From Candidatus Bathyarchaeia archaeon (lineage in GTDB: Archaea; Thermoproteota; Bathyarchaeia; Bathyarchaeales; Bathycorpusculaceae), in contig JAVYWL010000001.1 in the NCBI GenBank assembly GCA_038727135.1, positions 704,001 through 768,000 on the forward strand: a stretch of 64,000 nucleotides of DNA, read 5' to 3'. Each line of letters starts with the position of its first letter. The first letter of the stretch is position 1. Position numbers and translations under genes: made by a program. Below, in pieces: positions 1 through 64,000 of this stretch. A model generated the notes under the pieces. That model was not told the origin of the DNA, searched no databases, and worked only from the letters and a program-made list of their open reading frames with translations.

Positions 1-34
1 CTCTCGTGTAAAGGGTTTCTCGGAGCTTGAAAAC

Positions 35-634
35 TTGGAATGGTTGAAAGCCGCAGCCGAGGAAATCATTTCAGGGATTAAAAGCTCCATTGAAGAGCTT
101 AACCCAAAAGAGGTTGAACGCTTCATAGAGCTACTTCTGGGCGCAAAAAACAAGAAAATATTCGTTGTAGGCATGGGAAGAAGCGGCTTCGTGGGAAGAG
201 CCTTCGCCCTTCGCTTGATGAACTTGGGCTTCAACGTCTACTTCTTGGGCGAAACAATAACACCTGCAGCGGAGAAAGGAGACCTCCTAATAGCCATTTC
301 AGGAACTGGCGCAACAAAAATGGTTTTAACAGCGAGCACGGCAGCAAAAGAAATCGGAGCAACAGTGGTAGCCATAACATCTTTTCCAGAGTCTCCTTTG
401 GGGCGTATAGCCGACCTTGTTGTTACGATTAAGGGTAGGACTAAGGCTGGTTGGCCTAAAGAGGAGGATTATTTGGCTAGGCAGCTTATGGGTGAGAGGG
501 AGCCCCTAACTCCTCTTGGAAGCATTTTCGAGAACAACTGTATGGTTTTCCTGGACGGTTTAATTGTGGAGCTTATGCATCGCATGGGGACAACTGAAGA
601 AGATTTAAGGCGTAGGCACGCCACAATAGAATAG
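35..634 (+). CDS. hxlB: 6-phospho-3-hexuloisomerase (SIS domain, RuMP pathway)
   Basis: IFVVGMGRSG, AISGTG, PLGSIFE and C-terminal RRHATIE motifs typical of PHI. Confidence 0.92.
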   Translation: MEWLKAAAEEIISGIKSSIEELNPKEVERFIELLLGAKNKKIFVVGMGRSGFVGRAFALRLMNLGFNVYFLGETITPAAEKGDLLIAISGTGATKMVLTASTAAKEIGATVVAITSFPESPLGRIADLVVTIKGRTKAGWPKEEDYLARQLMGEREPLTPLGSIFENNCMVFLDGLIVELMHRMGTTEEDLRRRHATIE

Positions 635-670
635 GCTTTGCGCGGTTATGCATTATGGGGAGTGCCGGAA

Positions 671-748
671 ATCCGAGCTAAATGGAAAAAGAAGCGAATG
701 AGGCGGCAGAAGAAGAAGAGGCAGAAGCGGAGAGCCCGGTACAAGTAG
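671..748 (+). CDS. rpl41e: Ribosomal protein eL41/eS32 (25 aa), not in ORF track; start ATC at 671 or in-frame GTG at 662
   Basis: Manual translation (I/M)RAKWKKKRMRRQKKKRQKRRARYK* matches the eL41 consensus [25 protein letters not shown] in length and pattern; GGGGAGTG SD-like element at 657-664. Confidence 0.88.
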   Translation: MRAKWKKKRMRRQKKKRQKRRARYK

Positions 749-878
749 TGCGCTTTTAACGATTTTGTGTTTTTAAGCTTGTTAAGGATTAGACGTGCAT
801 ATAGCTTATTAAGACTTGCGATATTATATTAGTTGGAAAACCAGCCACCACCCTAAACCATCAACAAAAGGGAAGCAG

Positions 879-2429
879 ATGCCCAAAACTCAAAAAACCG
901 AAGAAAAAACACAGTTAGGCATAATAATCGAAGGGAAAGCCAAAAAACCAGCCGTCTTCAGAGAAGTCTACCCGATACAAGAGCCATACGTATACGCAGC
1001 CATAGTGAAAGACCCGGAAACCCAAAAAACCCAATACGAAGTTATAGAGCCAACACTGCAAAAAGAAGACGAAAACCTCCTAAAAGAAATTAAAAACCTC
1101 CTAATGGAAGAGATAGACGTAAACCTAAAAGAAATCGAAACCAAGGAAAAAGCAGAAAAATACCTAAGGGAAAAAATCACCCAAATAATCAAGAAATACC
1201 ACATCAAGGTTCCGCCGGAATCCATTGACAAGCTCCTCTACTACATTATAAGAGATTTTATTGGATATGGCAAGATAGACCCTCTGATGAAAGACCACTT
1301 TATTGAGGATATATCGGCTGACGGGGTGAACATACCCATCTACGTTTGGCACCGCATGTATGAGTCGCTGCCAACAAACATAATCTTCAAGGATGAAGCG
1401 GAGCTAAACTCCTTCATAATCCGATTGGCATACTTGGCTGGAAAGAATATTTCGATTGCTTCCCCAATTTTGGATGCCTCGCTTCCAGATGGGAGCCGCA
1501 TACAATTAACTTATGGGAATGAAATCACCCGTAGAGGTTCAACGTTCACCATCCGCCGCTTCCGTGTTGACCCCCTAACTATTTCCGACTTAATCGCCTT
1601 CAACACCCTTTCATCAGATATGGCGGCATACCTATGGTACATTATTGAGAACAGGGCTTCGGTGCTTGTCGCCGGGGGTATAGCGGCTGGAAAAACAACA
1701 ATGCTGAACTGCCTATCCATGTTCATAAAGCCTGAAATGAAGATAGTAAGCGTTGAAGACACCCAGGAGCTAAACCTACCCCACGAAAACTGGATTCCAT
1801 CTGTTGTTCGACTTGGTTTTGGGCATGAGGATAGGGGAAGCGGAAGTATAACATTGTTCGACCTTCTGAAGGCTGCTGTACGCCAAAGACCAGACTACAT
1901 AATTGTAGGCGAAATCCGCGGGGAAGAAGCATACACGCTTTTCCAAGCCATGGCAACTGGTCACTTGGGCATGTGCACAATCCACGCCGAATCCGTTGAA
2001 GCCGTAATAAACCGCCTTGAATCAGAACCGATGAATATTCCAAAGCCCCTCATAGCCATGATTGACGTGATAATGGTAATGGCAAGAACTGAAATCGAGG
2101 GCAAGCCGGCGAGAAGAACTCTCACAGCAACGGAGGTTGTCGGTTTAGACACTAAAACAAAGGAGTTGATGACAGAGGAAGTCTTCCGATGGAAGGCTAG
2201 CGAGGACAAATTCGAGTTTTTGGGGCATAGCTCCCTCCTTGAAGAACACATGAGGAAGGTGGACGTCAGCGAGGAAGATGTTAGGCGGGAGCTTCAACGA
2301 AGAAAAACAGTTTTGGAATGGATGGTTAAGAGGGGCATCCGCAGATACACGGAAGTTGCTAACGTAATCCGCGAATACTATGCTAACCCGTCGCGTGTTT
2401 ATCAGAGGGCAAGGATGGGACTGAAATGA
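879..2429 (+). CDS. Type IV pilus/type II secretion assembly ATPase (ArlI/TadA-like)
   Basis: Walker A GGIAAGKTT, SVEDTQEL Asp box, RQRPDYIIVGEIRG Walker B, TGH...TIHA His box. Confidence 0.92.
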   Translation: MPKTQKTEEKTQLGIIIEGKAKKPAVFREVYPIQEPYVYAAIVKDPETQKTQYEVIEPTLQKEDENLLKEIKNLLMEEIDVNLKEIETKEKAEKYLREKITQIIKKYHIKVPPESIDKLLYYIIRDFIGYGKIDPLMKDHFIEDISADGVNIPIYVWHRMYESLPTNIIFKDEAELNSFIIRLAYLAGKNISIASPILDASLPDGSRIQLTYGNEITRRGSTFTIRRFRVDPLTISDLIAFNTLSSDMAAYLWYIIENRASVLVAGGIAAGKTTMLNCLSMFIKPEMKIVSVEDTQELNLPHENWIPSVVRLGFGHEDRGSGSITLFDLLKAAVRQRPDYIIVGEIRGEEAYTLFQAMATGHLGMCTIHAESVEAVINRLESEPMNIPKPLIAMIDVIMVMARTEIEGKPARRTLTATEVVGLDTKTKELMTEEVFRWKASEDKFEFLGHSSLLEEHMRKVDVSEEDVRRELQRRKTVLEWMVKRGIRRYTEVANVIREYYANPSRVYQRARMGLK

Positions 2430-3397
2430 AAAGCCCAAAAATTACTGAAGCCTTCAAAAAGTTTCTTTCAAAAATTCGCTCCACAAAAGCCTCAAGAGAG
2501 GAAGGAAGCAAGAAATTTAAGACTGGAAGTCTCCAATCCGTTGCTTATAGGTTGGTGGGCGGCAAAATCAGCCGCATATTGCCCCTTTTTGAAGATTTAA
2601 GTTTACACTTGCAGAGGGCTGGGCTTAAGACTGGTTTTAGGGTTTACATAAGCCTAACAGTCTTTTCCACGCTTATAATTGCGCTTGCCACCTTTGTGGT
2701 GGTTCCGTGCCTGTTAGTTTTCATGTTCAACGTACCCCTTTATCCAGCTTTCCTATTCGGTTTGGGCGGAAGCCTTTTCGCAGTTGCCTTTTCAATTATC
2801 GGGTTTTACATCTATCCAGTTTATCGGGCTGACAAATTTAAGAGAGAACTTGAAGACGAGTTGGCTTTTACGACTGGTTATATGTCAATTTTGGCTAGTG
2901 CCGGTGTTCCACCGGAGAAAATTTTCTATTCACTTTCAAATCTCCCCATTCCGTTGGCGGTTTCTGCGGAGGCAAAGAACGTTATCAGGGATGTGAACCT
3001 CTTCGGCTTAGACATAATCTCGGCTTTGGAGCAGGCTTCAAAGCGAACGCCTTCTGAAAAGTTTCGTGAAATGATTGAAGGTTTCATATCAACAATTCAT
3101 TCTGGGAGCAACCTTGCCGCCTATTTGAGGGAGAAGTCAAAGCAGCACATGAAGTTGAAGAGGATAAGCCTCCGCAAATTCTCAGACACTTTGTCCATGC
3201 TTTCAGAGTTTTATGTGGCTATACTTGTCACTGGGCCTCTACTTCTCATAATTATGCTGGCTGTGATGGCTATGATGGACGGGGGCCTTGGACTTTTGGG
3301 CCCAGACCTTTTGCTAAACATATTAACCTACATTGGAATTCCCGTAGGCTCAATAATGTTTCTCCTAATATTGGATGCTGTTTCGCCAAAGTGGTAG
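2426..3397 (+). CDS. Type II secretion F-domain pilus platform membrane protein (TadC/ArlJ-like)
   Basis: Multi-TM, G-D-IISALE...RTPS...F pattern; ATGA overlap with ATPase. Confidence 0.85.
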   Translation: MKSPKITEAFKKFLSKIRSTKASREEGSKKFKTGSLQSVAYRLVGGKISRILPLFEDLSLHLQRAGLKTGFRVYISLTVFSTLIIALATFVVVPCLLVFMFNVPLYPAFLFGLGGSLFAVAFSIIGFYIYPVYRADKFKRELEDELAFTTGYMSILASAGVPPEKIFYSLSNLPIPLAVSAEAKNVIRDVNLFGLDIISALEQASKRTPSEKFREMIEGFISTIHSGSNLAAYLREKSKQHMKLKRISLRKFSDTLSMLSEFYVAILVTGPLLLIIMLAVMAMMDGGLGLLGPDLLLNILTYIGIPVGSIMFLLILDAVSPKW

Positions 3398-3404
3398 AGC
3401 GCAA

Positions 3405-4220
3405 ATGCCAAAAGTGGAGAAAACAGTCAAGAAAATCGTTTGGGTTTCGTCAGTCGTCATAGCTCTATCCATAATAGTTTACGGATTCTTCGCTGCTTGG
3501 GGTACAACGATATTTGACGAGCTTGTGTTTTTCGCCGTTATTGCGGCTTTCACTCCGCCAACAATCATAAATTACGTGGATTATAGGTGGAAGAGAGCCA
3601 TAGATGAGCACTTGCCAGACCTTTTTAGAAGCATTGTGCAAGCGCAAGAAACTGGCATGACGCTGCCTAAAGCCTTAGAGGAGGCTGCGAAGAGGGATTT
3701 CGGTCCGTTGACAGCTGAGCTGCGGAAGATGAATGCCCAGATTTCTTGGGGTATGACTTTGGAGGAAGCCCTAATCGCATTTGCTAGGCGGGTTAACACT
3801 TTTCTTGTTCAGAGAACTATACCGCTCATAATCGAGGCTAATCGTTCAGGCGGACATGTAGAAAAGGTTTTCGACCCGATGGGCAAGTTTGTCCAGTCAA
3901 CCCTTATACTTCATAAGGAGCGGCGAAACCGTACAAGACCATACATTGCCATAATCTATGTGGCTTTCTTCGTCTTTCTATTCACTATTATACTGCTTTT
4001 CAAATCCTTCTTCGTTGACATACAAGGCTTACCTATGCTCGGAGCAGCCGTCATGGCTCCTGCGGAAATAAAACGCTTGTTCTTGCATATGACCGCCATT
4101 CAAGGCTTTTTCGGCGGTTTGGTGGCTGGAAAAATGGGCGAAGGCACAATAAGCGCCGGGCTGAAGCACAGCCTAGTAATGATGCTGTGTGGCTACATAG
4201 CCCTAAAACTCTTCCTATGA
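3405..4220 (+). CDS. Second T2SS-F pilus platform protein (TadB/C-like)
   Basis: LPDLFR...GMTL..AL, SGG, GLVAGKMGEG..SAGLKH motifs. Confidence 0.85.
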   Translation: MPKVEKTVKKIVWVSSVVIALSIIVYGFFAAWGTTIFDELVFFAVIAAFTPPTIINYVDYRWKRAIDEHLPDLFRSIVQAQETGMTLPKALEEAAKRDFGPLTAELRKMNAQISWGMTLEEALIAFARRVNTFLVQRTIPLIIEANRSGGHVEKVFDPMGKFVQSTLILHKERRNRTRPYIAIIYVAFFVFLFTIILLFKSFFVDIQGLPMLGAAVMAPAEIKRLFLHMTAIQGFFGGLVAGKMGEGTISAGLKHSLVMMLCGYIALKLFL

Positions 4221-4232
4221 GGTGACTGCGCA

Positions 4233-4658
4233 GTGAACACTCATAGGCTTTTGAGGTTTTTCATGGACAAGCGGGCTATAACCCCAGTGCTGAGCAACCT
4301 GTTGCTTATGGTTGTCGCTGTTGCCGCCATGTCAATAGCCGCCGCCACCACGTACATCATAACAACAAACCTCCGCGAAACCATGGGAGAACGCCTAATC
4401 ATAGAAGACGTCTGGTTTAACGACGCGGCTGGAGCACGCCAAATAAGCATTTACCTCCGCAATGTTGGAAAAGTGTCAATCCGCATATCTACAGTCTACA
4501 TAAACCATACGCGCTATCCATCGCCAACACTAGAGCTAGAATTGGGCGATCACGACTGGCTCAACATCACCTACAGTTGGGCGCCGGGGAGTCTATACCA
4601 TTTAGACGTTGTAACAATGAGGGGAACCCATGTTGGAGGCTATTATAAAGCGCCTTAA
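4233..4658 (+). CDS. Archaeal type IV pilin-like protein
   Basis: Class III signal peptide DKRA|ITPVLSNLLLMVVAVAA; IYLRNVG and VVTMRG pilin-like strands. Confidence 0.8.
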   Translation: MNTHRLLRFFMDKRAITPVLSNLLLMVVAVAAMSIAAATTYIITTNLRETMGERLIIEDVWFNDAAGARQISIYLRNVGKVSIRISTVYINHTRYPSPTLELELGDHDWLNITYSWAPGSLYHLDVVTMRGTHVGGYYKAP

Positions 4659-6462
4659 AAAGCTAAAAAGCGAAAAGCGCGGCATAAGCAACGTCCTAGT
4701 CGTAATGCTAAGCCTAATCCTAATAACAGTCATAGTCGCCAACGTGGTGCTATGGAACTATCAAATAAACCAGTTGGACATTGAAAGGATGCATGAATCA
4801 ATAAGCATAATAAACGCCAGCCGCCTAACACGCTCACAATGGTTTACAGCCCAAAACGAATTCTCAATAACAACGGGAACCAGAATAGGCGGCTCCTATA
4901 CAGACACAAAAGCCGTGGATGGTTTTTACGAGTCTTTTAGGGAGGAGCTTCCCTCAGTCCATTATAATCCGTCCGACTACGCGTTAGGCAACTCAACAAG
5001 GCTTATCTCTGGCGAGATAGCCGACCTTAAAACAGATAATGGCGTTTACATGCAATTCCAAAGCTATCCAGCAGCGTTTTCAAGCACCACTGAAACCTTT
5101 GGAAACAATGCTTTCGGGGCATCAACCCGCAATGCTGAAAATTATATTGTCGGTTCAGTTTTCACCCCTACAGAAGATGGTGAGGCGCAAAGTATTACGA
5201 TATATGTAGGTGTAACCTCAAGTTCAAAAAATATGAGATGCGCCATCTATCTACACAGCACCCTAAGCTTAATAGCCCAGACAGAAGAAAAAACAATCCC
5301 TGCTCCCACCACTGGATGGGTAACGTTTAATTTTGCAGCGCCAAAACCAGTACTCAGAGCCGATACCGAATACTTGCTTGTTGCTTGGGCCCAGTCCGGC
5401 AGCGGCTTCGCATATTTGTACTATAGATCTGGGCAGCAAAATCAAGGCCACTACTTAAGCAGAACTTACACTGGAAGTTTTCCGAACCCGTTGCCGAATC
5501 CTAATCATGAGAATAGGGAGTATTGTATTTATTGCACTTTTAAACCCGCCACTGAAGAAAAAGTTGAAGTTGAATTCAGTGGGGCGTCAGACCAGAATTT
5601 TTGGATGAACCTAACATGGGCCATCAACACCTATTGCACTGTGGACGATGTAGCGGCAACCTTCCAGCTTTTCAATTACCAGACCAGCGAATATCCAATA
5701 AGCGGGGAAGGATATGAAAACCACATAATTGGAACAGAAGAGGTCAACATAACCCAATTAATATCCATTAACCCCATGGCCTTTAAAGATGCTGAAGGCA
5801 GCTGGAAAATCAAAATAACCGGAACAAAAGAAGCAGAAGCGCCGTTCACTCTTAAAGTCGACTGGATAGAGCTTAAGGCAACCTTGTCAAACATTTACCG
5901 CCTCGAAGTAACTAACCATTTCACAATAGATTTGTCAGCTTACCCATTGAACTACGTTTATGGCGTCGAAATAATGGTGAGATACAACGTTTCAGAGACT
6001 GGTGAACGATGGTTTATGAAAGCGTATGATTGGGCTTTTGGAAGCTTCAGCGACTTGGGCTTTAACAACACCGAGGGGGACCAGCCCACGGCTAACGAGT
6101 GGAACGATTATGCTATAAGCATAAACGAGAATTGGACGCGTTATATAAAAGACGATGGCACCATCCAAATAATGTTCTGCGATGAGGGCGCAAGCGAAAA
6201 CCAAACGTTCGTCCACATCGATTTCATAGGCGTCCGCGTCATCCTCAATGGCTTAATTTTGGAGATAAAAAACAGCGGTGCCACAACAGCCCACATAGTC
6301 TCCATATGGGTTATCAACGTGACCCATCACATGCGTTATGATGCAGACTTCTTCATAAACTCCGGAGAAAGCGCAACCTACATAAGGGTGGACATACCCT
6401 CCCCGGCCGGCGACTTCACTGTTAAAATCGTCACCGAGCGAGGTAACATAGACACTTTTTAG
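4630..6462 (+). CDS. Large minor pilin/adhesin with inserted beta-rich domains
   Basis: Class III signal EKRG|ISNVLVVMLSLILITVIVANVV; C-terminal IKNSG...VKIVTERGN pilin end; many N-x-S/T sequons. Confidence 0.72.
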   Translation: MLEAIIKRLKKLKSEKRGISNVLVVMLSLILITVIVANVVLWNYQINQLDIERMHESISIINASRLTRSQWFTAQNEFSITTGTRIGGSYTDTKAVDGFYESFREELPSVHYNPSDYALGNSTRLISGEIADLKTDNGVYMQFQSYPAAFSSTTETFGNNAFGASTRNAENYIVGSVFTPTEDGEAQSITIYVGVTSSSKNMRCAIYLHSTLSLIAQTEEKTIPAPTTGWVTFNFAAPKPVLRADTEYLLVAWAQSGSGFAYLYYRSGQQNQGHYLSRTYTGSFPNPLPNPNHENREYCIYCTFKPATEEKVEVEFSGASDQNFWMNLTWAINTYCTVDDVAATFQLFNYQTSEYPISGEGYENHIIGTEEVNITQLISINPMAFKDAEGSWKIKITGTKEAEAPFTLKVDWIELKATLSNIYRLEVTNHFTIDLSAYPLNYVYGVEIMVRYNVSETGERWFMKAYDWAFGSFSDLGFNNTEGDQPTANEWNDYAISINENWTRYIKDDGTIQIMFCDEGASENQTFVHIDFIGVRVILNGLILEIKNSGATTAHIVSIWVINVTHHMRYDADFFINSGESATYIRVDIPSPAGDFTVKIVTERGNIDTF

Positions 6463-6468
6463 GCTAGC

Positions 6469-7452
6469 CTATTTCTTGCCCAGCTTATCCTTAAGAGCCT
6501 TCATAACCTCTTTTGAATCCCTAGCTTCGATAACCTTAATGTTGTATAGTTCAGCCATTTTCTTCGCGTTGTCATTTAACTTTGGAATAGCTATTAGGAA
6601 GGCAGCGTCCGGCGCCACATCATATATTTTCGCGAAGAGGGCTATTACCGGCTGTTCTGAAACCATGTCTTCTGTTGCTGCTGCCACATCCATTACCGTC
6701 ACCTTTTTGGTTATTTCCTTTCTGTAGGCGGCTATGTCAAACATGTGGTTCGCGCCAGACTTCCCCTTCAGAAAGGCTGGAGCCTCAACTTCGAATCCAC
6801 TTTCGACGAGAAACTCCTTTATCGGCGCGACAAAAATCCATCCAGCTGTTATTTCGCTTCTAACCTCTTCATTCAACGTGTAGGCGTAGACATCTCGAAT
6901 TTCTACATCCTCAAAAGTGAAATCGGCTTGGCATTCCCGGCAAAAATGCCTTGTAATGGGTATATCAAAGCTTTTGCCGCAGTCCTTGCACGTGCACCAT
7001 ATTCCAGCCTTCCTATAATCTACTTCAGGCTTCTTCAGTTCTTCACGGCATTTTGGACAGACCAGTTTCCCGCCTTTTCTGAAGTTCTCCTCAACATCCA
7101 TATAACCACATTTAACATGCTCAACCAGGGAGCCCTTCTGTATGTTGAAGGATTTGCAGTATGGACAACAATAATGGGTTGAAACGTTCTGCGAACCACA
7201 GCTGGGGCAGTACAATATTTTGTCATAAAGCTTCCGCTCTATGACTTTCGCTTCATAAAGCCTATCCAAGAAATCCTCAACTTTTGAAGAGTCCCCCAAG
7301 ATTGCCTCAATTTCAACATATTTGTAGCCAAACTTCGGGTCGAAGGTGGGTTTAAGCTCGCTTATTTCACCACTTAAAAATTTACTTAAGAAGACTTGGA
7401 CGTTTGGGTCTTTATACAGCCTCATCCTTTCAAGTTTTTCAGTTTGCATCAA
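6469..7452 (-). CDS. Multi-Zn-ribbon (TackOD1-like) protein with C-terminal Mrr-like restriction endonuclease fold
   Basis: CPSC, CPYC, HVKC, CPKC, CKDC, CREC pairs with LVEH and VDY; C-terminal GKSGANHMFDI. Confidence 0.65.
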   Translation of the reverse strand: MMQTEKLERMRLYKDPNVQVFLSKFLSGEISELKPTFDPKFGYKYVEIEAILGDSSKVEDFLDRLYEAKVIERKLYDKILYCPSCGSQNVSTHYCCPYCKSFNIQKGSLVEHVKCGYMDVEENFRKGGKLVCPKCREELKKPEVDYRKAGIWCTCKDCGKSFDIPITRHFCRECQADFTFEDVEIRDVYAYTLNEEVRSEITAGWIFVAPIKEFLVESGFEVEAPAFLKGKSGANHMFDIAAYRKEITKKVTVMDVAAATEDMVSEQPVIALFAKIYDVAPDAAFLIAIPKLNDNAKKMAELYNIKVIEARDSKEVMKALKDKLGKK

Positions 7453-7604
7453 TTTCCCATGCCGACAATCATGAAGCTAGCATTTTAAGGCTCAAACCCT
7501 AATTATATAAGGTTTGTTGCTGTTAAAACTTTCCATAAGGCGCGTTTTCCTCGAAAGGTTTTAAAGGTTTGCAGTGCTTGTCGTTTTGTAAGGTGTGCTA
7601 AAAT

Positions 7605-7763
7605 TTGGGCTTAAAAGCTAAAAAGCTTGTAAACTGCCCCAAGTGCGGCTTCACATTTGACATATCCTATGGGCGAGCGTTTGCATGTTCAGGATGCCCA
7701 TCAACAGTTCAATGTAGTTATGCAAAATGCCCAAAATGCGGACATGAATTTCCGTTACAGTAG
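7605..7763 (+). CDS. 52-aa Cys-rich metal-binding microprotein (not in ORF track)
   Basis: MGLKAKKLVNCPKCGFTFDISYGRAFACSGCPSTVQCSYAKCPKCGHEFPLQ*; TTG start with AGGTG SD at 7591-7595. Confidence 0.75.
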   Translation: MGLKAKKLVNCPKCGFTFDISYGRAFACSGCPSTVQCSYAKCPKCGHEFPLQ

Positions 7764-7871
7764 GCTGAGACTTCACGGGCGAAACAAGGTTTTAACAGTC
7801 ACGTTTTTTAACCGGAATTTCCATATTCCCTAAAGCAAAATTTACAATAAGCAAAGCATAGTGGTGGTTGA

Positions 7872-8756
7872 TTGTCTAAGCGTCTGATACTTCGGTGGGC
7901 ATCCCTTAAGGGTTTAGCGGCAATAATCCTATTCCTAATAATATCCGCCCTAATCGAATATGCTGTTGTTGTTTATGCCGTTTCCCTCGGAGTGAGAGAT
8001 GAAAACCCCCTGCAAGGAAGTTTTCAGTTTCCATGGACAAACTGGATAATAACGATTACTGTGAGTCCGCTTTTTCATCTTGTCCCGTTGTCAGTTATTA
8101 TCACACTTGTTTTCAGTTGGATTTGTATGACAAAATATGCGGCTATGCAGCCTCAAAAACCGCCCGAAGGAAAACCCAAACCTAAGCCACAAAAGAAGGG
8201 TCAAATCCAAAAAGCGGAGAGAAAATTCACGTCTAGAATAGCCAACGCCGTAAAGAATTTTTTCGGAAGAATAAAGGCTGGACTTTTAAGGATTAAGGGG
8301 GTGTCCTACATTTGGAGCAAGGTAAGCTTTGCAAGGGCAACAATAAAAAGCGCCATAATAACAATTCTGGTTTTTTCAGCTCTAATTCTGCTGTTTTCAG
8401 TTGTTGCCTATCCCGGGCTGATATACGGAACTTTTTCAAATATGTATCGTGGAAACCCCTCGCTTCTCGAGTTTGTAAAGTCTGTTAACAATGCTTTGAA
8501 GGGGTTTGTTGAAGCTCTCGGTCCCATCGGTTGGCTTTGCTCAGCAGTAAATAATGCCATAATTTCTGCAGCTCCAGCTTTGAGGGGTTTTGTTTCAGCC
8601 CTTGGAGGACTGGTTAAACCTCTTGTAGATTTGCCTCCAGTCGGTAAATACATTGTTTTTCAGAATGTTGCTGCTTGGGTTTCAGCCTTGACGGTGTTCT
8701 CCTACGGGTTTTTAACGCGAAAAGGTTATCGCTTTAGGAAGGCAAAGAGAAGTTAG
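7872..8756 (+). CDS. Hypothetical membrane protein
   Basis: 294-aa ORF with several hydrophobic helices and a Lys/Pro-rich linker. Confidence 0.65.
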   Translation: MSKRLILRWASLKGLAAIILFLIISALIEYAVVVYAVSLGVRDENPLQGSFQFPWTNWIITITVSPLFHLVPLSVIITLVFSWICMTKYAAMQPQKPPEGKPKPKPQKKGQIQKAERKFTSRIANAVKNFFGRIKAGLLRIKGVSYIWSKVSFARATIKSAIITILVFSALILLFSVVAYPGLIYGTFSNMYRGNPSLLEFVKSVNNALKGFVEALGPIGWLCSAVNNAIISAAPALRGFVSALGGLVKPLVDLPPVGKYIVFQNVAAWVSALTVFSYGFLTRKGYRFRKAKRS

Positions 8757-8767
8757 AGGCTTCAGAA

Positions 8768-9631
8768 ATGGCTGACCGTCCAAGATTTGGTCCAGCAGGG
8801 GTTCCGCCAAGTTTTAGAGCTATGAAAGCCTCCTTGACGGATGTTCCGAGACTTTTACGGGAAGAGGGATTAGACGCTTTTGAGTATCAAGCTGTACGTT
8901 GGGGTGGAAAGCCCCAAATTCGAAGGGAGGATGCCGAAAGCCTTGGATTAAGAGCCAAAGAGAACGACGTCCTCTTAAGCCTTCACGGCTCCTACTTCAT
9001 AAACTTGTGCGGTGAGAAAGAAACCGTCGAAGCTAGCAAAGACCGTCTTGTTGCGTGCGCCACTGCATCCCAGTGGATGGGCTCCCAAATTGTTGTTTTT
9101 CATCCTGGTTTTTACGGAAGAAAGTCTCCAAGGGAGGTTTTTAAAGCATGCCTCGAAGCCCTAAAAGATGTTGTTGAGAGGCTTAAGGCTCTTGGCATTA
9201 AGGATGTGCGGCTTGGTCCGGAAACCATGGGAAAGCCGACCCAGTTTGGCAGTTTAGAAGAGGTTTTAACTTTGTGCGAGCAAGTTGAGCAAACTCAGCC
9301 CGTAATAGACTGGGCGCACCTTCATGCGAGAGACCGTGGGCGCTTCAAGACTGTTGATGACTTCCGTAGGATTGTTGAGGAAATTGAGAGGCGTTTGGGA
9401 ACTGAAGCCGTCAAAAACATGCATTGCCACTTCACAAAGGTCGAGTTCACTGACAAGGGAGAGAGATGCCATCACACGATGGACGAGGCTGGTTATGGAC
9501 CAGATTTTGAGATGCTTGCGAAGGTTATAGCCGATTTTAGATTGAATCCAGTCATAATTAGCGAGAGCCCAGTGTTAGACGTGGACGCCATAAAAATGCG
9601 GGACTCTCTCAGAAAAGTGCTGAAAATATAA
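8768..9631 (+). CDS. nfo: Endonuclease IV (AP endonuclease family 2, TIM barrel)
   Basis: RFGPAG, SLHGSYFINL, VFHPG, ETMGK..QFG, DWAHLHAR, HCHF, IISESP. Confidence 0.88.
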   Translation: MADRPRFGPAGVPPSFRAMKASLTDVPRLLREEGLDAFEYQAVRWGGKPQIRREDAESLGLRAKENDVLLSLHGSYFINLCGEKETVEASKDRLVACATASQWMGSQIVVFHPGFYGRKSPREVFKACLEALKDVVERLKALGIKDVRLGPETMGKPTQFGSLEEVLTLCEQVEQTQPVIDWAHLHARDRGRFKTVDDFRRIVEEIERRLGTEAVKNMHCHFTKVEFTDKGERCHHTMDEAGYGPDFEMLAKVIADFRLNPVIISESPVLDVDAIKMRDSLRKVLKI

Positions 9632-9703
9632 GCTGGCTGCGATGGGCTTGATGCGATACCTTTTTCTATAAAGTTTGTGTGCTGTTTATGGGTGCCTTCG
9701 GTT

Positions 9704-10954
9704 TTGGTTAGGCTAAGGGGCTTCCAAAAACTTGCAACAATTGAAGAAGCGGAAAAACTATTTTTCAACAGCCTAAAACTTGAACGGCGTAAAACCGAAA
9801 TGATTCCAGTTTGGGAAGCGCTTAACCGCGTTTTGGCAGAAGATATCATAGCAGATGAAAACCTTCCAAGATTTGACCGTTCCGCAGTTGACGGTTATGC
9901 TGTTAAAGCCGAAGATACCTTTGGGGCTTCCCAGTTTAAGCCCAAAACCCTAAAACTGACAAATGCAAGCGAGGTGAAAAAGGGCGAAGCAAGACAAGTT
10001 TGGACCGGAAACCCTCTTCCAAGAGGAGCAGACGCCGTCTTGATGCTGGAGAATGTTAGGCTTGTTGGTGACAGCCAAATAGAGGTTTGGACAGCTGTTA
10101 CGCCGGGCGAGAATGTTTCGAAGCGGGGAGAAGACGTGGCAAAAGGCGAGGTCGCAGTAAAGGCTGAAACACGCCTTAAACCACACCATTTAGCCCTAAT
10201 ATCGGCGCTTGGCAAAAGCAAAATAAAAGTCTTTGAAAAGCCTAAGGTGGCGATTTTGGCAACTGGAAACGAGCTTGTCCAAGCTGGACAAAAACCACGC
10301 GAAGACCAAATCTATGAAACGAATAGAGTTATGCTTGCATCCATGTGCCATGAACTGGGCGCCGAGCCCATAGATTTGGGAATTGCAAAAGACGATGTTG
10401 AGGAAATTTCAGAAAAGCTCAAACAAGGGCTGGAGAAGGCGGACATTATAATAACCACCGGCGGTACAAGTGTTGGAGAATCGGACTTAGTTCCAACAGC
10501 CATAAACAAGCTTGGTAAGCCCGGCGTTATTGTTCACGGAGTTGCCATGCGCCCAGCCATGCCAACAGCCCTAGCCGTTGTAAATGGTAAGCCAATAATA
10601 GTGCTTTCAGGCAATCCGGTGGCAGCTTTCTTCGGCTTTGAGGTTTTCGCAAGACCTTTAATCCTCAAAATGCTAGGCATAAAAAACGAGTCCAGACCCG
10701 TTGTGATGGCAAGACTGACAAGGCGGACATCGGCGGCTCTTGGAAGAAAAACCTTTGTTCGCGTCCGTGTCTTCCAGAGGGATGGAGAGTTTTATGCTGA
10801 GCCCATAAGTGCTAGGGGTTCTGGCATAATCTCAACATTAACAAGGGCTGATGGCTATGTTGTCGTGCCCGAAAACCGCGAGGGACTAGAAGAGGGCGAA
10901 ACTGTTCAAGTTCGCCTCTTTGACACGTTGGGGGTTTTTAGCGAGAATGTTTAG
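9704..10954 (+). CDS. moeA: Molybdopterin molybdenumtransferase MoeA (copy 1)
   Basis: FDRSAVDGYAV, ATGNEL, TTGGTSVG, SGNP motifs. Confidence 0.92.
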   Translation: MVRLRGFQKLATIEEAEKLFFNSLKLERRKTEMIPVWEALNRVLAEDIIADENLPRFDRSAVDGYAVKAEDTFGASQFKPKTLKLTNASEVKKGEARQVWTGNPLPRGADAVLMLENVRLVGDSQIEVWTAVTPGENVSKRGEDVAKGEVAVKAETRLKPHHLALISALGKSKIKVFEKPKVAILATGNELVQAGQKPREDQIYETNRVMLASMCHELGAEPIDLGIAKDDVEEISEKLKQGLEKADIIITTGGTSVGESDLVPTAINKLGKPGVIVHGVAMRPAMPTALAVVNGKPIIVLSGNPVAAFFGFEVFARPLILKMLGIKNESRPVVMARLTRRTSAALGRKTFVRVRVFQRDGEFYAEPISARGSGIISTLTRADGYVVVPENREGLEEGETVQVRLFDTLGVFSENV

Positions 10955-12182
10955 AAAACTCTTCACCCTCGAAGAGGCAAAGAAGGCTATTGAAAAACAT
11001 TTTGAGGCTAAACCAATAGGCGTCGAAGAAGTCCCGCTTTTGGAGGCTTACAACCGCGTTTTAGCAGAAGACGTAACCGCCCCGCTGGATATTCCACCCT
11101 TCAACCGCTCAACAGTGGACGGTTATGCCGTTAAAGCCGAAGACACTTTTGGTGCGGACGAAAATAGACCAGTAAAGCTGAAGCTTTGCGGAACAGTAAA
11201 CGTTGGGGAAATGCCAAAAATTAAAGTGGAATATGGAACAGCAGCAGAAATAATGACTGGCGCGCCAATTCCCGAAGGCGCGGACGCTGTTGTTATGGCT
11301 GAAAACACCGAGCTAAGGAACGGTGAAGTCTACGTTTATGCTGCAGTGGCAAAAGATGAAAACATAATGAGGGCTGGAGCAGACATAAAAAGGGGCGAAA
11401 CCGTTGCAAAGCAAGGACAACTTTTAGGCGCAAGGGAAATCGGCGCCATAGCAGCAGTTGGACTTTCAAAAGTAAAGGTTTACAAAATCCCCCGAGTGGC
11501 TGTTTTATCCACAGGCGCAGAAATAACCGAACCAGGCGAGCCACTAGCTCCAGGAAAAATTTATGATATTAACGCCTACAGCCTAAGCACAGCTGTTATG
11601 GAAAGCGGCGGAAAACCAGTCTATCTGGGGGTTTTTCCGGACGACCCAGATGAAATTGAAAAAGCATTGAAAAAAGCGTTATCGTCAGCGGACGTTGTTG
11701 TGACTTCAGGAGGAGTTTCAGTCGGACCAAAAGATGTCATTCCAAAAACACTTAGTCTCCTTGGAAAGCCCGGCGTGGTTGTTTGCGGGATGGCTACAAA
11801 ACCGGGAAAGCCAACAACCGTCGCTGTTGTAGACGGCAAGCCCGTTTTCGCCCTTCCCGGACACCCAACCTCAGCACTATTGATCTTTCACCTGCTTGTG
11901 CGCCCAATAATAGAATGTATGGCCGGAAGAAAAGCTTCGGAGGCTGCTGTTGTTAGGGCTCTGGCTTTGACGCGGATGTTTCCAGCAAGGGGTAGACGCA
12001 CCTTCATCATGGTGAAACTCAAAAGAGACGAGAAACAACGGCTCGTAGCAGAACCCGTTCCAGTTGGGCTTTCAGGAGCCATAACAACCCTATTAAGGGC
12101 TGACGGATTCATAGAAATCCCAGAAAACCAGCAGTTTGTAGATGCAGGGGAAGAGGTCACAGTTCACCTTTTAAAAACTTAG
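10947..12182 (+). CDS. moeA: Molybdopterin molybdenumtransferase MoeA (copy 2)
   Basis: FNRSTVDGYAV, TSGGVSVG, KPGKPT, LPGHP motifs. Confidence 0.92.
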   Translation: MFRKLFTLEEAKKAIEKHFEAKPIGVEEVPLLEAYNRVLAEDVTAPLDIPPFNRSTVDGYAVKAEDTFGADENRPVKLKLCGTVNVGEMPKIKVEYGTAAEIMTGAPIPEGADAVVMAENTELRNGEVYVYAAVAKDENIMRAGADIKRGETVAKQGQLLGAREIGAIAAVGLSKVKVYKIPRVAVLSTGAEITEPGEPLAPGKIYDINAYSLSTAVMESGGKPVYLGVFPDDPDEIEKALKKALSSADVVVTSGGVSVGPKDVIPKTLSLLGKPGVVVCGMATKPGKPTTVAVVDGKPVFALPGHPTSALLIFHLLVRPIIECMAGRKASEAAVVRALALTRMFPARGRRTFIMVKLKRDEKQRLVAEPVPVGLSGAITTLLRADGFIEIPENQQFVDAGEEVTVHLLKT

Positions 12183-12195
12183 GGAACATAGATGT

Positions 12196-12555
12196 TTAAA
12201 ATTCGAGTTTCTTTCTTCTAGCAGCCAGATAAATTGTGGCAACCCATGTTAAGATCAAGTACAGAATCATGGCTGTGTCAATAATGATGTCGCTACCCAA
12301 AGTGTAGTAAAGCATTGAAGCAGTAAAGGTTGTGTTTGTGAAGAAGAGGACAAAAACGCTCCAGAGAGCCCAACGCCTCCGCCTAATCAAACCGTAGGCT
12401 GTTGCTAGGTTTATTATGCCAATCAAGCCTATGTGGATCAGCTCATAATCCACTGTGGCCAATACGATAATGCAGACGATGCCAGAGGCGGTATAGAAGA
12501 TCGAGGCTAGAAGCAAACCTATGTTTTCGATTTTAAGCCGTGACTTGAATCCCAT
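12196..12555 (-). CDS. Small 4-TM hypothetical membrane protein
   Basis: 119 aa, four hydrophobic segments, basic C-terminus. Confidence 0.6.
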   Translation of the reverse strand: MGFKSRLKIENIGLLLASIFYTASGIVCIIVLATVDYELIHIGLIGIINLATAYGLIRRRRWALWSVFVLFFTNTTFTASMLYYTLGSDIIIDTAMILYLILTWVATIYLAARRKKLEF

Positions 12556-12725
12556 GGCGGTTGCCTTCTGGAATTAATGCATTAAATTGAAACGCATATG
12601 GTTAATAAATCATATGCTTTGAACAGCCACTTTTACTTCCAAGCCTATCATAAGCCCATGGATATTTCCATTTCGAAACAACCCTTTTTATAGGAAAGCG
12701 GCAATGCTTTATTGGAGAAAGGAGA

Positions 12726-14423
12726 ATGCGAAAGAGAAAAGTGACTATGCTCATATTTCTAACCATTTTAGCCCTAACGCTAAGCCTCACCCAAACTTTT
12801 ACTGCAGAAGCGTGCCACCGCGGGGACCGAAAGCCTCCAAAGATTCATTATGTTTGCCAATATCCGACAAAACCCGAATACGAGGACATTGTGCTGGTTT
12901 TAGCATACATAACAGATTCTAAAAGCGGGGTGGCTAACGCAACTCTTTGCTACAGAGTTAACGGCCAAGAAGTTGTTAGGCTAAAAATGAATAGGACTGG
13001 CAATTTGTTTTTTGCAGAGATTCCGCCAAAACGTTATAACTCCACAGTCGCCTATGTGGTCTGCGCCTGTGACAGGGCTGGAAACAAGGCATGCTCAAAA
13101 GAGTACACATATACGGTTGGCGACTTTCATCCACCAGTCATAACATACGTTGAGCGGGTTCCAGCCCAACCAAACTACAACGAAACCACTTTGATAATTG
13201 CGAATGCGATGGAGCCGCCTCTTGCAAGCGGCGTAAAAGAGCTTTTGCTATCTTATAACAATGGAACAGGTTGGAATGTTATAGGAATGATTTTCAATGG
13301 CACACTATATATTGCAGAAATACCAGCACTCCCGTACGGAACAATGGTGAATTATCGTGTTTTTGCGGTGGACAATGCTGGAAACACCGCAACCCTAGAC
13401 GTCTACTCATATGTGGTTGTCGACCGTTTCCCGCCGATAGCTACCATATTAACACCGAATGAGGGGAGCTATGTCGCCGGAAACATAAACGTCACAGTTC
13501 ACGTGGGAGACGACAATTTATTAAGCGCAAAACTCATGGTTGATGAAACCCTTTTAGCTGAATGGAATGTGACGGGACAATACGCCTTACAATTGGACAC
13601 GACAACACTGGATGACGGGCTTCACATTTTGACACTTGAAGCCCTTGATATGGCTGAAAACATAGCAAAACACGAAGTTACTGTAACTGTTGACAATACA
13701 TTACCAAGGGCGGAAATCCTTTCGCCGTCTAATGGAAGTTTTCTGCGCGGCATAGTGCTTGTTATGCTTCACGCCGAAGACGCAAACTTTGAAAGGATGA
13801 AGCTGGAAATAGGCGAAGAAATTCATGTTTGGGAGATAAAGGACCAAACCTACATTTGGGATACAAGCGGCTATAGCGACGGCATCTACAACATCACCTT
13901 AACGGTGTTTGACAATGCTGGAAACAAGGATGAAACCAGTATAACCGTAATCGTTGACAACACAGCCCCAATGCTGACAAGCTTCTCGTGGACGCCCACA
14001 GAGCCAAAAGAAAACGAGTCAGTCAAAGTCTCAGCCAGATTCGTGGACGATGGAAGCGGAATTAAAAACGCCACCTTATGGTTTAGGCTCCTAGGCGGAG
14101 AATGGCAAAAACTGCCAATGAATTTGGAGGATGGAAACTGGACTGGCACAATTCCGGAATATCCAAAAGATGCCATAATAACGTTTTATGTGGAATGCGT
14201 TGACAATGCTGGAAACATCGCAAAAACAATGGAAGGTTACTATATTGTCAAGGCTGTAGCAGGCGAGGGTGGCGTCACCCCCGGCGCTGAGGGGTTCCCA
14301 TTGTATTGGCTAATACTGGTAATTCTAGCGATATTCGCGGTTCTGGCTTCAACAGCCTATTACGTCAGAAAAAGAAAGCGCGGCGCCGCCACCACTAACT
14401 ATTTCGCCATAACAAGCCTCTAG
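12726..14423 (+). CDS. Secreted, C-terminally anchored surface protein with about five Ig-like repeats
   Basis: Signal peptide; repeated D-x-A-G/E-N strands and DxxxP linkers; C-terminal TM followed by RKRKR. Confidence 0.8.
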   Translation: MRKRKVTMLIFLTILALTLSLTQTFTAEACHRGDRKPPKIHYVCQYPTKPEYEDIVLVLAYITDSKSGVANATLCYRVNGQEVVRLKMNRTGNLFFAEIPPKRYNSTVAYVVCACDRAGNKACSKEYTYTVGDFHPPVITYVERVPAQPNYNETTLIIANAMEPPLASGVKELLLSYNNGTGWNVIGMIFNGTLYIAEIPALPYGTMVNYRVFAVDNAGNTATLDVYSYVVVDRFPPIATILTPNEGSYVAGNINVTVHVGDDNLLSAKLMVDETLLAEWNVTGQYALQLDTTTLDDGLHILTLEALDMAENIAKHEVTVTVDNTLPRAEILSPSNGSFLRGIVLVMLHAEDANFERMKLEIGEEIHVWEIKDQTYIWDTSGYSDGIYNITLTVFDNAGNKDETSITVIVDNTAPMLTSFSWTPTEPKENESVKVSARFVDDGSGIKNATLWFRLLGGEWQKLPMNLEDGNWTGTIPEYPKDAIITFYVECVDNAGNIAKTMEGYYIVKAVAGEGGVTPGAEGFPLYWLILVILAIFAVLASTAYYVRKRKRGAATTNYFAITSL

Positions 14424-14525
14424 CCATCACGTCCGACAGCGTCAAAGCGTCTTCAATTTTCATTATGAAGCGAAAGAGTTTAGAACTTAATAGGCTAAAC
14501 AGTTTAGCCGTTCAGCTTCAAGAGG

Positions 14526-15434
14526 ATGCAAAAGATGGGCTACCGCGACTTGTATGTTTCGCACCCCACAGTTTTTAGCGGTTTTCAGAAGACTTTTGAG
14601 GAAGCTGACTACGTGGTTTTGGGCGTGCCTTTTGATGTTACAAGCACCTATCGAACAGGGGCTAGGTTTGGACCCAACGCAATAAGGGAGGCATCCCTAA
14701 ACATTGAAACCTACAGCATCCGCAGCGGTGTGGACGTTGAAGAACTGCGAATTCATGACTTAGGCGACTTGCATGTTTCCACAGACACCGAGCAAACCCT
14801 TGAAAGACTTGCAAGAGTTATCAAAGAAATATTGGAGGCTGGAAAAACGCCCATCACCATTGGTGGGGAGCACACAGTTACACTTGGCGTTTTGAAAGGT
14901 TTTGGCAACAAAGCTTCAGAGATGGCTGTTTTAAGTTTTGACGCCCATCTCGATTTGCGGGACGAGTTTATGGGTTTAAGGCTTTCTCACGCGACTTTTA
15001 TGCGAAGACTAAATGAGCAGTTAAAGCCAGCAAAAATCTTGGAAATTGGTGTAAGAGCCGTTTGCAGAGAGGAGCTTGAATATGCGGATAAAGCCGGAGT
15101 AGAATTCGTGACAGCCCAGCAGATTAGAAAGAACGGGGTAGAGCAGACACTGAAGCTTTTGAGGCTAAAGCTCGCCAAGGTGAAAAGTGTTTATGTTTCC
15201 GTGGATATGGATGTTCTTGATCCAGCCTATGCCCCGGCTGTGCAAAATCCAGAACCTGACGGCCTCGAAAGCCACAAATTGCTGGACATTTTATGCGGTA
15301 TTTGTGATAAGCGTGTTGTGGGACTGGATGTTGTGGAAGTTGCCCCAAACTATGATTTTGGGGTTACGGCGGTTCAAGCAGCAAAGATAATTTTTGAGCT
15401 TCTGTCAAGTATGGAAAAATTGCGGGTACACTGA
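14526..15434 (+). CDS. speB: Agmatinase (ureohydrolase family)
   Basis: GGEH, DAHLD, SVDMDVLDP, VVEVAP motifs. Confidence 0.92.
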   Translation: MQKMGYRDLYVSHPTVFSGFQKTFEEADYVVLGVPFDVTSTYRTGARFGPNAIREASLNIETYSIRSGVDVEELRIHDLGDLHVSTDTEQTLERLARVIKEILEAGKTPITIGGEHTVTLGVLKGFGNKASEMAVLSFDAHLDLRDEFMGLRLSHATFMRRLNEQLKPAKILEIGVRAVCREELEYADKAGVEFVTAQQIRKNGVEQTLKLLRLKLAKVKSVYVSVDMDVLDPAYAPAVQNPEPDGLESHKLLDILCGICDKRVVGLDVVEVAPNYDFGVTAVQAAKIIFELLSSMEKLRVH

Positions 15435-15555
15435 GCGATAATCTTTTATGTGGATTATTTTGAAATGCTCTTTCATCTGCTGTTACAAGGATGGCTCTTG
15501 GCGTCTGCGTTAAACCATGATGATGGAGTACCTTTAGATTCTCAAATTGCGTCAT
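15429..15555 (-). pseudogene. Possible degraded PIN-domain (VapC-like) C-terminal fragment
   Basis: HHGLTQTPRAILVTADE, then after a 1-nt shift HFKIIHIKDY; resembles the VapC YHALA...LVTADE end. Confidence 0.35.
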
Positions 15556-16904
15556 GTTTTGCCCCTTGACAATTTTGCTATGAAGAAGCCGTTGCACTCG
15601 TGGATGTGTGGGTAAAGCCTCTGGCATTTTTCCATTCCTCTCATTCCTGGAAGCCCGATTTTTGGTGTTATTTCAGCCAGTGAGAACTCCGGATGCCACT
15701 TTAAGAATCTTTCAATAAGCATTTCGTTTTCTTCAACTGTTATGCTGCAAGTGGAATAGATTAGTGTACCGCCTGGCTTGACTTTTTCAGCGCAGTTTTC
15801 CAGCATCTGCCACTGGATTACAGACATCTTCTCAACGGAGCGCTGTGTAAGCCTCCATTTGGCTGATGGAATCTTTGCGAAGGCTCCTGTGCTTGTGCAT
15901 GGCGGATCTAAAACTACCATGTCCGCCTCTATGGAGACTGGCAGCGGATTACATGCGTCAGCAATTATTGGCTCGGCGATATCCACACCCATTCTTGCTA
16001 TCTCGCTTTTCCAAACATTCATCCTTCGTCTTGAAAAGTCTATTGAATATATTGTGCCTCGGTTCTGCATGAGCTGAGCCAGATAGGTGGTTTTGGCACC
16101 AGGAGCCGCACATACATCCAAAAGCACGGCTCCTGGCTGTGGGTTTGCCACTTCGGCTGCATAGCAGCTAGCCTTATCTTGAATGTAAAATAAGCCTTCG
16201 CTGAAGCTTTTGGTTCTTGTGAGCGGGGTTTTTGTGCCTAACACCTTGTAGGCATAGCGTAACCCATCAACTTTTTTAACTCTTACTTTTTCCTCGACTA
16301 GTCTCGCCAAAATTTCATTTTCGCTACCTTTTAGTGTGTTAAGTCTAATGTATGTTGGGGGCACCTTCAAGTTTGCCTCCAAAATGTTTATGGCTTCTTT
16401 TCTGCCGAAAAGTTTGAAGCAGTACCGCACAAACCATGTTGGATGGAAAGTTAGAAGTCCAACCCTTTCCTCGTCGCCCATGCCTTTTGGAATGATGTTT
16501 GGGCTTTCTGTTAAAAGCAAGCCTAGAAATGGCTCAACGCTTTGGAGGGTTCTCCATCCCAAAATTGAACGGGCAAGCTTCACAATGTTTTTTGCCTCTT
16601 CAATGTCTAGTTTCCCCCAGTTTTTGGCAACCCTTGTCTGGTAAACGTAAAGCCTCAAAAAGGACTGGACGCCCAAGGTGAACTCGCTTATAGATTTGGG
16701 CTTCAAAACTTCGTTTATAAAACGGTCTATAAGGTTGTGGCGCCGGACGGTTTCACAGACAAGACCGTGAGCATAGCGCAAGGCGTCAATATCGCTTATT
16801 TCAAGCTGTTTTGCTGTTCTGGCTATGGCTAGACGCTCGCTTATTTGCGCTTTCTCCATCCAGCTTAAGGCTTCAATAGCCAGAGACCAAGCCTCTCTAA
16901 GCAT
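15552..16904 (-). CDS. RsmB/NOL1/NOP2 family RNA m5C methyltransferase with NusB-like N-terminus
   Basis: IQD, DVCAAPGAKT, DPPC, YSTCS..EENE, GFFIAKL. Confidence 0.9.
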   Translation of the reverse strand: MLREAWSLAIEALSWMEKAQISERLAIARTAKQLEISDIDALRYAHGLVCETVRRHNLIDRFINEVLKPKSISEFTLGVQSFLRLYVYQTRVAKNWGKLDIEEAKNIVKLARSILGWRTLQSVEPFLGLLLTESPNIIPKGMGDEERVGLLTFHPTWFVRYCFKLFGRKEAINILEANLKVPPTYIRLNTLKGSENEILARLVEEKVRVKKVDGLRYAYKVLGTKTPLTRTKSFSEGLFYIQDKASCYAAEVANPQPGAVLLDVCAAPGAKTTYLAQLMQNRGTIYSIDFSRRRMNVWKSEIARMGVDIAEPIIADACNPLPVSIEADMVVLDPPCTSTGAFAKIPSAKWRLTQRSVEKMSVIQWQMLENCAEKVKPGGTLIYSTCSITVEENEMLIERFLKWHPEFSLAEITPKIGLPGMRGMEKCQRLYPHIHECNGFFIAKLSRGKT

Positions 16905-17061
16905 TCCCTTTTCACTCGGCTAAACAGCAATACAGAGGCGCTTAAAAGATTAAAAGTTTCCATAAAGGGCGGTATGCGATATGCCCTTGAAAGTTTCAAG
17001 GTTTCGTTTAGTAAGGTTTTTAGTCTGTTGCTGGTGATATTTAGTTAGGTTAAGAGCGGTT

Positions 17062-19740
17062 ATGGCTCAAAGGCGCTTAGACGAGTTTTCAATGTCAGTG
17101 GCTAAACCTCAAGAAGTCAAAGGGGAAGCCTTACCCTTCACAGAATCCTTAAAAAAGGAACGTGGACAGCGGGTTTTCCCGCCAACGGCACCGGAAAACC
17201 TTCCTCCTTCATATTTTGTTTCAGCCACTTATGATGGCAAAGCTGGAAAAGCCTTCATCAAGCTTTACGAGCCGGTTTCTGGGCGAATCTACTTCTGGTA
17301 TGATAACACCGGGCATAAGCCTTACTGTTATACAAACCTCTCGCCCTTCGAGCTTGAAAAAATTGACCGTTTAATGAAGCATCCGGGCTTCGACCACTTC
17401 GAAATTGAGGAGAAGTTTGACCCCCTATTGGATAAGCCTGTCAAAGTGACAAAGATCGTTGCAAAAGACCCGCTGGCTATTGGGGGACGCCCAAGGGGAT
17501 GCATAAGAGACATTATCCCAGAAGACTTTCCAAAAGTTGCAGATGTCCCGGTTTCCGCGGAATCCATTAAGGTTTGGGAGTCCAAGATAAAGTATTACCA
17601 ATCCTACATTTATGATCGTGGACTTTTGCCTGGCATGGTTTATGAGGTTAGGGATGGCAATCTTGTGCCAAAACGCCTAGAAGAAGCAGAAAAAATGGTT
17701 CAGCAAATCGTTGGCACTTTCAAGGAGGCTGACGCCGAAGAACTCCAGTATATTGAGCAGTGGGCCAGGCTCCTTGAATACCCAGCTCCAAAGTTCCGCT
17801 ACGTCGCCATGGACATCGAGGTTTACTCGCCCATACCAACCCGGATGCCAGACCCCCGTGAGGCGGCGTACCCAATAGTCTGCGTCTCCCTATACAGTTC
17901 AGACGGACAAAAACGGGTTCTCCTCTTAAAAAGGGATGGAGTTCGCGAAGGCACAGAACGTTTACCAGCAGACGTTCAAATAGAATATTTTGACTCTGAA
18001 GAGAAGTTAATAATGGCTGTTTTTGAGGTTTTATGGAACTACCCCTTTGTAATAACCTTTAACGGTGACGATTTCGACTTGCGGTATTTGGCACACAGAG
18101 CGGAAAACCACGGCTTTAAGAGAGATGAAATTCCAATAGAAATTGGCAAGCGGGTTTGCCTCCTAAAATATGGCGTCCACATAGACCTCTACAAGTTCTT
18201 CTTTAACCGCTCCATACAAATTTACGCCTTTAACAACCGCTACCGAGACGTAACCCTAGGCGATGTTGGCAAGGCGCTTGTAGGCTTAGACAAGATAACG
18301 CTGGAGAAGGGTATAGGCGAATTAACATACACGGAACTCGCAAAATACTGCTTCAGGGACGCTGAAATCACCTATAAACTCACAAGCTTCGAAGATGAAC
18401 TGGTCTTGAAGCTGATCCTCGTTTTGGCTAGAATAAGTAGCATGCCGATGGAGGATGTAAGCCGACAAGGCGTTTCCCGTTGGATAAGGAATTTTATGCA
18501 TCGCGAACACCGCAGAAAGAACATGCTTATTCCAAACGCTGAAGATATACTAGCCCTAAAGGGAAAGACAGCCACAAAAGCCATAATAAAGGGCAAAAAG
18601 TACAAGGGCGCCATAGTTGTTGAACCGGTGCCGGGTGTCCACTTCAATGTCGCGGTAATGGACTTCCCAAGCCTATACCCCTCAATAATAAAAGTTTGGA
18701 ACTTGGGCTACCAGTCCATATTGTGCGGGCATCCAGAGTGCCAAGCAAACCTCGTTCCAGACACACCCCACTGGGTCTGCCGCAAAAAACGCGCCCTAGA
18801 AAGCCTACTTATAGGTTCGCTTAGAGACTTGCGAGTCCAATGGTATAAGCCAAAATCAAAGGATAAGGCTCTGCCACCAGAAGTTAGAAGCTGGTACAAC
18901 ATCATTCAAGGCGCATTGAAAGTCATTTTAAACGCCAGCTACGGAGTTTTCGGAGCAGAAACTTTCGACCTTTACTGCCCACCAGTAGCCGAAGCAACAG
19001 CAGCCATAGGAAGACACGCCATAACACAAATAATTAAGAGGGCTGAAGAGCTAGGCATCCAAGTGCTTTACGGCGACACAGACAGCGTCTTCCTAAAAAA
19101 CCCATCAAAAGAACAGATACACGAACTTGAAGAGTGGACTGAACGCGAGCTAAAAATGGGCTTAGACGTGGACAAGGTTTACCGCTACGCGGTCTTCAGC
19201 TCTCGCAAAAAGAACTACTTGGGCGTTTTAGAAGATGGAAGCGTAGACGTTAAAGGCTTGACCGGCAAGAAACGCCACATCCCCCTATTCATCAAAAAGG
19301 CTTTCGACAAAATGAAAGAACGCCTAGCCATGGTCAAAACGCCGGCAGACTTCGAAGCCGCCAAAAAGGACATTATTCAAACAATCCGCGACTGCTACAT
19401 ACGCCTAAAAAGACGCGAATGGGAAAGCCTAAACGAGCTAGCCTTCAACGTGGTACTAGGTGAAGAACCAGAACGCTACACAAAAACAACACCACAGCAC
19501 GTGAAAGCCGCAAAAATCCTAAAAGAAAGCGGAATGGAACTCAAAGCCGGAGACCTAATAAGCTTTGTAAAAGTGGTAAACGAACCCCACGTAAAACCAG
19601 TGGAACTAGCAACAAAAAACGAGATAGACGTAGACAAGTACGTAGCTTATTTGCACTCCACCTTTGACCAAGTTTTAGATGCATTAGGCTTAGACTTCGA
19701 CGAGATAATAGGCTTAACAAAACTGGAACGCTTCATGTAA
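17062..19740 (+). CDS. polB1: Family B DNA polymerase, PolB1 type
   Basis: Exo DIE, FNGDDFD, YCFRD; pol DFPSLYPSII, KVILNASYG, YGDTDS, KKNY; N-terminal PIP-like QRRLDEF; no intein. Confidence 0.93.
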   Translation: MAQRRLDEFSMSVAKPQEVKGEALPFTESLKKERGQRVFPPTAPENLPPSYFVSATYDGKAGKAFIKLYEPVSGRIYFWYDNTGHKPYCYTNLSPFELEKIDRLMKHPGFDHFEIEEKFDPLLDKPVKVTKIVAKDPLAIGGRPRGCIRDIIPEDFPKVADVPVSAESIKVWESKIKYYQSYIYDRGLLPGMVYEVRDGNLVPKRLEEAEKMVQQIVGTFKEADAEELQYIEQWARLLEYPAPKFRYVAMDIEVYSPIPTRMPDPREAAYPIVCVSLYSSDGQKRVLLLKRDGVREGTERLPADVQIEYFDSEEKLIMAVFEVLWNYPFVITFNGDDFDLRYLAHRAENHGFKRDEIPIEIGKRVCLLKYGVHIDLYKFFFNRSIQIYAFNNRYRDVTLGDVGKALVGLDKITLEKGIGELTYTELAKYCFRDAEITYKLTSFEDELVLKLILVLARISSMPMEDVSRQGVSRWIRNFMHREHRRKNMLIPNAEDILALKGKTATKAIIKGKKYKGAIVVEPVPGVHFNVAVMDFPSLYPSIIKVWNLGYQSILCGHPECQANLVPDTPHWVCRKKRALESLLIGSLRDLRVQWYKPKSKDKALPPEVRSWYNIIQGALKVILNASYGVFGAETFDLYCPPVAEATAAIGRHAITQIIKRAEELGIQVLYGDTDSVFLKNPSKEQIHELEEWTERELKMGLDVDKVYRYAVFSSRKKNYLGVLEDGSVDVKGLTGKKRHIPLFIKKAFDKMKERLAMVKTPADFEAAKKDIIQTIRDCYIRLKRREWESLNELAFNVVLGEEPERYTKTTPQHVKAAKILKESGMELKAGDLISFVKVVNEPHVKPVELATKNEIDVDKYVAYLHSTFDQVLDALGLDFDEIIGLTKLERFM

Positions 19741-19743
19741 TCT

Positions 19744-20247
19744 TTAGTTTTCCACTTTTCTTGCATATCTTTTATCTATGCCACCTCGGTGTAAAGCCTC
19801 CAGAATAGCAAATCCAATGATGTTAATCGCCACAACAGAGCCTAGGAAAATACCGAATAATCCAATCTCCACCGGAACATTAAATATGAGCGCTAGGTAA
19901 CCTCCAACGATTATTGTTATCGTGGCGTTTTCCACAAAACATGCCATAAGCCTACGGGCAACACTCTTTCCACCGACAAGCCAAGCCAAGACACATGCAA
20001 CAAAATTTGCAGCGGTGCCGCCAACAATATCAATTATGCCCAAGCCACCATAAACGTTGGCAACCAAACACCCCAAACTAGTTCCAAGAGCAACAGGCAC
20101 GCCGAAAACCACTGACAGAGGCAAAAGCGCGTCGGCAACCCTCACTTGGTATATCCCAAAGCTTATAGGCGCCAGAAAAATCACGCCAGCAGCATACAAC
20201 GCCGCAAAAACCACTGTTAAAGCCAAATCCTTACTACCAAATTTCAA
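19744..20247 (-). CDS. queT: QueT-family ECF transporter S component
   Basis: AALYA...PISFG.YQVRVADAL...GCLVAN...G..DI.GG signature. Confidence 0.85.
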   Translation of the reverse strand: MKFGSKDLALTVVFAALYAAGVIFLAPISFGIYQVRVADALLPLSVVFGVPVALGTSLGCLVANVYGGLGIIDIVGGTAANFVACVLAWLVGGKSVARRLMACFVENATITIIVGGYLALIFNVPVEIGLFGIFLGSVVAINIIGFAILEALHRGGIDKRYARKVEN

Positions 20248-20322
20248 TTTTCCACCTCCCTACGCCGGGGTTTGTATGGCGGAACGGGTGGGAGGTCCCA
20301 CTCACCCGCCAACAAAACAGCA
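20248..20322 (-). promoter_or_regulatory. Structured 5' leader of queT, riboswitch candidate
   Basis: TATA-like TTTTTATA at 20346-20339; GC-rich leader with anti-SD ACCUCC and alternative helices (see findings). Confidence 0.55.
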
Positions 20323-20357
20323 ATAACCACAAGGCAACTATAAAAACATTCTTTTGT

Positions 20358-20804
20358 TCAGTCCTCTCTTTTCGCTTCTCCAGCAGCTTCGCCCTCAACC
20401 TTCATAGCCGCTTCAGGCTCAATAGAGACGCCCTCAGCTGGTACTTCTTCCCTTCTGAAAAGGAGAAGGTCTATTGGCGGCGGAGGCGTGTTCAAAATCG
20501 TCGAGAGCAAGTACATAGCCGTAAAGGTATGCTGATAAACTTTCTGGAAAACATAGGGCACCTTTGTTTCGGGGTCAACCTCCAACATCTTATTTATCTC
20601 CGCATCTTTTCCCGTAAGTGTTGCGGTGCCCTCCACCTCAAATTTGACAATGCCCGGCTTCGTTGTCAGTTGGAGGTTAAAACCGACAACCACTGTTTGG
20701 CTTCTTCTTTCCTTCTCTTCAAGCCTAGCCTTAACATCAAAATTGACGGTTCCAGCCCCGCCCTTAACGTCCAGCTTAACCCCTACAATACTTGTAACAT
20801 CCAC
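20358..20804 (-). CDS. Hypothetical protein, possibly SecB-like fold
   Basis: Four beta strands (..VKFEVEG..), a long helix, then PPP, as in SecB-like archaeal proteins; acidic tail. Confidence 0.55.
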   Translation of the reverse strand: MDVTSIVGVKLDVKGGAGTVNFDVKARLEEKERRSQTVVVGFNLQLTTKPGIVKFEVEGTATLTGKDAEINKMLEVDPETKVPYVFQKVYQHTFTAMYLLSTILNTPPPPIDLLLFRREEVPAEGVSIEPEAAMKVEGEAAGEAKRED

Positions 20805-20937
20805 CTTAACCGAAACGTTTGGAACATGAAGTGTGGGGCAAATAGCTGATTCCTCACATCAAGCCTATACGCCGAATTCGGCTTTTCCTTAACAACCTCC
20901 GCGATTTAAGGCTCGGCTCTAACCAATTTTTGCCTTT

Positions 20938-20962
20938 TGTGTGTAGCATTCTATTACACACA
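20938..20962. repeat. Inverted repeat TGTGTGTA-N9-TACACACA (possible operator or terminator)
   Basis: Perfect 8-bp arms just after the aglH stop codon. Confidence 0.4.
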
Positions 20963-20966
20963 GTCT

Positions 20967-21833
20967 CTAAAACAGGAAGAGCTGAGCAGCAACAGCGACA
21001 GAAGTTGAAAAAGCAACAAAAAAGGCTATGGTGACAACTACCTGCCGCTCAGTCATAGGCCGCCTATAAGTAATAAGTGTTATTAGGCTTCTCCTATGAT
21101 CTGAGTAAAGTCTCTTCCCGTCAAAAGAGACATTCGCCTTGGTCCGGAAGAAGAAGTAGTTCAACAAAATCATGGAAGAATTAATTATGTATGGTATAAG
21201 CGAGATCAACAAACACCACTTTACATCGGAAATTATGGCAAAAGCTGCCAAAGTAACCCCAATGGCAAAAGAGCCAGTATTTCCAACAAAAATTTTCCCC
21301 TGAAAATTGAAAAAGGCAAGCACAAGCCAAACAGCCAAAGGAAGTGTTAACAAAACTGCATTTCTTCCAGAAGCAACCATGAGCCCAACTAAAACAATGG
21401 TGGGGCAAACAGTTTCTAAGCCGTTCAATCCGCCCAGCTGATTAACAGTGTTGGTGACTATCATCACAATCAGCGGAATCAAAACAAAGAAATAGTATAC
21501 GCCAAAATCGATTGTCCCTAACAATGGAAGCGTTATAGATGTTCGAGCGACACCCATCCTATAAGCCAAAGTCATCAAAGGAACAGCCACCACCAACGGA
21601 AGGAAAGCCTTGTAACGCCAACGCAAATCCATCCAGTCGTCCAGCAAGCCCATAAAACCTCCAAACAATATGCAAACAGCCAAAGTTAAAGCTGGAGAAA
21701 CATCGCCCACGTCAAACCCGAAGGCATGGAGAAAGAAGAGATAAGCTGCACTTACAACAACGTATACAACGCCTAAACCCGTTGGAACTAAGGGCTTGCC
21801 GGGCTTATGCTGGTCCGGAACCTTTGGAAACAA
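20967..21833 (-). CDS. aglH: UDP-GlcNAc:dolichyl-phosphate GlcNAc-1-P transferase (GT4/MraY family)
   Basis: DQHKPGKPLVP, GLLDD, NTVNQLGGLNGLE, FVGNTG; directly downstream of aglB. Confidence 0.8.
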   Translation of the reverse strand: MFPKVPDQHKPGKPLVPTGLGVVYVVVSAAYLFFLHAFGFDVGDVSPALTLAVCILFGGFMGLLDDWMDLRWRYKAFLPLVVAVPLMTLAYRMGVARTSITLPLLGTIDFGVYYFFVLIPLIVMIVTNTVNQLGGLNGLETVCPTIVLVGLMVASGRNAVLLTLPLAVWLVLAFFNFQGKIFVGNTGSFAIGVTLAAFAIISDVKWCLLISLIPYIINSSMILLNYFFFRTKANVSFDGKRLYSDHRRSLITLITYRRPMTERQVVVTIAFFVAFSTSVAVAAQLFLF

Positions 21834-21844
21834 ACTTTTCTCCC

Positions 21845-24139
21845 TTACCCGCTCGGATGTTCACTGTAATATTTTTCCCAGTTAATTTTGTAGAGACAAA
21901 CAAGCGGAACAACGCCGCCATATTTGCTTCCATCATTATCCAGTCCAGCAATGTATTCTGGCGTAAAGTAGAGCAACTCAATTGTTGAACCTCCTTTGCC
22001 ATGCTTTTGCTTCCAGCTTTCGACAGCGTACCGCATTAACTTGTAAATCGTCGTGTTCTGTCCTTTGGTGTTCGGTTCGAGTTCACCGCTGTCCACTTGG
22101 CCATTTTTATTAGTATCTATCCAGTTTGTTCCAAGGGTGTAGTTTCCAAACAAGCGTCTCACATCGTCAAGTTTCTCGTTCCACATTTCATCTGCTGTAA
22201 TGAAACCATTTCTTATGAAGCGTTCACGTGCCTTCCCCGATATGGCCGCCATCCAAACCCATTTACCCTCATCACCGCCAGCGTTTACCCATTCACCCGT
22301 GTCGGCGCGAATGGTTGTGAAAACAAGAACATATGATGCGTTGTACAGTTTTAGCATTCTCATCGCTTGTGTTTCATTTGCCATGAAGATAAATCCAATG
22401 TTTTCTATCTGGGTTGAATTTATTGTCGCGTTGTCCGCAAGCGAGGTAACGTTACCTAATACTGTCATCCAATATCCATAATCCCACCAGCTACACACAA
22501 CGATGTCTGGTCTTAATGTGGTCCGCATATAATGCAACATGTTGATCCACTCCTCTACTGGCGTGCTTAAGTACTGGGGTGACACTGAAAGGCTTCCCCC
22601 GGATATTGTGGTCGGTGTATAAGCCTGCATGTAAACCCTAGGCATTGGGAAGGCCAAGTTCACCATTAATACTATGAATATTAGGAACACTGCTATGCCG
22701 CTGAACTCCCTTCCAACACGCTCCAGTCCAAACTTTCTCTTAACACTTATTCTCGGCGGCTCTTTCAACAACGTCATAAAGGGTCTCAGAAGTCCGCTAA
22801 TTCCAACTGCGGCTAGGAGGCTGAAGGCTGGAGCCATAAGCACAAAAAGCCGCACCATTGAGCATGCAAAATAGAGAGATGTTAAACCGAAAACGAGGAG
22901 GAATAAGTTTCTACTGTTCAAGTTTCCTAAAATAAAGAATAACCCAATTATGAAGAAAATTATCATGATGCCAAATTCGTAGTATATGGAGCCCCATGCA
23001 GATATCCTATGTTCAGCCACAGACTCAACAAGTGGGGAAGCTTCACGAGTGAACGGATTTAGAACAGAAATAAACTTTCCGGCTATGCCTTGCATGTAGC
23101 CAGTATACCAGAGTGCTATGACGCCGCCGAGAATGAGGGCTAGGAAAACTATGACGGATATAACTTTCCATTTAGCTGTTTTCATGTTTGTAATAACTTC
23201 AGCCAGGCAGAGCAGTCCAAAAACGGCGGCGACCGGCAAGATAGCGCTTGTAAGCAGGTAGTTTGGTGAAAGCTTTGGGACATTTATGGCGATGAATAAA
23301 CCAAACCCGAAGGTTATACTGTAGGCAAGAAAAAGTTTCCGCGTATACCTCCTCATAATCAGCAAAACTAGCGTGAATAGGGTTATGACCCCTATCGGGT
23401 AATAGGCTGCACCCCATCCGGCGCAGAAGTAGCCTAAAACTGCTCCGGAGGCGAGGGCGTATTTTACAGTTGAGCTGATATGCCTATCTTCCTCAATGGC
23501 CCTTAGGAACAGAAAGGCGAAAAGTATGAGGGAGAGTATGCCAATGGTTTCATCGTCAAAGAAGCCTACTGATGTCCGTTGGATGTAGGATGGTTCTAAA
23601 GCAAGGAAAAGCGCAGCCAGTAAGCCTACTGGTTTGCCGCCGAAATCTTTTCCAAGGAAGTACATGGCAAGGCATGCCAATGTCCCCATGATGGCTGGGA
23701 ATAGAGCGCAGAAGCTCATTAGGTCTATGCCTACTCCAAGCATTGAAACTATTTTATAGAGAAAGGCTGCTGTCATTGGGAGCCCTGGGAAAGCGGCTTT
23801 GGCAACGTTTATTCCATCAGGGTACCATCTTTGGCGGTCAATCCACCCTTTTCCATTATTTTCTATGGCCCATGAAATGAAGCCGTCTTTAACTATTTTT
23901 TCTGTGAAACGGTATTGGAAGTATGGGTCAAACTCTGATAAGAGAAGGTTTGTTTTGCCTGTTGTTGGGTCTATTTCCCATCGCATTGGAAACAGCCGTA
24001 TCACGAAGGCTATAAAAAGTATAAGCGTTAAAGCCGCGATGGTCATTATTGACGTGTGGCTTAATTTTGGGCGGAGTTTTCCGAGGCTTTTGATGGCGTT
24101 GATTATTCGCTCTTTTTTGGAGAGGCTTCTTGTTTCCAT
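21845..24139 (-). CDS. aglB: Oligosaccharyltransferase catalytic subunit (STT3)
   Basis: EFDPY, DDE, SVAEH, WWDYG, DNATIN and DEGK..WM (DK motif). Confidence 0.95.
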   Translation of the reverse strand: METRSLSKKERIINAIKSLGKLRPKLSHTSIMTIAALTLILFIAFVIRLFPMRWEIDPTTGKTNLLLSEFDPYFQYRFTEKIVKDGFISWAIENNGKGWIDRQRWYPDGINVAKAAFPGLPMTAAFLYKIVSMLGVGIDLMSFCALFPAIMGTLACLAMYFLGKDFGGKPVGLLAALFLALEPSYIQRTSVGFFDDETIGILSLILFAFLFLRAIEEDRHISSTVKYALASGAVLGYFCAGWGAAYYPIGVITLFTLVLLIMRRYTRKLFLAYSITFGFGLFIAINVPKLSPNYLLTSAILPVAAVFGLLCLAEVITNMKTAKWKVISVIVFLALILGGVIALWYTGYMQGIAGKFISVLNPFTREASPLVESVAEHRISAWGSIYYEFGIMIIFFIIGLFFILGNLNSRNLFLLVFGLTSLYFACSMVRLFVLMAPAFSLLAAVGISGLLRPFMTLLKEPPRISVKRKFGLERVGREFSGIAVFLIFIVLMVNLAFPMPRVYMQAYTPTTISGGSLSVSPQYLSTPVEEWINMLHYMRTTLRPDIVVCSWWDYGYWMTVLGNVTSLADNATINSTQIENIGFIFMANETQAMRMLKLYNASYVLVFTTIRADTGEWVNAGGDEGKWVWMAAISGKARERFIRNGFITADEMWNEKLDDVRRLFGNYTLGTNWIDTNKNGQVDSGELEPNTKGQNTTIYKLMRYAVESWKQKHGKGGSTIELLYFTPEYIAGLDNDGSKYGGVVPLVCLYKINWEKYYSEHPSG

Positions 24140-24206
24140 TTGTGGCTCCAGCTCTTCAATAAGGGTTATGAAGGTGTTTATTTTCCTTACGGTTGGTTAA
24201 ATAGTT

Positions 24207-25340
24207 TTATGCGGATGTCTTCCTTTTATATCCATATTTCTCAGCATCGAAGAATGGGAACGGCACAATTTTTGCTTTAGCCATTTTTCCGCGAATTTCA
24301 ATGTTTACAACGTTTCCTTCTTGGGCATATTGTGTTTGGATGTAGGCCATTGCTATGCCACATTTTAGCAGTGGCGAGAAGGTTCCGCTGGTCACTTGTC
24401 CTATGTTCTCGCTTTTTTCGTTGTATACTTTGAAGCCTTGTCTTGGTATGCCTTGCTCAATCATTTGCAGTCCAACCCGCCTTCTTTTGACTCCTTCCTC
24501 CTTTTGCTTTAGTAGGGCGTTTTTTCCTATGAAGCTGTCTTTTTGAAATTTTACTACGAAGCCTAGTCTTGCCTCTAATGGTGTTGTGTTTTCGTCTATG
24601 TCGTTTCCATATAGGCAAAGTCCAACCTCAAGCCTTAATGTGTCTCTGGCGCCTAAGCCGCAAGGTTCTATTCCATAAGGTTTACCAGCCTCAAGGATGG
24701 CGTTCCACACTTTTATGGCGTTGTCTGGCTTATCTAGAGGCGCGTTCCACACGTAAACTTCAAAACCGTCCTCCCCTGTATACCCAGTCCTAGATAGGAA
24801 TACGTCTACTTCTGCCAATTTGGCTGGTGCACATTTGAATCTTTCAATTTTGCTTAAGTCTGCCGTGCAAATTTTCTGTAAAGTTTTTTCAGCGTTTGGT
24901 CCTTGAACGGCGAACATCGCCGCCTTGTCTGAAACGTCCTCAATTTTGACGTTGAAGCCTTCAGCCTTTTTAACCAGCCAGTTGAAGTCTTTTTCTCTAT
25001 TTGTGGCGTTTGGGACCAGCAGAAACTTTTCCTCTTCGAGGCGGCTTACAACGAAGTCGTCGATTATTCCTCCGTTCTCGTTGCACATAACCGAGTATAG
25101 GGCGCTGTTGGGCGTTAATGCTGTCACGTCATTGGTTATAACATAATTTAGGAAGCTTGCGGCATCCTTTCCCGTGATGATTACTCTCCCCATGTGGGAG
25201 ACGTCGAAAATGCCTACACTGTTTCGAACCGCTAAATGCTCTTCTGTTATCCCCTTATACCATAGGGGCATCTCGAATCCGGCGAACTCCGTCATTTTCG
25301 CCGTCTTCTTGTGTATTTCGTAAAGCTGGGTTTTCCGCAC
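24207..25340 (-). CDS. gcvT: Glycine cleavage system aminomethyltransferase T
   Basis: FDVSHMG, RTGYTGEDGFE, GLGARDTLRLE, VTSGTFSP. Confidence 0.95.
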   Translation of the reverse strand: MRKTQLYEIHKKTAKMTEFAGFEMPLWYKGITEEHLAVRNSVGIFDVSHMGRVIITGKDAASFLNYVITNDVTALTPNSALYSVMCNENGGIIDDFVVSRLEEEKFLLVPNATNREKDFNWLVKKAEGFNVKIEDVSDKAAMFAVQGPNAEKTLQKICTADLSKIERFKCAPAKLAEVDVFLSRTGYTGEDGFEVYVWNAPLDKPDNAIKVWNAILEAGKPYGIEPCGLGARDTLRLEVGLCLYGNDIDENTTPLEARLGFVVKFQKDSFIGKNALLKQKEEGVKRRRVGLQMIEQGIPRQGFKVYNEKSENIGQVTSGTFSPLLKCGIAMAYIQTQYAQEGNVVNIEIRGKMAKAKIVPFPFFDAEKYGYKRKTSA

Positions 25341-25365
25341 TTATGTACCTCCTAAAACGAGCACG

Positions 25366-25530
25366 CTATTTTATGGGTTTTACTTCAACGTTTAATGGTA
25401 TGAGGGCCAGTTTTCTGCCGCATTGGGGGCATTTACCGTTGTGTTTGTGTAAAATTTCGTCTGGGGGTTTAAGTTCGCTTCCTTCATATAAGACGTAGCC
25501 ACACTGGTGGCATACAACCCTTTGAGGCAA
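25366..25530 (-). CDS. 54-aa Zn-ribbon microprotein (not in ORF track)
   Basis: MPQRVVCHQCGYVLYEGSELKPPDEILHKHNGKCPQCGRKLALIPLNVEVKPIK*; TTG start after GAGGAGATGAGG. Confidence 0.75.
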   Translation of the reverse strand: MPQRVVCHQCGYVLYEGSELKPPDEILHKHNGKCPQCGRKLALIPLNVEVKPIK

Positions 25531-25690
25531 GTCCTCATCTCCTCAACAAAATGGGTGTAATGCCTACGCCATATTTATCGGTTGCTGAAACTTAACACGG
25601 CGGACTAGCACCGGATGATAGAAACTTTTAATTTTGACTGAAGGTTTATTTCTGAAACATTCAACATCCTAAGGCATGGTCTGTGCCGGC

Positions 25691-27787
25691 ATGGGGAAAT
25701 ACACGTTCATTATTACGGAGAAGCCGGATGCTGCTCAAAGGATAGCTTCAGCTCTTGACTTGAAGGGTAAAGCCAAAAAAATGGAAGAAAACGGCGTCCC
25801 CTACTACATAGCGGAAAGAGATAGGCAGATAATCGTTGTTCCGGCTATCGGACACTTGTACACGGTTGCCGAGGAGAAAAGTGGGAGAAATTATTATCCA
25901 GTTTTCAGTTTTCGTTGGGTTCCCCGTTATGTGGCGGAGAGGGGCGCAAAGCAAATTCGTGTCTGGCTTGAAACAATCTCAAAGCTTGCCAGAGATGCCG
26001 ACACATACATTGATGCGTGCGACTACGACATTGAGGGAAGCATAATCGGCTACTGCATTCTAAAGTATGCGTGCGGCAACAAGGAAGGCGTCGCCAAAAG
26101 AATGAAGTATTCCACGTTAACCAAGGAGGAGCTGGAAAAATCCTATGCGGAACTGCTGCCAAAACTTGACTTCGCCCTCATAGAGGCCGGAAAAACAAGA
26201 CATGAAATTGACTGGCTTTACGGCGTCAACCTCTCCAGGGCATTAACAATAGCCGCGAAGGACTGGAGTGGAAAATATGCCACATTAAGCACTGGCAGAG
26301 TGCAAGGTCCAACCCTGAGATTCCTTGTTGCCAGAGAAAAGGCGATAAGGTGTTTTGTGCCAACGCCTTACTGGCAGATTAGGGCTGAAATCGAAATCGA
26401 CGGGCAAGTTTTCGAGGCTGAATATGAGAAGGACGTAATTGAAACTAAAAAAGAGGCCAACGCGGTAGTGGACGCTTGTAAGGGAAAAGACGGTGTGGTT
26501 GAAAACATTGAAGTTAAACAGTTCCAGCAGATGCCGCCAACACCCTTCGACATTGGCGCATTGCAAAGCGAAGCCTACAGCCTCTTTGGCTATACGCCCC
26601 GACGAACTCTAGACATTGCCCAGCGCCTGTACCTGGATGCCTTAATCTCATATCCCAGAACAAGTAGCCAAAAACTCCCACCAGCAATAAATTATGAGGC
26701 AATATTGAAAAGCCTAAGCGGAGTCTCTGAATACGGAAAGCTCGCAGCGGAACTCCTAGCCAAAAAAGAGCTTAAACCAAACGAGGGGAAAAAGGAAGAT
26801 CCAGCGCACCCAGCCATATACCCAACTGGAAACCTTCCTGAAAGGGTGCTTGAAGAGCCTGAAAGACGAATATGGGACCTTGTTGTTAGACGGTTTATGG
26901 CCGTTTTCGGAGAGCCAGCCATAAGACAAAGCCTAAAAGTTTGCATAAACGTTGACGGACAAAGATTCTTCTTACGGGGTAGACAAACATTAAAGGAAGG
27001 TTGGCTACGCTTCTACGAGCCATACGTAAGATCAGAGGAGGTTCTTCTGCCACCACTAGAAGAAGGACAAAGACTTAGGGTTAGAAGGGTTATCTTAGAA
27101 GACAAGTTCACAAAGCCGCCTCCAAGGTATAATCCGGGCAGTTTGCTCAAGAAGATGGAGGAGGTTGGCATAGGGACTAAGGCAACCCGCGCAGATATCA
27201 TACAAACATTATATGACCGCAAATATGTCCGAGACGAGAGAATGGTTGTAACAGATTTAGGTTTCGAAGTTCTCGAAGTTCTAAAGCGGCACTGTCCCCC
27301 AATTGTTTCAATAGGGCTGACAAGAAAACTTGAAGAGAGAATGGATAAGATTCAATCCAACCAAGAAAAGCGCGAAAACGTCCTGTTAGACGCCATTGAA
27401 ATCCTAAAGCCTGTTGTTGAAGGACTCAAAGCAAAAGAGAAAACCATAGGCGAACAGCTAAGCAACGCAATAAAAAGGGCAAGGCTTGAGGAAAGGATTG
27501 TGGGACAATGTCCCCTCTGCGGCACTGGCATGCTAATGATACTCTATTCGAGAAAGACTGGGAAGCGCTTTATCGGATGCACAAACTTCTTCAAAAAGCA
27601 GTGTAATGCCGCCTTTCCGCTCCCTCAAAGGGGAATAGCCCGCCCTCTTGGGAGAAATTGTCGTGGATGTGGTTGGCCAACTGTTCAGGTTCGTATTAAG
27701 GGTAGGCGCCCTTGGAACTTGTGTTTTAATCTTAAATGCCCGTTAAAAATGGAGCGAAGAAACGTTGAAATGCGCAATATGCAGTAG
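25691..27787 (+). CDS. topA: Type IA DNA topoisomerase (archaeal TopA/Topo III) with C-terminal Zn fingers
   Basis: TEKP, DYDIEG Toprim, STGRVQ, ISYPRT catalytic Tyr, GTKATR, C4 Zn fingers. Confidence 0.95.
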   Translation: MGKYTFIITEKPDAAQRIASALDLKGKAKKMEENGVPYYIAERDRQIIVVPAIGHLYTVAEEKSGRNYYPVFSFRWVPRYVAERGAKQIRVWLETISKLARDADTYIDACDYDIEGSIIGYCILKYACGNKEGVAKRMKYSTLTKEELEKSYAELLPKLDFALIEAGKTRHEIDWLYGVNLSRALTIAAKDWSGKYATLSTGRVQGPTLRFLVAREKAIRCFVPTPYWQIRAEIEIDGQVFEAEYEKDVIETKKEANAVVDACKGKDGVVENIEVKQFQQMPPTPFDIGALQSEAYSLFGYTPRRTLDIAQRLYLDALISYPRTSSQKLPPAINYEAILKSLSGVSEYGKLAAELLAKKELKPNEGKKEDPAHPAIYPTGNLPERVLEEPERRIWDLVVRRFMAVFGEPAIRQSLKVCINVDGQRFFLRGRQTLKEGWLRFYEPYVRSEEVLLPPLEEGQRLRVRRVILEDKFTKPPPRYNPGSLLKKMEEVGIGTKATRADIIQTLYDRKYVRDERMVVTDLGFEVLEVLKRHCPPIVSIGLTRKLEERMDKIQSNQEKRENVLLDAIEILKPVVEGLKAKEKTIGEQLSNAIKRARLEERIVGQCPLCGTGMLMILYSRKTGKRFIGCTNFFKKQCNAAFPLPQRGIARPLGRNCRGCGWPTVQVRIKGRRPWNLCFNLKCPLKMERRNVEMRNMQ

Positions 27788-27992
27788 GGACGCCGTCGAA
27801 AACGGATATTGCGAGCTACACGCCAGAGCCTATCAGAGTATTCTGAAGAAGTACGAGGTTTGGAAGAAAGCCTTGGAGATTTCTTGGAAAGAGTATTTAA
27901 GTGAGATTGTTAAGAATCCTTTTACCGGTGAATGGGCTAAAGAGGTGGCAGAGCACCTAATAAAAATTGGGGATGAAAAGGGTGGCACGTAA
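27765..27992 (+). CDS. Small Zn-binding hypothetical protein
   Basis: CAIC...YCELH ligand set followed by helices; overlaps both neighbouring genes. Confidence 0.65.
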   Translation: MKCAICSRDAVENGYCELHARAYQSILKKYEVWKKALEISWKEYLSEIVKNPFTGEWAKEVAEHLIKIGDEKGGT

Positions 27993-28407
27993 AGTCAAAA
28001 AAACAGCAGTTTCACTTTCCTATTCCTTACAGAAGCTGTATACAAAAATATCAACAGCTAAGCCCTCAACATTAGCCCTCGCCGTAATCGCCATGGCTAT
28101 TGCCATTTTCCTATATGGAGGCGGACTACATTTAATCATTGTGAAACCTCTTCCGGCTGTCTATTATGGTGGACGTTTCCTCTTCGTTTATCCACAGTTG
28201 TCTGAGCAGTGGGTTTCAGACAGCCTCGTCGCCATGATCCTATTTGCCATGGGCGCTGCCGGCACCATGTTCATTTATCAAAGCACCAAATACGCCTACA
28301 AGCCTAGACAAGCATACTTAACGTTGATGATAGGCGCCATCCTCTTTCTTATTGCGTTTATTGGTTTAGAGGCTATACTAAACTGGAAGCTACGTGGAAC
28401 GGTGTAG
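27973..28407 (+). CDS. OST3/OST6-family (DC2/OSTC-like) oligosaccharyltransferase accessory subunit
   Basis: 3 TM; PS...FLYGGG...IIVKP...F....SEQW..D.L....LF.MG..G...IG...WKL.G parallels eukaryotic OSTC/DC2 (recalled alignment). Confidence 0.7.
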   Translation: MKRVARKVKKTAVSLSYSLQKLYTKISTAKPSTLALAVIAMAIAIFLYGGGLHLIIVKPLPAVYYGGRFLFVYPQLSEQWVSDSLVAMILFAMGAAGTMFIYQSTKYAYKPRQAYLTLMIGAILFLIAFIGLEAILNWKLRGTV

Positions 28408-28414
28408 CCTTTCC

Positions 28415-28921
28415 TTACCATGGACTACTTTTCAATCCAAGCTTGTAAGCCACAAAATTTGTTGCCATATGCAGTGGAGGCGTTAAAATAAGCACAGCCA
28501 ACGCAAGCTCAAGATATAAGATGTTGAGCGGAATGGAGAATATCAAGGCTCCAACAACAAAGTCCACCTGGTCCACGATGGGCAAAAGCCCGCCTGGCGG
28601 TATCCCCAGCCTCCTTTTTAAGAAGGCTCCAGCCAAATCGCCAATTAAAGCGCCTAGAGATAATAGGAAGCCAAAATAGCCTATGCTCTGGTATTCTTGG
28701 AAAACTGTGGCTTCTGCGAAGCCAGCTATTGTTCCAATGGCCAGTCCGGAGAAAAAGCCTCTAAAGGTTTTGTTTTTCCCAAAGATTGGTTTTCCATCGA
28801 AGAATTTTCTTCCAAGGTCTAGGGGTAGACCTCCGCCGGTGAGCACGGGTATGGCGTTGGCGCAGTAGGCTGGAAATATGAATTTTATGGCTTCGGCAAT
28901 AAGTTTCACTATTGTGTTCAT
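28415..28921 (-). CDS. carS: CDP-archaeol synthase
   Basis: PAYCANA.P, PLDLG...DGKPIFG.NKT.RG, GDL.G.F.KRR, DQ.DF, H..TN. Confidence 0.93.
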   Translation of the reverse strand: MNTIVKLIAEAIKFIFPAYCANAIPVLTGGGLPLDLGRKFFDGKPIFGKNKTFRGFFSGLAIGTIAGFAEATVFQEYQSIGYFGFLLSLGALIGDLAGAFLKRRLGIPPGGLLPIVDQVDFVVGALIFSIPLNILYLELALAVLILTPPLHMATNFVAYKLGLKSSPW

Positions 28922-28924
28922 CTT

Positions 28925-29647
28925 TTAACCTTCATGCTGTTGTGGGTGTTCGCATAGTCCTTTTTCGCCTATTTCTGCGTAACATGTGAATGGCTCAGCC
29001 ATTTTTCCCTTTTTCTCCACAATTACCCTAACAACTTTTGGATTTTCCGTTGGTTTCATTGCAACTATTGTGTTTGCCCAAAACTTCAACACCCTCGTGG
29101 CTACCGGTTCAATATCCAAATAAGCCTCGTCAAAGACGCTTCTAACTTGGCTTAGGACGAGAACTGCCAATTTCTGTGTTTTTGCAGTTTGCGCCAGCAA
29201 AGCCATCTGCCTGTTCAGTTCGCGGTTTAGCTCAAAGGTTTTGTCTGGTCTTTCTGCCACTTCCATGCGGTACAAGGAGGTTGCGGTGTCTACTACGACG
29301 AGTCCGAAGTTTTTGGTTATGTAGTTGGCTAGCTGGTCTATGACAAGGGCTTGTTCCTTGAAGCTTTTCGGTCTCGCAAGTATTATGAGCTCCGCCACCT
29401 TTTCAGCATCCTCGGAGGCAATCTGCGAAAGTCTTCTGGCGGAGAACGTGCCATCACAGTCTACAAAAAATGTTTTGAACCCTTGCTTTGCACAGCTGAC
29501 TGCACATTGTATTGCCAGGGTTGTTTTGGCTGTTTCCGCCTCTCCATATATTAGGCTGACTTCGCCTATGGTGAAGCCTCCTTCGAGGGCTTTGTCAAGC
29601 ATTTTGATGCTTGTTGGTATTTTCTGTAGCAATGGCACGCACATCAA
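28925..29647 (-). CDS. radB: RadB-like RecA-family paralog
   Basis: LDKALEGG, Walker A GEAETAKTT, VVVD Walker B, SQVR; lacks the RadA N-terminal domain. Confidence 0.75.
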   Translation of the reverse strand: MMCVPLLQKIPTSIKMLDKALEGGFTIGEVSLIYGEAETAKTTLAIQCAVSCAKQGFKTFFVDCDGTFSARRLSQIASEDAEKVAELIILARPKSFKEQALVIDQLANYITKNFGLVVVDTATSLYRMEVAERPDKTFELNRELNRQMALLAQTAKTQKLAVLVLSQVRSVFDEAYLDIEPVATRVLKFWANTIVAMKPTENPKVVRVIVEKKGKMAEPFTCYAEIGEKGLCEHPQQHEG

Positions 29648-29704
29648 TAGATATAAGGTTCGAGATAATAATTTGTTGTTGAAAAGCGTTACTAGGAAGG
29701 TTGT

Positions 29705-31639
29705 ATGAGAGAGAAAGTGGCGGTGGCAACTGTTTCAGGGAAAGCCTATTACCTAATAGTTAATGAGTTGAAGAAAGCCAACGTGCCCTTCATAAGCCTA
29801 ACACCCTACGAGCCCATACCCTTAGAGATAAAAGTCGTGATAACCACTGAAAAGGAGCGCCCCCACATAAACCATGAAAACGTCCTAATTTTTAAAGATG
29901 GAATGGACCTGCAAGCTTTAGTGAACCAGACACTGCAATTTATTGAGGGGAAAGAATCCTACGAGCAAATAGTTATAGGTGTTGATCCCGGCGAAGTTTT
30001 GGGCTTGGCTGTTCTGGCTGACGGGAAAGTTATTAGGACTGGAAACTGTTTTGGCATAAATGAAACGCTAAACGAGATAGAGAACATTATAAACAGCTTT
30101 AAGGATATTAGGGCGTCCATGATCGCCGTTAAGGTTGGTGATGGCATACCTGAATACAAAGAAAGGCTTTTACAAGCTCTTGATAAGAGGCTGCCCTCCA
30201 ACATAGTTTTGGAAAGCGTCAGCGAAGCTGGAACAGACCGATATATAAGCGACTCAAAGCATAGGAGAGGTTTAAGAGACATAGTTTCAGCCATAAAAAT
30301 TGCCAGAAGAAACGGGCAAGTTTACGCTAGGAGAGAAATAATGGACATAAACGTTGCATATGGAAAAACCCTACTAGTCGATGGACCAGCATCCGTTACG
30401 CTGGTTTCCGGCAAGGCTGAGGTTTTCGGCTATACGTTGCGGAACATGGAAAAGGTCGTAATAAGGGACGGGAAAAGAATGCCCTTCTTCGTAAAAGAAC
30501 CAGCAACCTTCAATGTAGCACTTGGCGAAAACGCAAACGTTGAGGAGGTTGATGGGAACACAATTCCCCCCTCATGGGATGAAGCCTACAGAGAGCTTTC
30601 AACGGTTCAGAAAAAACCCGCCATCGCCCTAGTGCTGGGAACAGTGGATTCTGGCAAGACGAGTTTCTGCACTTACTTAGTGAATAGGCTTTTAAATGAA
30701 AAGCACAAAGTAGCCATTCTGGACGGCGATTTAGGACAGTCAGATATTGGTCCTCCATGCACTTTGGCTTATACCCTCGTGTCACGGCATGTTACAGACC
30801 TCTTCAACCTAGAAGCCAAAAACGCCTTCTTCGTCGGCTTAACATCGCCAAGCAAGGCTGTGGAAAAAGTAATTCATGGACTGACGTTGCTGAAAAGCGA
30901 AATCTTGGATAATAACCCGGACTTTATTATTGTAAACACTGATGGCTGGGTAGAAGGAGAAGATGCGGTACGCTATAAGGTTCAGCTTATAGAAAAGATC
31001 GAACCAGACATAATCTATTGCATACAGCAAAATGAAAAGCTGAAACCCCTATTAGAGGCTGTTAAGGACTTCCGAACAGTGATTATTGATTCACCTCAAA
31101 CCATAAAACAACGGAGCAGAGACAAGCGCCGAAGCCTCAGAGAGCTGGGCTACATAAAATATCTAAAAAATTCAAAGGTTCAGTCCATACCGATGAGCTG
31201 GCTTAAAATTGAAAGCGAAGAAATTTTGGTTCCAGGCAAGAACTTTTTTGACAAGAGACGGGAAAGGGAAATTTACGACTTGCTGGGGATGAAACCCTTA
31301 TTCATGGTTGAGCTTAAGGACAGAGTCTATGTGGTCATTGGCAGAAACCGATGGATAAACCCTGAAAACATCAGAAGAACCGAAGAAGTCCTCGGCAAAA
31401 AGGTTGTGGTTACATTTAAGGGTGATGAGAGGGGCTTGCTTTTAGCCCTATACAACGACGAGAAAAAGTTTCTCGGCATAGGCGTTTTAAGGGAAATCGA
31501 CTACAGAAGAAAAGTCGTAAAAATTTTCACGCCAGTTTCCAGCGGCATATCAACGGTCGTCTTTGGAAAGGTGAAGTTGGACGAAAATCTGAAAGAGGTT
31601 CCGCCTCCAATAATTGAGGAGAGCGTCAAACCTCCCTAG
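29705..31639 (+). CDS. Fusion of an RNase H-fold (YqgF/resolvase-like) domain and a Clp1/Grc3 polynucleotide 5'-kinase
   Basis: IGVDPG..LGLAV.ADG N-module; GTVDSGKTS, DGDLGQSDIGPP, NTDGW kinase module. Confidence 0.8.
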   Translation: MREKVAVATVSGKAYYLIVNELKKANVPFISLTPYEPIPLEIKVVITTEKERPHINHENVLIFKDGMDLQALVNQTLQFIEGKESYEQIVIGVDPGEVLGLAVLADGKVIRTGNCFGINETLNEIENIINSFKDIRASMIAVKVGDGIPEYKERLLQALDKRLPSNIVLESVSEAGTDRYISDSKHRRGLRDIVSAIKIARRNGQVYARREIMDINVAYGKTLLVDGPASVTLVSGKAEVFGYTLRNMEKVVIRDGKRMPFFVKEPATFNVALGENANVEEVDGNTIPPSWDEAYRELSTVQKKPAIALVLGTVDSGKTSFCTYLVNRLLNEKHKVAILDGDLGQSDIGPPCTLAYTLVSRHVTDLFNLEAKNAFFVGLTSPSKAVEKVIHGLTLLKSEILDNNPDFIIVNTDGWVEGEDAVRYKVQLIEKIEPDIIYCIQQNEKLKPLLEAVKDFRTVIIDSPQTIKQRSRDKRRSLRELGYIKYLKNSKVQSIPMSWLKIESEEILVPGKNFFDKRREREIYDLLGMKPLFMVELKDRVYVVIGRNRWINPENIRRTEEVLGKKVVVTFKGDERGLLLALYNDEKKFLGIGVLREIDYRRKVVKIFTPVSSGISTVVFGKVKLDENLKEVPPPIIEESVKPP

Positions 31640-32296
31640 CTATTCAATTTTGGACGGGCATAATCTTTTAAGTGGGCATGGCTTACAGAGGGGTTTTATG
31701 GCTTTGCAGTATTTCCTCCCCAGCAAAATCAAGAGTATGTGAACCTCAAGATAGTCTTCGGGCTTGTACAATTTTTGGAGGGATTCGCGGACACATTCAT
31801 AATCCCCATCAGCGGGTGCAAGTCCAAGCCTCTTTGAAACGCGGTTCACATGCGTGTCCACAGGGATTGTTGGCTTATTCGCCGAGAAAAGCAGTAAAAC
31901 GTCAGCGGTTTTTGGACCAACACCCGGCAACGTCATAAGGGTTTCTCTTGCCTTTTCAAAGGGCAAAGCTAAAATCGTCTCGAGTTTTCCGCCAAATTTT
32001 TCCAAAATTATTTTTGAAACTTCCCTTATTATCTTCGCCTTGTTTCGATAGAGTCCAGCGACTTTTAGGCACTCCTCTATTTCGCTTGTTTTGGCGTTTG
32101 CCAAGGCTTCCGGGGTTATTGGGAAGGTTTTTGAGAGTTTTTGGAAGGCTTTCTCCGTATTTCTGTCAGACGTGTTTTGGGAAATTATCGTTATGATTAG
32201 CGTTTCAAAGGGGTTGTGATCTGCTGAAACCCATCTTGGCAAAGTGAAGTTTTCCCTTAGGATTTCAAGGATTTCTTCTGCTCTTTTATCGTTCAT
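31640..32296 (-). CDS. nth: Endonuclease III (HhH-GPD, 4Fe-4S)
   Basis: LPGVGPKTA, PVDTHV.R, C-x6-C-x2-C-x5-C. Confidence 0.95.
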   Translation of the reverse strand: MNDKRAEEILEILRENFTLPRWVSADHNPFETLIITIISQNTSDRNTEKAFQKLSKTFPITPEALANAKTSEIEECLKVAGLYRNKAKIIREVSKIILEKFGGKLETILALPFEKARETLMTLPGVGPKTADVLLLFSANKPTIPVDTHVNRVSKRLGLAPADGDYECVRESLQKLYKPEDYLEVHILLILLGRKYCKAIKPLCKPCPLKRLCPSKIE

Positions 32297-32368
32297 TTTC
32301 GCCTTCCTTTTTTGAAAGTAATAAATAGTGAATGCATAAAGCTATAAATACGTTGGAGAATCCCGGAG

Positions 32369-32758
32369 ATGGAGCGAGCCAAAGTTATTAAGGACGAGTT
32401 GGTTGAGCAGAACATCCATTTTCTCGCCGTTTACCTTGAAACGAAGAACTCCTGCCTAATACTTTTGAGTGAGAACGAGGATAGGCTTGGAACGCTAGCT
32501 ATAGCCATACCCAAACCTCCAGACACGCCGGGACTGCCCTCCTCATCTGTTATTCTTGGCAACAGGAACGTTATTTCAGCTCGCATGTTTGCCGAATATT
32601 TGGCTTCGAAAAAGGGCAAAATAGCTGTAGTTTCAGTCTATCTCGAGAAAATGGACGAGATGCAGGCACAAGCCATTTTTAAGCGGCTAATTGAAAGAGT
32701 CACCCTTGCAGAACCAAAAGTTGAAGGTTTGGAAAGCCGAGAGGGAAGCATAACATGA
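32369..32758 (+). CDS. Proteasome assembly chaperone 4 (PAC4/PSMG4)-like protein
   Basis: LGTLAIAIP...SS.ILG......A...AEYLA.K.GK...VS..L pattern recalls the PAC4 family. Confidence 0.55.
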   Translation: MERAKVIKDELVEQNIHFLAVYLETKNSCLILLSENEDRLGTLAIAIPKPPDTPGLPSSSVILGNRNVISARMFAEYLASKKGKIAVVSVYLEKMDEMQAQAIFKRLIERVTLAEPKVEGLESREGSIT

Positions 32759-34098
32759 GCCTTAGAACTTTTCTGGCGCAGATGGAGGAGAAGGGCGAAG
32801 TACTCCACATAAAAGAAGAGGTTTCCACAAACTTTGAAATCTCCTACATTATGAAAGCTTTCGACGCTGACGGTCCAATTCTCATGTTTGAAAACGTTGA
32901 AGACACAAAAACCAAGATTGTGGCTAACGTTTGCGGAACAAGAAAGCGCATATGCGAAGCATTAGGTGTTGAGCCGGAAGGGCTTTATCAAAAACTTTTG
33001 GAGGCTTGGCGCAGTTCTCAAAGGCCAAAAATTATTGAAGACGGCGCTGTTAAAGAGGTTGTTGAAGAGCCAGACTTGCTACGAATTCCAATTTTAACCC
33101 ATTTTGAGAGGGATGCTGGACCTTACATAACTTCGGCTGTTGTCCATGCGAAAAGCCTTGACGGAACCATTGAAAATGTGTCCATCCACCGTTTGCAGCT
33201 TTTAGACGAGAGGCATTTGGCAATACGCCTGGTCCCTAGACACCTTTATAAGTTGTGGCAGATGGCTAAGGAGGCAGAAGTTGACTTGGACGTGGCAATT
33301 TCTGTCGGTGTTCATCCAGCAGTCATGTTGGCAGCTTCCTCGCCGGTGCCCTTTGGAGTAAACGAATATGAGGTTGCGAATGCACTGTTAGGCGGAAAAC
33401 TTCAACTGGTGAAATGCAAGTATGTGGACGCCTATGCCCCAGCAGACGCGGAGCTCGTTTTAGAGGGTAGAATTTCCGCCTCAAAAGAGGTGCCGGAGGG
33501 ACCACTGGTGGACATTACTGGAACATACGATATTGAGCGTAAACAGCCAGTCGTCGAAATTGTCAACATTATGCACCGCAGAGACTACATTTATCAAGCG
33601 CTTTTACCATCTGGAGCGGAGCATAGGCTTTTGATGGGTCTCCCACACGAGGCAGCGATTTATGAGGCGGTTTCAAAAGTTGTGCCAAAGGTTAAGGCTG
33701 TAAACCTTTCGGTTGGTGGTGGCGGATGGCTCCATGCAATAATATCCATAGAAAAACAACTTGACGGCGACGGAAAAAACGCCTTGTTAGCCGCGTTTGC
33801 AGCTCATCCAAGTCTCAAACATGCCGTTGTTGTGGACACCGACATAGACGTTTTCAATATGGCTGATGTCGAATGGGCTATTGCCACCCGCTTTCAAGCG
33901 TCGGAAGACCTAGTTATAATAGAAAATGTGAGAGGTTCAACATTGGACTCGTCTGCAAACCAGGAGACGGGTTTAACTTCAAAGATGGGTTTGGACGCCA
34001 CCAAGCCACTGGCAAAACCCAAAGAGAAGTTTGAGAGAGCGCGGATACCAGCGAGCAAGCGTGTTGAAGAATTAACGAAGAAACTTCTTGGACGCTGA
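32755..34098 (+). CDS. ubiD: UbiD-family prFMN decarboxylase (possibly anhydromevalonate phosphate decarboxylase)
   Basis: DAGPYI, NVSIHR, EGP..D.TG.Y, VVVDTDID...VEWAIATR, LD.S, DATKP. Confidence 0.85.
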   Translation: MSLRTFLAQMEEKGEVLHIKEEVSTNFEISYIMKAFDADGPILMFENVEDTKTKIVANVCGTRKRICEALGVEPEGLYQKLLEAWRSSQRPKIIEDGAVKEVVEEPDLLRIPILTHFERDAGPYITSAVVHAKSLDGTIENVSIHRLQLLDERHLAIRLVPRHLYKLWQMAKEAEVDLDVAISVGVHPAVMLAASSPVPFGVNEYEVANALLGGKLQLVKCKYVDAYAPADAELVLEGRISASKEVPEGPLVDITGTYDIERKQPVVEIVNIMHRRDYIYQALLPSGAEHRLLMGLPHEAAIYEAVSKVVPKVKAVNLSVGGGGWLHAIISIEKQLDGDGKNALLAAFAAHPSLKHAVVVDTDIDVFNMADVEWAIATRFQASEDLVIIENVRGSTLDSSANQETGLTSKMGLDATKPLAKPKEKFERARIPASKRVEELTKKLLGR

Positions 34099-34148
34099 AG
34101 CGTCTGTTCACCAACGCGTCAAATTATATATGTGGGTTTCCTTATAGG

Positions 34149-34661
34149 ATGGTTGGTGAAACCTTGGAAGACGAGGAAGAAGCAGGAAAATCGGAAAGCC
34201 CACTTACCCTTAGAGTTGAGGATGTTATGGTTAGGGAAGTAATAACCATAGATGAAGAGTCGAGTGTTCGTGAAGCCGCAGAGGTAATGAACAAGTTTGA
34301 GATTGGCTGCCTAATAGCCGTCCGGAAGGGAAAAGCTGTCGGCATAATAACTGAAAGAGACCTCCTAAAAAGGGTTGTCGCCGAAGCCAGAGACGTTAAC
34401 AAAACAAAGGTTAAAGACGTCATGTCAAGTCCGTTAGTTGTTGTGGAGCCAAAAATGGAGCTGGAGGAAGCGGTAAGACTAATGTTTCAGATGAAGATTA
34501 AAAAGCTGCCAGTGGTTGATGGAAAACGCCTCGTTGGACTTGTAACCTTAACAGATATAGCTCGCTTCCAACCTCAAATGATAAAAATCCTTAAACAGCT
34601 CGCCATGAGACAAGCGGCACCGAAAAGCATGAAAAAGGTCATAGACTACTACGTAGTGTAA
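34149..34661 (+). CDS. CBS-pair domain protein
   Basis: VEDVM...GIITERD and VKDVM...LPVV...GLVT.TD. Confidence 0.9.
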   Translation: MVGETLEDEEEAGKSESPLTLRVEDVMVREVITIDEESSVREAAEVMNKFEIGCLIAVRKGKAVGIITERDLLKRVVAEARDVNKTKVKDVMSSPLVVVEPKMELEEAVRLMFQMKIKKLPVVDGKRLVGLVTLTDIARFQPQMIKILKQLAMRQAAPKSMKKVIDYYVV

Positions 34662-34773
34662 TTTTTTAGGCTTATATCCGGTGTTTGGCTAATGCTCTGT
34701 TTTATTGACACGTTATTTTTAACGCAAGTTTAAAATATTCAGAATCAGAATAAGAAGGCTACTGGGATAATAA

Positions 34774-35739
34774 ATGAACAAGAAAATATTGTTAGTAGTA
34801 CCGCTGCTTTTAACAATGCTGTCTACAGTTAAGCCGTCAACGGCACGCATTGACCACTTTGCTTGGATAAACCCAACAATAGGCGAAGATCTCTATTACG
34901 GGCGAACAGTAGTCGCCTATATGGAAGGGACTATCTGGAACATTTCATTAAGCATTTATAACGATTATCGTCCGCCGCCACAACCAACATACTTGCCCAT
35001 AAATGTCACTGCAATAAAAGTTTACTTTGATTGGGGCGAATGGTACAACCATACATTGGAGACCCCTGTTCACATGGACCCATATGACGTTAAGGTCTTT
35101 AACGTTTGGAATTATACGCCATCAGTCACTGTTGCGCCAGAAACATGGGTGCACACATACTATGTTTACGTGGAATTTATTGTTGAGGGCGAGGATGTTC
35201 CACGGATAGAGTGGTATACTTCCGGCAGCAACTTCGCTGTTATGTCAAGTGCGCATTTTGAATGCTTCAAACTTTACAACAAATTAAAAAATGTTATCGG
35301 GGGAATAGCTTCCATGCCGCTTAACTCCACCGAGGCCAGAATTCTCTTGGCTAAAGCCCAAATAGAGTACAACCTTGGAAGGCAATATTACACTAATGGA
35401 GCTTTTGAGGATGCAAGAATACATTTTGCATATGCCGAGACATACATGAACGAGGCTCTCGTGGTAGGAGAAGAAAGGGGAGTAGAGTTTGAGGATGCCA
35501 TGCTAGCCTACTATAATGCTATGGCAGAGTACTATAACGCTTTGGCGAACGCCACAATAAAACAGGCTGAAGCAGAGCTAAAACAAGCCGAAGCACAAAT
35601 CATACAAGCGAACGCCGCCCTAAACAACTCCTACGGGTGGATCTTCTTCGGACTTGGCTGGACGCTAATAGGCATAGGCGTCATAATCTACGGTTTCAGA
35701 AAAACGAGAATTCCAAAAACCGAAGCCAAAACCGCGTGA
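34774..35739 (+). CDS. Secreted, membrane-anchored hypothetical protein
   Basis: Signal peptide, beta domain, helical or coiled-coil region, C-terminal TM and basic tail. Confidence 0.7.
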   Translation: MNKKILLVVPLLLTMLSTVKPSTARIDHFAWINPTIGEDLYYGRTVVAYMEGTIWNISLSIYNDYRPPPQPTYLPINVTAIKVYFDWGEWYNHTLETPVHMDPYDVKVFNVWNYTPSVTVAPETWVHTYYVYVEFIVEGEDVPRIEWYTSGSNFAVMSSAHFECFKLYNKLKNVIGGIASMPLNSTEARILLAKAQIEYNLGRQYYTNGAFEDARIHFAYAETYMNEALVVGEERGVEFEDAMLAYYNAMAEYYNALANATIKQAEAELKQAEAQIIQANAALNNSYGWIFFGLGWTLIGIGVIIYGFRKTRIPKTEAKTA

Positions 35740-35832
35740 TATACCCTATCCTTTTTGCATTCTCTTTTTCCTTTTTAAATGTGTTTAAATAAGTTTTAGG
35801 CTATTTTGATAAGGGCGAAACGGCGGAACGCT

Positions 35833-36897
35833 ATGAAGAAGACTTTAGTGTTTAAGGTTAACCCCGAAAACCCCGAAGCCAAAACAATATGCGAAGCAGC
35901 CATCATCATCAGAAACGGCGGTTTAGTGGCTTTTCCAACAGAAACAGTTTATGGCTTAGGAGCCGACGCATTAAATGCCAAGGCTGTTCTTGCACTTTTT
36001 AAGGCGAAAAAGCGTCCTCTGGACAACCCACCCATAGTCCATGTTGGAAGATTCGAGGACGTCTACAAACTCGCAAGAGATGTTCCAGCAAAGGCTAAAA
36101 TCCTAATGGAAACCTTTTGGCCGGGTCCATTAACACTAGTTTTAAAGCGTTCAAATATTGTGCCAGACGTGACTGTGGCTGGTTTGGACACTATAGCGGT
36201 TAGAATGCCAAAGCATAATGTTGCGCTGGCCCTCATTAGAGAAAGCGGCTGTCCAATTGCGGCTCCCAGCGCGAATCTGGCTGGTAGGCCTAGTCCCACA
36301 ACGGCTGAGCATGTTCTCGAAGACCTTAATGGTAGGATAGACGCCATTTTAGATGCCGGTCCAACCAGAATAGGTGTGGAATCCACAGTTTTAGACATGA
36401 CCGTTGACCCGCCCCAAATACTCCGCCCAGGCGGCACACCCCGTGAAGCCTTAGAGGCTGCTCTCGGGAAGGTTGAGCTACATCCAGTTGCTGTTGCTGA
36501 GAAAAGGTTACCAGTCGAAAAGGCTCGTTCGCCGGGGATGAAGCATAGGCACTATGCTCCAAAAGCTAAACTAATTGTTGTTGAGGGTGAGTTTTCAGCC
36601 ATCGTTAAAAAAGTTATGGAATTGGTAAACCGTTATAAAGAGCAGAACATGAAGGTGGGTGTTTTAGCTACCGATGAAACTGCCAGCCTTTATAGGGCTG
36701 ACGTTGTGAAGTCCCTTGGAAGCAGAAACCGCCTCGATGTGGTTGCGAGGAACCTTTTTGGGCTTTTAAGGGAGTTTGATATTGAAGGCGTAAACATAAT
36801 CATAGCCGAGGGTGTGCCAACTGAGGGTTTAGGTTTGGCTGTTATGAATAGGCTTAGGAAGGCTTCTGGTTATAAAATTGTCAAGGCAAGCTTCTAG
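35833..36897 (+). CDS. sua5: Threonylcarbamoyl-AMP synthase Sua5
   Basis: [34 protein letters not shown]. Confidence 0.95.
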
Positions 36898-36981
36898 AAA
36901 AATTTATATAGAAGTAATTTTTCGTGTGATTTTGCTGTCTTACACTTAACATGAAAAGTGGGATGAAGGGGGTGATGGTGC

Positions 36982-38628
36982 ATGGCGGCCATACCCTCTG
37001 GAACGGTCCCGGTTTTGGTGTTGAAGGAAGGAACCGGGCGAACCACTGGAAGGGAAGCCCAGAGAAACAACATTATGGCAGCCAAGATAATAGCGGAGCT
37101 TGTTAAAACCACTTTGGGACCGAAGGGCATGGACAAAATGCTTGTCAGCAGCTTCGGCGACGTCACAATAACCAACGACGGTGCAACAATACTGAAGGAG
37201 ATTGATGTTCAGCATCCGGCGGCTAAAATGCTTGTAGAGGTTGCTAAAGCTCAAGACAACGAGGTTGGCGATGGAACAACAACGGCCGCCGTCTTGGCTG
37301 GAGAGCTATTAGCGAAAGCTGAGGAGCTCCTAGACCAGAACATTCACCCAACGATAATTATTGAGGGTTTCAAGAAGGCCAGCGAGAGGGCCCGTGAAGT
37401 TTTGGAGAAAATGGCTTTGCCGGTGAGTATAAATGATGAGAAGAGGCTTATGGATGTTGCAATAACATCCATGGGCAGCAAGGGAATAGCTGCCGCAAAA
37501 GAGCACTTTGCAAAGTTGGCTGTTGAAGCCGTGAAGCAAGTCGCCGAAGAAAAGGATGGGAAGCTTAAGGCTGACATTGACCTTATCAAGATTTTGAAGA
37601 AGCACGGCAAAAGTCTAGAAGAAACGGAGCTTGTCAAAGGAATGGTTATCGACAAGGAAGTGGCTCATCCGCAGATGCCAAAGATGGTCCACAACGCGAA
37701 GATTGCGCTGTTAAACGCCAAACTAGAGATTGAGAAGACAGAATTTGACGCCAAAATCAACATTGAAAGTCCAGAGCAGATGAAACTCTTCTTGGACGAG
37801 GAGGAGCGCATGCTCCGTGAGATGGTGGACAAGATTGCAGAGGCAGGCGCCAACGTGGTGTTCTGCGAGAAGGGCATAGACGATGTGGCACTGCACTTCC
37901 TAGCTAAAAGAGGCATATTAGCAGTTAAGAACGTGAGCAGCAGCGACATGGAGAAGCTGGCTAGGGCGACCGGCGGCAAAATTGTTGCCAGCGTTAAAGA
38001 CTTAACGCCGGATGTGCTTGGCGAGGCGAAACTCGTCGAGGAGGTCAAAATAGGCGAGGACAAACTGGTCTATGTGCGGGAGTGCAAGAATCCAAAGGCC
38101 GTCACAATAGTAGTTAGAGGCGGAACAGAACACGTGGTCGACGAGGCTGAACGCTCACTGCACGACGCACTGTGCGTTGTAAGAAACGCCATCGAAGACG
38201 GAAAAATTGTGCCCGGAGGCGGCGCACCAGAAGCCGAAGTGGCAAAGCAGCTTAGGGACTATGCTGTGAAGGTTGGTGGACGAGAACAATTAGCTATAGA
38301 GGCTTTTGCCGATGCTGTTGAGTCTATACCGTTGACTTTGGCTGAAAACGCTGGATTAGACCCGGTTGACATCATGGTCGCATTAAGGGCGGCACACGAA
38401 AGTGCTTCATCACCGTCCTTTGGTGTTGATGTTTTCACCGGCAAGATTAGGGACATGCTAGAACTAAACGTTGTAGAACCATTAAGGGTCAAGCTTCAAG
38501 TCATAAAGTCCGCCACTGAAGCGGCAAACATGATACTGAAGATTGACGATGTAATAGCAGCGAAGGGTATTGAGAAGGAGAAGGAAAAGGAGAAAGAGAA
38601 ACCCAAAGAAACATCAGAGTTCGAGTAA
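36982..38628 (+). CDS. ths: Thermosome (group II chaperonin) subunit
   Basis: [27 protein letters not shown]. Confidence 0.97.
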
Positions 38629-38645
38629 ACCCAAAATCTCCAAAA

Positions 38646-39011
38646 CTATTTTTCTTTCCAGAGCTCTCTGAAAGCATCGGTCCACAGTAGGCTTTCTAAT
38701 GATGCTTGTTCAATAACGTCTCTCCATTTTCGCTCTATTTTTCTCCACTCATTGTCTTCCTTAATTTTTTTGAAAAATTCCTCCATGTCATGCAGATCTG
38801 CGAACTCATGCATTAGGACATATTTTCCCGGTGGTTTGCCACCTATACTTTGTCTGAAACAACGCAGAGACCTGATAAGCTTGAAGGTTTCCGGATGCTT
38901 GCTTCCATATTGGAGGATCTGTTTTACGATATCTTCGTTTTCCGCTTCTTTGCCCTTAACAACCGTCCACATATCTAGAAGGAAAATCGCTATAAAACAT
39001 CCCTCCTTCAA
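38646..39011 (-). CDS. Hypothetical protein, dimeric alpha-beta barrel (NIPSNAP-like); last gene of hut operon
   Basis: W.V..GK...YVLMHEF.DL.DMEEF pattern; 3 nt from the hutU stop. Confidence 0.55.
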   Translation of the reverse strand: MKEGCFIAIFLLDMWTVVKGKEAENEDIVKQILQYGSKHPETFKLIRSLRCFRQSIGGKPPGKYVLMHEFADLHDMEEFFKKIKEDNEWRKIERKWRDVIEQASLESLLWTDAFRELWKEK

Positions 39012-39014
39012 CGC

Positions 39015-40673
39015 TTATCTTAGCATTGGCATTTTAATGCCCTTTTCCCTCGCTATTTTCTTCGCCTTCTCATAACCAGCGTCCGCATGCCTAACTATGG
39101 CTGTTCCAGGGTCTGTTGTTAGAACTGTGACTATGCGTTTTTCAGCCTCTTTTGTTCCGTCAGCCACGAGGCACATGCCAGCATGTATACTATAGCCTAT
39201 TCCCACGCCTCCGCCGTGGTGGACGCTGACCCATGTGGCGCCAGCCACAGCATTCAATAACGCATTTAGTATGGGCCAGTCAGCTATGGCGTCGCTTCCG
39301 TCCATCATGCCCTCTGTTTCACGGTTTGGCGATGCAACGCTTCCTCCGTCCAAGTGGTCTCTCCCAATCCATACGGGGCCGGAAAGCCTCCCGCTTGCCA
39401 CCATGTCATTCATTATTTTTCCGAAGCGGGCTCTCTCTCCAAAGCCCAGCCAGCAGACGCGGGCTGGCAATCCCTGAAACTTAACCTGCTCTTTTGCCTT
39501 CCTTATCCATCGGCAGAGCTCCTTGTTATAGGAGAACTCCTTCAAAATCACATCATCCAAAGTATAGATGTCCTCGGCGCTCCCCACAAGGGATGTCCAG
39601 CGGAATGGCCCCCGCCCTTCGCAGAACATTGGCCTAATATAACGTTGAACAAAGCCTGGAAAGGCGAAGGCTTCTTTGAATCCGGCGTTGTAGGCTTGCT
39701 GGCGGAGATTGTTGCCGTATTCGAAGGTTACTGCGCCTTTCTCCATCATTTTAACCATGGCTTCCACTTGGGTGCGCATGCTTCGGCTGGCTCTTCGCAG
39801 ATACTCTTCTGGGTCATTTTTGCGGAGTTCGTCGGCTTCCTCCTTTGATAGTCCAGCTGGATAATAGCCATTCAACGGGTCGTGGGCGCTGGTTTGGTCT
39901 GTTAGCACGTCTGGTATTATTCCCCTCTTCAAGAGTTCTGGATGCACCTCAGCCGCATTTCCAAGTAGTCCAATGCTTCTTGGAATGCCTTCGCGTTTGG
40001 CTTCCAAAGCCATTTTCACAGCCTCATCCAAATCATCTGTCCATGTTTCCAAATAACCATGCCTTATGCGCCTGTCAATTGCGCGTTTGTCTATTTCCAC
40101 AACAAGCGCTACGCCCTCGTTCATTGTCACGGCTAGGGGCTGGGCTCCCCCCATCTCGCCTAAACCAGCCGTTAAGACTAGTCTGCCTCGGAGGGTTCCG
40201 CCGAAGTGTTCGCGGGCTACCGCCGCCAAGGTTTCATATGTACCTTGCAAAATGCCTTGCGTGCCAATGTAAGCCCACGAGCCGGCGGTCATCTGTCCAA
40301 ACATGATTAAGCCTTTCTGCTCCAGCTCGTAGAAATAGTCCCAAGTCGCCCATTTCGGCACAAGCATGGCATTAACTATTAGGGCTCGGGGCGCCCACTC
40401 GTGGGTTTTGAAGACGGCTACGGGCTTGCCGCTTTGAATAAGCATGGTTTCGTCTGGCTCAAGCTCAACAAGGGTTTCAACAATTTTTTCGAAACATTCC
40501 CAGTTGCGGGCAGCCTTGCCAGTGCCACCATAAACAATCAGCCTTTCAGGGTCTTTAGCCACTTCAGGGTCAACGACATTAAAGAGCATTCGCAAGATTC
40601 CTTCAATCTGCCAATTCTTGCAGTGCAACTCGTGGCCGGTCAAACATTTTATGGGTCTTTCCAACTTTAACAA
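39015..40673 (-). CDS. hutU: Urocanate hydratase
   Basis: [43 protein letters not shown]. Confidence 0.97.
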
Positions 40674-40713
40674 GGAACTTTTCACCCTTAATCATGAAAT
40701 ATGTGGCTTGAGG

Positions 40714-42048
40714 TTACTCTAATTCTTTGCTGAAGAGTTTAGCTGCCTCAGCTATGGAGGCTTCCTCGTCAACAACTGTTCTGCCGTTCTTTATTACTTT
40801 GTCAACGAGGTTTACGCCGAAACGGTAGCCTAGAAAAACATGGTTTGGCACATTCAAAATCACTATGTCCGCTTTCTTGCCAACTTCTAGGCTTCCCACC
40901 TCGCTGGCCCTTCCAATGGCATGAGCGGCATTAATTGTGGCTGCTGTTATGGCTTCAGCTGGCGTCATCTTCATGAAATAGCATGCAAAAGCTATGACGA
41001 GCTGCTGGTTCTCAACCCAACAGCTAGGGTTAAAGTCTGTTCCCAAAGCCACTGGAACACCATAATCAATCATTTTACGGGCTTCGGCGTAACGTCCAGT
41101 CATGAGGCTGAAGGCCGCTGCTGGGAGCAGAACGGCAATCACGCCTTTTTCAGCCATAGCCTTAAGCCCAACATCAGAAGCGAACAACAAGTGCTCGGCT
41201 GAAACTGCTTCAAGGCTTGCTGCAAGCTCAGCCCCGCCCAGCTGGCTCATTTCGTCCGCGTGCACCTTAAGCCCTAAACCATGTTTTTTGGCTGCTATGA
41301 GAATTTTTCTGGTCTGTTCCAGGTTGAAGACGCCTTTCTCGCAGAAAACGTCGCAGAACTTCGCCAGCTTTTTCTCGGCAACGGCTGGAATCATTTCATC
41401 AACAACTAAGCTTACATACTCTTCTGGGTTGCTTGCGTATTCGGCTGGGATGGCGTGGGCTCCCATAAAGGTGGGAATAACGTCAACAGCGTGAAGCTGG
41501 TTTAAACGCTTAATAACCTCCAAAATCTTCAGTTCATCCTTTATTGTTAAGCCGTATCCGCTTTTTGCCTCCACAGTTGTCGTGCCATACCGCAGCATAA
41601 CATCTAAAGTGTTTAAGCCAAAGCCCAAAAGCTCGTCTAGGCTCGCTTTGCGGGTTTCCCTAACAGTTTTCAGTATGCCCCCGCCAGCCCTTAAAATCTC
41701 CATATAAGAGGCACCTTCAATTCTCATTTGGAACTCGTCTTCCCTCGAACCCGCAAAAACCAAATGCGTATGAGGGTCAACAAAGCCCGGCAGAACAGTT
41801 TTTCCGCTGGCATTCACAATGTTTTCAGCTCTAAAATTTTTCCTTATTTCCGAGGTTTTTCCAACAGCCAATATTTTACCGTCTTTTATGGCCACGCATC
41901 CGTTCTTGATTATTCCCAACTCCCGCATACGTTTGCCAGTTCTTGGCTTCTCGTTGCCGCCGGCCAATGTGATAAGCTCGCTGGCATTAACAATGAGTGT
42001 ATCGGCCTTTTCCTTGGCAGCGGTTTTCCCAGTTTTAGCTTTACTCAA
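40714..42048 (-). CDS. hutI: Imidazolonepropionase
   Basis: PGFVDPHTH, E.KSGYGL, GAHA.P, DVFCE, HADE, GTDFNP. Confidence 0.96.
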   Translation of the reverse strand: MSKAKTGKTAAKEKADTLIVNASELITLAGGNEKPRTGKRMRELGIIKNGCVAIKDGKILAVGKTSEIRKNFRAENIVNASGKTVLPGFVDPHTHLVFAGSREDEFQMRIEGASYMEILRAGGGILKTVRETRKASLDELLGFGLNTLDVMLRYGTTTVEAKSGYGLTIKDELKILEVIKRLNQLHAVDVIPTFMGAHAIPAEYASNPEEYVSLVVDEMIPAVAEKKLAKFCDVFCEKGVFNLEQTRKILIAAKKHGLGLKVHADEMSQLGGAELAASLEAVSAEHLLFASDVGLKAMAEKGVIAVLLPAAAFSLMTGRYAEARKMIDYGVPVALGTDFNPSCWVENQQLVIAFACYFMKMTPAEAITAATINAAHAIGRASEVGSLEVGKKADIVILNVPNHVFLGYRFGVNLVDKVIKNGRTVVDEEASIAEAAKLFSKELE

Positions 42049-42961
42049 ATCTTCCTCCCTTCTCAACGGCGTTTTGAATGGCCACCTCCAACACTCTATC
42101 CACTGTGAGGTTGTCAATTTTTAGGTAGTAGGACGCAACGTCAACTATCGCTTTTAGGGGCGCCATTCCACAGAATTCTGAGCCCATCACTGGCACGTTG
42201 TAGCGTTCAGCCTCCACTTTTAAGAGTTCAAAGACACGATAGAGGGGGGTGGCCTCAAAATCGCTAATGCTCATCCCAATCTGTGTTATGTTCTTTTCTG
42301 GGATATAGGCCGCCATAGCTTTAACATTTGCAAGTCCACCTTTTTTCGAATGCAAAGCCTTAGCGATTTTCTTTGCAATTTTTAGGTCTGCTGTTCCAAG
42401 GTTTACATTGAATCCGGCCATAACCTTGCGGGCGCCAGTTATTGTGGCTCCAGCCGTAGGGTGGGGCTTGGCTGGACCAAAGTCTGGTTTGCGCTCCGGC
42501 TTAGCCATCATTTCCGCTAGCCTCTCATATTCGCCTTCCCGTATCCAGTCCAAGTCTCTTCTTTCCGGTTTTGTGGCGGCATCTCCGTAAAGGTAGACTG
42601 GCACGCCGCGTTCTTGGGCTAATTTTTTGCCAAACTTTCGCGCTAGCCTTATGCAGTCTTCTATTGTGGCGTTTTTTATTGGTATGAATGGGACAACGTC
42701 CACCGCGCCTATTCGTGGATGCTGCCCCTTATGGGTTCTCATGTCGATGAGCTCCACAGCCCTAAAAGCCATTTTTAACATGGCTTCAAGAACGGAACGC
42801 TTATCGCCGATAAATGAGATAACAAGCCGATTATAATAATTGTCAAAGGTGTAATCGAGCAAAAACGCTTTTTTGGTTGTTTTAAGCTCGTTTAAGATTT
42901 GTTCGACAACCTTTGGGTCTGAAGTGCTAAAATTCGGAACACACTCAATGATCTCCTTCAA
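42041..42961 (-). CDS. ftcD: Glutamate formiminotransferase (FT domain only)
   Basis: IECVPNFS, H.GQHPRIGAVDVVPF, PDFGP...HPTAGA. Confidence 0.93.
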   Translation of the reverse strand: MKEIIECVPNFSTSDPKVVEQILNELKTTKKAFLLDYTFDNYYNRLVISFIGDKRSVLEAMLKMAFRAVELIDMRTHKGQHPRIGAVDVVPFIPIKNATIEDCIRLARKFGKKLAQERGVPVYLYGDAATKPERRDLDWIREGEYERLAEMMAKPERKPDFGPAKPHPTAGATITGARKVMAGFNVNLGTADLKIAKKIAKALHSKKGGLANVKAMAAYIPEKNITQIGMSISDFEATPLYRVFELLKVEAERYNVPVMGSEFCGMAPLKAIVDVASYYLKIDNLTVDRVLEVAIQNAVEKGGRFE

Positions 42962-43089
42962 TGAGTTTCCACCGCCCTCCCCCTTCTATCATCCTCGGAG
43001 CCTAATTAAAGTTATTAGCAAACTCTGCCATTTTTAGAAAAGCTAAAATCGGCTTTAAATCCAAACTCTTATCCGCGCCTTGAAAACTG

Positions 43090-43710
43090 GTGGAGAAAGG
43101 CTTGACACAACGAGAGCTTGAGTTCGAAGTGCCAAAATGGAACCAAATATATAAAATGCTCATACAAATAGCGGAAAAAATAAGGAAAGACAATTTTAAG
43201 CCAGACGTAATTGTTGGCGTTTCCCGTGGCGGATGGCCCCCAGCAAGAGTCTTATCAGATCTCTTGGAGAATCCAAACCTCGCCAATGTTAAGGTTGAGT
43301 TCTATGTGGGTGTGGCTGAAACTAAGGGAGAGCCAACCCTAACACAGCCTGTTTCTGTTAATGTGGCCGGTAAAAGAGTGCTTGTTGTGGACGAGGTTGC
43401 CGACACTGGCAAAAGCCTCAAACTCATAAGGGAGCACTTGCAAAATGAAGGCGCCGCCGAGGTTAGGATTGCCGCTGTTTACCTCAAGCCATGGAGCATA
43501 ATAAAGCCGGACTATTACGCTAGAGAAACAAGCCGCTGGATAGTTTTCCCATGGGAAATAAAGGAAACCATAAGAAAAATAGTCAAAAAATGTAAGGAGC
43601 AAGGCGAGCCTGTTGAAAAGGATATGGAAAAACTGGTGAGGGCTGGCTTGTCCCGAAGGCTTGTTAACCATTTCTTGAAAGAGATTTGCGGGGAAGAAGG
43701 GGTTTGCTGA
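43090..43710 (+). CDS. Purine phosphoribosyltransferase (type I PRT)
   Basis: VGVSRGG, VLVVDEVADTGKS, WIVFPWE. Confidence 0.88.
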   Translation: MEKGLTQRELEFEVPKWNQIYKMLIQIAEKIRKDNFKPDVIVGVSRGGWPPARVLSDLLENPNLANVKVEFYVGVAETKGEPTLTQPVSVNVAGKRVLVVDEVADTGKSLKLIREHLQNEGAAEVRIAAVYLKPWSIIKPDYYARETSRWIVFPWEIKETIRKIVKKCKEQGEPVEKDMEKLVRAGLSRRLVNHFLKEICGEEGVC

Positions 43711-44270
43711 GATATCTCGAAGAGTTTGGCAAGTATGTGGCTATTGCCGGCTTCAAGGATGTGAAAGTGGCTGATGTTGAGGGTTTTCTTGAAACTGTTA
43801 GAAAATGTTTGACAAAAAATGTGGAAGCCCAGTTTTTTGATGCCGAGTTTGTGGCTACTTGGCAGCACTTGTATTTTGCAGTTTTAAATGCCTTGAACGC
43901 CTTCAAAAACGGCGTTAACATTTCAAAAAACCTAGCTGTGGAGGTGCTGCTTTATGCTTCTGCCCAGCGTCAAATTCGAAAAGCCATGAGCCTTCTTGGA
44001 GTAAAACCCAACTGTGAGGCGATTGCAGTTCTCGTCTTGGGGGAAAGGGCAGAAGATGTGGAGGCAGCCCTACAAGCCATATCAAAAATTGTTGGTGGAC
44101 GGCGTGACGATGCCGTTTTGGAACTTTCACGAGAAAAGATTGAGGCTATTCAAAAAGCCTTCGAAATTTCAAACGTGGAGCTCGAGGCAGTTGTGAGGGA
44201 AAACGACTTGGAGCAAGCCCTAGTTAACCTAGTCATCGAGCGTGTGGCGCTCTTGGCAACTGAGCGTTAA
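43704..44270 (+). CDS. cgi121: KEOPS complex subunit Cgi121
   Basis: HL.FA..NA, E.LLYASAQRQI.KA...G, LV.ERVAL. Confidence 0.88.
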   Translation: MLRYLEEFGKYVAIAGFKDVKVADVEGFLETVRKCLTKNVEAQFFDAEFVATWQHLYFAVLNALNAFKNGVNISKNLAVEVLLYASAQRQIRKAMSLLGVKPNCEAIAVLVLGERAEDVEAALQAISKIVGGRRDDAVLELSREKIEAIQKAFEISNVELEAVVRENDLEQALVNLVIERVALLATER

Positions 44271-44791
44271 AGCACTTTCTCCTTCACAATTGATAGAATG
44301 TCTTCCGGCTTAATCACCGAAAGCCCGGTCAACCCGCCGATAACTTCGATTAGGAGAATCTTGTCAGGCTTGTTTAGGTCCACTTTGCGTTCAATGTTGG
44401 CTGCTGCCGCCTCAATAATGTCCCTTGTTGAAGTTTCCGTGAAGCGCTTCTCAACGGTAATCCTGAAAGTTTCGTTTTTGCCGATTTTTGAGCTTAGTTC
44501 TATGGCTGCCCGCTGGATTTCCCCCAAATCTGTGCGGATAACCTTCTCTATTGGGATTATGCGCAGTGTATAGCGGAACTCGTAGGGGCGTTCTCGGAGA
44601 ATCTGCCTAAACTTTTCAATAACTTCAAAGGGGTTGAAAGCCGTTTTTGCTGCAATTAAACCAGCCACTCCAGTCTTGTCCACAACAGGTGCCGAGTCTC
44701 CGATCTCGCCAAGCAAATACCAAAGTTCGGAGCAAGCCTCATCTTCGTTTCCTCTTGAAGTTGTGGCTAAAAGGTTGAAGTCCCTAAGCAC
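44267..44791 (-). CDS. Stand-alone THUMP-domain protein (Tan1-like)
   Basis: NLLAT..RG.E, TFRITVEKR, KVDL.KPD..L.IE. Confidence 0.85.
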   Translation of the reverse strand: MLRDFNLLATTSRGNEDEACSELWYLLGEIGDSAPVVDKTGVAGLIAAKTAFNPFEVIEKFRQILRERPYEFRYTLRIIPIEKVIRTDLGEIQRAAIELSSKIGKNETFRITVEKRFTETSTRDIIEAAAANIERKVDLNKPDKILLIEVIGGLTGLSVIKPEDILSIVKEKVL

Positions 44792-44810
44792 ATAACCACC
44801 CACTATAAGT

Positions 44811-44883
44811 TTTGGTCAGTGCAGGTTAGTTGGCTTTTCACAGCTTTGGAAGGCTCCTAGCCGTCGCCTCACATCATCCCAAA
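44811..44883 (-). ncRNA. Candidate box C/D sRNA with two K-turns
   Basis: UUUGG-GAU-GAUGUG...CACUGA-CCAAA terminal K-turn geometry; guide GGCGACGGCU complementary to 16S GGCCGUCGCC. Confidence 0.6.
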
Positions 44884-44988
44884 TATTACTTCCATAAACA
44901 TGAATTTATCTGTTTTGATGGTTCATAAGGATTAGGCTTAAATTTATGGGCGTAGACTCTATCTTTCCAAAGTTCGGGGGAAGGGCAA

Positions 44989-45942
44989 ACGCCAAAACCC
45001 GTAATCGTTGTACATGGCGGCGCTGGAAACTGGCAGCCAGAACGCATAAACCCGGGACTTGAGGGCGTAAAAAAGGCGGCTAAAACAGGCTTTGACATTT
45101 TGGCTAAGGGTGGAAGTGCCCTTGACGCTGTTGTTGAGGCTGTCGCCGTTATGGAGGATGAAGGCGTCTTCAACGCTGGTTATGGTTCAAGCCTAACAAT
45201 AAAGAAGACCGTGGAGATGGAAGCCTCAGTCATGGATGGAAAAACTTTGAAGGCTGGGGCTGCCGGGCTCTTGCGGGACATTAGGAATCCGGTTAGGCTT
45301 GCACGAATTGTTATGGAGAAGACAGACCACGTCTTCATTGTTGGCGAGGGAGCAGAAAAGCTCGCAAAACTGTTCAACCTTGAAAGGCGGAACCCGCTTA
45401 CGGAGCTCCGCCTAAAATATTATGAGCAGGCGAAGCAAGCCCTTCTGGATGGCAAGTTTGAACTGCCAAAACTTGCAGAACTGGTTAAAAGTCATCCAGA
45501 ACTTTTTGATCTTGAAACGGTTGGCGCTGTTGCCTTGGATTTGGAGGGAAATGTTGCAGCTGCCACATCCACAGGCGGTTTTCCATTGAAGATTCCTGGA
45601 AGGATTGGCGACTCGCCCTTGATTGGATGTGGCACCTACGCCGATAATAGGAGTGGTGCTTGTTCCGCCACAGGCGTTGGCGAAATCGCCATAAGGCTTG
45701 TTTTGGCGAAGACCGTTTGCAACTACATGGAGAGCGGCAAAACCGCACAGGAGGCTGTTGAAGCCGCCATAAGACTTGTTAATGAGCGGATGGCTGGAAC
45801 CTACAACTCCATGGGTTTAATCGCCGTGGACAAGCAGGGAGAAATTGGAGCCGCCCACAACTCTAAACATTTATGTTGGGCTTATCTTAAACCTGGAATG
45901 CAGGAGCCGGAAGCGGCATTAACGGCAAAAATTCTGAAGTAA
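44989..45942 (+). CDS. iaaA: Isoaspartyl peptidase/L-asparaginase (Ntn hydrolase), apparent ACG start
   Basis: PKPVIVVHGGAG upstream of the track start; FNAG.GS, E|TVGAVA, TSTGG, GRIGDSP, SATG.GE. Confidence 0.9.
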   Translation, partial: TPKPVIVVHGGAGNWQPERINPGLEGVKKAAKTGFDILAKGGSALDAVVEAVAVMEDEGVFNAGYGSSLTIKKTVEMEASVMDGKTLKAGAAGLLRDIRNPVRLARIVMEKTDHVFIVGEGAEKLAKLFNLERRNPLTELRLKYYEQAKQALLDGKFELPKLAELVKSHPELFDLETVGAVALDLEGNVAAATSTGGFPLKIPGRIGDSPLIGCGTYADNRSGACSATGVGEIAIRLVLAKTVCNYMESGKTAQEAVEAAIRLVNERMAGTYNSMGLIAVDKQGEIGAAHNSKHLCWAYLKPGMQEPEAALTAKILK

Positions 45943-46060
45943 ACCTTTTAAAATATGGGCGTGTAATCAAGGAGGTTTCTCGACAGCAGTCGAAAGAAAA
46001 TGCTTAAAGCAGTCTTTTGAGGCTCTCACTATGCCAAGCCCACGGTTAGGGGAGGTGAAA

Positions 46061-46135
46061 ATGGTGTTCGAGGAAGAAGAGGAATGGGAAGAGGAAGACT
46101 GGGAAGAAGAAGAGTGGGAAGAAGAGGAATGGTAA
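46061..46135 (+). CDS. 24-aa acidic Trp-repeat microprotein MVFEEEEEWEEEDWEEEEWEEEEW
   Basis: Perfect SD GGAGGTGA at 46051-46058, ATG, TAA, downstream oligo-T. Confidence 0.7.
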   Translation: MVFEEEEEWEEEDWEEEEWEEEEW

Positions 46136-46164
46136 AAACCTTGAAGAAGTTTATGTTTCCCTCG

Positions 46165-46174
46165 TTTTCTTTTT
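46165..46174 (+). terminator. Archaeal oligo-T terminator candidate
   Basis: TTTTCTTTTT 30 nt after the microprotein stop. Confidence 0.4.
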
Positions 46175-46263
46175 AACCCGAAAAGTTTTTAGCACCGCGC
46201 CAATCTGATTTTAGGCTCATATTTATGTTGTGAGACACATAACTAGATAGTTGCTGGTAAACT

Positions 46264-48063
46264 ATGACGCGTGTGGCAGTGTTAGACTCTGATAAGTGCA
46301 AGCCTAAGCGTTGTGGAAAACAGTGCCAACGCTTTTGCCCAATGGTGAGGAGCCACGTTGAGGCAATCCGCTTCGAAGACACAAAACCACTGATTGTTGA
46401 GGCTCTCTGCTCCGGTTGTGGAATATGCGTCAAAAAATGCCCGTTCAGCGCCATATCAATAGTGAACCTTCCAGACGAGCTGGAAAAGGAGTGCAGCCAC
46501 AGGTTCGGACCAAACACCTTCAAACTTTATAGGCTTCCAACACCATCACCTGGCACTGTTCTGGGGCTTCTTGGGAAAAATGGAATTGGAAAGACAACAA
46601 CATTAAAGATTCTTTCCGGCGAGGTTAAGCCAAACCTTGGAAATTATGAGAATCCGCCCAGCTGGAGCGAAATTATAAGATATTTTAGGGGTTCAGTGCT
46701 GCAGGACTATTTCCAGCGGATGAGTGAGGGCAAACTTAAAGTTGTGCATAAGCCCCAATATGTTGACAAGATTGCAAGAGCCGTTTCAGGAAGGGTTGGC
46801 GAGCTTCTCAGAAAAGTGGATGAGCGGGGCGTTCTTGAAAATGTTGCTGAAAGACTTGAGTTGAAAACCATCTGGGATAGACCCATCGAAGCTCTAAGCG
46901 GCGGCGAACTGCAGAGGGTGGCTGTAGCCGCAGCGATATGCAGGGAAGCCGACGTTTACCTTTTCGACGAGCCCTCCAGCTATCTTGACGTGAAACAAAG
47001 GCTTGAGGTTGCCAGAGCCATAAGAAGCCTAAAAAATGAGGGAAAAATTGTCGTTGTAGCCGAACACGACCTTGCAATAATCGACTACCTCTCAGACCAA
47101 ATATGCATATTCTACGGCGAGGCTGGCGTTTACGGAATAGTTTCCCACGTGCACGGCGTTAGGACGGGCATAAACATTTACCTTCAAGGCTATATTCCAG
47201 ATGAAAATATCCGCTTCAGAAAAGAAGCAATAGTATTTCATGAAAAACCACCGACCATAAGCTTCGGAGCTGGAGAAACTCTCCTGAAATGGGATAGATT
47301 GGAAAAGACCTATGAAGGCTTCAAACTCGTCGCCCAGCCAGGAGAAATCAGAAAGGGCGAGATAATAGGGATTCTTGGACCAAACGGCATTGGAAAAACA
47401 ACCTTTGTAAAAATATTGGCTGGCTTGGAGAAAACCGACGATGGGAAAGAATTCAAAGAGCTAACAGTAAGCTACAAGCCACAATACATTTCTGCTGAAT
47501 ACGAGGGCACAGTGCAGGAACTTTTAACAAGTATAGCGAAGGAGGACTTCACATCGGGCTGGTACAAGGCTGAAATCCTCCAGCCTCTTGGAATTACGCC
47601 GCTTTTGGAGAGAAACATAGCCGAGCTAAGCGGCGGCGAACTTCAGAAGGTTGCCATAGCCGCATGCCTATCCAGAAAGGCTGAACTTTATCTTCTAGAC
47701 GAGCCAAGCGCCTACTTGGACGTTGAGGAGAGGCTTAACATGGCGAGAACCATACGCCGAGTAATAGAGGCTAGAAACGCCACAGCCTTCGTTGTTGAAC
47801 ATGACGTTGTCGCTCAAGACTTTATTGCAGACCGTTTAATGGTTTTCACGGGCGAACCGGGAATAAGGGGCGTAGCCAACCCGCCCACAAGCCTAAGGGA
47901 TGGGATGAACGCTTTCCTAAGAGAGATGAATGTAACCTTCAGAAGAGACCCGGTCACGAAGAGACCCCGCGTCAACAAGGAGGGCTCAAAGCTGGACAAG
48001 TATCAGAAGGAGATAGGCGAATACTATTATGTTAGGCATGTAGCCATAACAGAAGAGGATTAA
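46264..48063 (+). CDS. rli1: Ribosome recycling factor ABCE1/Rli1
   Basis: N-terminal double 4Fe-4S Cys motifs, two ABC NBDs (GKNGIGKT, GPNGIGKT, LSGGELQ), RPRVNK. Confidence 0.97.
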   Translation: MTRVAVLDSDKCKPKRCGKQCQRFCPMVRSHVEAIRFEDTKPLIVEALCSGCGICVKKCPFSAISIVNLPDELEKECSHRFGPNTFKLYRLPTPSPGTVLGLLGKNGIGKTTTLKILSGEVKPNLGNYENPPSWSEIIRYFRGSVLQDYFQRMSEGKLKVVHKPQYVDKIARAVSGRVGELLRKVDERGVLENVAERLELKTIWDRPIEALSGGELQRVAVAAAICREADVYLFDEPSSYLDVKQRLEVARAIRSLKNEGKIVVVAEHDLAIIDYLSDQICIFYGEAGVYGIVSHVHGVRTGINIYLQGYIPDENIRFRKEAIVFHEKPPTISFGAGETLLKWDRLEKTYEGFKLVAQPGEIRKGEIIGILGPNGIGKTTFVKILAGLEKTDDGKEFKELTVSYKPQYISAEYEGTVQELLTSIAKEDFTSGWYKAEILQPLGITPLLERNIAELSGGELQKVAIAACLSRKAELYLLDEPSAYLDVEERLNMARTIRRVIEARNATAFVVEHDVVAQDFIADRLMVFTGEPGIRGVANPPTSLRDGMNAFLREMNVTFRRDPVTKRPRVNKEGSKLDKYQKEIGEYYYVRHVAITEED

Positions 48064-48065
48064 AC

Positions 48066-48488
48066 ATGGTTAAAATTGGTGAGGCGGAGCAGGCCCTTTT
48101 AAAGGAAGCCTCAAAGGCTTTAGCGAACGCCTATGTGCTTTGGGGTTTTGGCGTTGGCGCGGCAGTTCTGGCTGAGGACGGAAAGATTTATGGCGGCTGC
48201 AATGTTGAAAGCTGGGTTTCCGGGCTTGGCATCTGTGCTGAAAGAAACGCCATAAACCACGCCATTTTACACGGGAACAAGAGGATTAAGGCAATAGCCG
48301 TTGCGACAGATGCCAAAAACGAGGGTGAAATAAAACCTTGCGGGGCTTGCCTCCAATATATTTCGGACTTCGCCGAAAGCTCCGAAATTAAAATTGTCAT
48401 GGCAAAAGTTGAAAACACTCAAGTGTTGTTTGAAACGGTTAAGATAAAGCGGCTCAAGGAGCTCCTCCCAGAGCCTTTTGAGAAATGA
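48066..48488 (+). CDS. cdd: Cytidine deaminase
   Basis: GCNVE, CAER, PCGAC Zn motifs. Confidence 0.88.
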   Translation: MVKIGEAEQALLKEASKALANAYVLWGFGVGAAVLAEDGKIYGGCNVESWVSGLGICAERNAINHAILHGNKRIKAIAVATDAKNEGEIKPCGACLQYISDFAESSEIKIVMAKVENTQVLFETVKIKRLKELLPEPFEK

Positions 48489-48573
48489 GCTGTTCACATG
48501 AAACGGCATAGTTAAATTAATGTGCATGCCGCGTATACATACGTTAAAGTGGCCCTGCTGAATGAGGTGACTG

Positions 48574-50112
48574 GTGGAGGCTAGCGTGGCACAGGTAACC
48601 TTCGAAGAAATAAGTGCATCAGATTTCTTCTATAGAAACCGTGACATAGCAGGATTCACAAACCCAACGAGAGCCATTTTTGCGGCGATCCGTGAACTTG
48701 TGGAAAACTCTTTGGATGCTGCTGAAAGCCTCAAAATACCACCAGAGATTTATGTTAGGCTCTCCTTTGAGGGCGAGGCGAGCAAGGAAACCCAAATCTA
48801 CAAGCTACGTGTTGAGGATAATGGCTGTGGTGTCCCGCCTAGGCATATCCCTTCAGCTTTTGGGCAAGTGCTTTTCGGTTCAAAGTATAAGCTGAAACAG
48901 CAGAGGGGAACCTTCGGCTTAGGCGGTAAAATGGCTATTTTGTATGGGCAGATAACAACCCACCAGCCAGCCACAATAATTTCCAGTACTGGCATGTCAA
49001 GGATTTACATGTACAAGCTTATGATTGACATTCAACGAAACCGCCCAATAATCCTTGACCGAAAGGTGTTTTTGAACAAGGAGGGCTGGCGCGGCACCAT
49101 TGTCGAGTTCTGCCTTGAAGGCGACTATTTGAGGGCTATGCCAAAAATCCTAGAATATTTCAAGCAGACGGCTATGGTGAACCCCTACGCCAACCTCACC
49201 TTCGTAGATCCGAAAGGCAGACTCTACAAGTTTACTAGGGCAACCACAGTTATGCCGGACCCGCCAAAAGAGACTTTACCCCACCCATACGGCGTTGATG
49301 TGGAGCTTCTCCAACGCCTCATACAGGTTACGCCCTACAACAACATGCTCGAGTTTCTGAAAAACCACTTCCATCGTGTGGGCGAAATAACAGCCAGAAA
49401 GTTCCTAGAGTTCAGTGGCATAAGCCCATCCAAAAACCCGAAGAAGCTATCCCACGAGGAAATTGTCCGGCTTATGCATATGCTGAAAAAGTTTAAGGAG
49501 TTCCTCCCACCAGACGCCAGTTGCCTCTCCCCACTAGGTGAGGAACTGCTAAAAACAGGCGTTTTAAAAGAGCTTAAACCAGAGTTTGTGGCGGTTCACC
49601 AGCGGAAGCCCGCTACTTATGCTGGACACCCCTTCATTGTGGAAGTGGCAATAGCCTATGGCGGGGAAATCCCACAGAAAGGCGGCTTCCTAATATACCG
49701 CTTCGCAAATAGGATTCCACTTCTTTATGATGAGGCAAGTGACGTTTCAGTCAAGGTTATAAATGAAATGAACTGGCGACGCTACAAGGTTACGCCGGAC
49801 ATGCCCATAGCAATAGTTGTCCACATCTGCAGCACAAAAGTCCCCTACAAAACTGTCGGAAAAGAGTTTATAGCCGACAGACCGGAAGTCCGGCGGGAGA
49901 TAGCCAACGGCTTAAGGGAAGTAGCACGCCAACTCCAGCGTTTCTTAACACGAAGAGAGCACGTGGACAGAGAGCGCAAACGCCTAGGAGTTTTCAGCAA
50001 ATACTTGCCAAAAATTGCCGAGTTCTCCACAAAACTTGCCGGCAAGAAGAAGCCTCCAGACATCGAGAAGCTTTTAAGGAGTGTGAGAAGGTTTGGAGTC
50101 GAGGGAATTTAA
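48574..50112 (+). CDS. top6B: DNA topoisomerase VI subunit B
   Basis: ELVENSLDA, DNG.G, RG.FGLG (GHKL), RFANRIPLLY. Confidence 0.96.
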   Translation: MEASVAQVTFEEISASDFFYRNRDIAGFTNPTRAIFAAIRELVENSLDAAESLKIPPEIYVRLSFEGEASKETQIYKLRVEDNGCGVPPRHIPSAFGQVLFGSKYKLKQQRGTFGLGGKMAILYGQITTHQPATIISSTGMSRIYMYKLMIDIQRNRPIILDRKVFLNKEGWRGTIVEFCLEGDYLRAMPKILEYFKQTAMVNPYANLTFVDPKGRLYKFTRATTVMPDPPKETLPHPYGVDVELLQRLIQVTPYNNMLEFLKNHFHRVGEITARKFLEFSGISPSKNPKKLSHEEIVRLMHMLKKFKEFLPPDASCLSPLGEELLKTGVLKELKPEFVAVHQRKPATYAGHPFIVEVAIAYGGEIPQKGGFLIYRFANRIPLLYDEASDVSVKVINEMNWRRYKVTPDMPIAIVVHICSTKVPYKTVGKEFIADRPEVRREIANGLREVARQLQRFLTRREHVDRERKRLGVFSKYLPKIAEFSTKLAGKKKPPDIEKLLRSVRRFGVEGI

Positions 50113-51184
50113 AAGCATAATGGAAAGGCGAAAAGAAGTTTTAACAAGTCTTGAAAATTTTGGATTGAAAATTTACGAGCAGCTTGATAGGGGATATTTC
50201 CCATCCATTGAAATGCCAAGCCGATCAACAGAAAACATCTATTATGATCCAAAATTTAGGCAGTTCATTTTAGGCGATAAGCGTGTTAGGCGAAGCACCC
50301 GCAACATCCGCCACTTGAAACCCTTCGCCCAGCTGGTTTGGACGGCGCTTTTCTCCTATGAACTTACAAGCCAACGTAAGACATCCACCCTAAGAGACGT
50401 TTACTATTCGGCGCAAGCCTACGAAATGACCTTCAAAGACCAGCAAGAATCCAACAACATAATAACAGACTTGGAAACGGTTTTGGGCTTCTCACGAGAA
50501 GACTTTAATATCTTCCCAGAAGAGCGTTCAGCTGTCTTCGGAGACCTAACAATACGCTATACAGTACCGGGCTACGAGGGAAAAACCCTAAACTTGACTT
50601 CCCACCCAGACGGTGTCATGATTGGACCAGCCCTAACCTCCGCGGAGTTTGTCGAAACCACAGCTGACAAAGTGATAGCCATAGAGAAGGGCGGCTTGTT
50701 CACCCGCTTTATTGAAGAGAATGTGCATAAAAAGTTCAACGCCCTGCTGGTGCTTACGGCTGGACAAGCGCCAAGAGCAACCCGCCATTTTATTAGGCGA
50801 CTAAACCGCGAACTCGGCTTGCCAGTCTACATTTTCACGGACGGCGACCCGTGGGGAATGCACATAGCCATGGTCATAATTTCCGGTTCGGCGAATGCCG
50901 CCCACCTAAGAGATTTGACAACGCCGGATGCCAAATGGAGTGGCGTTTGGGCAACAGACATTGTCAAATATAAGCTGCCAACAGACCCGCTGGACGAGAT
51001 TGACATGAAGAGGCTGTATGAACTTCAGAAAGACCCGAGATATAAGGAGGACCCCCTATGGCAAAGGGAAATTAAAACTTTCATGAAGATTAAGCGCAAG
51101 GCTGAGCAGGAGGCTTTCAGCAGATATGGGCTGACCTACATTGTGGACGAGTACTTGCCAGCAAAACTCGAAGAGACAAAATAG
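50093..51184 (+). CDS. top6A: DNA topoisomerase VI subunit A
   Basis: TLRDVYY catalytic Tyr, IEK, DGDPWG Toprim, KAEQE. Confidence 0.96.
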   Translation: MESREFKSIMERRKEVLTSLENFGLKIYEQLDRGYFPSIEMPSRSTENIYYDPKFRQFILGDKRVRRSTRNIRHLKPFAQLVWTALFSYELTSQRKTSTLRDVYYSAQAYEMTFKDQQESNNIITDLETVLGFSREDFNIFPEERSAVFGDLTIRYTVPGYEGKTLNLTSHPDGVMIGPALTSAEFVETTADKVIAIEKGGLFTRFIEENVHKKFNALLVLTAGQAPRATRHFIRRLNRELGLPVYIFTDGDPWGMHIAMVIISGSANAAHLRDLTTPDAKWSGVWATDIVKYKLPTDPLDEIDMKRLYELQKDPRYKEDPLWQREIKTFMKIKRKAEQEAFSRYGLTYIVDEYLPAKLEETK

Positions 51185-51264
51185 CCCTTATAAAAGGGGA
51201 AATTTAAAATAACCCTCAATGCTTTATGTAGAAGGACACTGCAAACCTTTAGAGGCTGAAAAGT

Positions 51265-51462
51265 ATGAGCGAAGAAGGCGGCTTCGGAATAACAGCTGCA
51301 GAAAAATTCTTTGGGCTAATTCTAGTGATTGTTGGCGCTTTGGCTACACACTTCACTTTAACAAGCAGCAGCACGCTGGGCGTTTACACGTGGTTTTTTG
51401 GATTTTTAGCCATAGTCTTACTTGCACTTGGAGTTTTCCTCATAATCGCCAAGGCTGAGTAG
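51265..51462 (+). CDS. Small 2-TM membrane protein
   Basis: 65 aa, two hydrophobic helices, ATG start. Confidence 0.6.
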   Translation: MSEEGGFGITAAEKFFGLILVIVGALATHFTLTSSSTLGVYTWFFGFLAIVLLALGVFLIIAKAE

Positions 51463-51553
51463 CATCGCCTTATAACAGCATTTATTATAAGAGGGATAAT
51501 TTTATTAGTTTGTTGGATGGTTGCAGTCTGTTATCTGCCCAGGGAAGACTGCC

Positions 51554-53335
51554 ATGTCGCTTCGTCAGCCTATCGTCTGTGTTCTTGGTCATGTGGATAC
51601 TGGTAAGACTCTTCTTTTGGATAAGATTCGCAAGACAAGTGTTCAAGCTCGCGAAGTTGGAGGTATGACACAGCATATTGGCGCCAGCTTCTTTCCAGTT
51701 GAAACCCTAAAACAAATGATTGGTCCATTGCTTTCGACTATTAAGGGCGAGATTGAGATTCCGGGATTGCTGGTTATTGACACGCCGGGGCATGAGGCTT
51801 TCACCAATTTGCGGAAACGCGGTGGCAGCGTAGCTGACATCGCTATTCTCGTCATTGACGTGCTTCGGGGTTTTGAGGCTCAAACTTATGAGTGTATTGA
51901 GATTTTGAAGGCTCGGAAGACGCCTTTCCTCGTGGCTGCCAACAAGATTGACCGCATTCCAGGCTGGAATTCTTATCCTGACACGCCTTTTTTGAAGGCT
52001 TATCAGCTTCAGGACAAGTATGTGCAGGAGGATTTGGACAACCGCCTTTACGAGATTATTGGCACTTTTTCGCGTTTGGGTTTTAGGGCTGACCGTTTCG
52101 ACCGAATAAAGGACTTCACAAGAACAGTGGCTATTGTTCCTACAAGCGCCAAGACAGGCGAGGGCATAACAGAGCTTTTGGCTGTTCTTGTGGGCTTGAC
52201 ACAGCAGTACCTTAAGAAGCGTTTACAAACCACTGTTGGACCAGCTAAAGGCACGGTTCTCGAAGTTAAAGAGGAGCCTGGGCTTGGCTTGACGCTTAAC
52301 ACAATAATTTATGATGGGACACTGCGGAAGGACGACTTGATAGTTGTTGGCGGTAAGGAGAAGCCCATAACAACGCGGGTTAGAGCCATCCTAGTGCCAA
52401 AGCCACTAGACGAAATTAGAGATCCAAGGGACAAGTTCTCTTCAGTGGATTCTGTTTCCGCAGCCGCCGGAGTGAAGATTGTTGCCCCAGACTTGGAGGG
52501 CGCCTTGGCTGGCGCGCCCTTGTATGCTGTTGGGGATGGCGAAGACCCTGAAAGGTATGTTAGGCTTGTCTCCGAAGAAATTGAGAGGATTAGGATTACG
52601 ACGGATGTGGATGGCGTTGTTTTGAAGGCTGACACGCTTGGCTCTTTGGAGGCTATAGCGGAAAACCTTAGGCGGAACGGTGTGCCCATCCGTTTGGCAG
52701 ACGTTGGCGACGTTTCAAAACGGGATGTTACCGAAGCCTCCATCGTTAAGGAGCATGAACCCTTCTACGGTGTCATTTTAGCCTTCAACGTTAAAGTTTT
52801 GCCAGACGCCGAGGAAGAAGCAAAAAACATTGGCGTCCAAATCTTTAAGGAAAAAATAATCTACCACTTGATAGACAATTATCTTTCTTGGCTTAAAACT
52901 CAAAGAGAAGCCAAAATTGAAGCTGAATTCGAAAAACTGGTTAAGCCTGGAAAAATCCAGATTTTGGAGGGCTATGTTTTCAGAAGAGCCAAACCAGCCA
53001 TAGTAGGCGTCGAAGTCCTAGCTGGAAGAATAAAGCCCAGAACAAGCCTAATAAGGGCTGAGGACGGCGAGGAAGTCGGCGAAATACAGCAAATCCAAGA
53101 GAAGGGAAAAGCCCTACCAGAGGCCAGACAGGGCATGCAAGTAGCCATAAGCCTAGACAAGCCCATGGTTGGAAGGCACATATTCGAAAAGGACATTTTA
53201 TACGTGAAAGTGCCAGAACAACACGCCAAAGCACTGCTCAAAAACTTTATGGACAAACTGACGCCCGACGAGCAAGAAGCCCTCAACGAGTACATCAACC
53301 TAATGCGGAAAAAGGTGCCCTTCTGGGCAACCTAG
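51554..53335 (+). CDS. infB: Translation initiation factor aIF5B/IF2
   Basis: GHVDTGKT, TQHIGA, DTPGHE, NKID; no intein. Confidence 0.97.
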   Translation: MSLRQPIVCVLGHVDTGKTLLLDKIRKTSVQAREVGGMTQHIGASFFPVETLKQMIGPLLSTIKGEIEIPGLLVIDTPGHEAFTNLRKRGGSVADIAILVIDVLRGFEAQTYECIEILKARKTPFLVAANKIDRIPGWNSYPDTPFLKAYQLQDKYVQEDLDNRLYEIIGTFSRLGFRADRFDRIKDFTRTVAIVPTSAKTGEGITELLAVLVGLTQQYLKKRLQTTVGPAKGTVLEVKEEPGLGLTLNTIIYDGTLRKDDLIVVGGKEKPITTRVRAILVPKPLDEIRDPRDKFSSVDSVSAAAGVKIVAPDLEGALAGAPLYAVGDGEDPERYVRLVSEEIERIRITTDVDGVVLKADTLGSLEAIAENLRRNGVPIRLADVGDVSKRDVTEASIVKEHEPFYGVILAFNVKVLPDAEEEAKNIGVQIFKEKIIYHLIDNYLSWLKTQREAKIEAEFEKLVKPGKIQILEGYVFRRAKPAIVGVEVLAGRIKPRTSLIRAEDGEEVGEIQQIQEKGKALPEARQGMQVAISLDKPMVGRHIFEKDILYVKVPEQHAKALLKNFMDKLTPDEQEALNEYINLMRKKVPFWAT

Positions 53336-53351
53336 CCCTTTGAACTCAATT

Positions 53352-54467
53352 TTATGATAGAAGATGTATATTACCTAGGCGTACCCGTTTTAGGTGTTTT
53401 TCCGCTGCTTCTAGACATTCTGTTGCTTGTTTTCTGCTTGTGGTTGGCAAGTCATTCATAACGTAGCATGGGTAAAATGCTAAAAGCGTGTAGGGGATTT
53501 CTGGGTTTATTTGGCTTATGAACTGGGCTATTTTTTCGACTTCTTCTGCGTCCACATATCCTGGCACAAGTAGCGTGCTTGCCGTTAGGACTGGTGGTTC
53601 TGGGCGTTTCGCGTAATATTTTTCGCCTATCATTTGGAAGTTTTCTAGGGATGGTTTGTTGGATACTCCGCATAGGGCTATGGCTAGTGGCTCGCTCCAC
53701 GCTTTCAAGTCGAATTTTATGTTTCCTCCGCTTTTTAGGGCTAGTTCTGCGGCTTTCTCCGCCATTTTTGGGTTCATGTAGCCGTTGGTTTCCCAGCAGA
53801 CTCGCATTATTCGCTTTTCCTCTTCGGCTTTTTCTAGGGCTATGCGACTTGCCTCCAGCGAGTGTGGCATCTGCGGGGACGGGTCTCCTCCAAAGTAGCA
53901 TATGCATGAAACCCTTTTGTCGAAGGCTTTTTGGGCTAGGGTTTCGGCGCTCATAACTGGCTTGTGTTTGGCTGAAAGATTGCGATAATGCCAGTTTTGG
54001 CAGAAGAGGCAGTCGTAACTGCATGCGCCGTAGAAAACTGCCAAATTGTAATAGCCGTATTCTGGTTCTGGCTTGTAGGCGTATTTCGGATAGCCATTGC
54101 CAGTGCATCCTGGACAAAACCACCAGCTTACACAGTTGGTGGGCAAGCCATCATAATACCATTCCAAGACGCCTTGTTCTGCTGTTCCGCCGAAACGGAC
54201 GAGGCGACCGCCAACATTCCAGACAAGCCCACAAAAGCCGCTTCCACCAACGCCTATGACACAGTTGTTGGCACAAACACCGCATGGAAGTCCGCCCTTA
54301 TCTCGTGGTGGTTCTGAAGGTAAACCATAAACGGCTCTGCTCTTGGCATGGGCTTCCCTTGCGGCTTCTAGGGCTTTTTCAGGCTTTTCCCTAATACATT
54401 TCAGGCAGACGCCCAAATTCCCAGAGATTAGTGGCGAACTTTCACCGCAAACCCGACATTTCCCCAT
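53352..54467 (-). CDS. Radical SAM protein (PflA/AmmeMemoRadiSam-like) with N-terminal Cys clusters
   Basis: CSYDCLFCQN, GGDP, ETNG, DLK, GNIHLL. Confidence 0.85.
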   Translation of the reverse strand: MGKCRVCGESSPLISGNLGVCLKCIREKPEKALEAAREAHAKSRAVYGLPSEPPRDKGGLPCGVCANNCVIGVGGSGFCGLVWNVGGRLVRFGGTAEQGVLEWYYDGLPTNCVSWWFCPGCTGNGYPKYAYKPEPEYGYYNLAVFYGACSYDCLFCQNWHYRNLSAKHKPVMSAETLAQKAFDKRVSCICYFGGDPSPQMPHSLEASRIALEKAEEEKRIMRVCWETNGYMNPKMAEKAAELALKSGGNIKFDLKAWSEPLAIALCGVSNKPSLENFQMIGEKYYAKRPEPPVLTASTLLVPGYVDAEEVEKIAQFISQINPEIPYTLLAFYPCYVMNDLPTTSRKQATECLEAAEKHLKRVRLGNIHLLS

Positions 54468-54613
54468 CGCAAGCTCAAGAAAACTATTGCTTATCAAACC
54501 TAAAAATCTAGAGGGGAAAGTCCACTATTGGCTTTCCCACAAGCCAAAAACCTAGAGAGGGTATCCAATTTAGCAAAACCCCACAGCCTAAAATTGACCG
54601 AACAGCCTTCCTT

Positions 54614-54907
54614 TTAGCCGCCGCCCACTGGTGGTATAATTGCCAAGACGTCGCCATCTGCCAGTTCCGTCTTAAGCCCTTTCATGGTGGAGGCGCTTCT
54701 CCCATTTATTAGGAATTGGAGGAAACCCTTCACATCACCGGTTTTACTATCATAAACGTATTCAACAAAGTCTTTCCCATACTGTTTCGCCAATCTTCCC
54801 AGCACTTTTTCCACAGTTACGTTTTCCCCGTCTGGAAATTCCAGCGTCTCCTCTCTCTTGCCGGTAATTTCCCGAAGGGTGGTGAAGAAGCGCACCGAAA
54901 CCCTCAA
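54614..54907 (-). CDS. moaD: MoaD/ThiS/SAMP ubiquitin-like sulfur carrier
   Basis: Beta-grasp, INGR, DGD.LAIIPPVGGG C-terminus. Confidence 0.88.
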   Translation of the reverse strand: MRVSVRFFTTLREITGKREETLEFPDGENVTVEKVLGRLAKQYGKDFVEYVYDSKTGDVKGFLQFLINGRSASTMKGLKTELADGDVLAIIPPVGGG

Positions 54908-55007
54908 GGCTTTTCACCATCAACAATGGAATATAAAACATATGGAAAAGCTTTTCCCAAGGCAGAAGCCACTCTTATAGGCAAAACACCACTTAAAGTG
55001 CATATCA

Positions 55008-55562
55008 TTGGATATAGCCACAATACTGGTCATAGCCGTCGGGCTTGCAATGGACGCCTTCAGCGTCTCCATAGCCTATAGCATAACAGCCAAAGGCAAC
55101 GGCAAAACCAACGCCTTAAAGATGGCTTCATCCTTCGGAGCCTTCCAAGCCTTCATGCCAGTAATAGGATGGCTGTTAGGCGTTGAAATCCTAGAGCTTA
55201 TAGCCGGCTTCGACCACTGGCTTGCATTTCTTCTCTTAACCCTCATCGGATGCAAAATGATTTATGAAGCAGTAATCGCCAAGCATCAACCAAAAAACAA
55301 GAGACTCGACTTTCCCACACTTTTATTGTTGTCTATTGCCACAAGCATAGACGCCCTAGCAGTGGGCTTAAGCTTCGCCTTCCTAAAAGTCTCCATAACC
55401 ACGCCAATAGCCATAATAGGCACAATAACCTTCACGCTGTGCCTTATAGGCGCAACTATAGGCGACAGGCTCGGAAAGACTTTTTCAGACAAAATTGAAG
55501 TTTTAGGTGGACTAATCCTAATAGGCATAGGCGCAAAAATCCTCATTGAGCATATGGCTTAA
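55008..55562 (+). CDS. mntP: Manganese efflux pump
   Basis: GLAMDAFSVS, FQA.MP, DHW, ATSIDALAVG. Confidence 0.9.
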   Translation: MDIATILVIAVGLAMDAFSVSIAYSITAKGNGKTNALKMASSFGAFQAFMPVIGWLLGVEILELIAGFDHWLAFLLLTLIGCKMIYEAVIAKHQPKNKRLDFPTLLLLSIATSIDALAVGLSFAFLKVSITTPIAIIGTITFTLCLIGATIGDRLGKTFSDKIEVLGGLILIGIGAKILIEHMA

Positions 55563-55674
55563 GCTTATGCATGTGCTAGGTTAAACTCCAACTTCTTTTT
55601 TGGAAAAGTTTATATTTTACCGCATTTTTGCTTAACCACGAAACCATTTTAACATTGATTGGAGGAAAAGCTGT

Positions 55675-57327
55675 ATGGCTTACTTAACAACAACAGCTTC
55701 AGGTCAGCCCGTCTTAATCCTAAAAGAGGGGACAGCCCGAAGCCGCGGAAGAGAAGCCCAAAGAAACAACATTATGGCAGCCCGCATTATAGGCGAAGTC
55801 CTAAAAACAACACTTGGTCCCCGCGGCATGGATAAAATGCTTATTGACAGCCTTGGCGACATAACAATAACCAATGATGGCGCCGCAATTTTGGACGAGA
55901 TTGAGGTGGAGCATCCAGCCGCCAAAATGATGGTGGAAGTGGCAAAAACCCAAGATGACATGGTGGGCGACGGAACAACAACAGCCGTTGTCTTGGCTGG
56001 CGAACTCTTGAAAAAAGCTGAGGAGCTCCTAGACCAGAACATTCACCCAACAATAATTGTTAGCGGTTATCGAAAAGCCGCTCAAAAGGCTGTGGAGGTG
56101 ATAAACCGCATAGCCAAGCCTGTGGACATCGAAGACCGTGAAACCCTCCGAAAGGTGGCTTTAACATCCATGGCAAGCAAAGCCGTTGGTCCAGCCAAAG
56201 AACACTTGGCAGAGATAGCCATAGACGCCGTAAAACAAATCGTTGAGAAGAGGGGCGATAGGCTGGTTGCGGACATAGATAACATTCAGATAATTAAGAA
56301 GACTGGCAAGGGGCTCTTCGAATCCCAGCTTGTAAGGGGAGTAATAATAGACAAGGAAGTTGTCCACCCGGGAATGCCGAAGAAAATTGAAAATGCAAAA
56401 ATTGCATTACTAGACTGTCCACTGGAGATTGAGAAGACAGAGTTCAGCGCTGAAATACGCATCCGCGATCCATCCCAGATGAAAGCCTTCCTAGACCAGG
56501 AAACCCAAATGCTCAAGGAAATGGTTGAGAAGATTAAGGCTGCAGGCGCCAACGTTGTCTTCTGTCAAAAGGGCATAGACGACATGGCACAACACTTCCT
56601 AGCCAAGGAGGGCATACTAGCCGCCAGAAGGGTCAAACAGTCAGACATGGAAAAGCTGGCAAGAGCCACAGGCGGAAGAATAGTTACAGACCTAGACGAC
56701 CTGACACCGCAAGATTTGGGTACCGCTGGCGTTGTGGAAGAGCGGAAAATCGGCGAGGACAAAATGATATTTGTTGAAGACTGCAAGAACCCGCGTTCTG
56801 TTGGCATTCTCATAAGGGCTGGACTTGAAAGGATGGTGGACGAGGCGGAACGAGCCATGACGGACGCTCTGTCAGTGGTTTCAGACGTAATAGAACACAA
56901 CAAAATCGTGGCTGGAGGCGGCGCAGTAGAAGTTGAAATAGCCAAAGAGCTCAGAGACTACGCGGCAAAGGTTGGCGGAAGAGAACAACTAGCCATAGAA
57001 GCCTTCGCAGACGCCATAGAAATAATACCACGAACACTGGCTGAAAACGCTGGGCTAGAACCAATAGACATAATAGTTGAGCTTAGGGCTGCCCACGAAA
57101 AAACCGACGGCCACTACATGGGCGTAAACGTGTTCACAGGGAAAGTCGAAGACATGTACAACAACGGCGTTGTTGAACCAGCCATAGTCAAGGAGCAAGC
57201 GGTAAAATCAGCCACAGAATCAGCCTCCATGATACTCCGCATAGACGACGTCATAGCTGCATCAAAACCGAAAGAAGAAAAGGAGAAAGAAAAGCCTCCA
57301 AGCGAAACCGAAAGCGAAGAATTCTAA
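55675..57327 (+). CDS. ths: Thermosome (group II chaperonin) second subunit
   Basis: [23 protein letters not shown]. Confidence 0.97.
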
Positions 57328-57435
57328 ATCACCCAAACTTTTTCTAAACCCTAAAACTGTTTGACTATTGTTTTCCTTAAAACTTTAAAGGAATCTTTTT
57401 CCATCATGTTTTGCATTGTTTGGTTAGTGATTACC

Positions 57436-58365
57436 ATGCCTTTGGTTTGCAGCAAGTGCCGCTTGGCAAGCGCTGAAGTACAGATTCCATACGCCAAGCT
57501 AAATCTCTGCCCGGGCTGCTTCATGGACTTCTATAAAGCCAGAGTGCGGAAAACCGTTGAAGAATTTAAAATGTTTAGGGAAGACGACACTGTTGGCGTA
57601 GCCGTTTCAGGCGGAAAGGACAGCGCCGCACTCTTGCATGTTTTGCGGCAAGCCTATCCAAGGCTTGGACTTAAAGCCCTACACATAAACTTGGGCATAC
57701 CAGAATATTCGGCGCATTGTCAAGAAAAGGTTGAAAAGCTTGCAGACATTTTGGATGTTGAGTTGCATGTTTTCAGCCTTCCAGAAGAGCTGGGCATAAG
57801 CATAGGAGACTTTAAGAAAACGCCATTCAAAGGGAAAATATGCTCTGCTTGTGGAACAATTAAACGCCGCGTCTTCGAAGAGCTAGCCATAAAAGCCAAA
57901 GTTCGGGTTTTGGCAACAGGCCACAACTTGGAGGACGTTGCAGGCGTGTTGTTTAACAACTTCCTTTACGGACGATGGGAACAGTTCGTGAGGCTTAAAC
58001 CAGTTCTGCCTCCGCTGGCGGAGGGCATGGCCTCAAAGGTTAAGCCCCTAATGAAATGTCCGGAAAACGAGAATCTGCTTTACTGCCTTTATGGGGATGT
58101 TCCTTTCCGCGAAATTGACTGCCCTTACGCAACTGGAACCGGCGTGAGGAAAAGAGCAAAAATTCTGGAGTTTTTGTCGAGGGATAACCCATATTTTAGG
58201 CATCAACTCTTGAACCGATTCTTAGAAATCATGCCGCTGGTTGAAAGTGTTACACAAAAGCCTACACTAGGTCGATGTAAGGTTTGTGGTTTCCCCTCGT
58301 CCAGCGAAGTTTGTGCCTTCTGCAGACGCCTAGCCATGGTTAGGGAAGCCGCTGGCAAAGTTTAA
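57436..58365 (+). CDS. tRNA 2-thiolation PP-loop ATPase (Ncs6/TtuA family)
   Basis: N- and C-terminal Zn fingers, SGGKDS, CSAC, TGHN, CPY. Confidence 0.85.
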   Translation: MPLVCSKCRLASAEVQIPYAKLNLCPGCFMDFYKARVRKTVEEFKMFREDDTVGVAVSGGKDSAALLHVLRQAYPRLGLKALHINLGIPEYSAHCQEKVEKLADILDVELHVFSLPEELGISIGDFKKTPFKGKICSACGTIKRRVFEELAIKAKVRVLATGHNLEDVAGVLFNNFLYGRWEQFVRLKPVLPPLAEGMASKVKPLMKCPENENLLYCLYGDVPFREIDCPYATGTGVRKRAKILEFLSRDNPYFRHQLLNRFLEIMPLVESVTQKPTLGRCKVCGFPSSSEVCAFCRRLAMVREAAGKV

Positions 58366-58390
58366 GCCTTTAAAGGTTCTAAAAATTATT

Positions 58391-58984
58391 GTGGACCAGA
58401 TTCCAGAGCATCAACACCTATATCTTGTGAAGAATCTTAGGGGAATAATCTACCTTTCAAGAGATGTTTCTCCAGAGAAAGAGGTTGAGTGGCTTAAGAG
58501 AAAGTTTAGGTATAGGGAACTGGGCGTTTCAGAAACCCTAAAGCTCGAGCTAAAATGGAAGAAGCTCCTAACCCTGCCAAAAATTGTGGATAACCCGGTT
58601 TTAGATTCGCTTATACTAGCCTCCAGCTTTGTGTGCCCATTAATAGTTTTGAAGGAGGAAAGCCTAAAAGACTTCGAAAACGCTGTAGTCGCATCCCTCA
58701 AAACAAAGGAGAAGCTTGGAGACAAGGACCTAAAATTCAATTTAAGGCTTGTAAATTACGCCATAACCGACTTTTACACGAAATCCATAGAGCTTGCACT
58801 TCACTCTGATTTGGATGGGCGGAAAAGGCTTGCTGAAAAAGACTTGAAAAGGTTTTGGAGAATCCCAGAAAATACCAGCGGAAAAACTTTAATTGCCTAC
58901 ATAGACCCGCTTCTGGTTAAAAGCAACTTGCAAAAGCCAGTATACATGAGCTTGGTTCCAAGTCTAGTTCTTGACTTAAGCTAA
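58391..58984 (+). CDS. Hypothetical protein
   Basis: 197-aa ORF co-oriented with the thiolase gene; no motif recognised. Confidence 0.55.
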   Translation: MDQIPEHQHLYLVKNLRGIIYLSRDVSPEKEVEWLKRKFRYRELGVSETLKLELKWKKLLTLPKIVDNPVLDSLILASSFVCPLIVLKEESLKDFENAVVASLKTKEKLGDKDLKFNLRLVNYAITDFYTKSIELALHSDLDGRKRLAEKDLKRFWRIPENTSGKTLIAYIDPLLVKSNLQKPVYMSLVPSLVLDLS

Positions 58985-59017
58985 AACGTGTTATGTTTAT
59001 TCGGAATTCGACCTTAA

Positions 59018-59036
59018 AATATGAATAATTCATATT
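59018..59036. promoter_or_regulatory. Palindromic operator candidate AATATGAAT-A-ATTCATATT
   Basis: Perfect 9-bp inverted repeat abutting TATA-like CCTTAAAA (59012-59019). Confidence 0.45.
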
Positions 59037-59089
59037 GAAAATTCACACAACTTAAGTCTTCTGGCACTAAAATTTCTATTCGGAGAAGA

Positions 59090-59260
59090 ATGCGGGACAG
59101 GAAGAGCTTGGGAGAACAATACTATTGTATAATAGAAGTTAGGGTTCCAAGCGGCCCAAAAGGTTGGCAGGAAACCGTTAACGGCAAGATGAGGCAGGTT
59201 TTGGAGAAGCTTAAGATCAGTGTTGAGGAGTTGGGCGGCAAAGTTTACATCAGATATTAA
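59090..59260 (+). CDS. 56-aa hypothetical microprotein (not in ORF track)
   Basis: MRDRKSLGEQYYCIIEVRVPSGPKGWQETVNGKMRQVLEKLKISVEELGGKVYIRY*; GGAGA upstream. Confidence 0.5.
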   Translation: MRDRKSLGEQYYCIIEVRVPSGPKGWQETVNGKMRQVLEKLKISVEELGGKVYIRY

Positions 59261-59835
59261 CGTTGGCTATTGAGAATTTCTTTTGCCGCTTCCTTATAAA
59301 CTTCAAAGTCATGCCTACTGTAGAGGACAAGCACCACCTCTTCAAGTTTGTCCTCCTTTTCCAAGAACTCTTTGACTGTTTTTAGGGCTACTTTGCAAGC
59401 TTGCTCTATAGGGTATCCGTAGGCACCTGTGCTTATTGATGGAAAGGCTATTGTCTTCAATCCTTTTGAAACGGCTAGTGCCAAAGAGTTGCGGTAGGCT
59501 TCAGCCAAAAGTTCTGGCTCCCCGCTTTTTCCTCCCCGCCAAATCGGTCCAACAGTGTGGATAACATATTTAGCCTTTAAGTTTCCGCCCGTGGTGATTA
59601 CGGCTTTTCCTGTTGGAAGTCCGTTGGGCCATTCGGTTGCCCTTATACGTTTGCACTCTTCTAGGATTTTTGGTCCGCCCTTTCTATGGATGGCTCCGTC
59701 TACCCCGCCGCCTCCCATGAGGGATGGGTTTGCAGCGTTTACTATGGCGTCTGTTTCCATTTCTGTTATGTCTCCCTGAACTAGGCACAATTTCGCCTTT
59801 CCAATCTGGTATTCGATTTTCTCCGCCATTGCCAA
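59257..59835 (-). CDS. Macro-domain O-acetyl-ADP-ribose deacetylase (MacroD/YmdB type)
   Basis: GDIT, IVNAAN..L.GGGGVDGAIH, IHTVGP, FPSISTGAYGYP. Confidence 0.93.
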   Translation of the reverse strand: MAMAEKIEYQIGKAKLCLVQGDITEMETDAIVNAANPSLMGGGGVDGAIHRKGGPKILEECKRIRATEWPNGLPTGKAVITTGGNLKAKYVIHTVGPIWRGGKSGEPELLAEAYRNSLALAVSKGLKTIAFPSISTGAYGYPIEQACKVALKTVKEFLEKEDKLEEVVLVLYSRHDFEVYKEAAKEILNSQR

Positions 59836-59930
59836 CCCTCATTTATTGTACATGGTTGGCTTAGATTTTTAAATGTTTAAGCTTATCAGCAAGCATCGGC
59901 ATACTAAAATGGCGAGGGAGTGTCAACAAA

Positions 59931-61304
59931 ATGGATTATGGCAGACTGGAAGAATTCATCTTCGAAAAGCTTTCAAGAACTCATCTTCCCGGACTAAGCT
60001 TGGCAATAATTAAAGATAGTGAATTAGCCTATTGCAGAGGTTTTGGCTTCCGCGACTTGGATTATGGCTTGATGGCTACACCGGAAACCCTATACGGCGT
60101 TGGCTCGGTCACGAAGTCTTTTACGGCTTTGTCCATAATGCAGCTTGCTGAGAAAGGGAAACTAAGCCTAGACGACCCTGTTAAGAAGTATGTTCCAATA
60201 GATTTGGAGCCTAAAGGCGGAAAACCCGTTGAAATTTGGCATCTGCTTTGCCATGCTTCTGGTATACCAGCACTTGCCTATGCTGAAGGCTTAATCCGAT
60301 ATATGACTGGGGCTGGCGGCAAATGGGTGCTCATCGCCAGCGCGGAAGACCTTTTCACATTCATGCGGGACGCGAACCATTGGGCTTTGGCAGAGCCGGG
60401 CGAAAGGTGGTTCTATCTTAATGAGGGCTATGTGATTTTGGGCTACATTATCGAAAAGGTTTCCGGCATAAGCTATGACAAGTATGTTAAAGAGAACATA
60501 CTCAAACCCTTAAAGATGGATAGAAGCTTTTTCCGCAGGGAGGATGTGGAGGCAGACGCCAATGTTGCAACCCCATACATAATCACCCGAGACGGAGAGC
60601 TCAAAAAGTCCGTATTTCCTTACGGGATTTACGCGGATGGTGGATTGATAAGCAATGTTGTTGATTTGGCACGCTACATCATTATGTACCTTAACAGAGG
60701 AAGATACGATGGAAACGCTCTTGCCTCTTCAGAGTCCGTTGAGGAGATGGAAAAACCGCGGGTTAAGATGCCGCTTCAAGTTTTCGGCGGAGAATCCTAC
60801 GGTTATGGATTAAGCGTAATCCCGAACTTCTTTGGCTACAAACTCGTTGGACACGGCGGCTCAGTGCTTGTTTATACGGCTTATATAGGCTATGTTCCAG
60901 AAAAACGGGTTGGCGTGGCGCTTTTAGCGAATGGAAGTGGTTATCCGCTATCGCAGATGGGATTGTATGCGCTTGCTCTATTGCTGGACAAAGACCCCGA
61001 CGAGCTTCCCTTCATCAAATACGAGAAAGTCTACGAGTTGTTAAGCGGTTTATACCAGACATACAAAGGGACTATGGACGCCAAGGTCGTGCCTAAAGGC
61101 GGACTTCTCCAAATAGAAATTTGCGACAAATACACCGACATGATAATACCATTAATCCCAGAGGACATTGAAGGCGACGTGAAAAGGTTTTATGCCTTGC
61201 AAGCTGGCGGGAAACTTCCAGTAGAGTTCATTGTTGACGGCGACCGTGTCGAGCTTATTTATGAGCGTTATAGACTGAAAAAAGTGGGCAACCTACCACA
61301 ATAA
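59931..61304 (+). CDS. Beta-lactamase-family serine peptidase (Pab87/CubicO-like)
   Basis: SVTK, YLN and HGG triad motifs plus C-terminal beta domain. Confidence 0.85.
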   Translation: MDYGRLEEFIFEKLSRTHLPGLSLAIIKDSELAYCRGFGFRDLDYGLMATPETLYGVGSVTKSFTALSIMQLAEKGKLSLDDPVKKYVPIDLEPKGGKPVEIWHLLCHASGIPALAYAEGLIRYMTGAGGKWVLIASAEDLFTFMRDANHWALAEPGERWFYLNEGYVILGYIIEKVSGISYDKYVKENILKPLKMDRSFFRREDVEADANVATPYIITRDGELKKSVFPYGIYADGGLISNVVDLARYIIMYLNRGRYDGNALASSESVEEMEKPRVKMPLQVFGGESYGYGLSVIPNFFGYKLVGHGGSVLVYTAYIGYVPEKRVGVALLANGSGYPLSQMGLYALALLLDKDPDELPFIKYEKVYELLSGLYQTYKGTMDAKVVPKGGLLQIEICDKYTDMIIPLIPEDIEGDVKRFYALQAGGKLPVEFIVDGDRVELIYERYRLKKVGNLPQ

Positions 61305-61916
61305 GGCGGAAACAATAAACCATAAGCCAAAAGCCACAAGGACGGCGAAGCAGAAAAGAAAGACCATTGTGAAAACTCTTTCGTTCCAGAAGCGCCTCGA
61401 CTTGAAAACCGTTACAGAAACAAAAGTGTCCCATGCTAAGTCGCATAGCCAATGCACGGTGGCGAAGGCCAACAATCCAGCAGAGCCAAAAATGGAGGCA
61501 TTCCAAATAAGGGCTGCGCCAACGGTTGCCCACCAAATGAAAAAGTATGGGTTTGCGCCGGTCGCAATTAAGCCAGCAATAAATGAGGCGTGTCCGGAGT
61601 GGCTTATCTCGGCTCTGGCTTCCCTTCTAGTTTTAAAGGTTTGGAAGCCCATGTAGATAAGCACAGATCCGCCAACAACGCCGATGGTTTTCTGTACAAA
61701 AGTTGAGGCGAAAAGCCCTGAAAGCCCAAAGTATAAGAGCAAGATTAATGGAAACTCCACAGCTCCATGCCCAAGAGCTATTAAGGCACCGGCAACCTTG
61801 CTCCTATAACCCCTCGCAACAGTTACGGCGAATACTGGTCCGGGCATCATAACTCCTGAAAGGGATATGAAAACCACAGAAGCCAAGAAAAGAGGAAAGT
61901 CTGTTATGGGCTCCAT
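61293..61916 (-). CDS. LysE-family translocator
   Basis: SG...PGP, GH..VE, NPYF..WW. Confidence 0.85.
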   Translation of the reverse strand: MEPITDFPLFLASVVFISLSGVMMPGPVFAVTVARGYRSKVAGALIALGHGAVEFPLILLLYFGLSGLFASTFVQKTIGVVGGSVLIYMGFQTFKTRREARAEISHSGHASFIAGLIATGANPYFFIWWATVGAALIWNASIFGSAGLLAFATVHWLCDLAWDTFVSVTVFKSRRFWNERVFTMVFLFCFAVLVAFGLWFIVSALLW

Positions 61917-61930
61917 AAGCTTTAGCCCAT

Positions 61931-63082
61931 TTAGGCTGAAAGGATCTTCTCTTCTGCCGCTTTAACTCCGCTTCCAAGGCTAACATTGTATCCTAGGTGC
62001 TTCAGCGTTGTTTCTATTGCGGATACTGTGGCGGCTATGTCATTTTGGTTTACGTTTCCCATATGTCCCACCCGAAAGCCTCTCCCTTTTAACGGTCCAA
62101 GGGTTGCGGCAACAACAATTCCGCGGTTTTTCATTTCGCTTCTAAACTGGTTGTCATCTATACCATCTGGATAATAAACGGCCGTAACAGTATTCGCCTC
62201 GTATCCCTTTTCCGCAACGATTTTAAGGCTTAAGGCGGTCATGGCGGCCCTAAACGCTTCAGCCAAAACGTGGTGCCTTCTAAAACGTTTTTCCAATCCC
62301 TCCTCAAGCACAAGCCTCAGAGCTTCATGCAATGCATAAATCATGTTCACTGGCGGAGTTGCAAAATACTTTGTCGGGTCCCTCATAACCGGAAGCCAGT
62401 TCTTAAAGCTTCCATACCACGAGCCGACAGGCGTTTTGCGTCTTTCTAAGTATTGTAAGGCTTTTTGGCTGACAGCCACTAAAGCCAATCCGGGTGGAAC
62501 GCCTATGCATTTCTGTGAGCCGGAGGCGCAAACGTCTATGCCCCAGTCGTCTACGCGGACTTCCATTCCTCCAAGGGAGCAAACAGTGTCAACTATGTAG
62601 AAGGCGTCGCTGTACTTACTCACAACTTCGCCTATTTCCTTTATTGGATTTGCCACTCCAGTTGATGTTTCCACATGAGTAACAGTAACAGCCTTAAACC
62701 CACCATCTTTTAGGGCTTCCCTAACTTGTTCAGGCTTTACAGCCATGCCATAAGGCACTTCTAAAACGTGGGAAGCCGCCCCATAAGCTTTGCATATATC
62801 AACAAAATACTGCCCGAAATACCCCGAAACAGTGTTGAGCACTTTGTCGCCGGGCTCCACAATGTTGGCTATCGCCATTTCTAGTGCTAGAGTTCCGGAA
62901 CCAGCCACCACAAAAACTTCGCCTTCAGTCATGAAAACCCTCCTCAAATTGTTTAGGGCCTCCCTGAATATGGTTGCAAATTCTTGGCTTGTGTGCGACA
63001 ATGGAGGCTTGCACATAGCACGCAAAACTGACGGGGCAACGTTTGTCGGTCCGGGAATCATTAGAAGCTCCCTTTCGAACAT
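61931..63082 (-). CDS. Class V PLP aminotransferase (serine-pyruvate/alanine-glyoxylate type)
   Basis: LMIPGPT, HVETSTGV, VD.V.S.GG, GSQKC, FRVGHMG. Confidence 0.9.
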   Translation of the reverse strand: MFERELLMIPGPTNVAPSVLRAMCKPPLSHTSQEFATIFREALNNLRRVFMTEGEVFVVAGSGTLALEMAIANIVEPGDKVLNTVSGYFGQYFVDICKAYGAASHVLEVPYGMAVKPEQVREALKDGGFKAVTVTHVETSTGVANPIKEIGEVVSKYSDAFYIVDTVCSLGGMEVRVDDWGIDVCASGSQKCIGVPPGLALVAVSQKALQYLERRKTPVGSWYGSFKNWLPVMRDPTKYFATPPVNMIYALHEALRLVLEEGLEKRFRRHHVLAEAFRAAMTALSLKIVAEKGYEANTVTAVYYPDGIDDNQFRSEMKNRGIVVAATLGPLKGRGFRVGHMGNVNQNDIAATVSAIETTLKHLGYNVSLGSGVKAAEEKILSA

Positions 63083-63179
63083 TTGCTTCTTCCCCTATTA
63101 GCCGTTGAATGTGAAATTTAGGTGCTCCAACCTTTATAAATGCTAAAGTCTCTAAACTCTGGAAAGGTGGCACACCATC

Positions 63180-64000
63180 ATGAGCGTAGAATTCATAGGC
63201 GAGATTCCAGCCGAAAAATATTCAACCATAGGCTTGTCACGCGATGACTTTCTATGGTTTTTAAGGAAAATGTGTGAAATGCGAAAATTCGAGGAGCGTG
63301 TTGAAAGGCTGTTCTTTGAAGGACAGCTTATCGGTCCATGCCACCTATATCTTGGGCAAGAGGCGATTGCCGCCGGCATAGTCAAGGCTTTAGACAATGA
63401 AGACTTTATAATTTCCACTTACCGGGGGCATGGGCACGCTATAGCCCGAGGCGTTCCCTTCGAGACTTTGATGGCTGAATTGTTTGGCAGGAGAACTGGC
63501 ACTTGCAAAGGTCTGGGCGGTTCCATGCATTCTGCCACGAGCATAGAGCACAATATACTGCTTGCTTCGGCGATTGTTGGAGGAGGAATACCCATAGCCG
63601 TAGGCGTTGGATTAGCCCTACAATACCAAAAGCGAAAACAGATTGTCGCTGTCTTTTTCGGCGACGGTGCCGTAAACACGGGCGCCTTCCACGAAGCCCT
63701 AAACTTGGCGGCTGTTTGGAAACTTCCAGTCTTGTTTGTTTGCGAAAACAACTTTTACGCCTTTTCAGTTCCTCATAAAAAGTCTTTCGCCGGAGAAAGC
63801 ATAGCTGCTCGCGCCTCATGTTATGGAATGAAAGCCTATTTGGTGGATGGAAACGACGTATTAGCCGTTTACACAAGCGGAAAAGCCGCCGTAGCCCATC
63901 TCCGCAGCGGTGCTGGTCCAGCCTTCATCGAGTGTAGAACATATCGGAAAAAGGGGCACGGCGTCTATGATAAGGCTGAATACCGTCCCAAAGAAGAGGT
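63180..64000 (+). CDS. TPP-dependent 2-oxoacid/acetoin dehydrogenase E1 alpha subunit (runs off window end)
   Basis: Manual translation: HLYLGQEA, TYRGHGH, GGSMH, FGDGA..TG.FHE.LN...CENN. Confidence 0.9.
   Translation, partial: MSVEFIGEIPAEKYSTIGLSRDDFLWFLRKMCEMRKFEERVERLFFEGQLIGPCHLYLGQEAIAAGIVKALDNEDFIISTYRGHGHAIARGVPFETLMAELFGRRTGTCKGLGGSMHSATSIEHNILLASAIVGGGIPIAVGVGLALQYQKRKQIVAVFFGDGAVNTGAFHEALNLAAVWKLPVLFVCENNFYAFSVPHKKSFAGESIAARASCYGMKAYLVDGNDVLAVYTSGKAAVAHLRSGAGPAFIECRTYRKKGHGVYDKAEYRPKEE

Follow-up and report, generated by a model that had tools for sequence, protein, structure and literature searches.

A conserved pseudoknot that pairs with the Shine-Dalgarno sequence of queT in Bathyarchaeia, a putative riboswitch class probably responding to preQ0

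On the minus strand of the window (the whole stretch of 64,000 nucleotides that was analysed, from the genome of a Candidatus Bathyarchaeia archaeon), a gene of the QueT transporter family follows a leader containing a segment complementary to the Shine-Dalgarno (SD) sequence of the gene, which raises the question of whether the leader is a regulatory RNA and, if so, what it senses. A sequence-only reading had proposed that translation is switched off in response to preQ0, preQ1 or another QueT substrate, with two explicit alternative folds. The leader sequence and positions it used were exact when the window was read again: GGCGGGUG lies at 20310-20303, CACCCGUU at 20290-20283, ACCUCC at 20296-20291 and GGAGGU at 20259-20254. 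The 167-aa ORF downstream is identified as QueT by PF06177, which it matches at 86.8 bits (cut-off 33.7; E = 2.3e-24). The conserved element spans 20311-20254 (58 nt, corresponding to the approximately 60-nt element of the model), and the locus comprises the following parts.

20339..20346, minus strand: TATA-box-like sequence TTTTTATA, beginning 36 nt 5' of the first G of P1
20312..20318, minus strand: predicted transcription start zone, a few nt 5' of P1
20306..20311, minus strand: 5' strand of helix P1, U + GGCGG (from covariation)
20301..20305, minus strand: J1, GUGAG, near-invariant (from column conservation)
20288..20301, minus strand: optional local hairpin GUGGG-ACCU-CCCAC, overlapping the anti-SD (from the minimum free energy fold; a possible ligand-free conformer)
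20290..20296, minus strand: 5' strand of pseudoknot helix P3, the anti-SD ACCUCCC (seven pairs with 20254-20260)
20283..20289, minus strand: conserved linker L2, ACCCGUU (from column conservation)
20277..20282, minus strand: 3' strand of P1, CCGCC + A (from covariation)
20265..20276, minus strand: conserved 3' tail UACAAACCCCGG, consensus AUAAA-YCCC-GG (from column conservation)
20254..20260, minus strand: 3' strand of P3, GGGAGGU, containing the SD GGAGG, 7 nt 5' of the start codon
20245..20247, minus strand: queT start codon UUG, at which the alignment of homologues begins
19744..20247, minus strand: queT, 167 aa, QueT transporter family (PF06177)

The predicted start zone was placed by counting, from the TATA-like sequence, the approximately 26-27 nt that usually separate TATA box and transcription start in archaea. 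When 203 unique upstream regions were lined up on P1, their A/T fraction was highest between -32 and -29, at 0.83-0.89; a TATA-like hexamer begins at -37 to -30 in 107 of these regions, while a regular expression detected none between -50 and -15 in 80. The presence of this AT-rich peak, 28-34 nt 5' of P1, therefore suggests that the motif is positioned at the 5' end of the mRNA. The sequencing runs listed as containing the stretch are hot-spring metagenomes (DNA), and no RNA run is among them. Two runs labelled as metatranscriptomic contain a small share of the stretch and are probably DNA.

Folding the window sequence alone is uninformative about the leader, as the single-sequence fold is no better than chance: the minimum free energy (MFE) is -28.9 kcal/mol (z = -0.97), a value equalled or bettered by 32 of 200 shuffled sequences. 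Comparison of motif copies, collected through searches with covariance models, instead supports an H-type pseudoknot in which P1 is a constant helix and the loop anti-SD ACCUCCC pairs, as P3, with the SD region GGGAGGU just 5' of the start codon. In a 100-sequence alignment, the proportion of paired cells is 91.7% (83.3% after shuffling), and the covariation score of 0.244 (0.107 when shuffled) was reached by none of 500 shuffles. A later alignment test found 98.4% of cells paired in the five core pairs of P1 and 94.0% in P3, with six of the seven P3 pairs varying on both sides and a covariation score of 0.312, compared to 0.131 in shuffled alignments (0/500) and a maximum of 0.078 in slid controls. 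The top seven column pairs by mutual information are exactly P1 and P3 pairs. Both the GGCGG/CCGCC helix and the anti-SD:SD pairing, as originally read from the single sequence, are thereby upheld.

The changes in P1 are compensatory. The pair formed by columns 9 and 68 is GC in 85 and CG in 15 of 100 sequences, and never unpaired, while that formed by columns 5 and 72 is GC in 68, AU in 20, GU in 5, UA in 2 and unpaired in 5; G-C is thus replaced by C-G in 14-15 sequences and by A-U in 20, these being counts of sequences rather than of independent events. The GCGC variant of P1 occurs in four families (f26, f27, f30 and f35), and may represent a single event. The element varies so little over much of its length that many pairs are uninformative. 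For both A2 and A7, the alignment had been fitted to the helices that it was then used to test, although covariation in P1 is also seen in A7, the model for which had no P1. As copies of the CCUCCC type and those of the CCUCC type did not agree in the pseudoknot columns of A2, a second model was built, of the pseudoknot only.

P3 is also backed by alignment-free duplex finding, and its two strands change together into a variety of forms (CCUUCC/GGAAGG, CCCUCU/AGAGGG, CACCUC/GAGGUG, CCACC/GGUGG, CUCCCA/UGGGAG and U(U)CCGAC/GUCGGA(A)). In statistics on the anchored flanks, 82 of 160 sequences are paired where 47.7 would be expected, and in another such comparison 127 of 160 where 103.8 would be expected, neither value being attained in 2000 shuffles. 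A tentative lengthening of the helix by the first two bases of L2 (A20289-U20262 and C20288-G20263, with A20261 bulged) would be consistent with the replacement of C-G by U-A in 7-8 sequences and of A-U by C-G in 15, although many cells are non-canonical.

The remaining helices of the sequence-only reading fared less well. It had held that in the OFF state an 8-bp stem, GGCGGGUG/CACCCGUU, presents a loop pairing with the SD, with a small CGCC/GGCG hairpin in between, and that the ON state consists of UUUGU-UGGCGG/CCGCCA-U-ACAAA capped by GUGGG/CCCAC. Every one of these complementarities is present in the window, the ON form is the MFE fold and the OFF stem is worth -11.1 kcal/mol, yet the 14-15 sequences with GGCGCG...UUGCGCC, which keep P1 by pairing GGCGC with GCGCC, set C against C in the OFF stem, which is also broken by CUG variants of L2. 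Similarly, the GGCG of the small hairpin becomes GGUG, GGAG or GGGU in relatives, and the first pair of the lower stem UUUGU/ACAAA (columns 4-73) forms in just 55 of 100 sequences, this stem probably lying largely 5' of the transcript start. The OFF stem and the small hairpin are thus contradicted, and as an exact two-state scheme this model can hardly be right. The cap is supported, but more weakly than P1 and P3: columns 15-60 do show exchanges (UA in 72, GC in 12 and CG in 3), but the hairpin occurs in 53 of 98 copies, compared to 52% in a composition-preserving shuffled control, and so is not enriched; in some copies (L068, L008, L073 and L086) it is absent. Its predicted stability of -7.8 kcal/mol is comparable in size to the -12.0 kcal/mol of the P3 duplex, and it may be the conformation adopted in the absence of ligand.

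The two helices are flanked by unpaired stretches, GUGAG, CCGUU and A-AAA-CCC-GG, encompassing approximately 20 near-invariant positions. In J1, the successive bases are conserved in 97 (G), 97 (U), 89 (G), 71 (A) and 85 (G) of 98 sequences; in L2, the G is found in 98/98, the two U in 94/98 and 98/98 and the two C in 95/98 and 92/98; and in the tail, the A at 20275 is present in 98/98, AAA in 97-98/98, CCC in 96-98/98 and GG in 93-94/98. No covarying partner was found for the GUGAG of J1, and a mutual-information scan likewise found none for the tail, within which no helix was detected. Pairing of the AAA-YCCC-GG of the tail with the G-run of J1, with the G's adjoining P1 or with L2 was considered, and was dropped because no covariation was found and the tail is left unchanged by the GCGC variant of P1. 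Mimicry of a tRNA D-loop, with GAGUGG as a substrate for TgtA, was also rejected, as many copies have other bases in place of the AG or lack it altogether (GUGGUGG, GUAGGUGG).

The element is widely distributed in the class. Among 30 queT loci from relatives, 29 have the motif no more than 220 nt ahead of the sequence matching queT, even where the identity of QueT falls to 30-45%, and at the thirtieth (L012) it stands before the operon. The covariance model R1, built from 29 relatives, has one match in the genome of origin. When 151 genomes of the class were sampled, 93 had a match, including 72 of the 95 of high quality. The conservation and covariation looked for in the queT leaders of related archaea are therefore both seen, on the scale of the class. 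QueT itself is detected in 112 of the 151 genomes, and in two families queT occurs without a motif detectable by the R1 search (f20, with QueT in 7/7 and the motif in 0/7; f21, with 5/5 and 0/5). Outside the class but within the phylum, R1 has matches in a further 15 genomes, distributed between families f44 (9/15), f56 (3/3), f60 (2/2) and f64 (one). Species-representative genomes contain at least 119 loci that fit a strict pattern, and among the 80 pattern matches listed the titles are mostly Bathyarchaeia or Bathyarchaeota.

The association with one pathway is strong even in samples drawn without reference to genes. In the gene-blind model sample, the first gene after the motif encodes QueT for 70 of 76 copies; among the 119 loci of the pattern scan, this gene encodes QueT at 111 and a QueE-like radical-SAM protein at 6, such that QueT (181) and QueE (6) together account for 187 of the 195 cases. 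The QueE assignments are top-ranked, yet below the NCBIfam equivalog cut-offs; these genes are followed by queC where the sequence allowed. QueC is encoded within 1 kb downstream at 16 of 219 loci, and outside the class the motif precedes queT-queC operons. The targets other than queT are mostly queE-queC or an unknown membrane protein, some motifs preceding a family of approximately 230 aa that has no Pfam or NCBIfam match. In the genome of origin, TgtA, the archaeal tRNA-guanine(15) transglycosylase that inserts preQ0 at position 15 of tRNA, is present (572 bits, against a cut-off of 350). The same genome, which is 94.7% complete, has no match to PTPS/QueD and only weak partial matches to QueC and QueE. 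Because TgtA is present while QueC, QueD and QueE were not detected, this organism probably depends on import, although at this level of completeness the absence of the three enzymes is not proven.

Taken together, these comparisons make it likely that 20311-20254 of the minus strand contains both the aptamer and the expression platform of an undescribed class of translational OFF riboswitch in the queT 5' UTR, probably responding to preQ0. Features generally expected of riboswitches are found here, namely a conserved 5'-UTR structure with covariation, ahead of genes for the transport and biosynthesis of one metabolite. A 7-deazaguanine base, most likely preQ0, would bind among the invariant bases and stabilise the pseudoknot; the ribosome-binding site would then be hidden and translation of the importer reduced, as would that of queE-queC or queT-queC elsewhere. 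Without ligand, the SD would be free, and in many copies the anti-SD may be held in the GUGGG/CCCAC hairpin. The general claim of the sequence-only reading, that translation is turned off in response to a substrate of QueT (preQ0/preQ1), accords with the class-wide conservation, the covarying SD pseudoknot and the queT and queE-queC targets, even though parts of its detailed folds do not. It is from gene association that preQ0 is put forward as the probable ligand.

The same pseudoknot might serve another ligand, such as preQ1, 7-carboxy-7-deazaguanine, guanine, the archaeosine base, queuine or some other cargo of QueT, given that its structure and regulon would fit any 7-deazaguanine derivative. 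The available part of a review of the bacterial systems discusses bacterial QueT as a preQ1 transporter and describes bacterial preQ1 aptamers that also bind preQ0 (PMC11625349). This is nevertheless unlikely, as the motif is also found 5' of queE-queC, the end product of which is preQ0, and TgtA is encoded in the genome of origin. Quite unlikely, too, is that the leader is a protein-binding site, at which an enzyme of the pathway, or else a dedicated RNA-binding regulator, stabilises the SD-sequestering pseudoknot. The comparative data fit protein-mediated and direct sensing alike, and many invariant unpaired bases would suit either; however, no conserved regulator gene was seen adjoining the motif, the neighbours being QueT, QueE, QueC and the unknown membrane protein. 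Furthermore, a compact pseudoknot with conserved junctions before transport and biosynthesis genes is the usual signature of a riboswitch, and it is observed here in at least two classes. SD-sequestering helices can also work as constitutive or temperature-dependent attenuators of translation (RNA thermometers) with no ligand, and the DNA sources of the stretch are hot-spring metagenomes, but an SD helix would suffice for such a role, leaving the approximately 20 near-invariant unpaired positions unneeded and the tie to one pathway in 187 of 195 gene-blind cases unexpected; this explanation is accordingly very improbable.

The preQ0 riboswitch favoured here would not belong to any of the established preQ1 classes. 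As the sequence-only reading had judged from the motifs, no match to preQ1-I, -II or -III, or to any other Rfam family, was found by cmscan at E <= 10 in either positions 20100-20500 of the window or 20 diverse copies of the element. The preQ1-II class (RF01054; Lactobacillales) resembles the present element in lying in the queT 5' UTR and exerting translational control, but differs in carrying an embedded hairpin between the equivalent of P1 and the SD strand. As here, its SD forms a strand of the pseudoknot helix, and is fully occluded there when ligand is bound; unlike the archaeal element, preQ1-II adopts a pseudoknot of the HLout type, with U-A-U/U-A-A base triples, as described in the available text of the review (PMC11625349). 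The element in these Archaea is by comparison a plain H-type fold, with G+C-rich stems, a C-run and no helix found in its tail. Closer in topology is preQ1-I (RF00522), especially its translational types II and III, which are H-type with a short P1, an A-rich 3' tail and, according to the same text, a second helix whose 3' strand overlaps the SD; this class regulates queT, yhhQ and queCDEF (PMC11625349). However, the preQ1-I aptamer is given as 25-45 nt in the portion available of a further article (PMC9495176), as opposed to approximately 57-58 nt here with long conserved loops (GUGAG..., CCGUU and AAA-YCCC-GG), and its second helix has a few pairs, rather than seven or possibly nine. The ligand would differ too, preQ0 being likely here because archaea make archaeosine from preQ0, as stated in the accessible part of another source (PMC5372724). 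In preQ1-III (RF02680), helix P5 is formed, as here, by a hairpin-loop anti-SD docking onto a 3' SD, but that class, approximately 100 nt long, has five helices and its HLout aptamer is separate (PMC11625349, in the text available), whereas the archaeal element has two helices, or three with the optional hairpin, and the SD helix is within its only pseudoknot.

Few riboswitch classes are known to operate in archaea. No description of this element was found in abstracts and main-text passages of the largely open-access literature searched. The three known preQ1 classes were described from bacteria, and in the available text of the 2024 review the word 'archaea' does not occur (PMC11625349). On balance, the wider interpretation is somewhat favoured: that this is the first archaeal 7-deazapurine riboswitch and a fourth class of the preQ family, structurally independent of the other three, which recognises preQ0 with its nitrile group in preference to preQ1, is ancient enough to be common to Bathyarchaeia and at least one other class of the phylum, and controls queT, queE-queC and the membrane proteins of approximately 230 aa. 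If so, it would extend the range of aptamer folds that recognise 7-deazaguanines, probably with the first to be selected for preQ0, and would demonstrate riboswitch control by SD sequestration in an uncultured archaeal lineage. It would also mark the unannotated membrane protein family as a candidate 7-deazaguanine transporter, thereby suggesting a function for it, and would offer a handle on the salvage of archaeosine precursors and on which of the Bathyarchaeia depend upon it.

The leader RNA that precedes queT (about 58 nt, 20311-20254, minus strand) is a real, widespread and structured cis-regulatory RNA. It is found next to the following features:

20346-20339, minus strand: TTTTTATA box, upstream of the leader
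20247-19744, minus strand: QueT transporter ORF of 167 aa with a UUG start (PF06177, 86.8 bits, cut-off 33.7)

The PF06177 match bears out the identification of this gene as QueT in the sequence-only reading, which had also listed a set of complementarities within the leader, every one of which is found where it was placed. Judged by its own folding energy alone, the window leader is not special: its minimum free energy of -28.9 kcal/mol compares with -25.3 ± 3.7 in dinucleotide shuffles (z = -0.97), and a fold at least equally good is seen in 32 of 200 such shuffles. Searching Rfam 15 at a permissive threshold gave no relevant match in the leader region, the sole match being to a human lncRNA fragment (E = 9.7) positioned outside the leader. 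An ORF of 892 aa (17062-19740, plus strand), which by eye appears to resemble family-B DNA polymerases, is convergent with queT (19744-20247, minus strand) and lies 3 nt from its stop codon, leaving no space for separate terminators. Directly upstream of the queT promoter is an ORF of 148 aa (20358-20804, minus strand) to which no Pfam family was matched; 11 of the 30 loci examined repeat the sequence of its C-terminal end ahead of queT (L002-L005, L016, L018-L020 and L024, and in diverged form L006 and L007). At 20967-24139 (minus strand), a glycosyltransferase family 4 protein (PF00953) adjoins a 764-aa multi-pass membrane protein with an apparent likeness, by eye, to oligosaccharyltransferases, which suggests that the two may form an N-glycosylation gene pair.

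QueT homologues were present in 36 of 41 related genomes. Collecting the regions upstream of queT from relatives, as had been proposed, revealed the same element within 220 nt of the queT match in 29 of 30 fetched loci; across larger sets of copies it shows covariation in both P1 (the helix GGCGG/CCGCC) and P3 (the pseudoknot helix between the anti-SD ACCUCCC, 20296-20290, and the SD strand GGGAGGU, 20260-20254). The shared element reads GGCGGGUGAGUGG..CCUCC(C)ACCCGUUCCGCC-AUAAACCCCGG-nGUAGG(G)AGGUG and stops a few bases short of the start codon; the QueT proteins behind it are just 30-45% identical in most of the 29 loci. At the thirtieth locus, L012, the element heads a queT-queC-queT operon, ahead of its first gene.

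P1 was tested on 100 copies aligned to a covariance model, R1, built from the 29 relatives' copies. At the innermost position 85 copies have G-C and 15 have C-G, and none is unpaired; the outer pair is G-C in 68, A-U in 20, G-U in 5, U-A in 2 and unpaired in 5. Of all cells, 91.7% are paired (shuffles, 83.3%), and the covariation score, a statistic that here counts sequences and not events, is 0.244 against 0.107, a value reached by none of 500 shuffles (slid controls ≤ 0.078). The proposed GGCGG/CCGCC pairing is thus clear, with a compensatory C-G in the 15 copies.

The anti-SD:SD pairing was likewise confirmed, using an alignment of 98 copies, other classes included, to a model containing the loop-to-SD helix alone (R2). 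In this alignment P3 is 94.0% paired, with both-sided changes in six of its seven pairs, and P1 is 98.4% paired, though absent from R2. This alignment yields a covariation score, again counted over sequences, of 0.312 against 0.131 (none of 500 shuffles; slid controls ≤ 0.078), and the top seven of all column pairs in an unsupervised mutual-information scan are P1 and P3 pairs. In an alignment-free test on the 100 copies, the P1 loop was paired with the 3' tail in its best contiguous duplex, which comprised 4 or more pairs in every copy and usually 6-8. Complementary variants include CCUCCC/GGGAGG, CCUCC/GGAGG, CCUUCC/GGAAGG, CCCUCU/AGAGGG, CACCUC/GAGGUG, CUCCCA/UGGGAG and CCACC/GGUGG, as well as UCCGAC/GUCGGA or UUCCGAC/GUCGGAA, in which the 3' strand is no canonical SD yet abuts the AUG; by eye, compensatory types are spread over at least six different families. 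The flanks of CCUCC/GGAGG cores are paired above expectation (82 of 160 against 47.7, and 127 of 160 against 103.8; 0 of 2000 shuffles each). The eighth-ranked pair and anchored counts hint at two more pairs past a bulged base, A20289-U20262 and C20288-G20263, an extension that is tentative because many of its cells are non-canonical.

Other helices proposed from the sequence did not survive comparison with relatives. The 8-bp 'OFF stem' GGCGGGUG/CACCCGUU is contradicted by copies with GGCGCG...UUGCGCC, which retain P1 but would mispair there, and is also broken by CUG linker variants. Neither the small CGCC/GGCG hairpin nor the lower stem is conserved, the sixth pair on the P1 side being formed in just 55 of the 100 copies aligned to R1. 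For the capping hairpin GUGGG/CCCAC, which shares three bases with the anti-SD, the pair switches speak to some extent in its favour (U-A to G-C in 12 sequences and to C-G in 3 on the R1 alignment, the C-G switch also occurring on the R2 alignment), but when P1 is enforced, 53 of 98 copies pair the anti-SD within the loop, no more commonly than when the loop's 5' part is shuffled (52%). This hairpin is absent from several copies, and is possibly a ligand-free conformer rather than an established part of the element.

A search of the window's own genome with R1 detected one site, the studied one, at 87 bits. Across the class, R1 matched 93 of 151 evenly drawn genomes (among high-quality ones, 72 of 95), mostly with a single site; QueT is encoded by 112 of the 151, and the element does not accompany it everywhere. 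Of 151 genomes sampled across the phylum, 28 had matches, 15 of them outside the class, in families f44 (9/15), f56 (3/3), f60 (2/2) and f64, and none were found in large families such as f38 (0/19), f42 (0/13) and f47 (0/13). A strict three-block pattern scan of one genome per prokaryotic species gave at least 119 loci. Among the 80 pattern matches listed with titles, almost all are Bathyarchaeia or Bathyarchaeota, the others, by label only, being a few 'Nitrososphaerota' MAGs and one each of Methanomethylicota, Promethearchaeati, Methanocella and Acidiferrales. The motif was not found in families f20 and f21, where queT is present: the f20 genes (L259-L261) look leaderless, since the ATG is preceded at about 25 nt by a TATA-like box, and in two of three f21 loci read (L262 and L264) the 3' end of a tRNA gene is immediately followed by queT. 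The third copy within one genome (L066, 801-864, plus strand) is degenerate, at 31 bits with R1; its SD helix contains a U-U mismatch, the queT behind it has an in-frame stop, and the copy is probably decaying.

In a gene-blind R1 sample of the class, QueT is the next gene in 70 of 76 cases. One further match precedes a truncated QueT and then QueC, one is a doubtful weak match before an unrelated protein and one is at a contig end. In the remaining three, QueT is replaced directly after the motif by a multi-pass membrane protein of 229-234 aa:

L117, 870-1571, plus strand
L113, 870-1571, plus strand
L108, 112-798, minus strand

This protein matched no Pfam or NCBIfam family; in a profile comparison it weakly resembles QueT over the latter's N-terminal half (78% probability, E = 1.8e-5), and it is a candidate 7-deazaguanine transporter. 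Among the pattern-scan matches listed, the next gene is QueT in 111 of 119 and a radical-SAM protein in six, with too little sequence in two; the best NCBIfam matches of the radical-SAM protein are the five QueE models (E = 1e-31 to 1e-11), under equivalog cut-offs, and QueC follows it wherever downstream sequence permitted a check. QueC lies within 1 kb downstream of the element in 16 of 219 loci, the usual order outside the class being motif-queT-queC. At L159 (5243-6691, plus strand), the QueE-like gene behind the motif is followed by a gene for a 483-aa protein in which QueC is fused to a glutamine amidotransferase domain. A second, longer conserved leader precedes queT in three genomes (f11, f16) without the main motif (L265, about 130-250; L268, about 150-270; L275-L277). 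It starts with a similar GGCGGGU...CCGCC hairpin, followed by the common blocks GGAUGAUGGG, GGGAAAUC and CCGCAGAA, has no Rfam match, and was matched by pattern in 3 of 401 class genomes; this leader may be either a rearranged variant or a distinct element. Upstream of one motif-less queT (L270, 81-136, minus strand) is a sequence resembling the C/D-box sRNA sR47 (27.8 bits, E = 5e-4, under the gathering score).

Outside the helices, variation among 98 diverse copies is lowest at GUG after P1 (97, 97 and 89 copies), at CC-G-UU before the P1 3' strand (95, 92, 98, 94 and 98) and at the tail bases A (98), AAA (97-98), CCC (96-98) and GG (93-94). The mutual-information scan of the R2 alignment found no partner for these bases, a pattern with the look of a ligand pocket and tertiary contacts. 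Aligning 203 unique upstream regions on P1 reveals an A/T fraction climbing to 0.83-0.89 at -32 to -29, after a run rich in A; 107 of the regions have a TATA-like hexamer starting at -37 to -30, and none is found by simple regex in 80. Given the usual archaeal spacing between TATA box and start, transcription would begin a few bases upstream of P1, placing the element at the extreme 5' end of the mRNA.

In function, the closest known RNAs are bacterial preQ1 riboswitches, which, according to PMC11625349, control queT, yhhQ and queCDEF, class I being H-type pseudoknots, classes II and III HLout, and several burying the SD. Rfam models, including preQ1 classes I-III, gave no match to the window or to 20 diverse copies at E ≤ 10, in line with the earlier impression of no preQ1 consensus; on model match, the only testable basis for membership of each class, the element falls outside all three. 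It exceeds class I in size, is much simpler than class III, and has no detected counterpart of the helix embedded in the tail of class II. The literature searched, mostly without subscription journals or supplements, describes no archaeal preQ0/preQ1 or Bathyarchaeia riboswitch; an earlier description elsewhere is possible.

Comparison of sequences thus establishes P1, an SD-containing pseudoknot, invariant junctions and a pathway-specific regulon. That the element is a conserved pseudoknotted leader is almost certain, and it is very probably a riboswitch for some 7-deazaguanine; somewhat less securely, though still probably, it represents a new class responding to preQ0 and repressing translation through SD sequestration. 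A 7-deazaguanine would bind at the P1/P3 junction and stabilise P3, hiding the SD that lies 7 nt before the UUG and lowering translation; without ligand, P3 would open. Nearest-neighbour energies (P1 -8.9, local hairpin -7.8 and P3 duplex -12.0 kcal/mol, before any pseudoknot loop penalty) are compatible with such a switch. The most likely ligand is preQ0, as the product of QueC and substrate of TgtA, both established roles (PMC5372724). In the organism's own genome, which is 94.7% complete, the tRNA-guanine(15) transglycosylase TgtA is present (572 bits, cut-off 350); QueD/PTPS gave no match, and QueC and QueE profiles or proteins matched just weakly and partially, over PP-loop or radical-SAM cores (30.9, 22.3 and 29.4 bits). 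Hence this archaeon is probably unable to make preQ0 and must import it, a dependence under which feedback on the importer by its own cargo would make sense.

Follow-up and report, generated by a model that had tools for sequence, protein, structure and literature searches.

All archaea and eukaryotes possess ABCE1 and depend on it; to our knowledge, the control of the ATPase cycle, small-subunit release, and Fe-S maturation of the archaeal protein is not settled. Its eukaryotic adaptor Lto1 is reportedly a folded deca-GX3 protein that works with Yae1, and archaea are, as far as we know, without eIF3b. Two further systems, the LysW carrier, which uses a terminal Glu, and the bacterial Mg-sensing mgtL, an example of a leader with an acidic nascent chain, are relevant to the locus described here.

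The tail of the stalk protein aP1 is described as binding a cavity in NBD1 of archaeal ABCE1 and activating the ATPase (PMC6125642), and the N-terminus of eIF3j has been placed in the NBD1/NBD2 cleft region of eukaryotic ABCE1 (PMC7780240). According to these two accounts, the NBD1 peptide site is taken by the aP1 tail in archaea and, at a similar position, by the eIF3j N-terminus in eukaryotes (PMC6125642, PMC7780240). The Trp of the eIF3j acidic motif is reported to sit in a hydrophobic pocket of its partner (PMC2824034). Rli1/ABCE1 obtains its Fe-S clusters via Lto1, for which a C-terminal Trp is given as critical, and the corresponding CIA signal, [LIM]-[DES]-[WF]-COO-, is reported as eukaryote-specific (PMC10245660). 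Runs of acidic residues at the N-terminus of a nascent chain are reported to cause intrinsic ribosome destabilisation (PMC12673854).

The window analysed here, a 64,000-nucleotide stretch of DNA from a Candidatus Bathyarchaeia archaeon, contains a short open reading frame (micro-ORF) 128 nt upstream of a gene for ABCE1 (Table 1). Its ATG at 46061 and its TAA at 46133-46135 can be read directly in the window. The encoded peptide consists of 16 Glu and 1 Asp (17/24 acidic) with Trp at residues 9, 14, 19, and 24; it is without Cys, Lys, or Arg and has no predicted fold. The micro-ORF is the only acid/Trp-dense ORF in the 1.55-Mb genome. The ABCE1 protein bears a Fer4_RLI domain, and its closest solved relatives are archaeal and eukaryotic ABCE1 (E about 1e-224). 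The other neighbour, an Asparaginase_2-family gene whose homologue at locus L027 matches PF01112, is missing upstream of the micro-ORF in four loci (L018, L019, L024, and L033) and in the Thermoprotei loci.

Table 1. Features of the micro-ORF locus, numbered from the first nucleotide of the window
Feature	Position	Strand	Remarks
Asparaginase_2-family gene	45100..45942	+	Upstream neighbour in Bathyarchaeia only; outside the conserved pair
TATA-like element TTTTAAAA	45946..45953	.	Conservation limited to the genus (alignment of 16 relatives)
Palindrome TCGACAGCAGTCGA	45980..45993	.	Just upstream of the likely micro-ORF promoter; kept in the family-level alignment
TATA-like element ATGCTTAAAG	46000..46009	+	About 55 nt before the micro-ORF start; includes CTTAAAG at 46003-46009
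Shine-Dalgarno sequence GGAGGTGA	46051..46058	+	Read directly in the window
Micro-ORF, including stop	46061..46135	+	Encodes MVFEEEEEWEEEDWEEEEWEEEEW, 24 aa, or 23 aa with GTG at 46064 as start
Oligo-T tract GTTTTCTTTTT after the micro-ORF stop	46164..46174	+	Kept within the genus; candidate archaeal terminator
Second TATA-like element CATATTTATG	46218..46227	+	About 40 nt before the ABCE1 start; kept within the genus
ABCE1, 599 aa	46264..48063	+	Conserved neighbour; ribosome-recycling ATPase

The TATA-like element ATGCTTAAAG is likely to be the promoter of the micro-ORF, and AAAATGC-TTAAAG is kept in 14 of 16 aligned relatives; the second element, CATATTTATG, is a candidate promoter of ABCE1 itself. 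The palindrome is a possible operator or hairpin. Its pattern, TCGAC-N4-GTCGA, occurs at a single site genome-wide (the one at 45980-45993) versus two for the reversed control pattern, and a regulon under this palindrome was rejected because the site is unique in the genome. At the DNA level the micro-ORF is also an imperfect tandem repeat (15-nt period, 4.1 copies, 84% matches by Tandem Repeats Finder). A search of positions 44500-47500 against Rfam gave no match to the micro-ORF; a sub-threshold match to sR36 lies elsewhere.

Several lines of evidence identify the micro-ORF as a coding gene. A DNA similarity search over 41 relatives matched 33, and at the family or order level the matching segment is the micro-ORF itself; all retrieved matches that could be translated have an open frame with Glu/Asp runs and Trp, ending Trp-stop. 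An alignment of 16 relatives shows that the micro-ORF is the best conserved stretch between the flanking genes, with Shine-Dalgarno sequence and start codon kept. The nine aligned relatives grouping with the window (L003-L011) all have the 22-residue core in identical form beside diverged intergenic DNA; these relatives were reached through DNA similarity and form the unbiased part of the coding evidence. Among 15 distinct DNA versions of the core, a set chosen by identical peptide and so free of residue changes, 14 of the 15 columns that vary fall on third codon positions and the remaining one on the stop codon. The choice between GAA and GAG shifts with the residues unaltered. Between orders the number of Glu codons varies by whole codons, with frame, Shine-Dalgarno sequence, start, and Trp-stop retained. 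A GGAGG/GGTGA-type motif lies 3-10 nt 5' of the chosen start in 36 of 42 relatives with a start called, and also throughout the alignment of 16.

Members of the family share a short N-terminus of hydrophobic character, Glu/Asp runs, Trp, and, at the end, Glu-Glu-Trp with free carboxylate. The whole micro-protein is 20-41 residues long, with the stop directly after Trp. Alignment of 42 micro-proteins shows little or no variation at Trp 9, 19, and 24 and at the Glu beside them; the residue before the terminal Trp is Glu in 42/42, and position -2 is an invariant Glu. These observations and the survey below show the micro-ORF to be a genuine gene under protein-level selection, widespread and linked to ABCE1, and it is presumably translated in vivo.

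The initial annotation of this DNA had described a separately punctuated ORF for 24 residues with Trp at every fifth position. The TATA-like elements, Shine-Dalgarno sequence, ORF, and T-tract on which it drew are all present in the window, and the punctuation holds in relatives, which keep frame, Shine-Dalgarno sequence, start, and Trp-stop. The length is less certain. Congeners have AGA/AAG-GTG or AGA-TTG in place of the ATG-GTG of this genome, and because they thus carry GTG/TTG at the position of the second codon, the true start may be the GTG at 46064, giving 23 residues rather than 24. Strict five-residue periodicity is a property of the window peptide; homologues in relatives retain the terminal Trp, with Trp spacing of 3-9 residues across the family. 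The proposal that the repeat is kept at the protein level is borne out by the third-position bias and the unchanged core; the same holds for its statement that the repeat is no simple microsatellite: neither chance nor plain repetition accounts for the micro-ORF, even though a 15-nt tandem repeat is also visible in the DNA.

The distribution of the gene was surveyed in the phylum that holds the Bathyarchaeia, Desulfurococcales, and Sulfolobales. A strict pattern (WEEEEW then T-R-R) is present in 50 of 401 genomes and its reversed control in 0; the count is a lower bound, since four families that bear the micro-ORF scored 0 with this pattern. A motif scan with one genome per species gave at least 120 loci. 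The loci listed are mostly from Bathyarchaeia, together with Ignisphaera, Hyperthermus, Pyrodictium, Thermogladius, other Desulfurococcales, and a Sulfolobales genome; near-identical loci occur in metagenome-assembled genomes of Bathyarchaeia. The scan also gave a few chance bacterial matches among those listed.

Full flanks were available for 80 loci among the matches listed, and 73 of these are of the micro-ORF type. ABCE1 lies alongside in 64 of the 73 listed loci: the micro-ORF is upstream on the same strand in 61, with a gap of 49-1783 nt, and divergent from ABCE1 in 3. The remaining 9 of the listed 73 have no ABCE1 start within the 2-kb flank, and a fourth divergent locus (L120) was set aside by a length rule.

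A second count set out from ABCE1 and took no account of the motif. Of 111 genomes sampled from the phylum, 110 gave an ABCE1 match, and the 1.3 kb upstream of it was taken for 67 genomes (the first-listed 1-5 per family, from 29 families; the other 43 were left out). By a composition rule (any 12-residue window with at least eight Asp/Glu and at least two aromatic residues), a micro-ORF is found within 1.3 kb upstream of ABCE1 in 30 of the 67 genomes and 14 of the 29 families. All 30 end Trp-stop, an ending that the rule does not demand, and 29 of the 30 are on the same strand. The synteny with ABCE1 (rli1) to which the initial annotation had looked is thus found by both routes. In the other 37 of the 67 genomes no micro-ORF was found within this distance, and one family from the order to which the window belongs gave 0/5; having the micro-ORF next door is therefore no requirement for ABCE1. 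Around ABCE1 from two further archaeal phyla the same rule gave 0/18 and 0/28; one of these samples was built around a Hadarchaeota genome and the other around a Nanoarchaeia genome.

At family level, a Sulfolobaceae-centred sample carries the micro-ORF about 45-55 nt upstream of ABCE1 in 26 of 29 cases; the last residue is Trp in 22 of these 26, Phe in 2, and Glu in 2. Bathyarchaeia inherit a whole block together (Cgi121-like, THUMP, asparaginase, micro-ORF, ABCE1). The pairing of micro-ORF and ABCE1 nevertheless persists between Bathyarchaeia, Sulfolobaceae, and Desulfurococcales, in which ABCE1 is only 44-56% identical and the other neighbours differ.

The strand carrying the micro-ORF is transcribed. 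Four metatranscriptome runs from hot springs and sediment were mapped on positions 45500-46700, and one run supplied reads: 14 in all, each in the same orientation, some of them over the 3' part of the micro-ORF. Depth is 1-2 over the asparaginase gene, 0 over 45992-46073, 0.7-1.9 over 46074-46237, and at most 4.7 in ABCE1. Coverage of the micro-ORF itself is 0-2 reads, with none on its first 13 nt or on the leader, too few to define transcript ends. At least one read apparently crosses the oligo-T tract into ABCE1 (depth there 1-2).

As far as we have found, the family is neither described nor annotated, in keeping with the initial annotation, which recognised no described family. A Pfam scan of six micro-proteins at E up to 10 returned no family, and NCBIfam likewise none. 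Exact look-up of ten family sequences in a collection of 15 billion proteins gave 0/10. An hmmsearch of the family alignment against 1.84 billion representatives gave no match, and a profile HMM run over four genomes also gave none even though two are known to carry the gene, which indicates that the HMM is blind to the family. The ESM Atlas holds one 37-residue homologue, letter for letter; its nearest clusters score at most 0.80, an uninformative value. Full-text literature searches returned no description of such a Glu/Trp peptide, and literature on the locus tag SSO0287 none of the peptide. A 2025 atlas of small genes in S. acidocaldarius speaks of the annotation of such genes as still limited (PMC12817955); six supplementary files of that paper contain none of three short Glu/Trp motifs and may list coordinates rather than peptides. 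A whole gene family can escape annotation in this way because it is short and of low complexity.

The micro-protein shares features with each of the systems introduced above. Like eIF3j/Hcr1, it has an acidic stretch centred on a conserved Trp and a tie to ABCE1; eIF3j, however, is much larger, has a C-terminal helical dimerisation domain for contact with the small subunit, and binds the RRM of eIF3b through its acidic motif, whereas the micro-protein has 20-41 residues. The absence of Pfam and NCBIfam matches is a weak test of membership in the eIF3j family owing to low complexity, and the resemblance is at most a functional analogy. Like the aP1 tail, the micro-protein is flexible and acidic, with hydrophobic or aromatic residues at its end. 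The aP1 tail works through a Leu-x-x-Leu-Phe helix (the organism's own aP1 ends in EEAALEGLGALFG) and is tethered to the ribosome, whereas the micro-protein is free-standing and has only Trp, with Val-Phe solely at its N-terminus. It shares with the CIA signal a free C-terminal Trp, an acidic residue at -1, and a connection to ABCE1, but its position -2 is the invariant Glu, not Leu, Ile, or Met.

LysW, too, is small, very acidic, and archaeal, with a Trp in an acidic tail. The micro-protein differs in being without a zinc ribbon, in ending in Trp, and in the absence of adjoining Lys/Arg biosynthesis genes; a LysW-like carrier was rejected on account of the missing zinc ribbon and the wrong terminal residue. 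In a few loci (L154, L025) a zinc ribbon is joined to a Glu/Trp tail with Trp as its last residue; the score of L154 against Zn_ribbon_LysW, 25.9 bits, falls short of the cut-off of 27.

The micro-protein is probably a helper of protein synthesis. On balance, we favour the view that it is a multivalent acidic-Trp ligand that would act in trans on ABCE1 or its ribosomal complexes. The gene, a separate one that has translation signals of its own and probably also a promoter, would yield a polyanionic peptide of 23-24 residues, a disordered array of acidic-aromatic short linear motifs in which runs of 3-5 Glu/Asp are punctuated by Trp. The Glu runs would provide long-range attraction to a basic surface, and hydrophobic pockets would receive the Trp side chains, in particular that of the C-terminal residue together with its carboxylate. 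As target, ABCE1 or the 30S/ABCE1 post-splitting and initiation machinery would be the most likely. The peptide could there modulate ATPase activity, release, or factor exchange, in the manner of the Trp-bearing acidic N-terminus of eIF3j and the acidic stalk tails.

Action in trans is favoured by the existence of divergent, unlinked, and monocistronic copies, by the variable gap to ABCE1, and by the T-tracts and TATA-like element that separate the two genes. At no fewer than six Desulfurococcaceae-type loci (L063, L065, L066, L097, L131, and L141) the micro-ORF is monocistronic, convergent with an unrelated ORF, and divergent from or unlinked to ABCE1, and retains the same composition and ending. 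The micro-ORF at these loci points away from a gene for a zinc-ribbon protein, and in L097 ABCE1 comes after that gene. In one genome a copy beside ABCE1 is accompanied by a second elsewhere (L073, L137). T-rich tracts and a second TATA-like element part the micro-ORF from ABCE1 both here and, in miniature, in Sulfolobaceae. The convergent Desulfurococcaceae ORF, of roughly 170 residues, was considered as a partner and rejected: it has no Pfam family, is not basic (pI 5.9-9.3), and gave no tblastn match in the genome of the window.

The earlier suggestion of a ligand of ABCE1 or of translation factors fits the synteny, and adjacency is a weak sign of physical interaction with ABCE1. Residues of ABCE1 that contact aP1 (P164, Y166, I170, V174, A220, A223, and R227) are kept in the ABCE1 of the window and show conservation of at least 90% across 35 ABCE1 proteins from these loci; use of this site by the peptide would be an analogy only, because the peptide is without the Leu/Phe motif of the stalk tail. 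Complex prediction from alignments of ABCE1 and the peptide, run without controls, scored 0.00 in two runs, which speaks neither for nor against binding. A more speculative extension, and a rather unlikely one, is that the peptide is the ancestral free-standing form of the eukaryotic acidic-tryptophan motifs around ABCE1, either eIF3j-like at the NBD1 site (acting on the ATPase or on 30S release) or Lto1-like, as a C-terminal-Trp tag guiding apo-ABCE1 to an Fe-S insertion factor of DUF59/Cia2 type.

As the main alternative, the micro-ORF might encode a cis-acting leader peptide of ABCE1. The nascent chain, acidic from residue 4, would destabilise or stall the ribosome, or termination after the final Trp would be slow; the fate of the ribosome (drop-off, recycling or re-initiation, or exposure of the T-tract terminator) would then set the ABCE1 level, giving a feedback sensor of recycling capacity. 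The micro-ORF has the look of such an element, being a short ORF with a very acidic N-terminal chain upstream of a translation-related gene, the kind of chain for which intrinsic destabilisation is described (PMC12673854). It lies upstream on the same strand in 61 of the 64 adjacent loci among the matches listed and in 29 of the 30 ABCE1-first cases, and the gap is short in Sulfolobaceae. Beyond the stop lies a T-rich tract, and RNA reads apparently extend from the micro-ORF into ABCE1.

The position is not constant, however: copies are divergent in L097, L128, L136, and L120, ABCE1 is absent from the flank of nine listed loci, and at the Desulfurococcaceae-type loci the convergent neighbour leaves no downstream gene to control, yet the peptide is fully conserved. 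Nor is the spacing conserved (49-1783 nt among the matches listed), and alternative RNA structures of the kind expected of a regulatory leader were not found in RNA 46030-46270, which folds no better than shuffled sequences (z -0.42), with 2 of 50 predicted pairs covarying. ABCE1 also appears to own a TATA-like element. The conservation of sequence, with internal Trp kept and terminal Trp invariant, exceeds the needs of an acidic-run sensor, and the discussion in PMC12673854 considers recruitment of ABCE1 to ribosomes destabilised by acidic runs unlikely. We therefore think that a leader is unlikely, and it stays alive because of the near-constant upstream, same-strand position.

An extreme composition and the varied neighbourhoods of copies away from ABCE1 would also suit a general polyanionic chaperone or nucleic-acid mimic for basic (ribosomal or chromatin) proteins, as the initial annotation had proposed among other roles. 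ABCE1 would then have no specific tie to the peptide, and adjacency would reflect inherited gene order, as in the block passed on whole in Bathyarchaeia. Against this, the pairing outlives the change of every other neighbour and an inversion to divergent order, which is hard to explain without selection for co-regulation; we give this reading little credence.

The conserved ending raises the question of an Fe-S tag, that is, a free acidic-Trp C-terminus read by a maturation factor of the Cia2/DUF59 kind, as an archaeal counterpart of the eukaryotic [LIM]-[DES]-[WF] signal. The terminal Trp is the most conserved feature of the family (30/30 in the phylum sample; in Sulfolobaceae 22/26, plus 2 Phe), and the residue before it is always acidic. 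An aromatic side chain and a carboxylate are described as dominating the eukaryotic binding, with a basic pocket mainly on Cia2 (bioRxiv 10.64898/2026.04.06.716496), and Lto1 is reported to require its terminal Trp to serve Rli1 (PMC10245660). Yet the antepenultimate residue is Glu in place of the aliphatic residue of the motif, the 24-residue peptide has no evident part for holding ABCE1, and archaeal homologues of the clients are reported to be without this signal (PMC10245660). As a candidate for the Cia2 part of the Cia1-Cia2-Met18 receptor complex, the genome of the window encodes one PF01883 (DUF59/Cia2-type) protein; PF01883 is, however, so common (13 of 14 control genomes, bacteria among them) that its presence says little. 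Such a tag appears decidedly improbable.

That the conserved segment is no gene at all, the frame being incidental to a purine-rich DNA or RNA element or to a slippage-prone 15-nt tandem repeat, is hardly credible: the repeat is reported by Tandem Repeats Finder and the GA-rich segment can form pairs with the U-rich tract after it in a predicted fold, but substitutions have a three-base periodicity, lengths change by whole codons, frame, Shine-Dalgarno sequence, start, and Trp-stop are kept across classes, GAA/GAG shifts leave residues unchanged, and there is neither an Rfam match nor a fold signal. A precursor of a modified peptide, also raised initially, was dropped, with no modifying enzyme among the conserved neighbours.

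A trans-acting acidic-Trp peptide, the reading that we favour, would make this gene a tangible candidate for a missing factor, and a cheap one: its product has about 25 residues, and its place beside ABCE1 is kept between lineages in which ABCE1 is only 44-56% identical. The peptide can be synthesised chemically, and Trp-to-Ala replacement, C-terminal amidation, and scrambling provide clean controls. The family is present in the Sulfolobales-centred sample, and S. acidocaldarius is a genetically tractable model of that order. If this reading is true, an unrecognised component of archaeal ribosome recycling would be encoded in about 75 nt, having been missed by every annotation pipeline, even in tractable relatives of Sulfolobus.

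A micro-ORF away from ABCE1 was seen within the order to which the window belongs: in family f11, the Glu/Trp micro-ORF was found near ABCE1 in none of five genomes (0/5), and in G034, a genome of this family, it lies between the hydrogenase-maturation genes hypD and hypF (locus L030). Three genomes of the Sulfolobaceae sample are without the Glu/Trp ORF; in two of these (loci L202 and L204), its place, about 100-250 nt before ABCE1, is taken by a short Lys/Arg-rich frame.

Two loci with the micro-ORF lie on contigs that have probably been mis-binned. L089, labelled Krumholzibacteriaceae bacterium, carries it together with a Bathyarchaeia-like asparaginase gene (64% identical); the flank ends 198 nt past the micro-ORF stop codon, too early for ABCE1 to show. 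In L117, labelled Nanoarchaeia, the micro-ORF is accompanied by the Cgi121-like and THUMP genes and by an ABCE1 that shares 75% identity with that of the window.

ABCE1 itself appears enlarged in family f34 of the phylum. The match in genomes G058, G073, G081, G089, G112, and G144 begins only at query residue 54, and the surrounding open frame spans 785-926 aa (upstream parts in loci L250, L251, and L283); this combination suggests an N-terminal extension of approximately 190-330 residues, or a fusion substituting part of the Fe-S domain. No Glu/Trp stretch was found within the extension. A second Fer4_RLI domain (50.7 bits; locus L188) is located approximately 2.7 kb past the end of the window in a 179-aa open frame; here the ABCE1-type Fe-S domain belongs to a protein of its own. 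In the window, the gap separating the THUMP-domain gene from the asparaginase gene matches sR36, a C/D-box sRNA family, weakly and below threshold (17.8 bits versus a gathering score of 55; E 0.24).

Glu/Trp or acidic tails also occur on small zinc-ribbon proteins (see table). In Desulfurococcaceae-type genomes (L097 and L065), the divergent zinc-ribbon partner is 95-103 aa long, and ABCE1 lies directly downstream of its gene in L097. The L154 protein scored 25.9 bits against Zn_ribbon_LysW, under the cut-off of 27. The proteins of L154, L025, and L112 may be related to the micro-protein through fusion, or may have an independent origin.

Coordinates of zinc-ribbon genes and of additional features in and beside the window
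Feature	Location	Strand	Remark
Small zinc-ribbon protein, Glu/Trp tail	L154 100-318	+	Tail ends in WEEEEW-type Trp-stop
Small zinc-ribbon protein, Glu/Trp tail	L025 348-536	-	Tail ends in WEEEEW-type Trp-stop
Small zinc-ribbon protein, Glu/Trp tail	L112 1827-2018	+	Tail ends in WEEEEW-type Trp-stop
Zinc-ribbon protein, acidic C-terminal tail	L097 2258-2566	+	Divergent partner of micro-ORF
Zinc-ribbon protein, acidic C-terminal tail	L065 1750-2034	+	Divergent partner of micro-ORF
sR36 match	window 44814-44881	-	
Second Fer4_RLI domain	G000:C1:770710-770805	-
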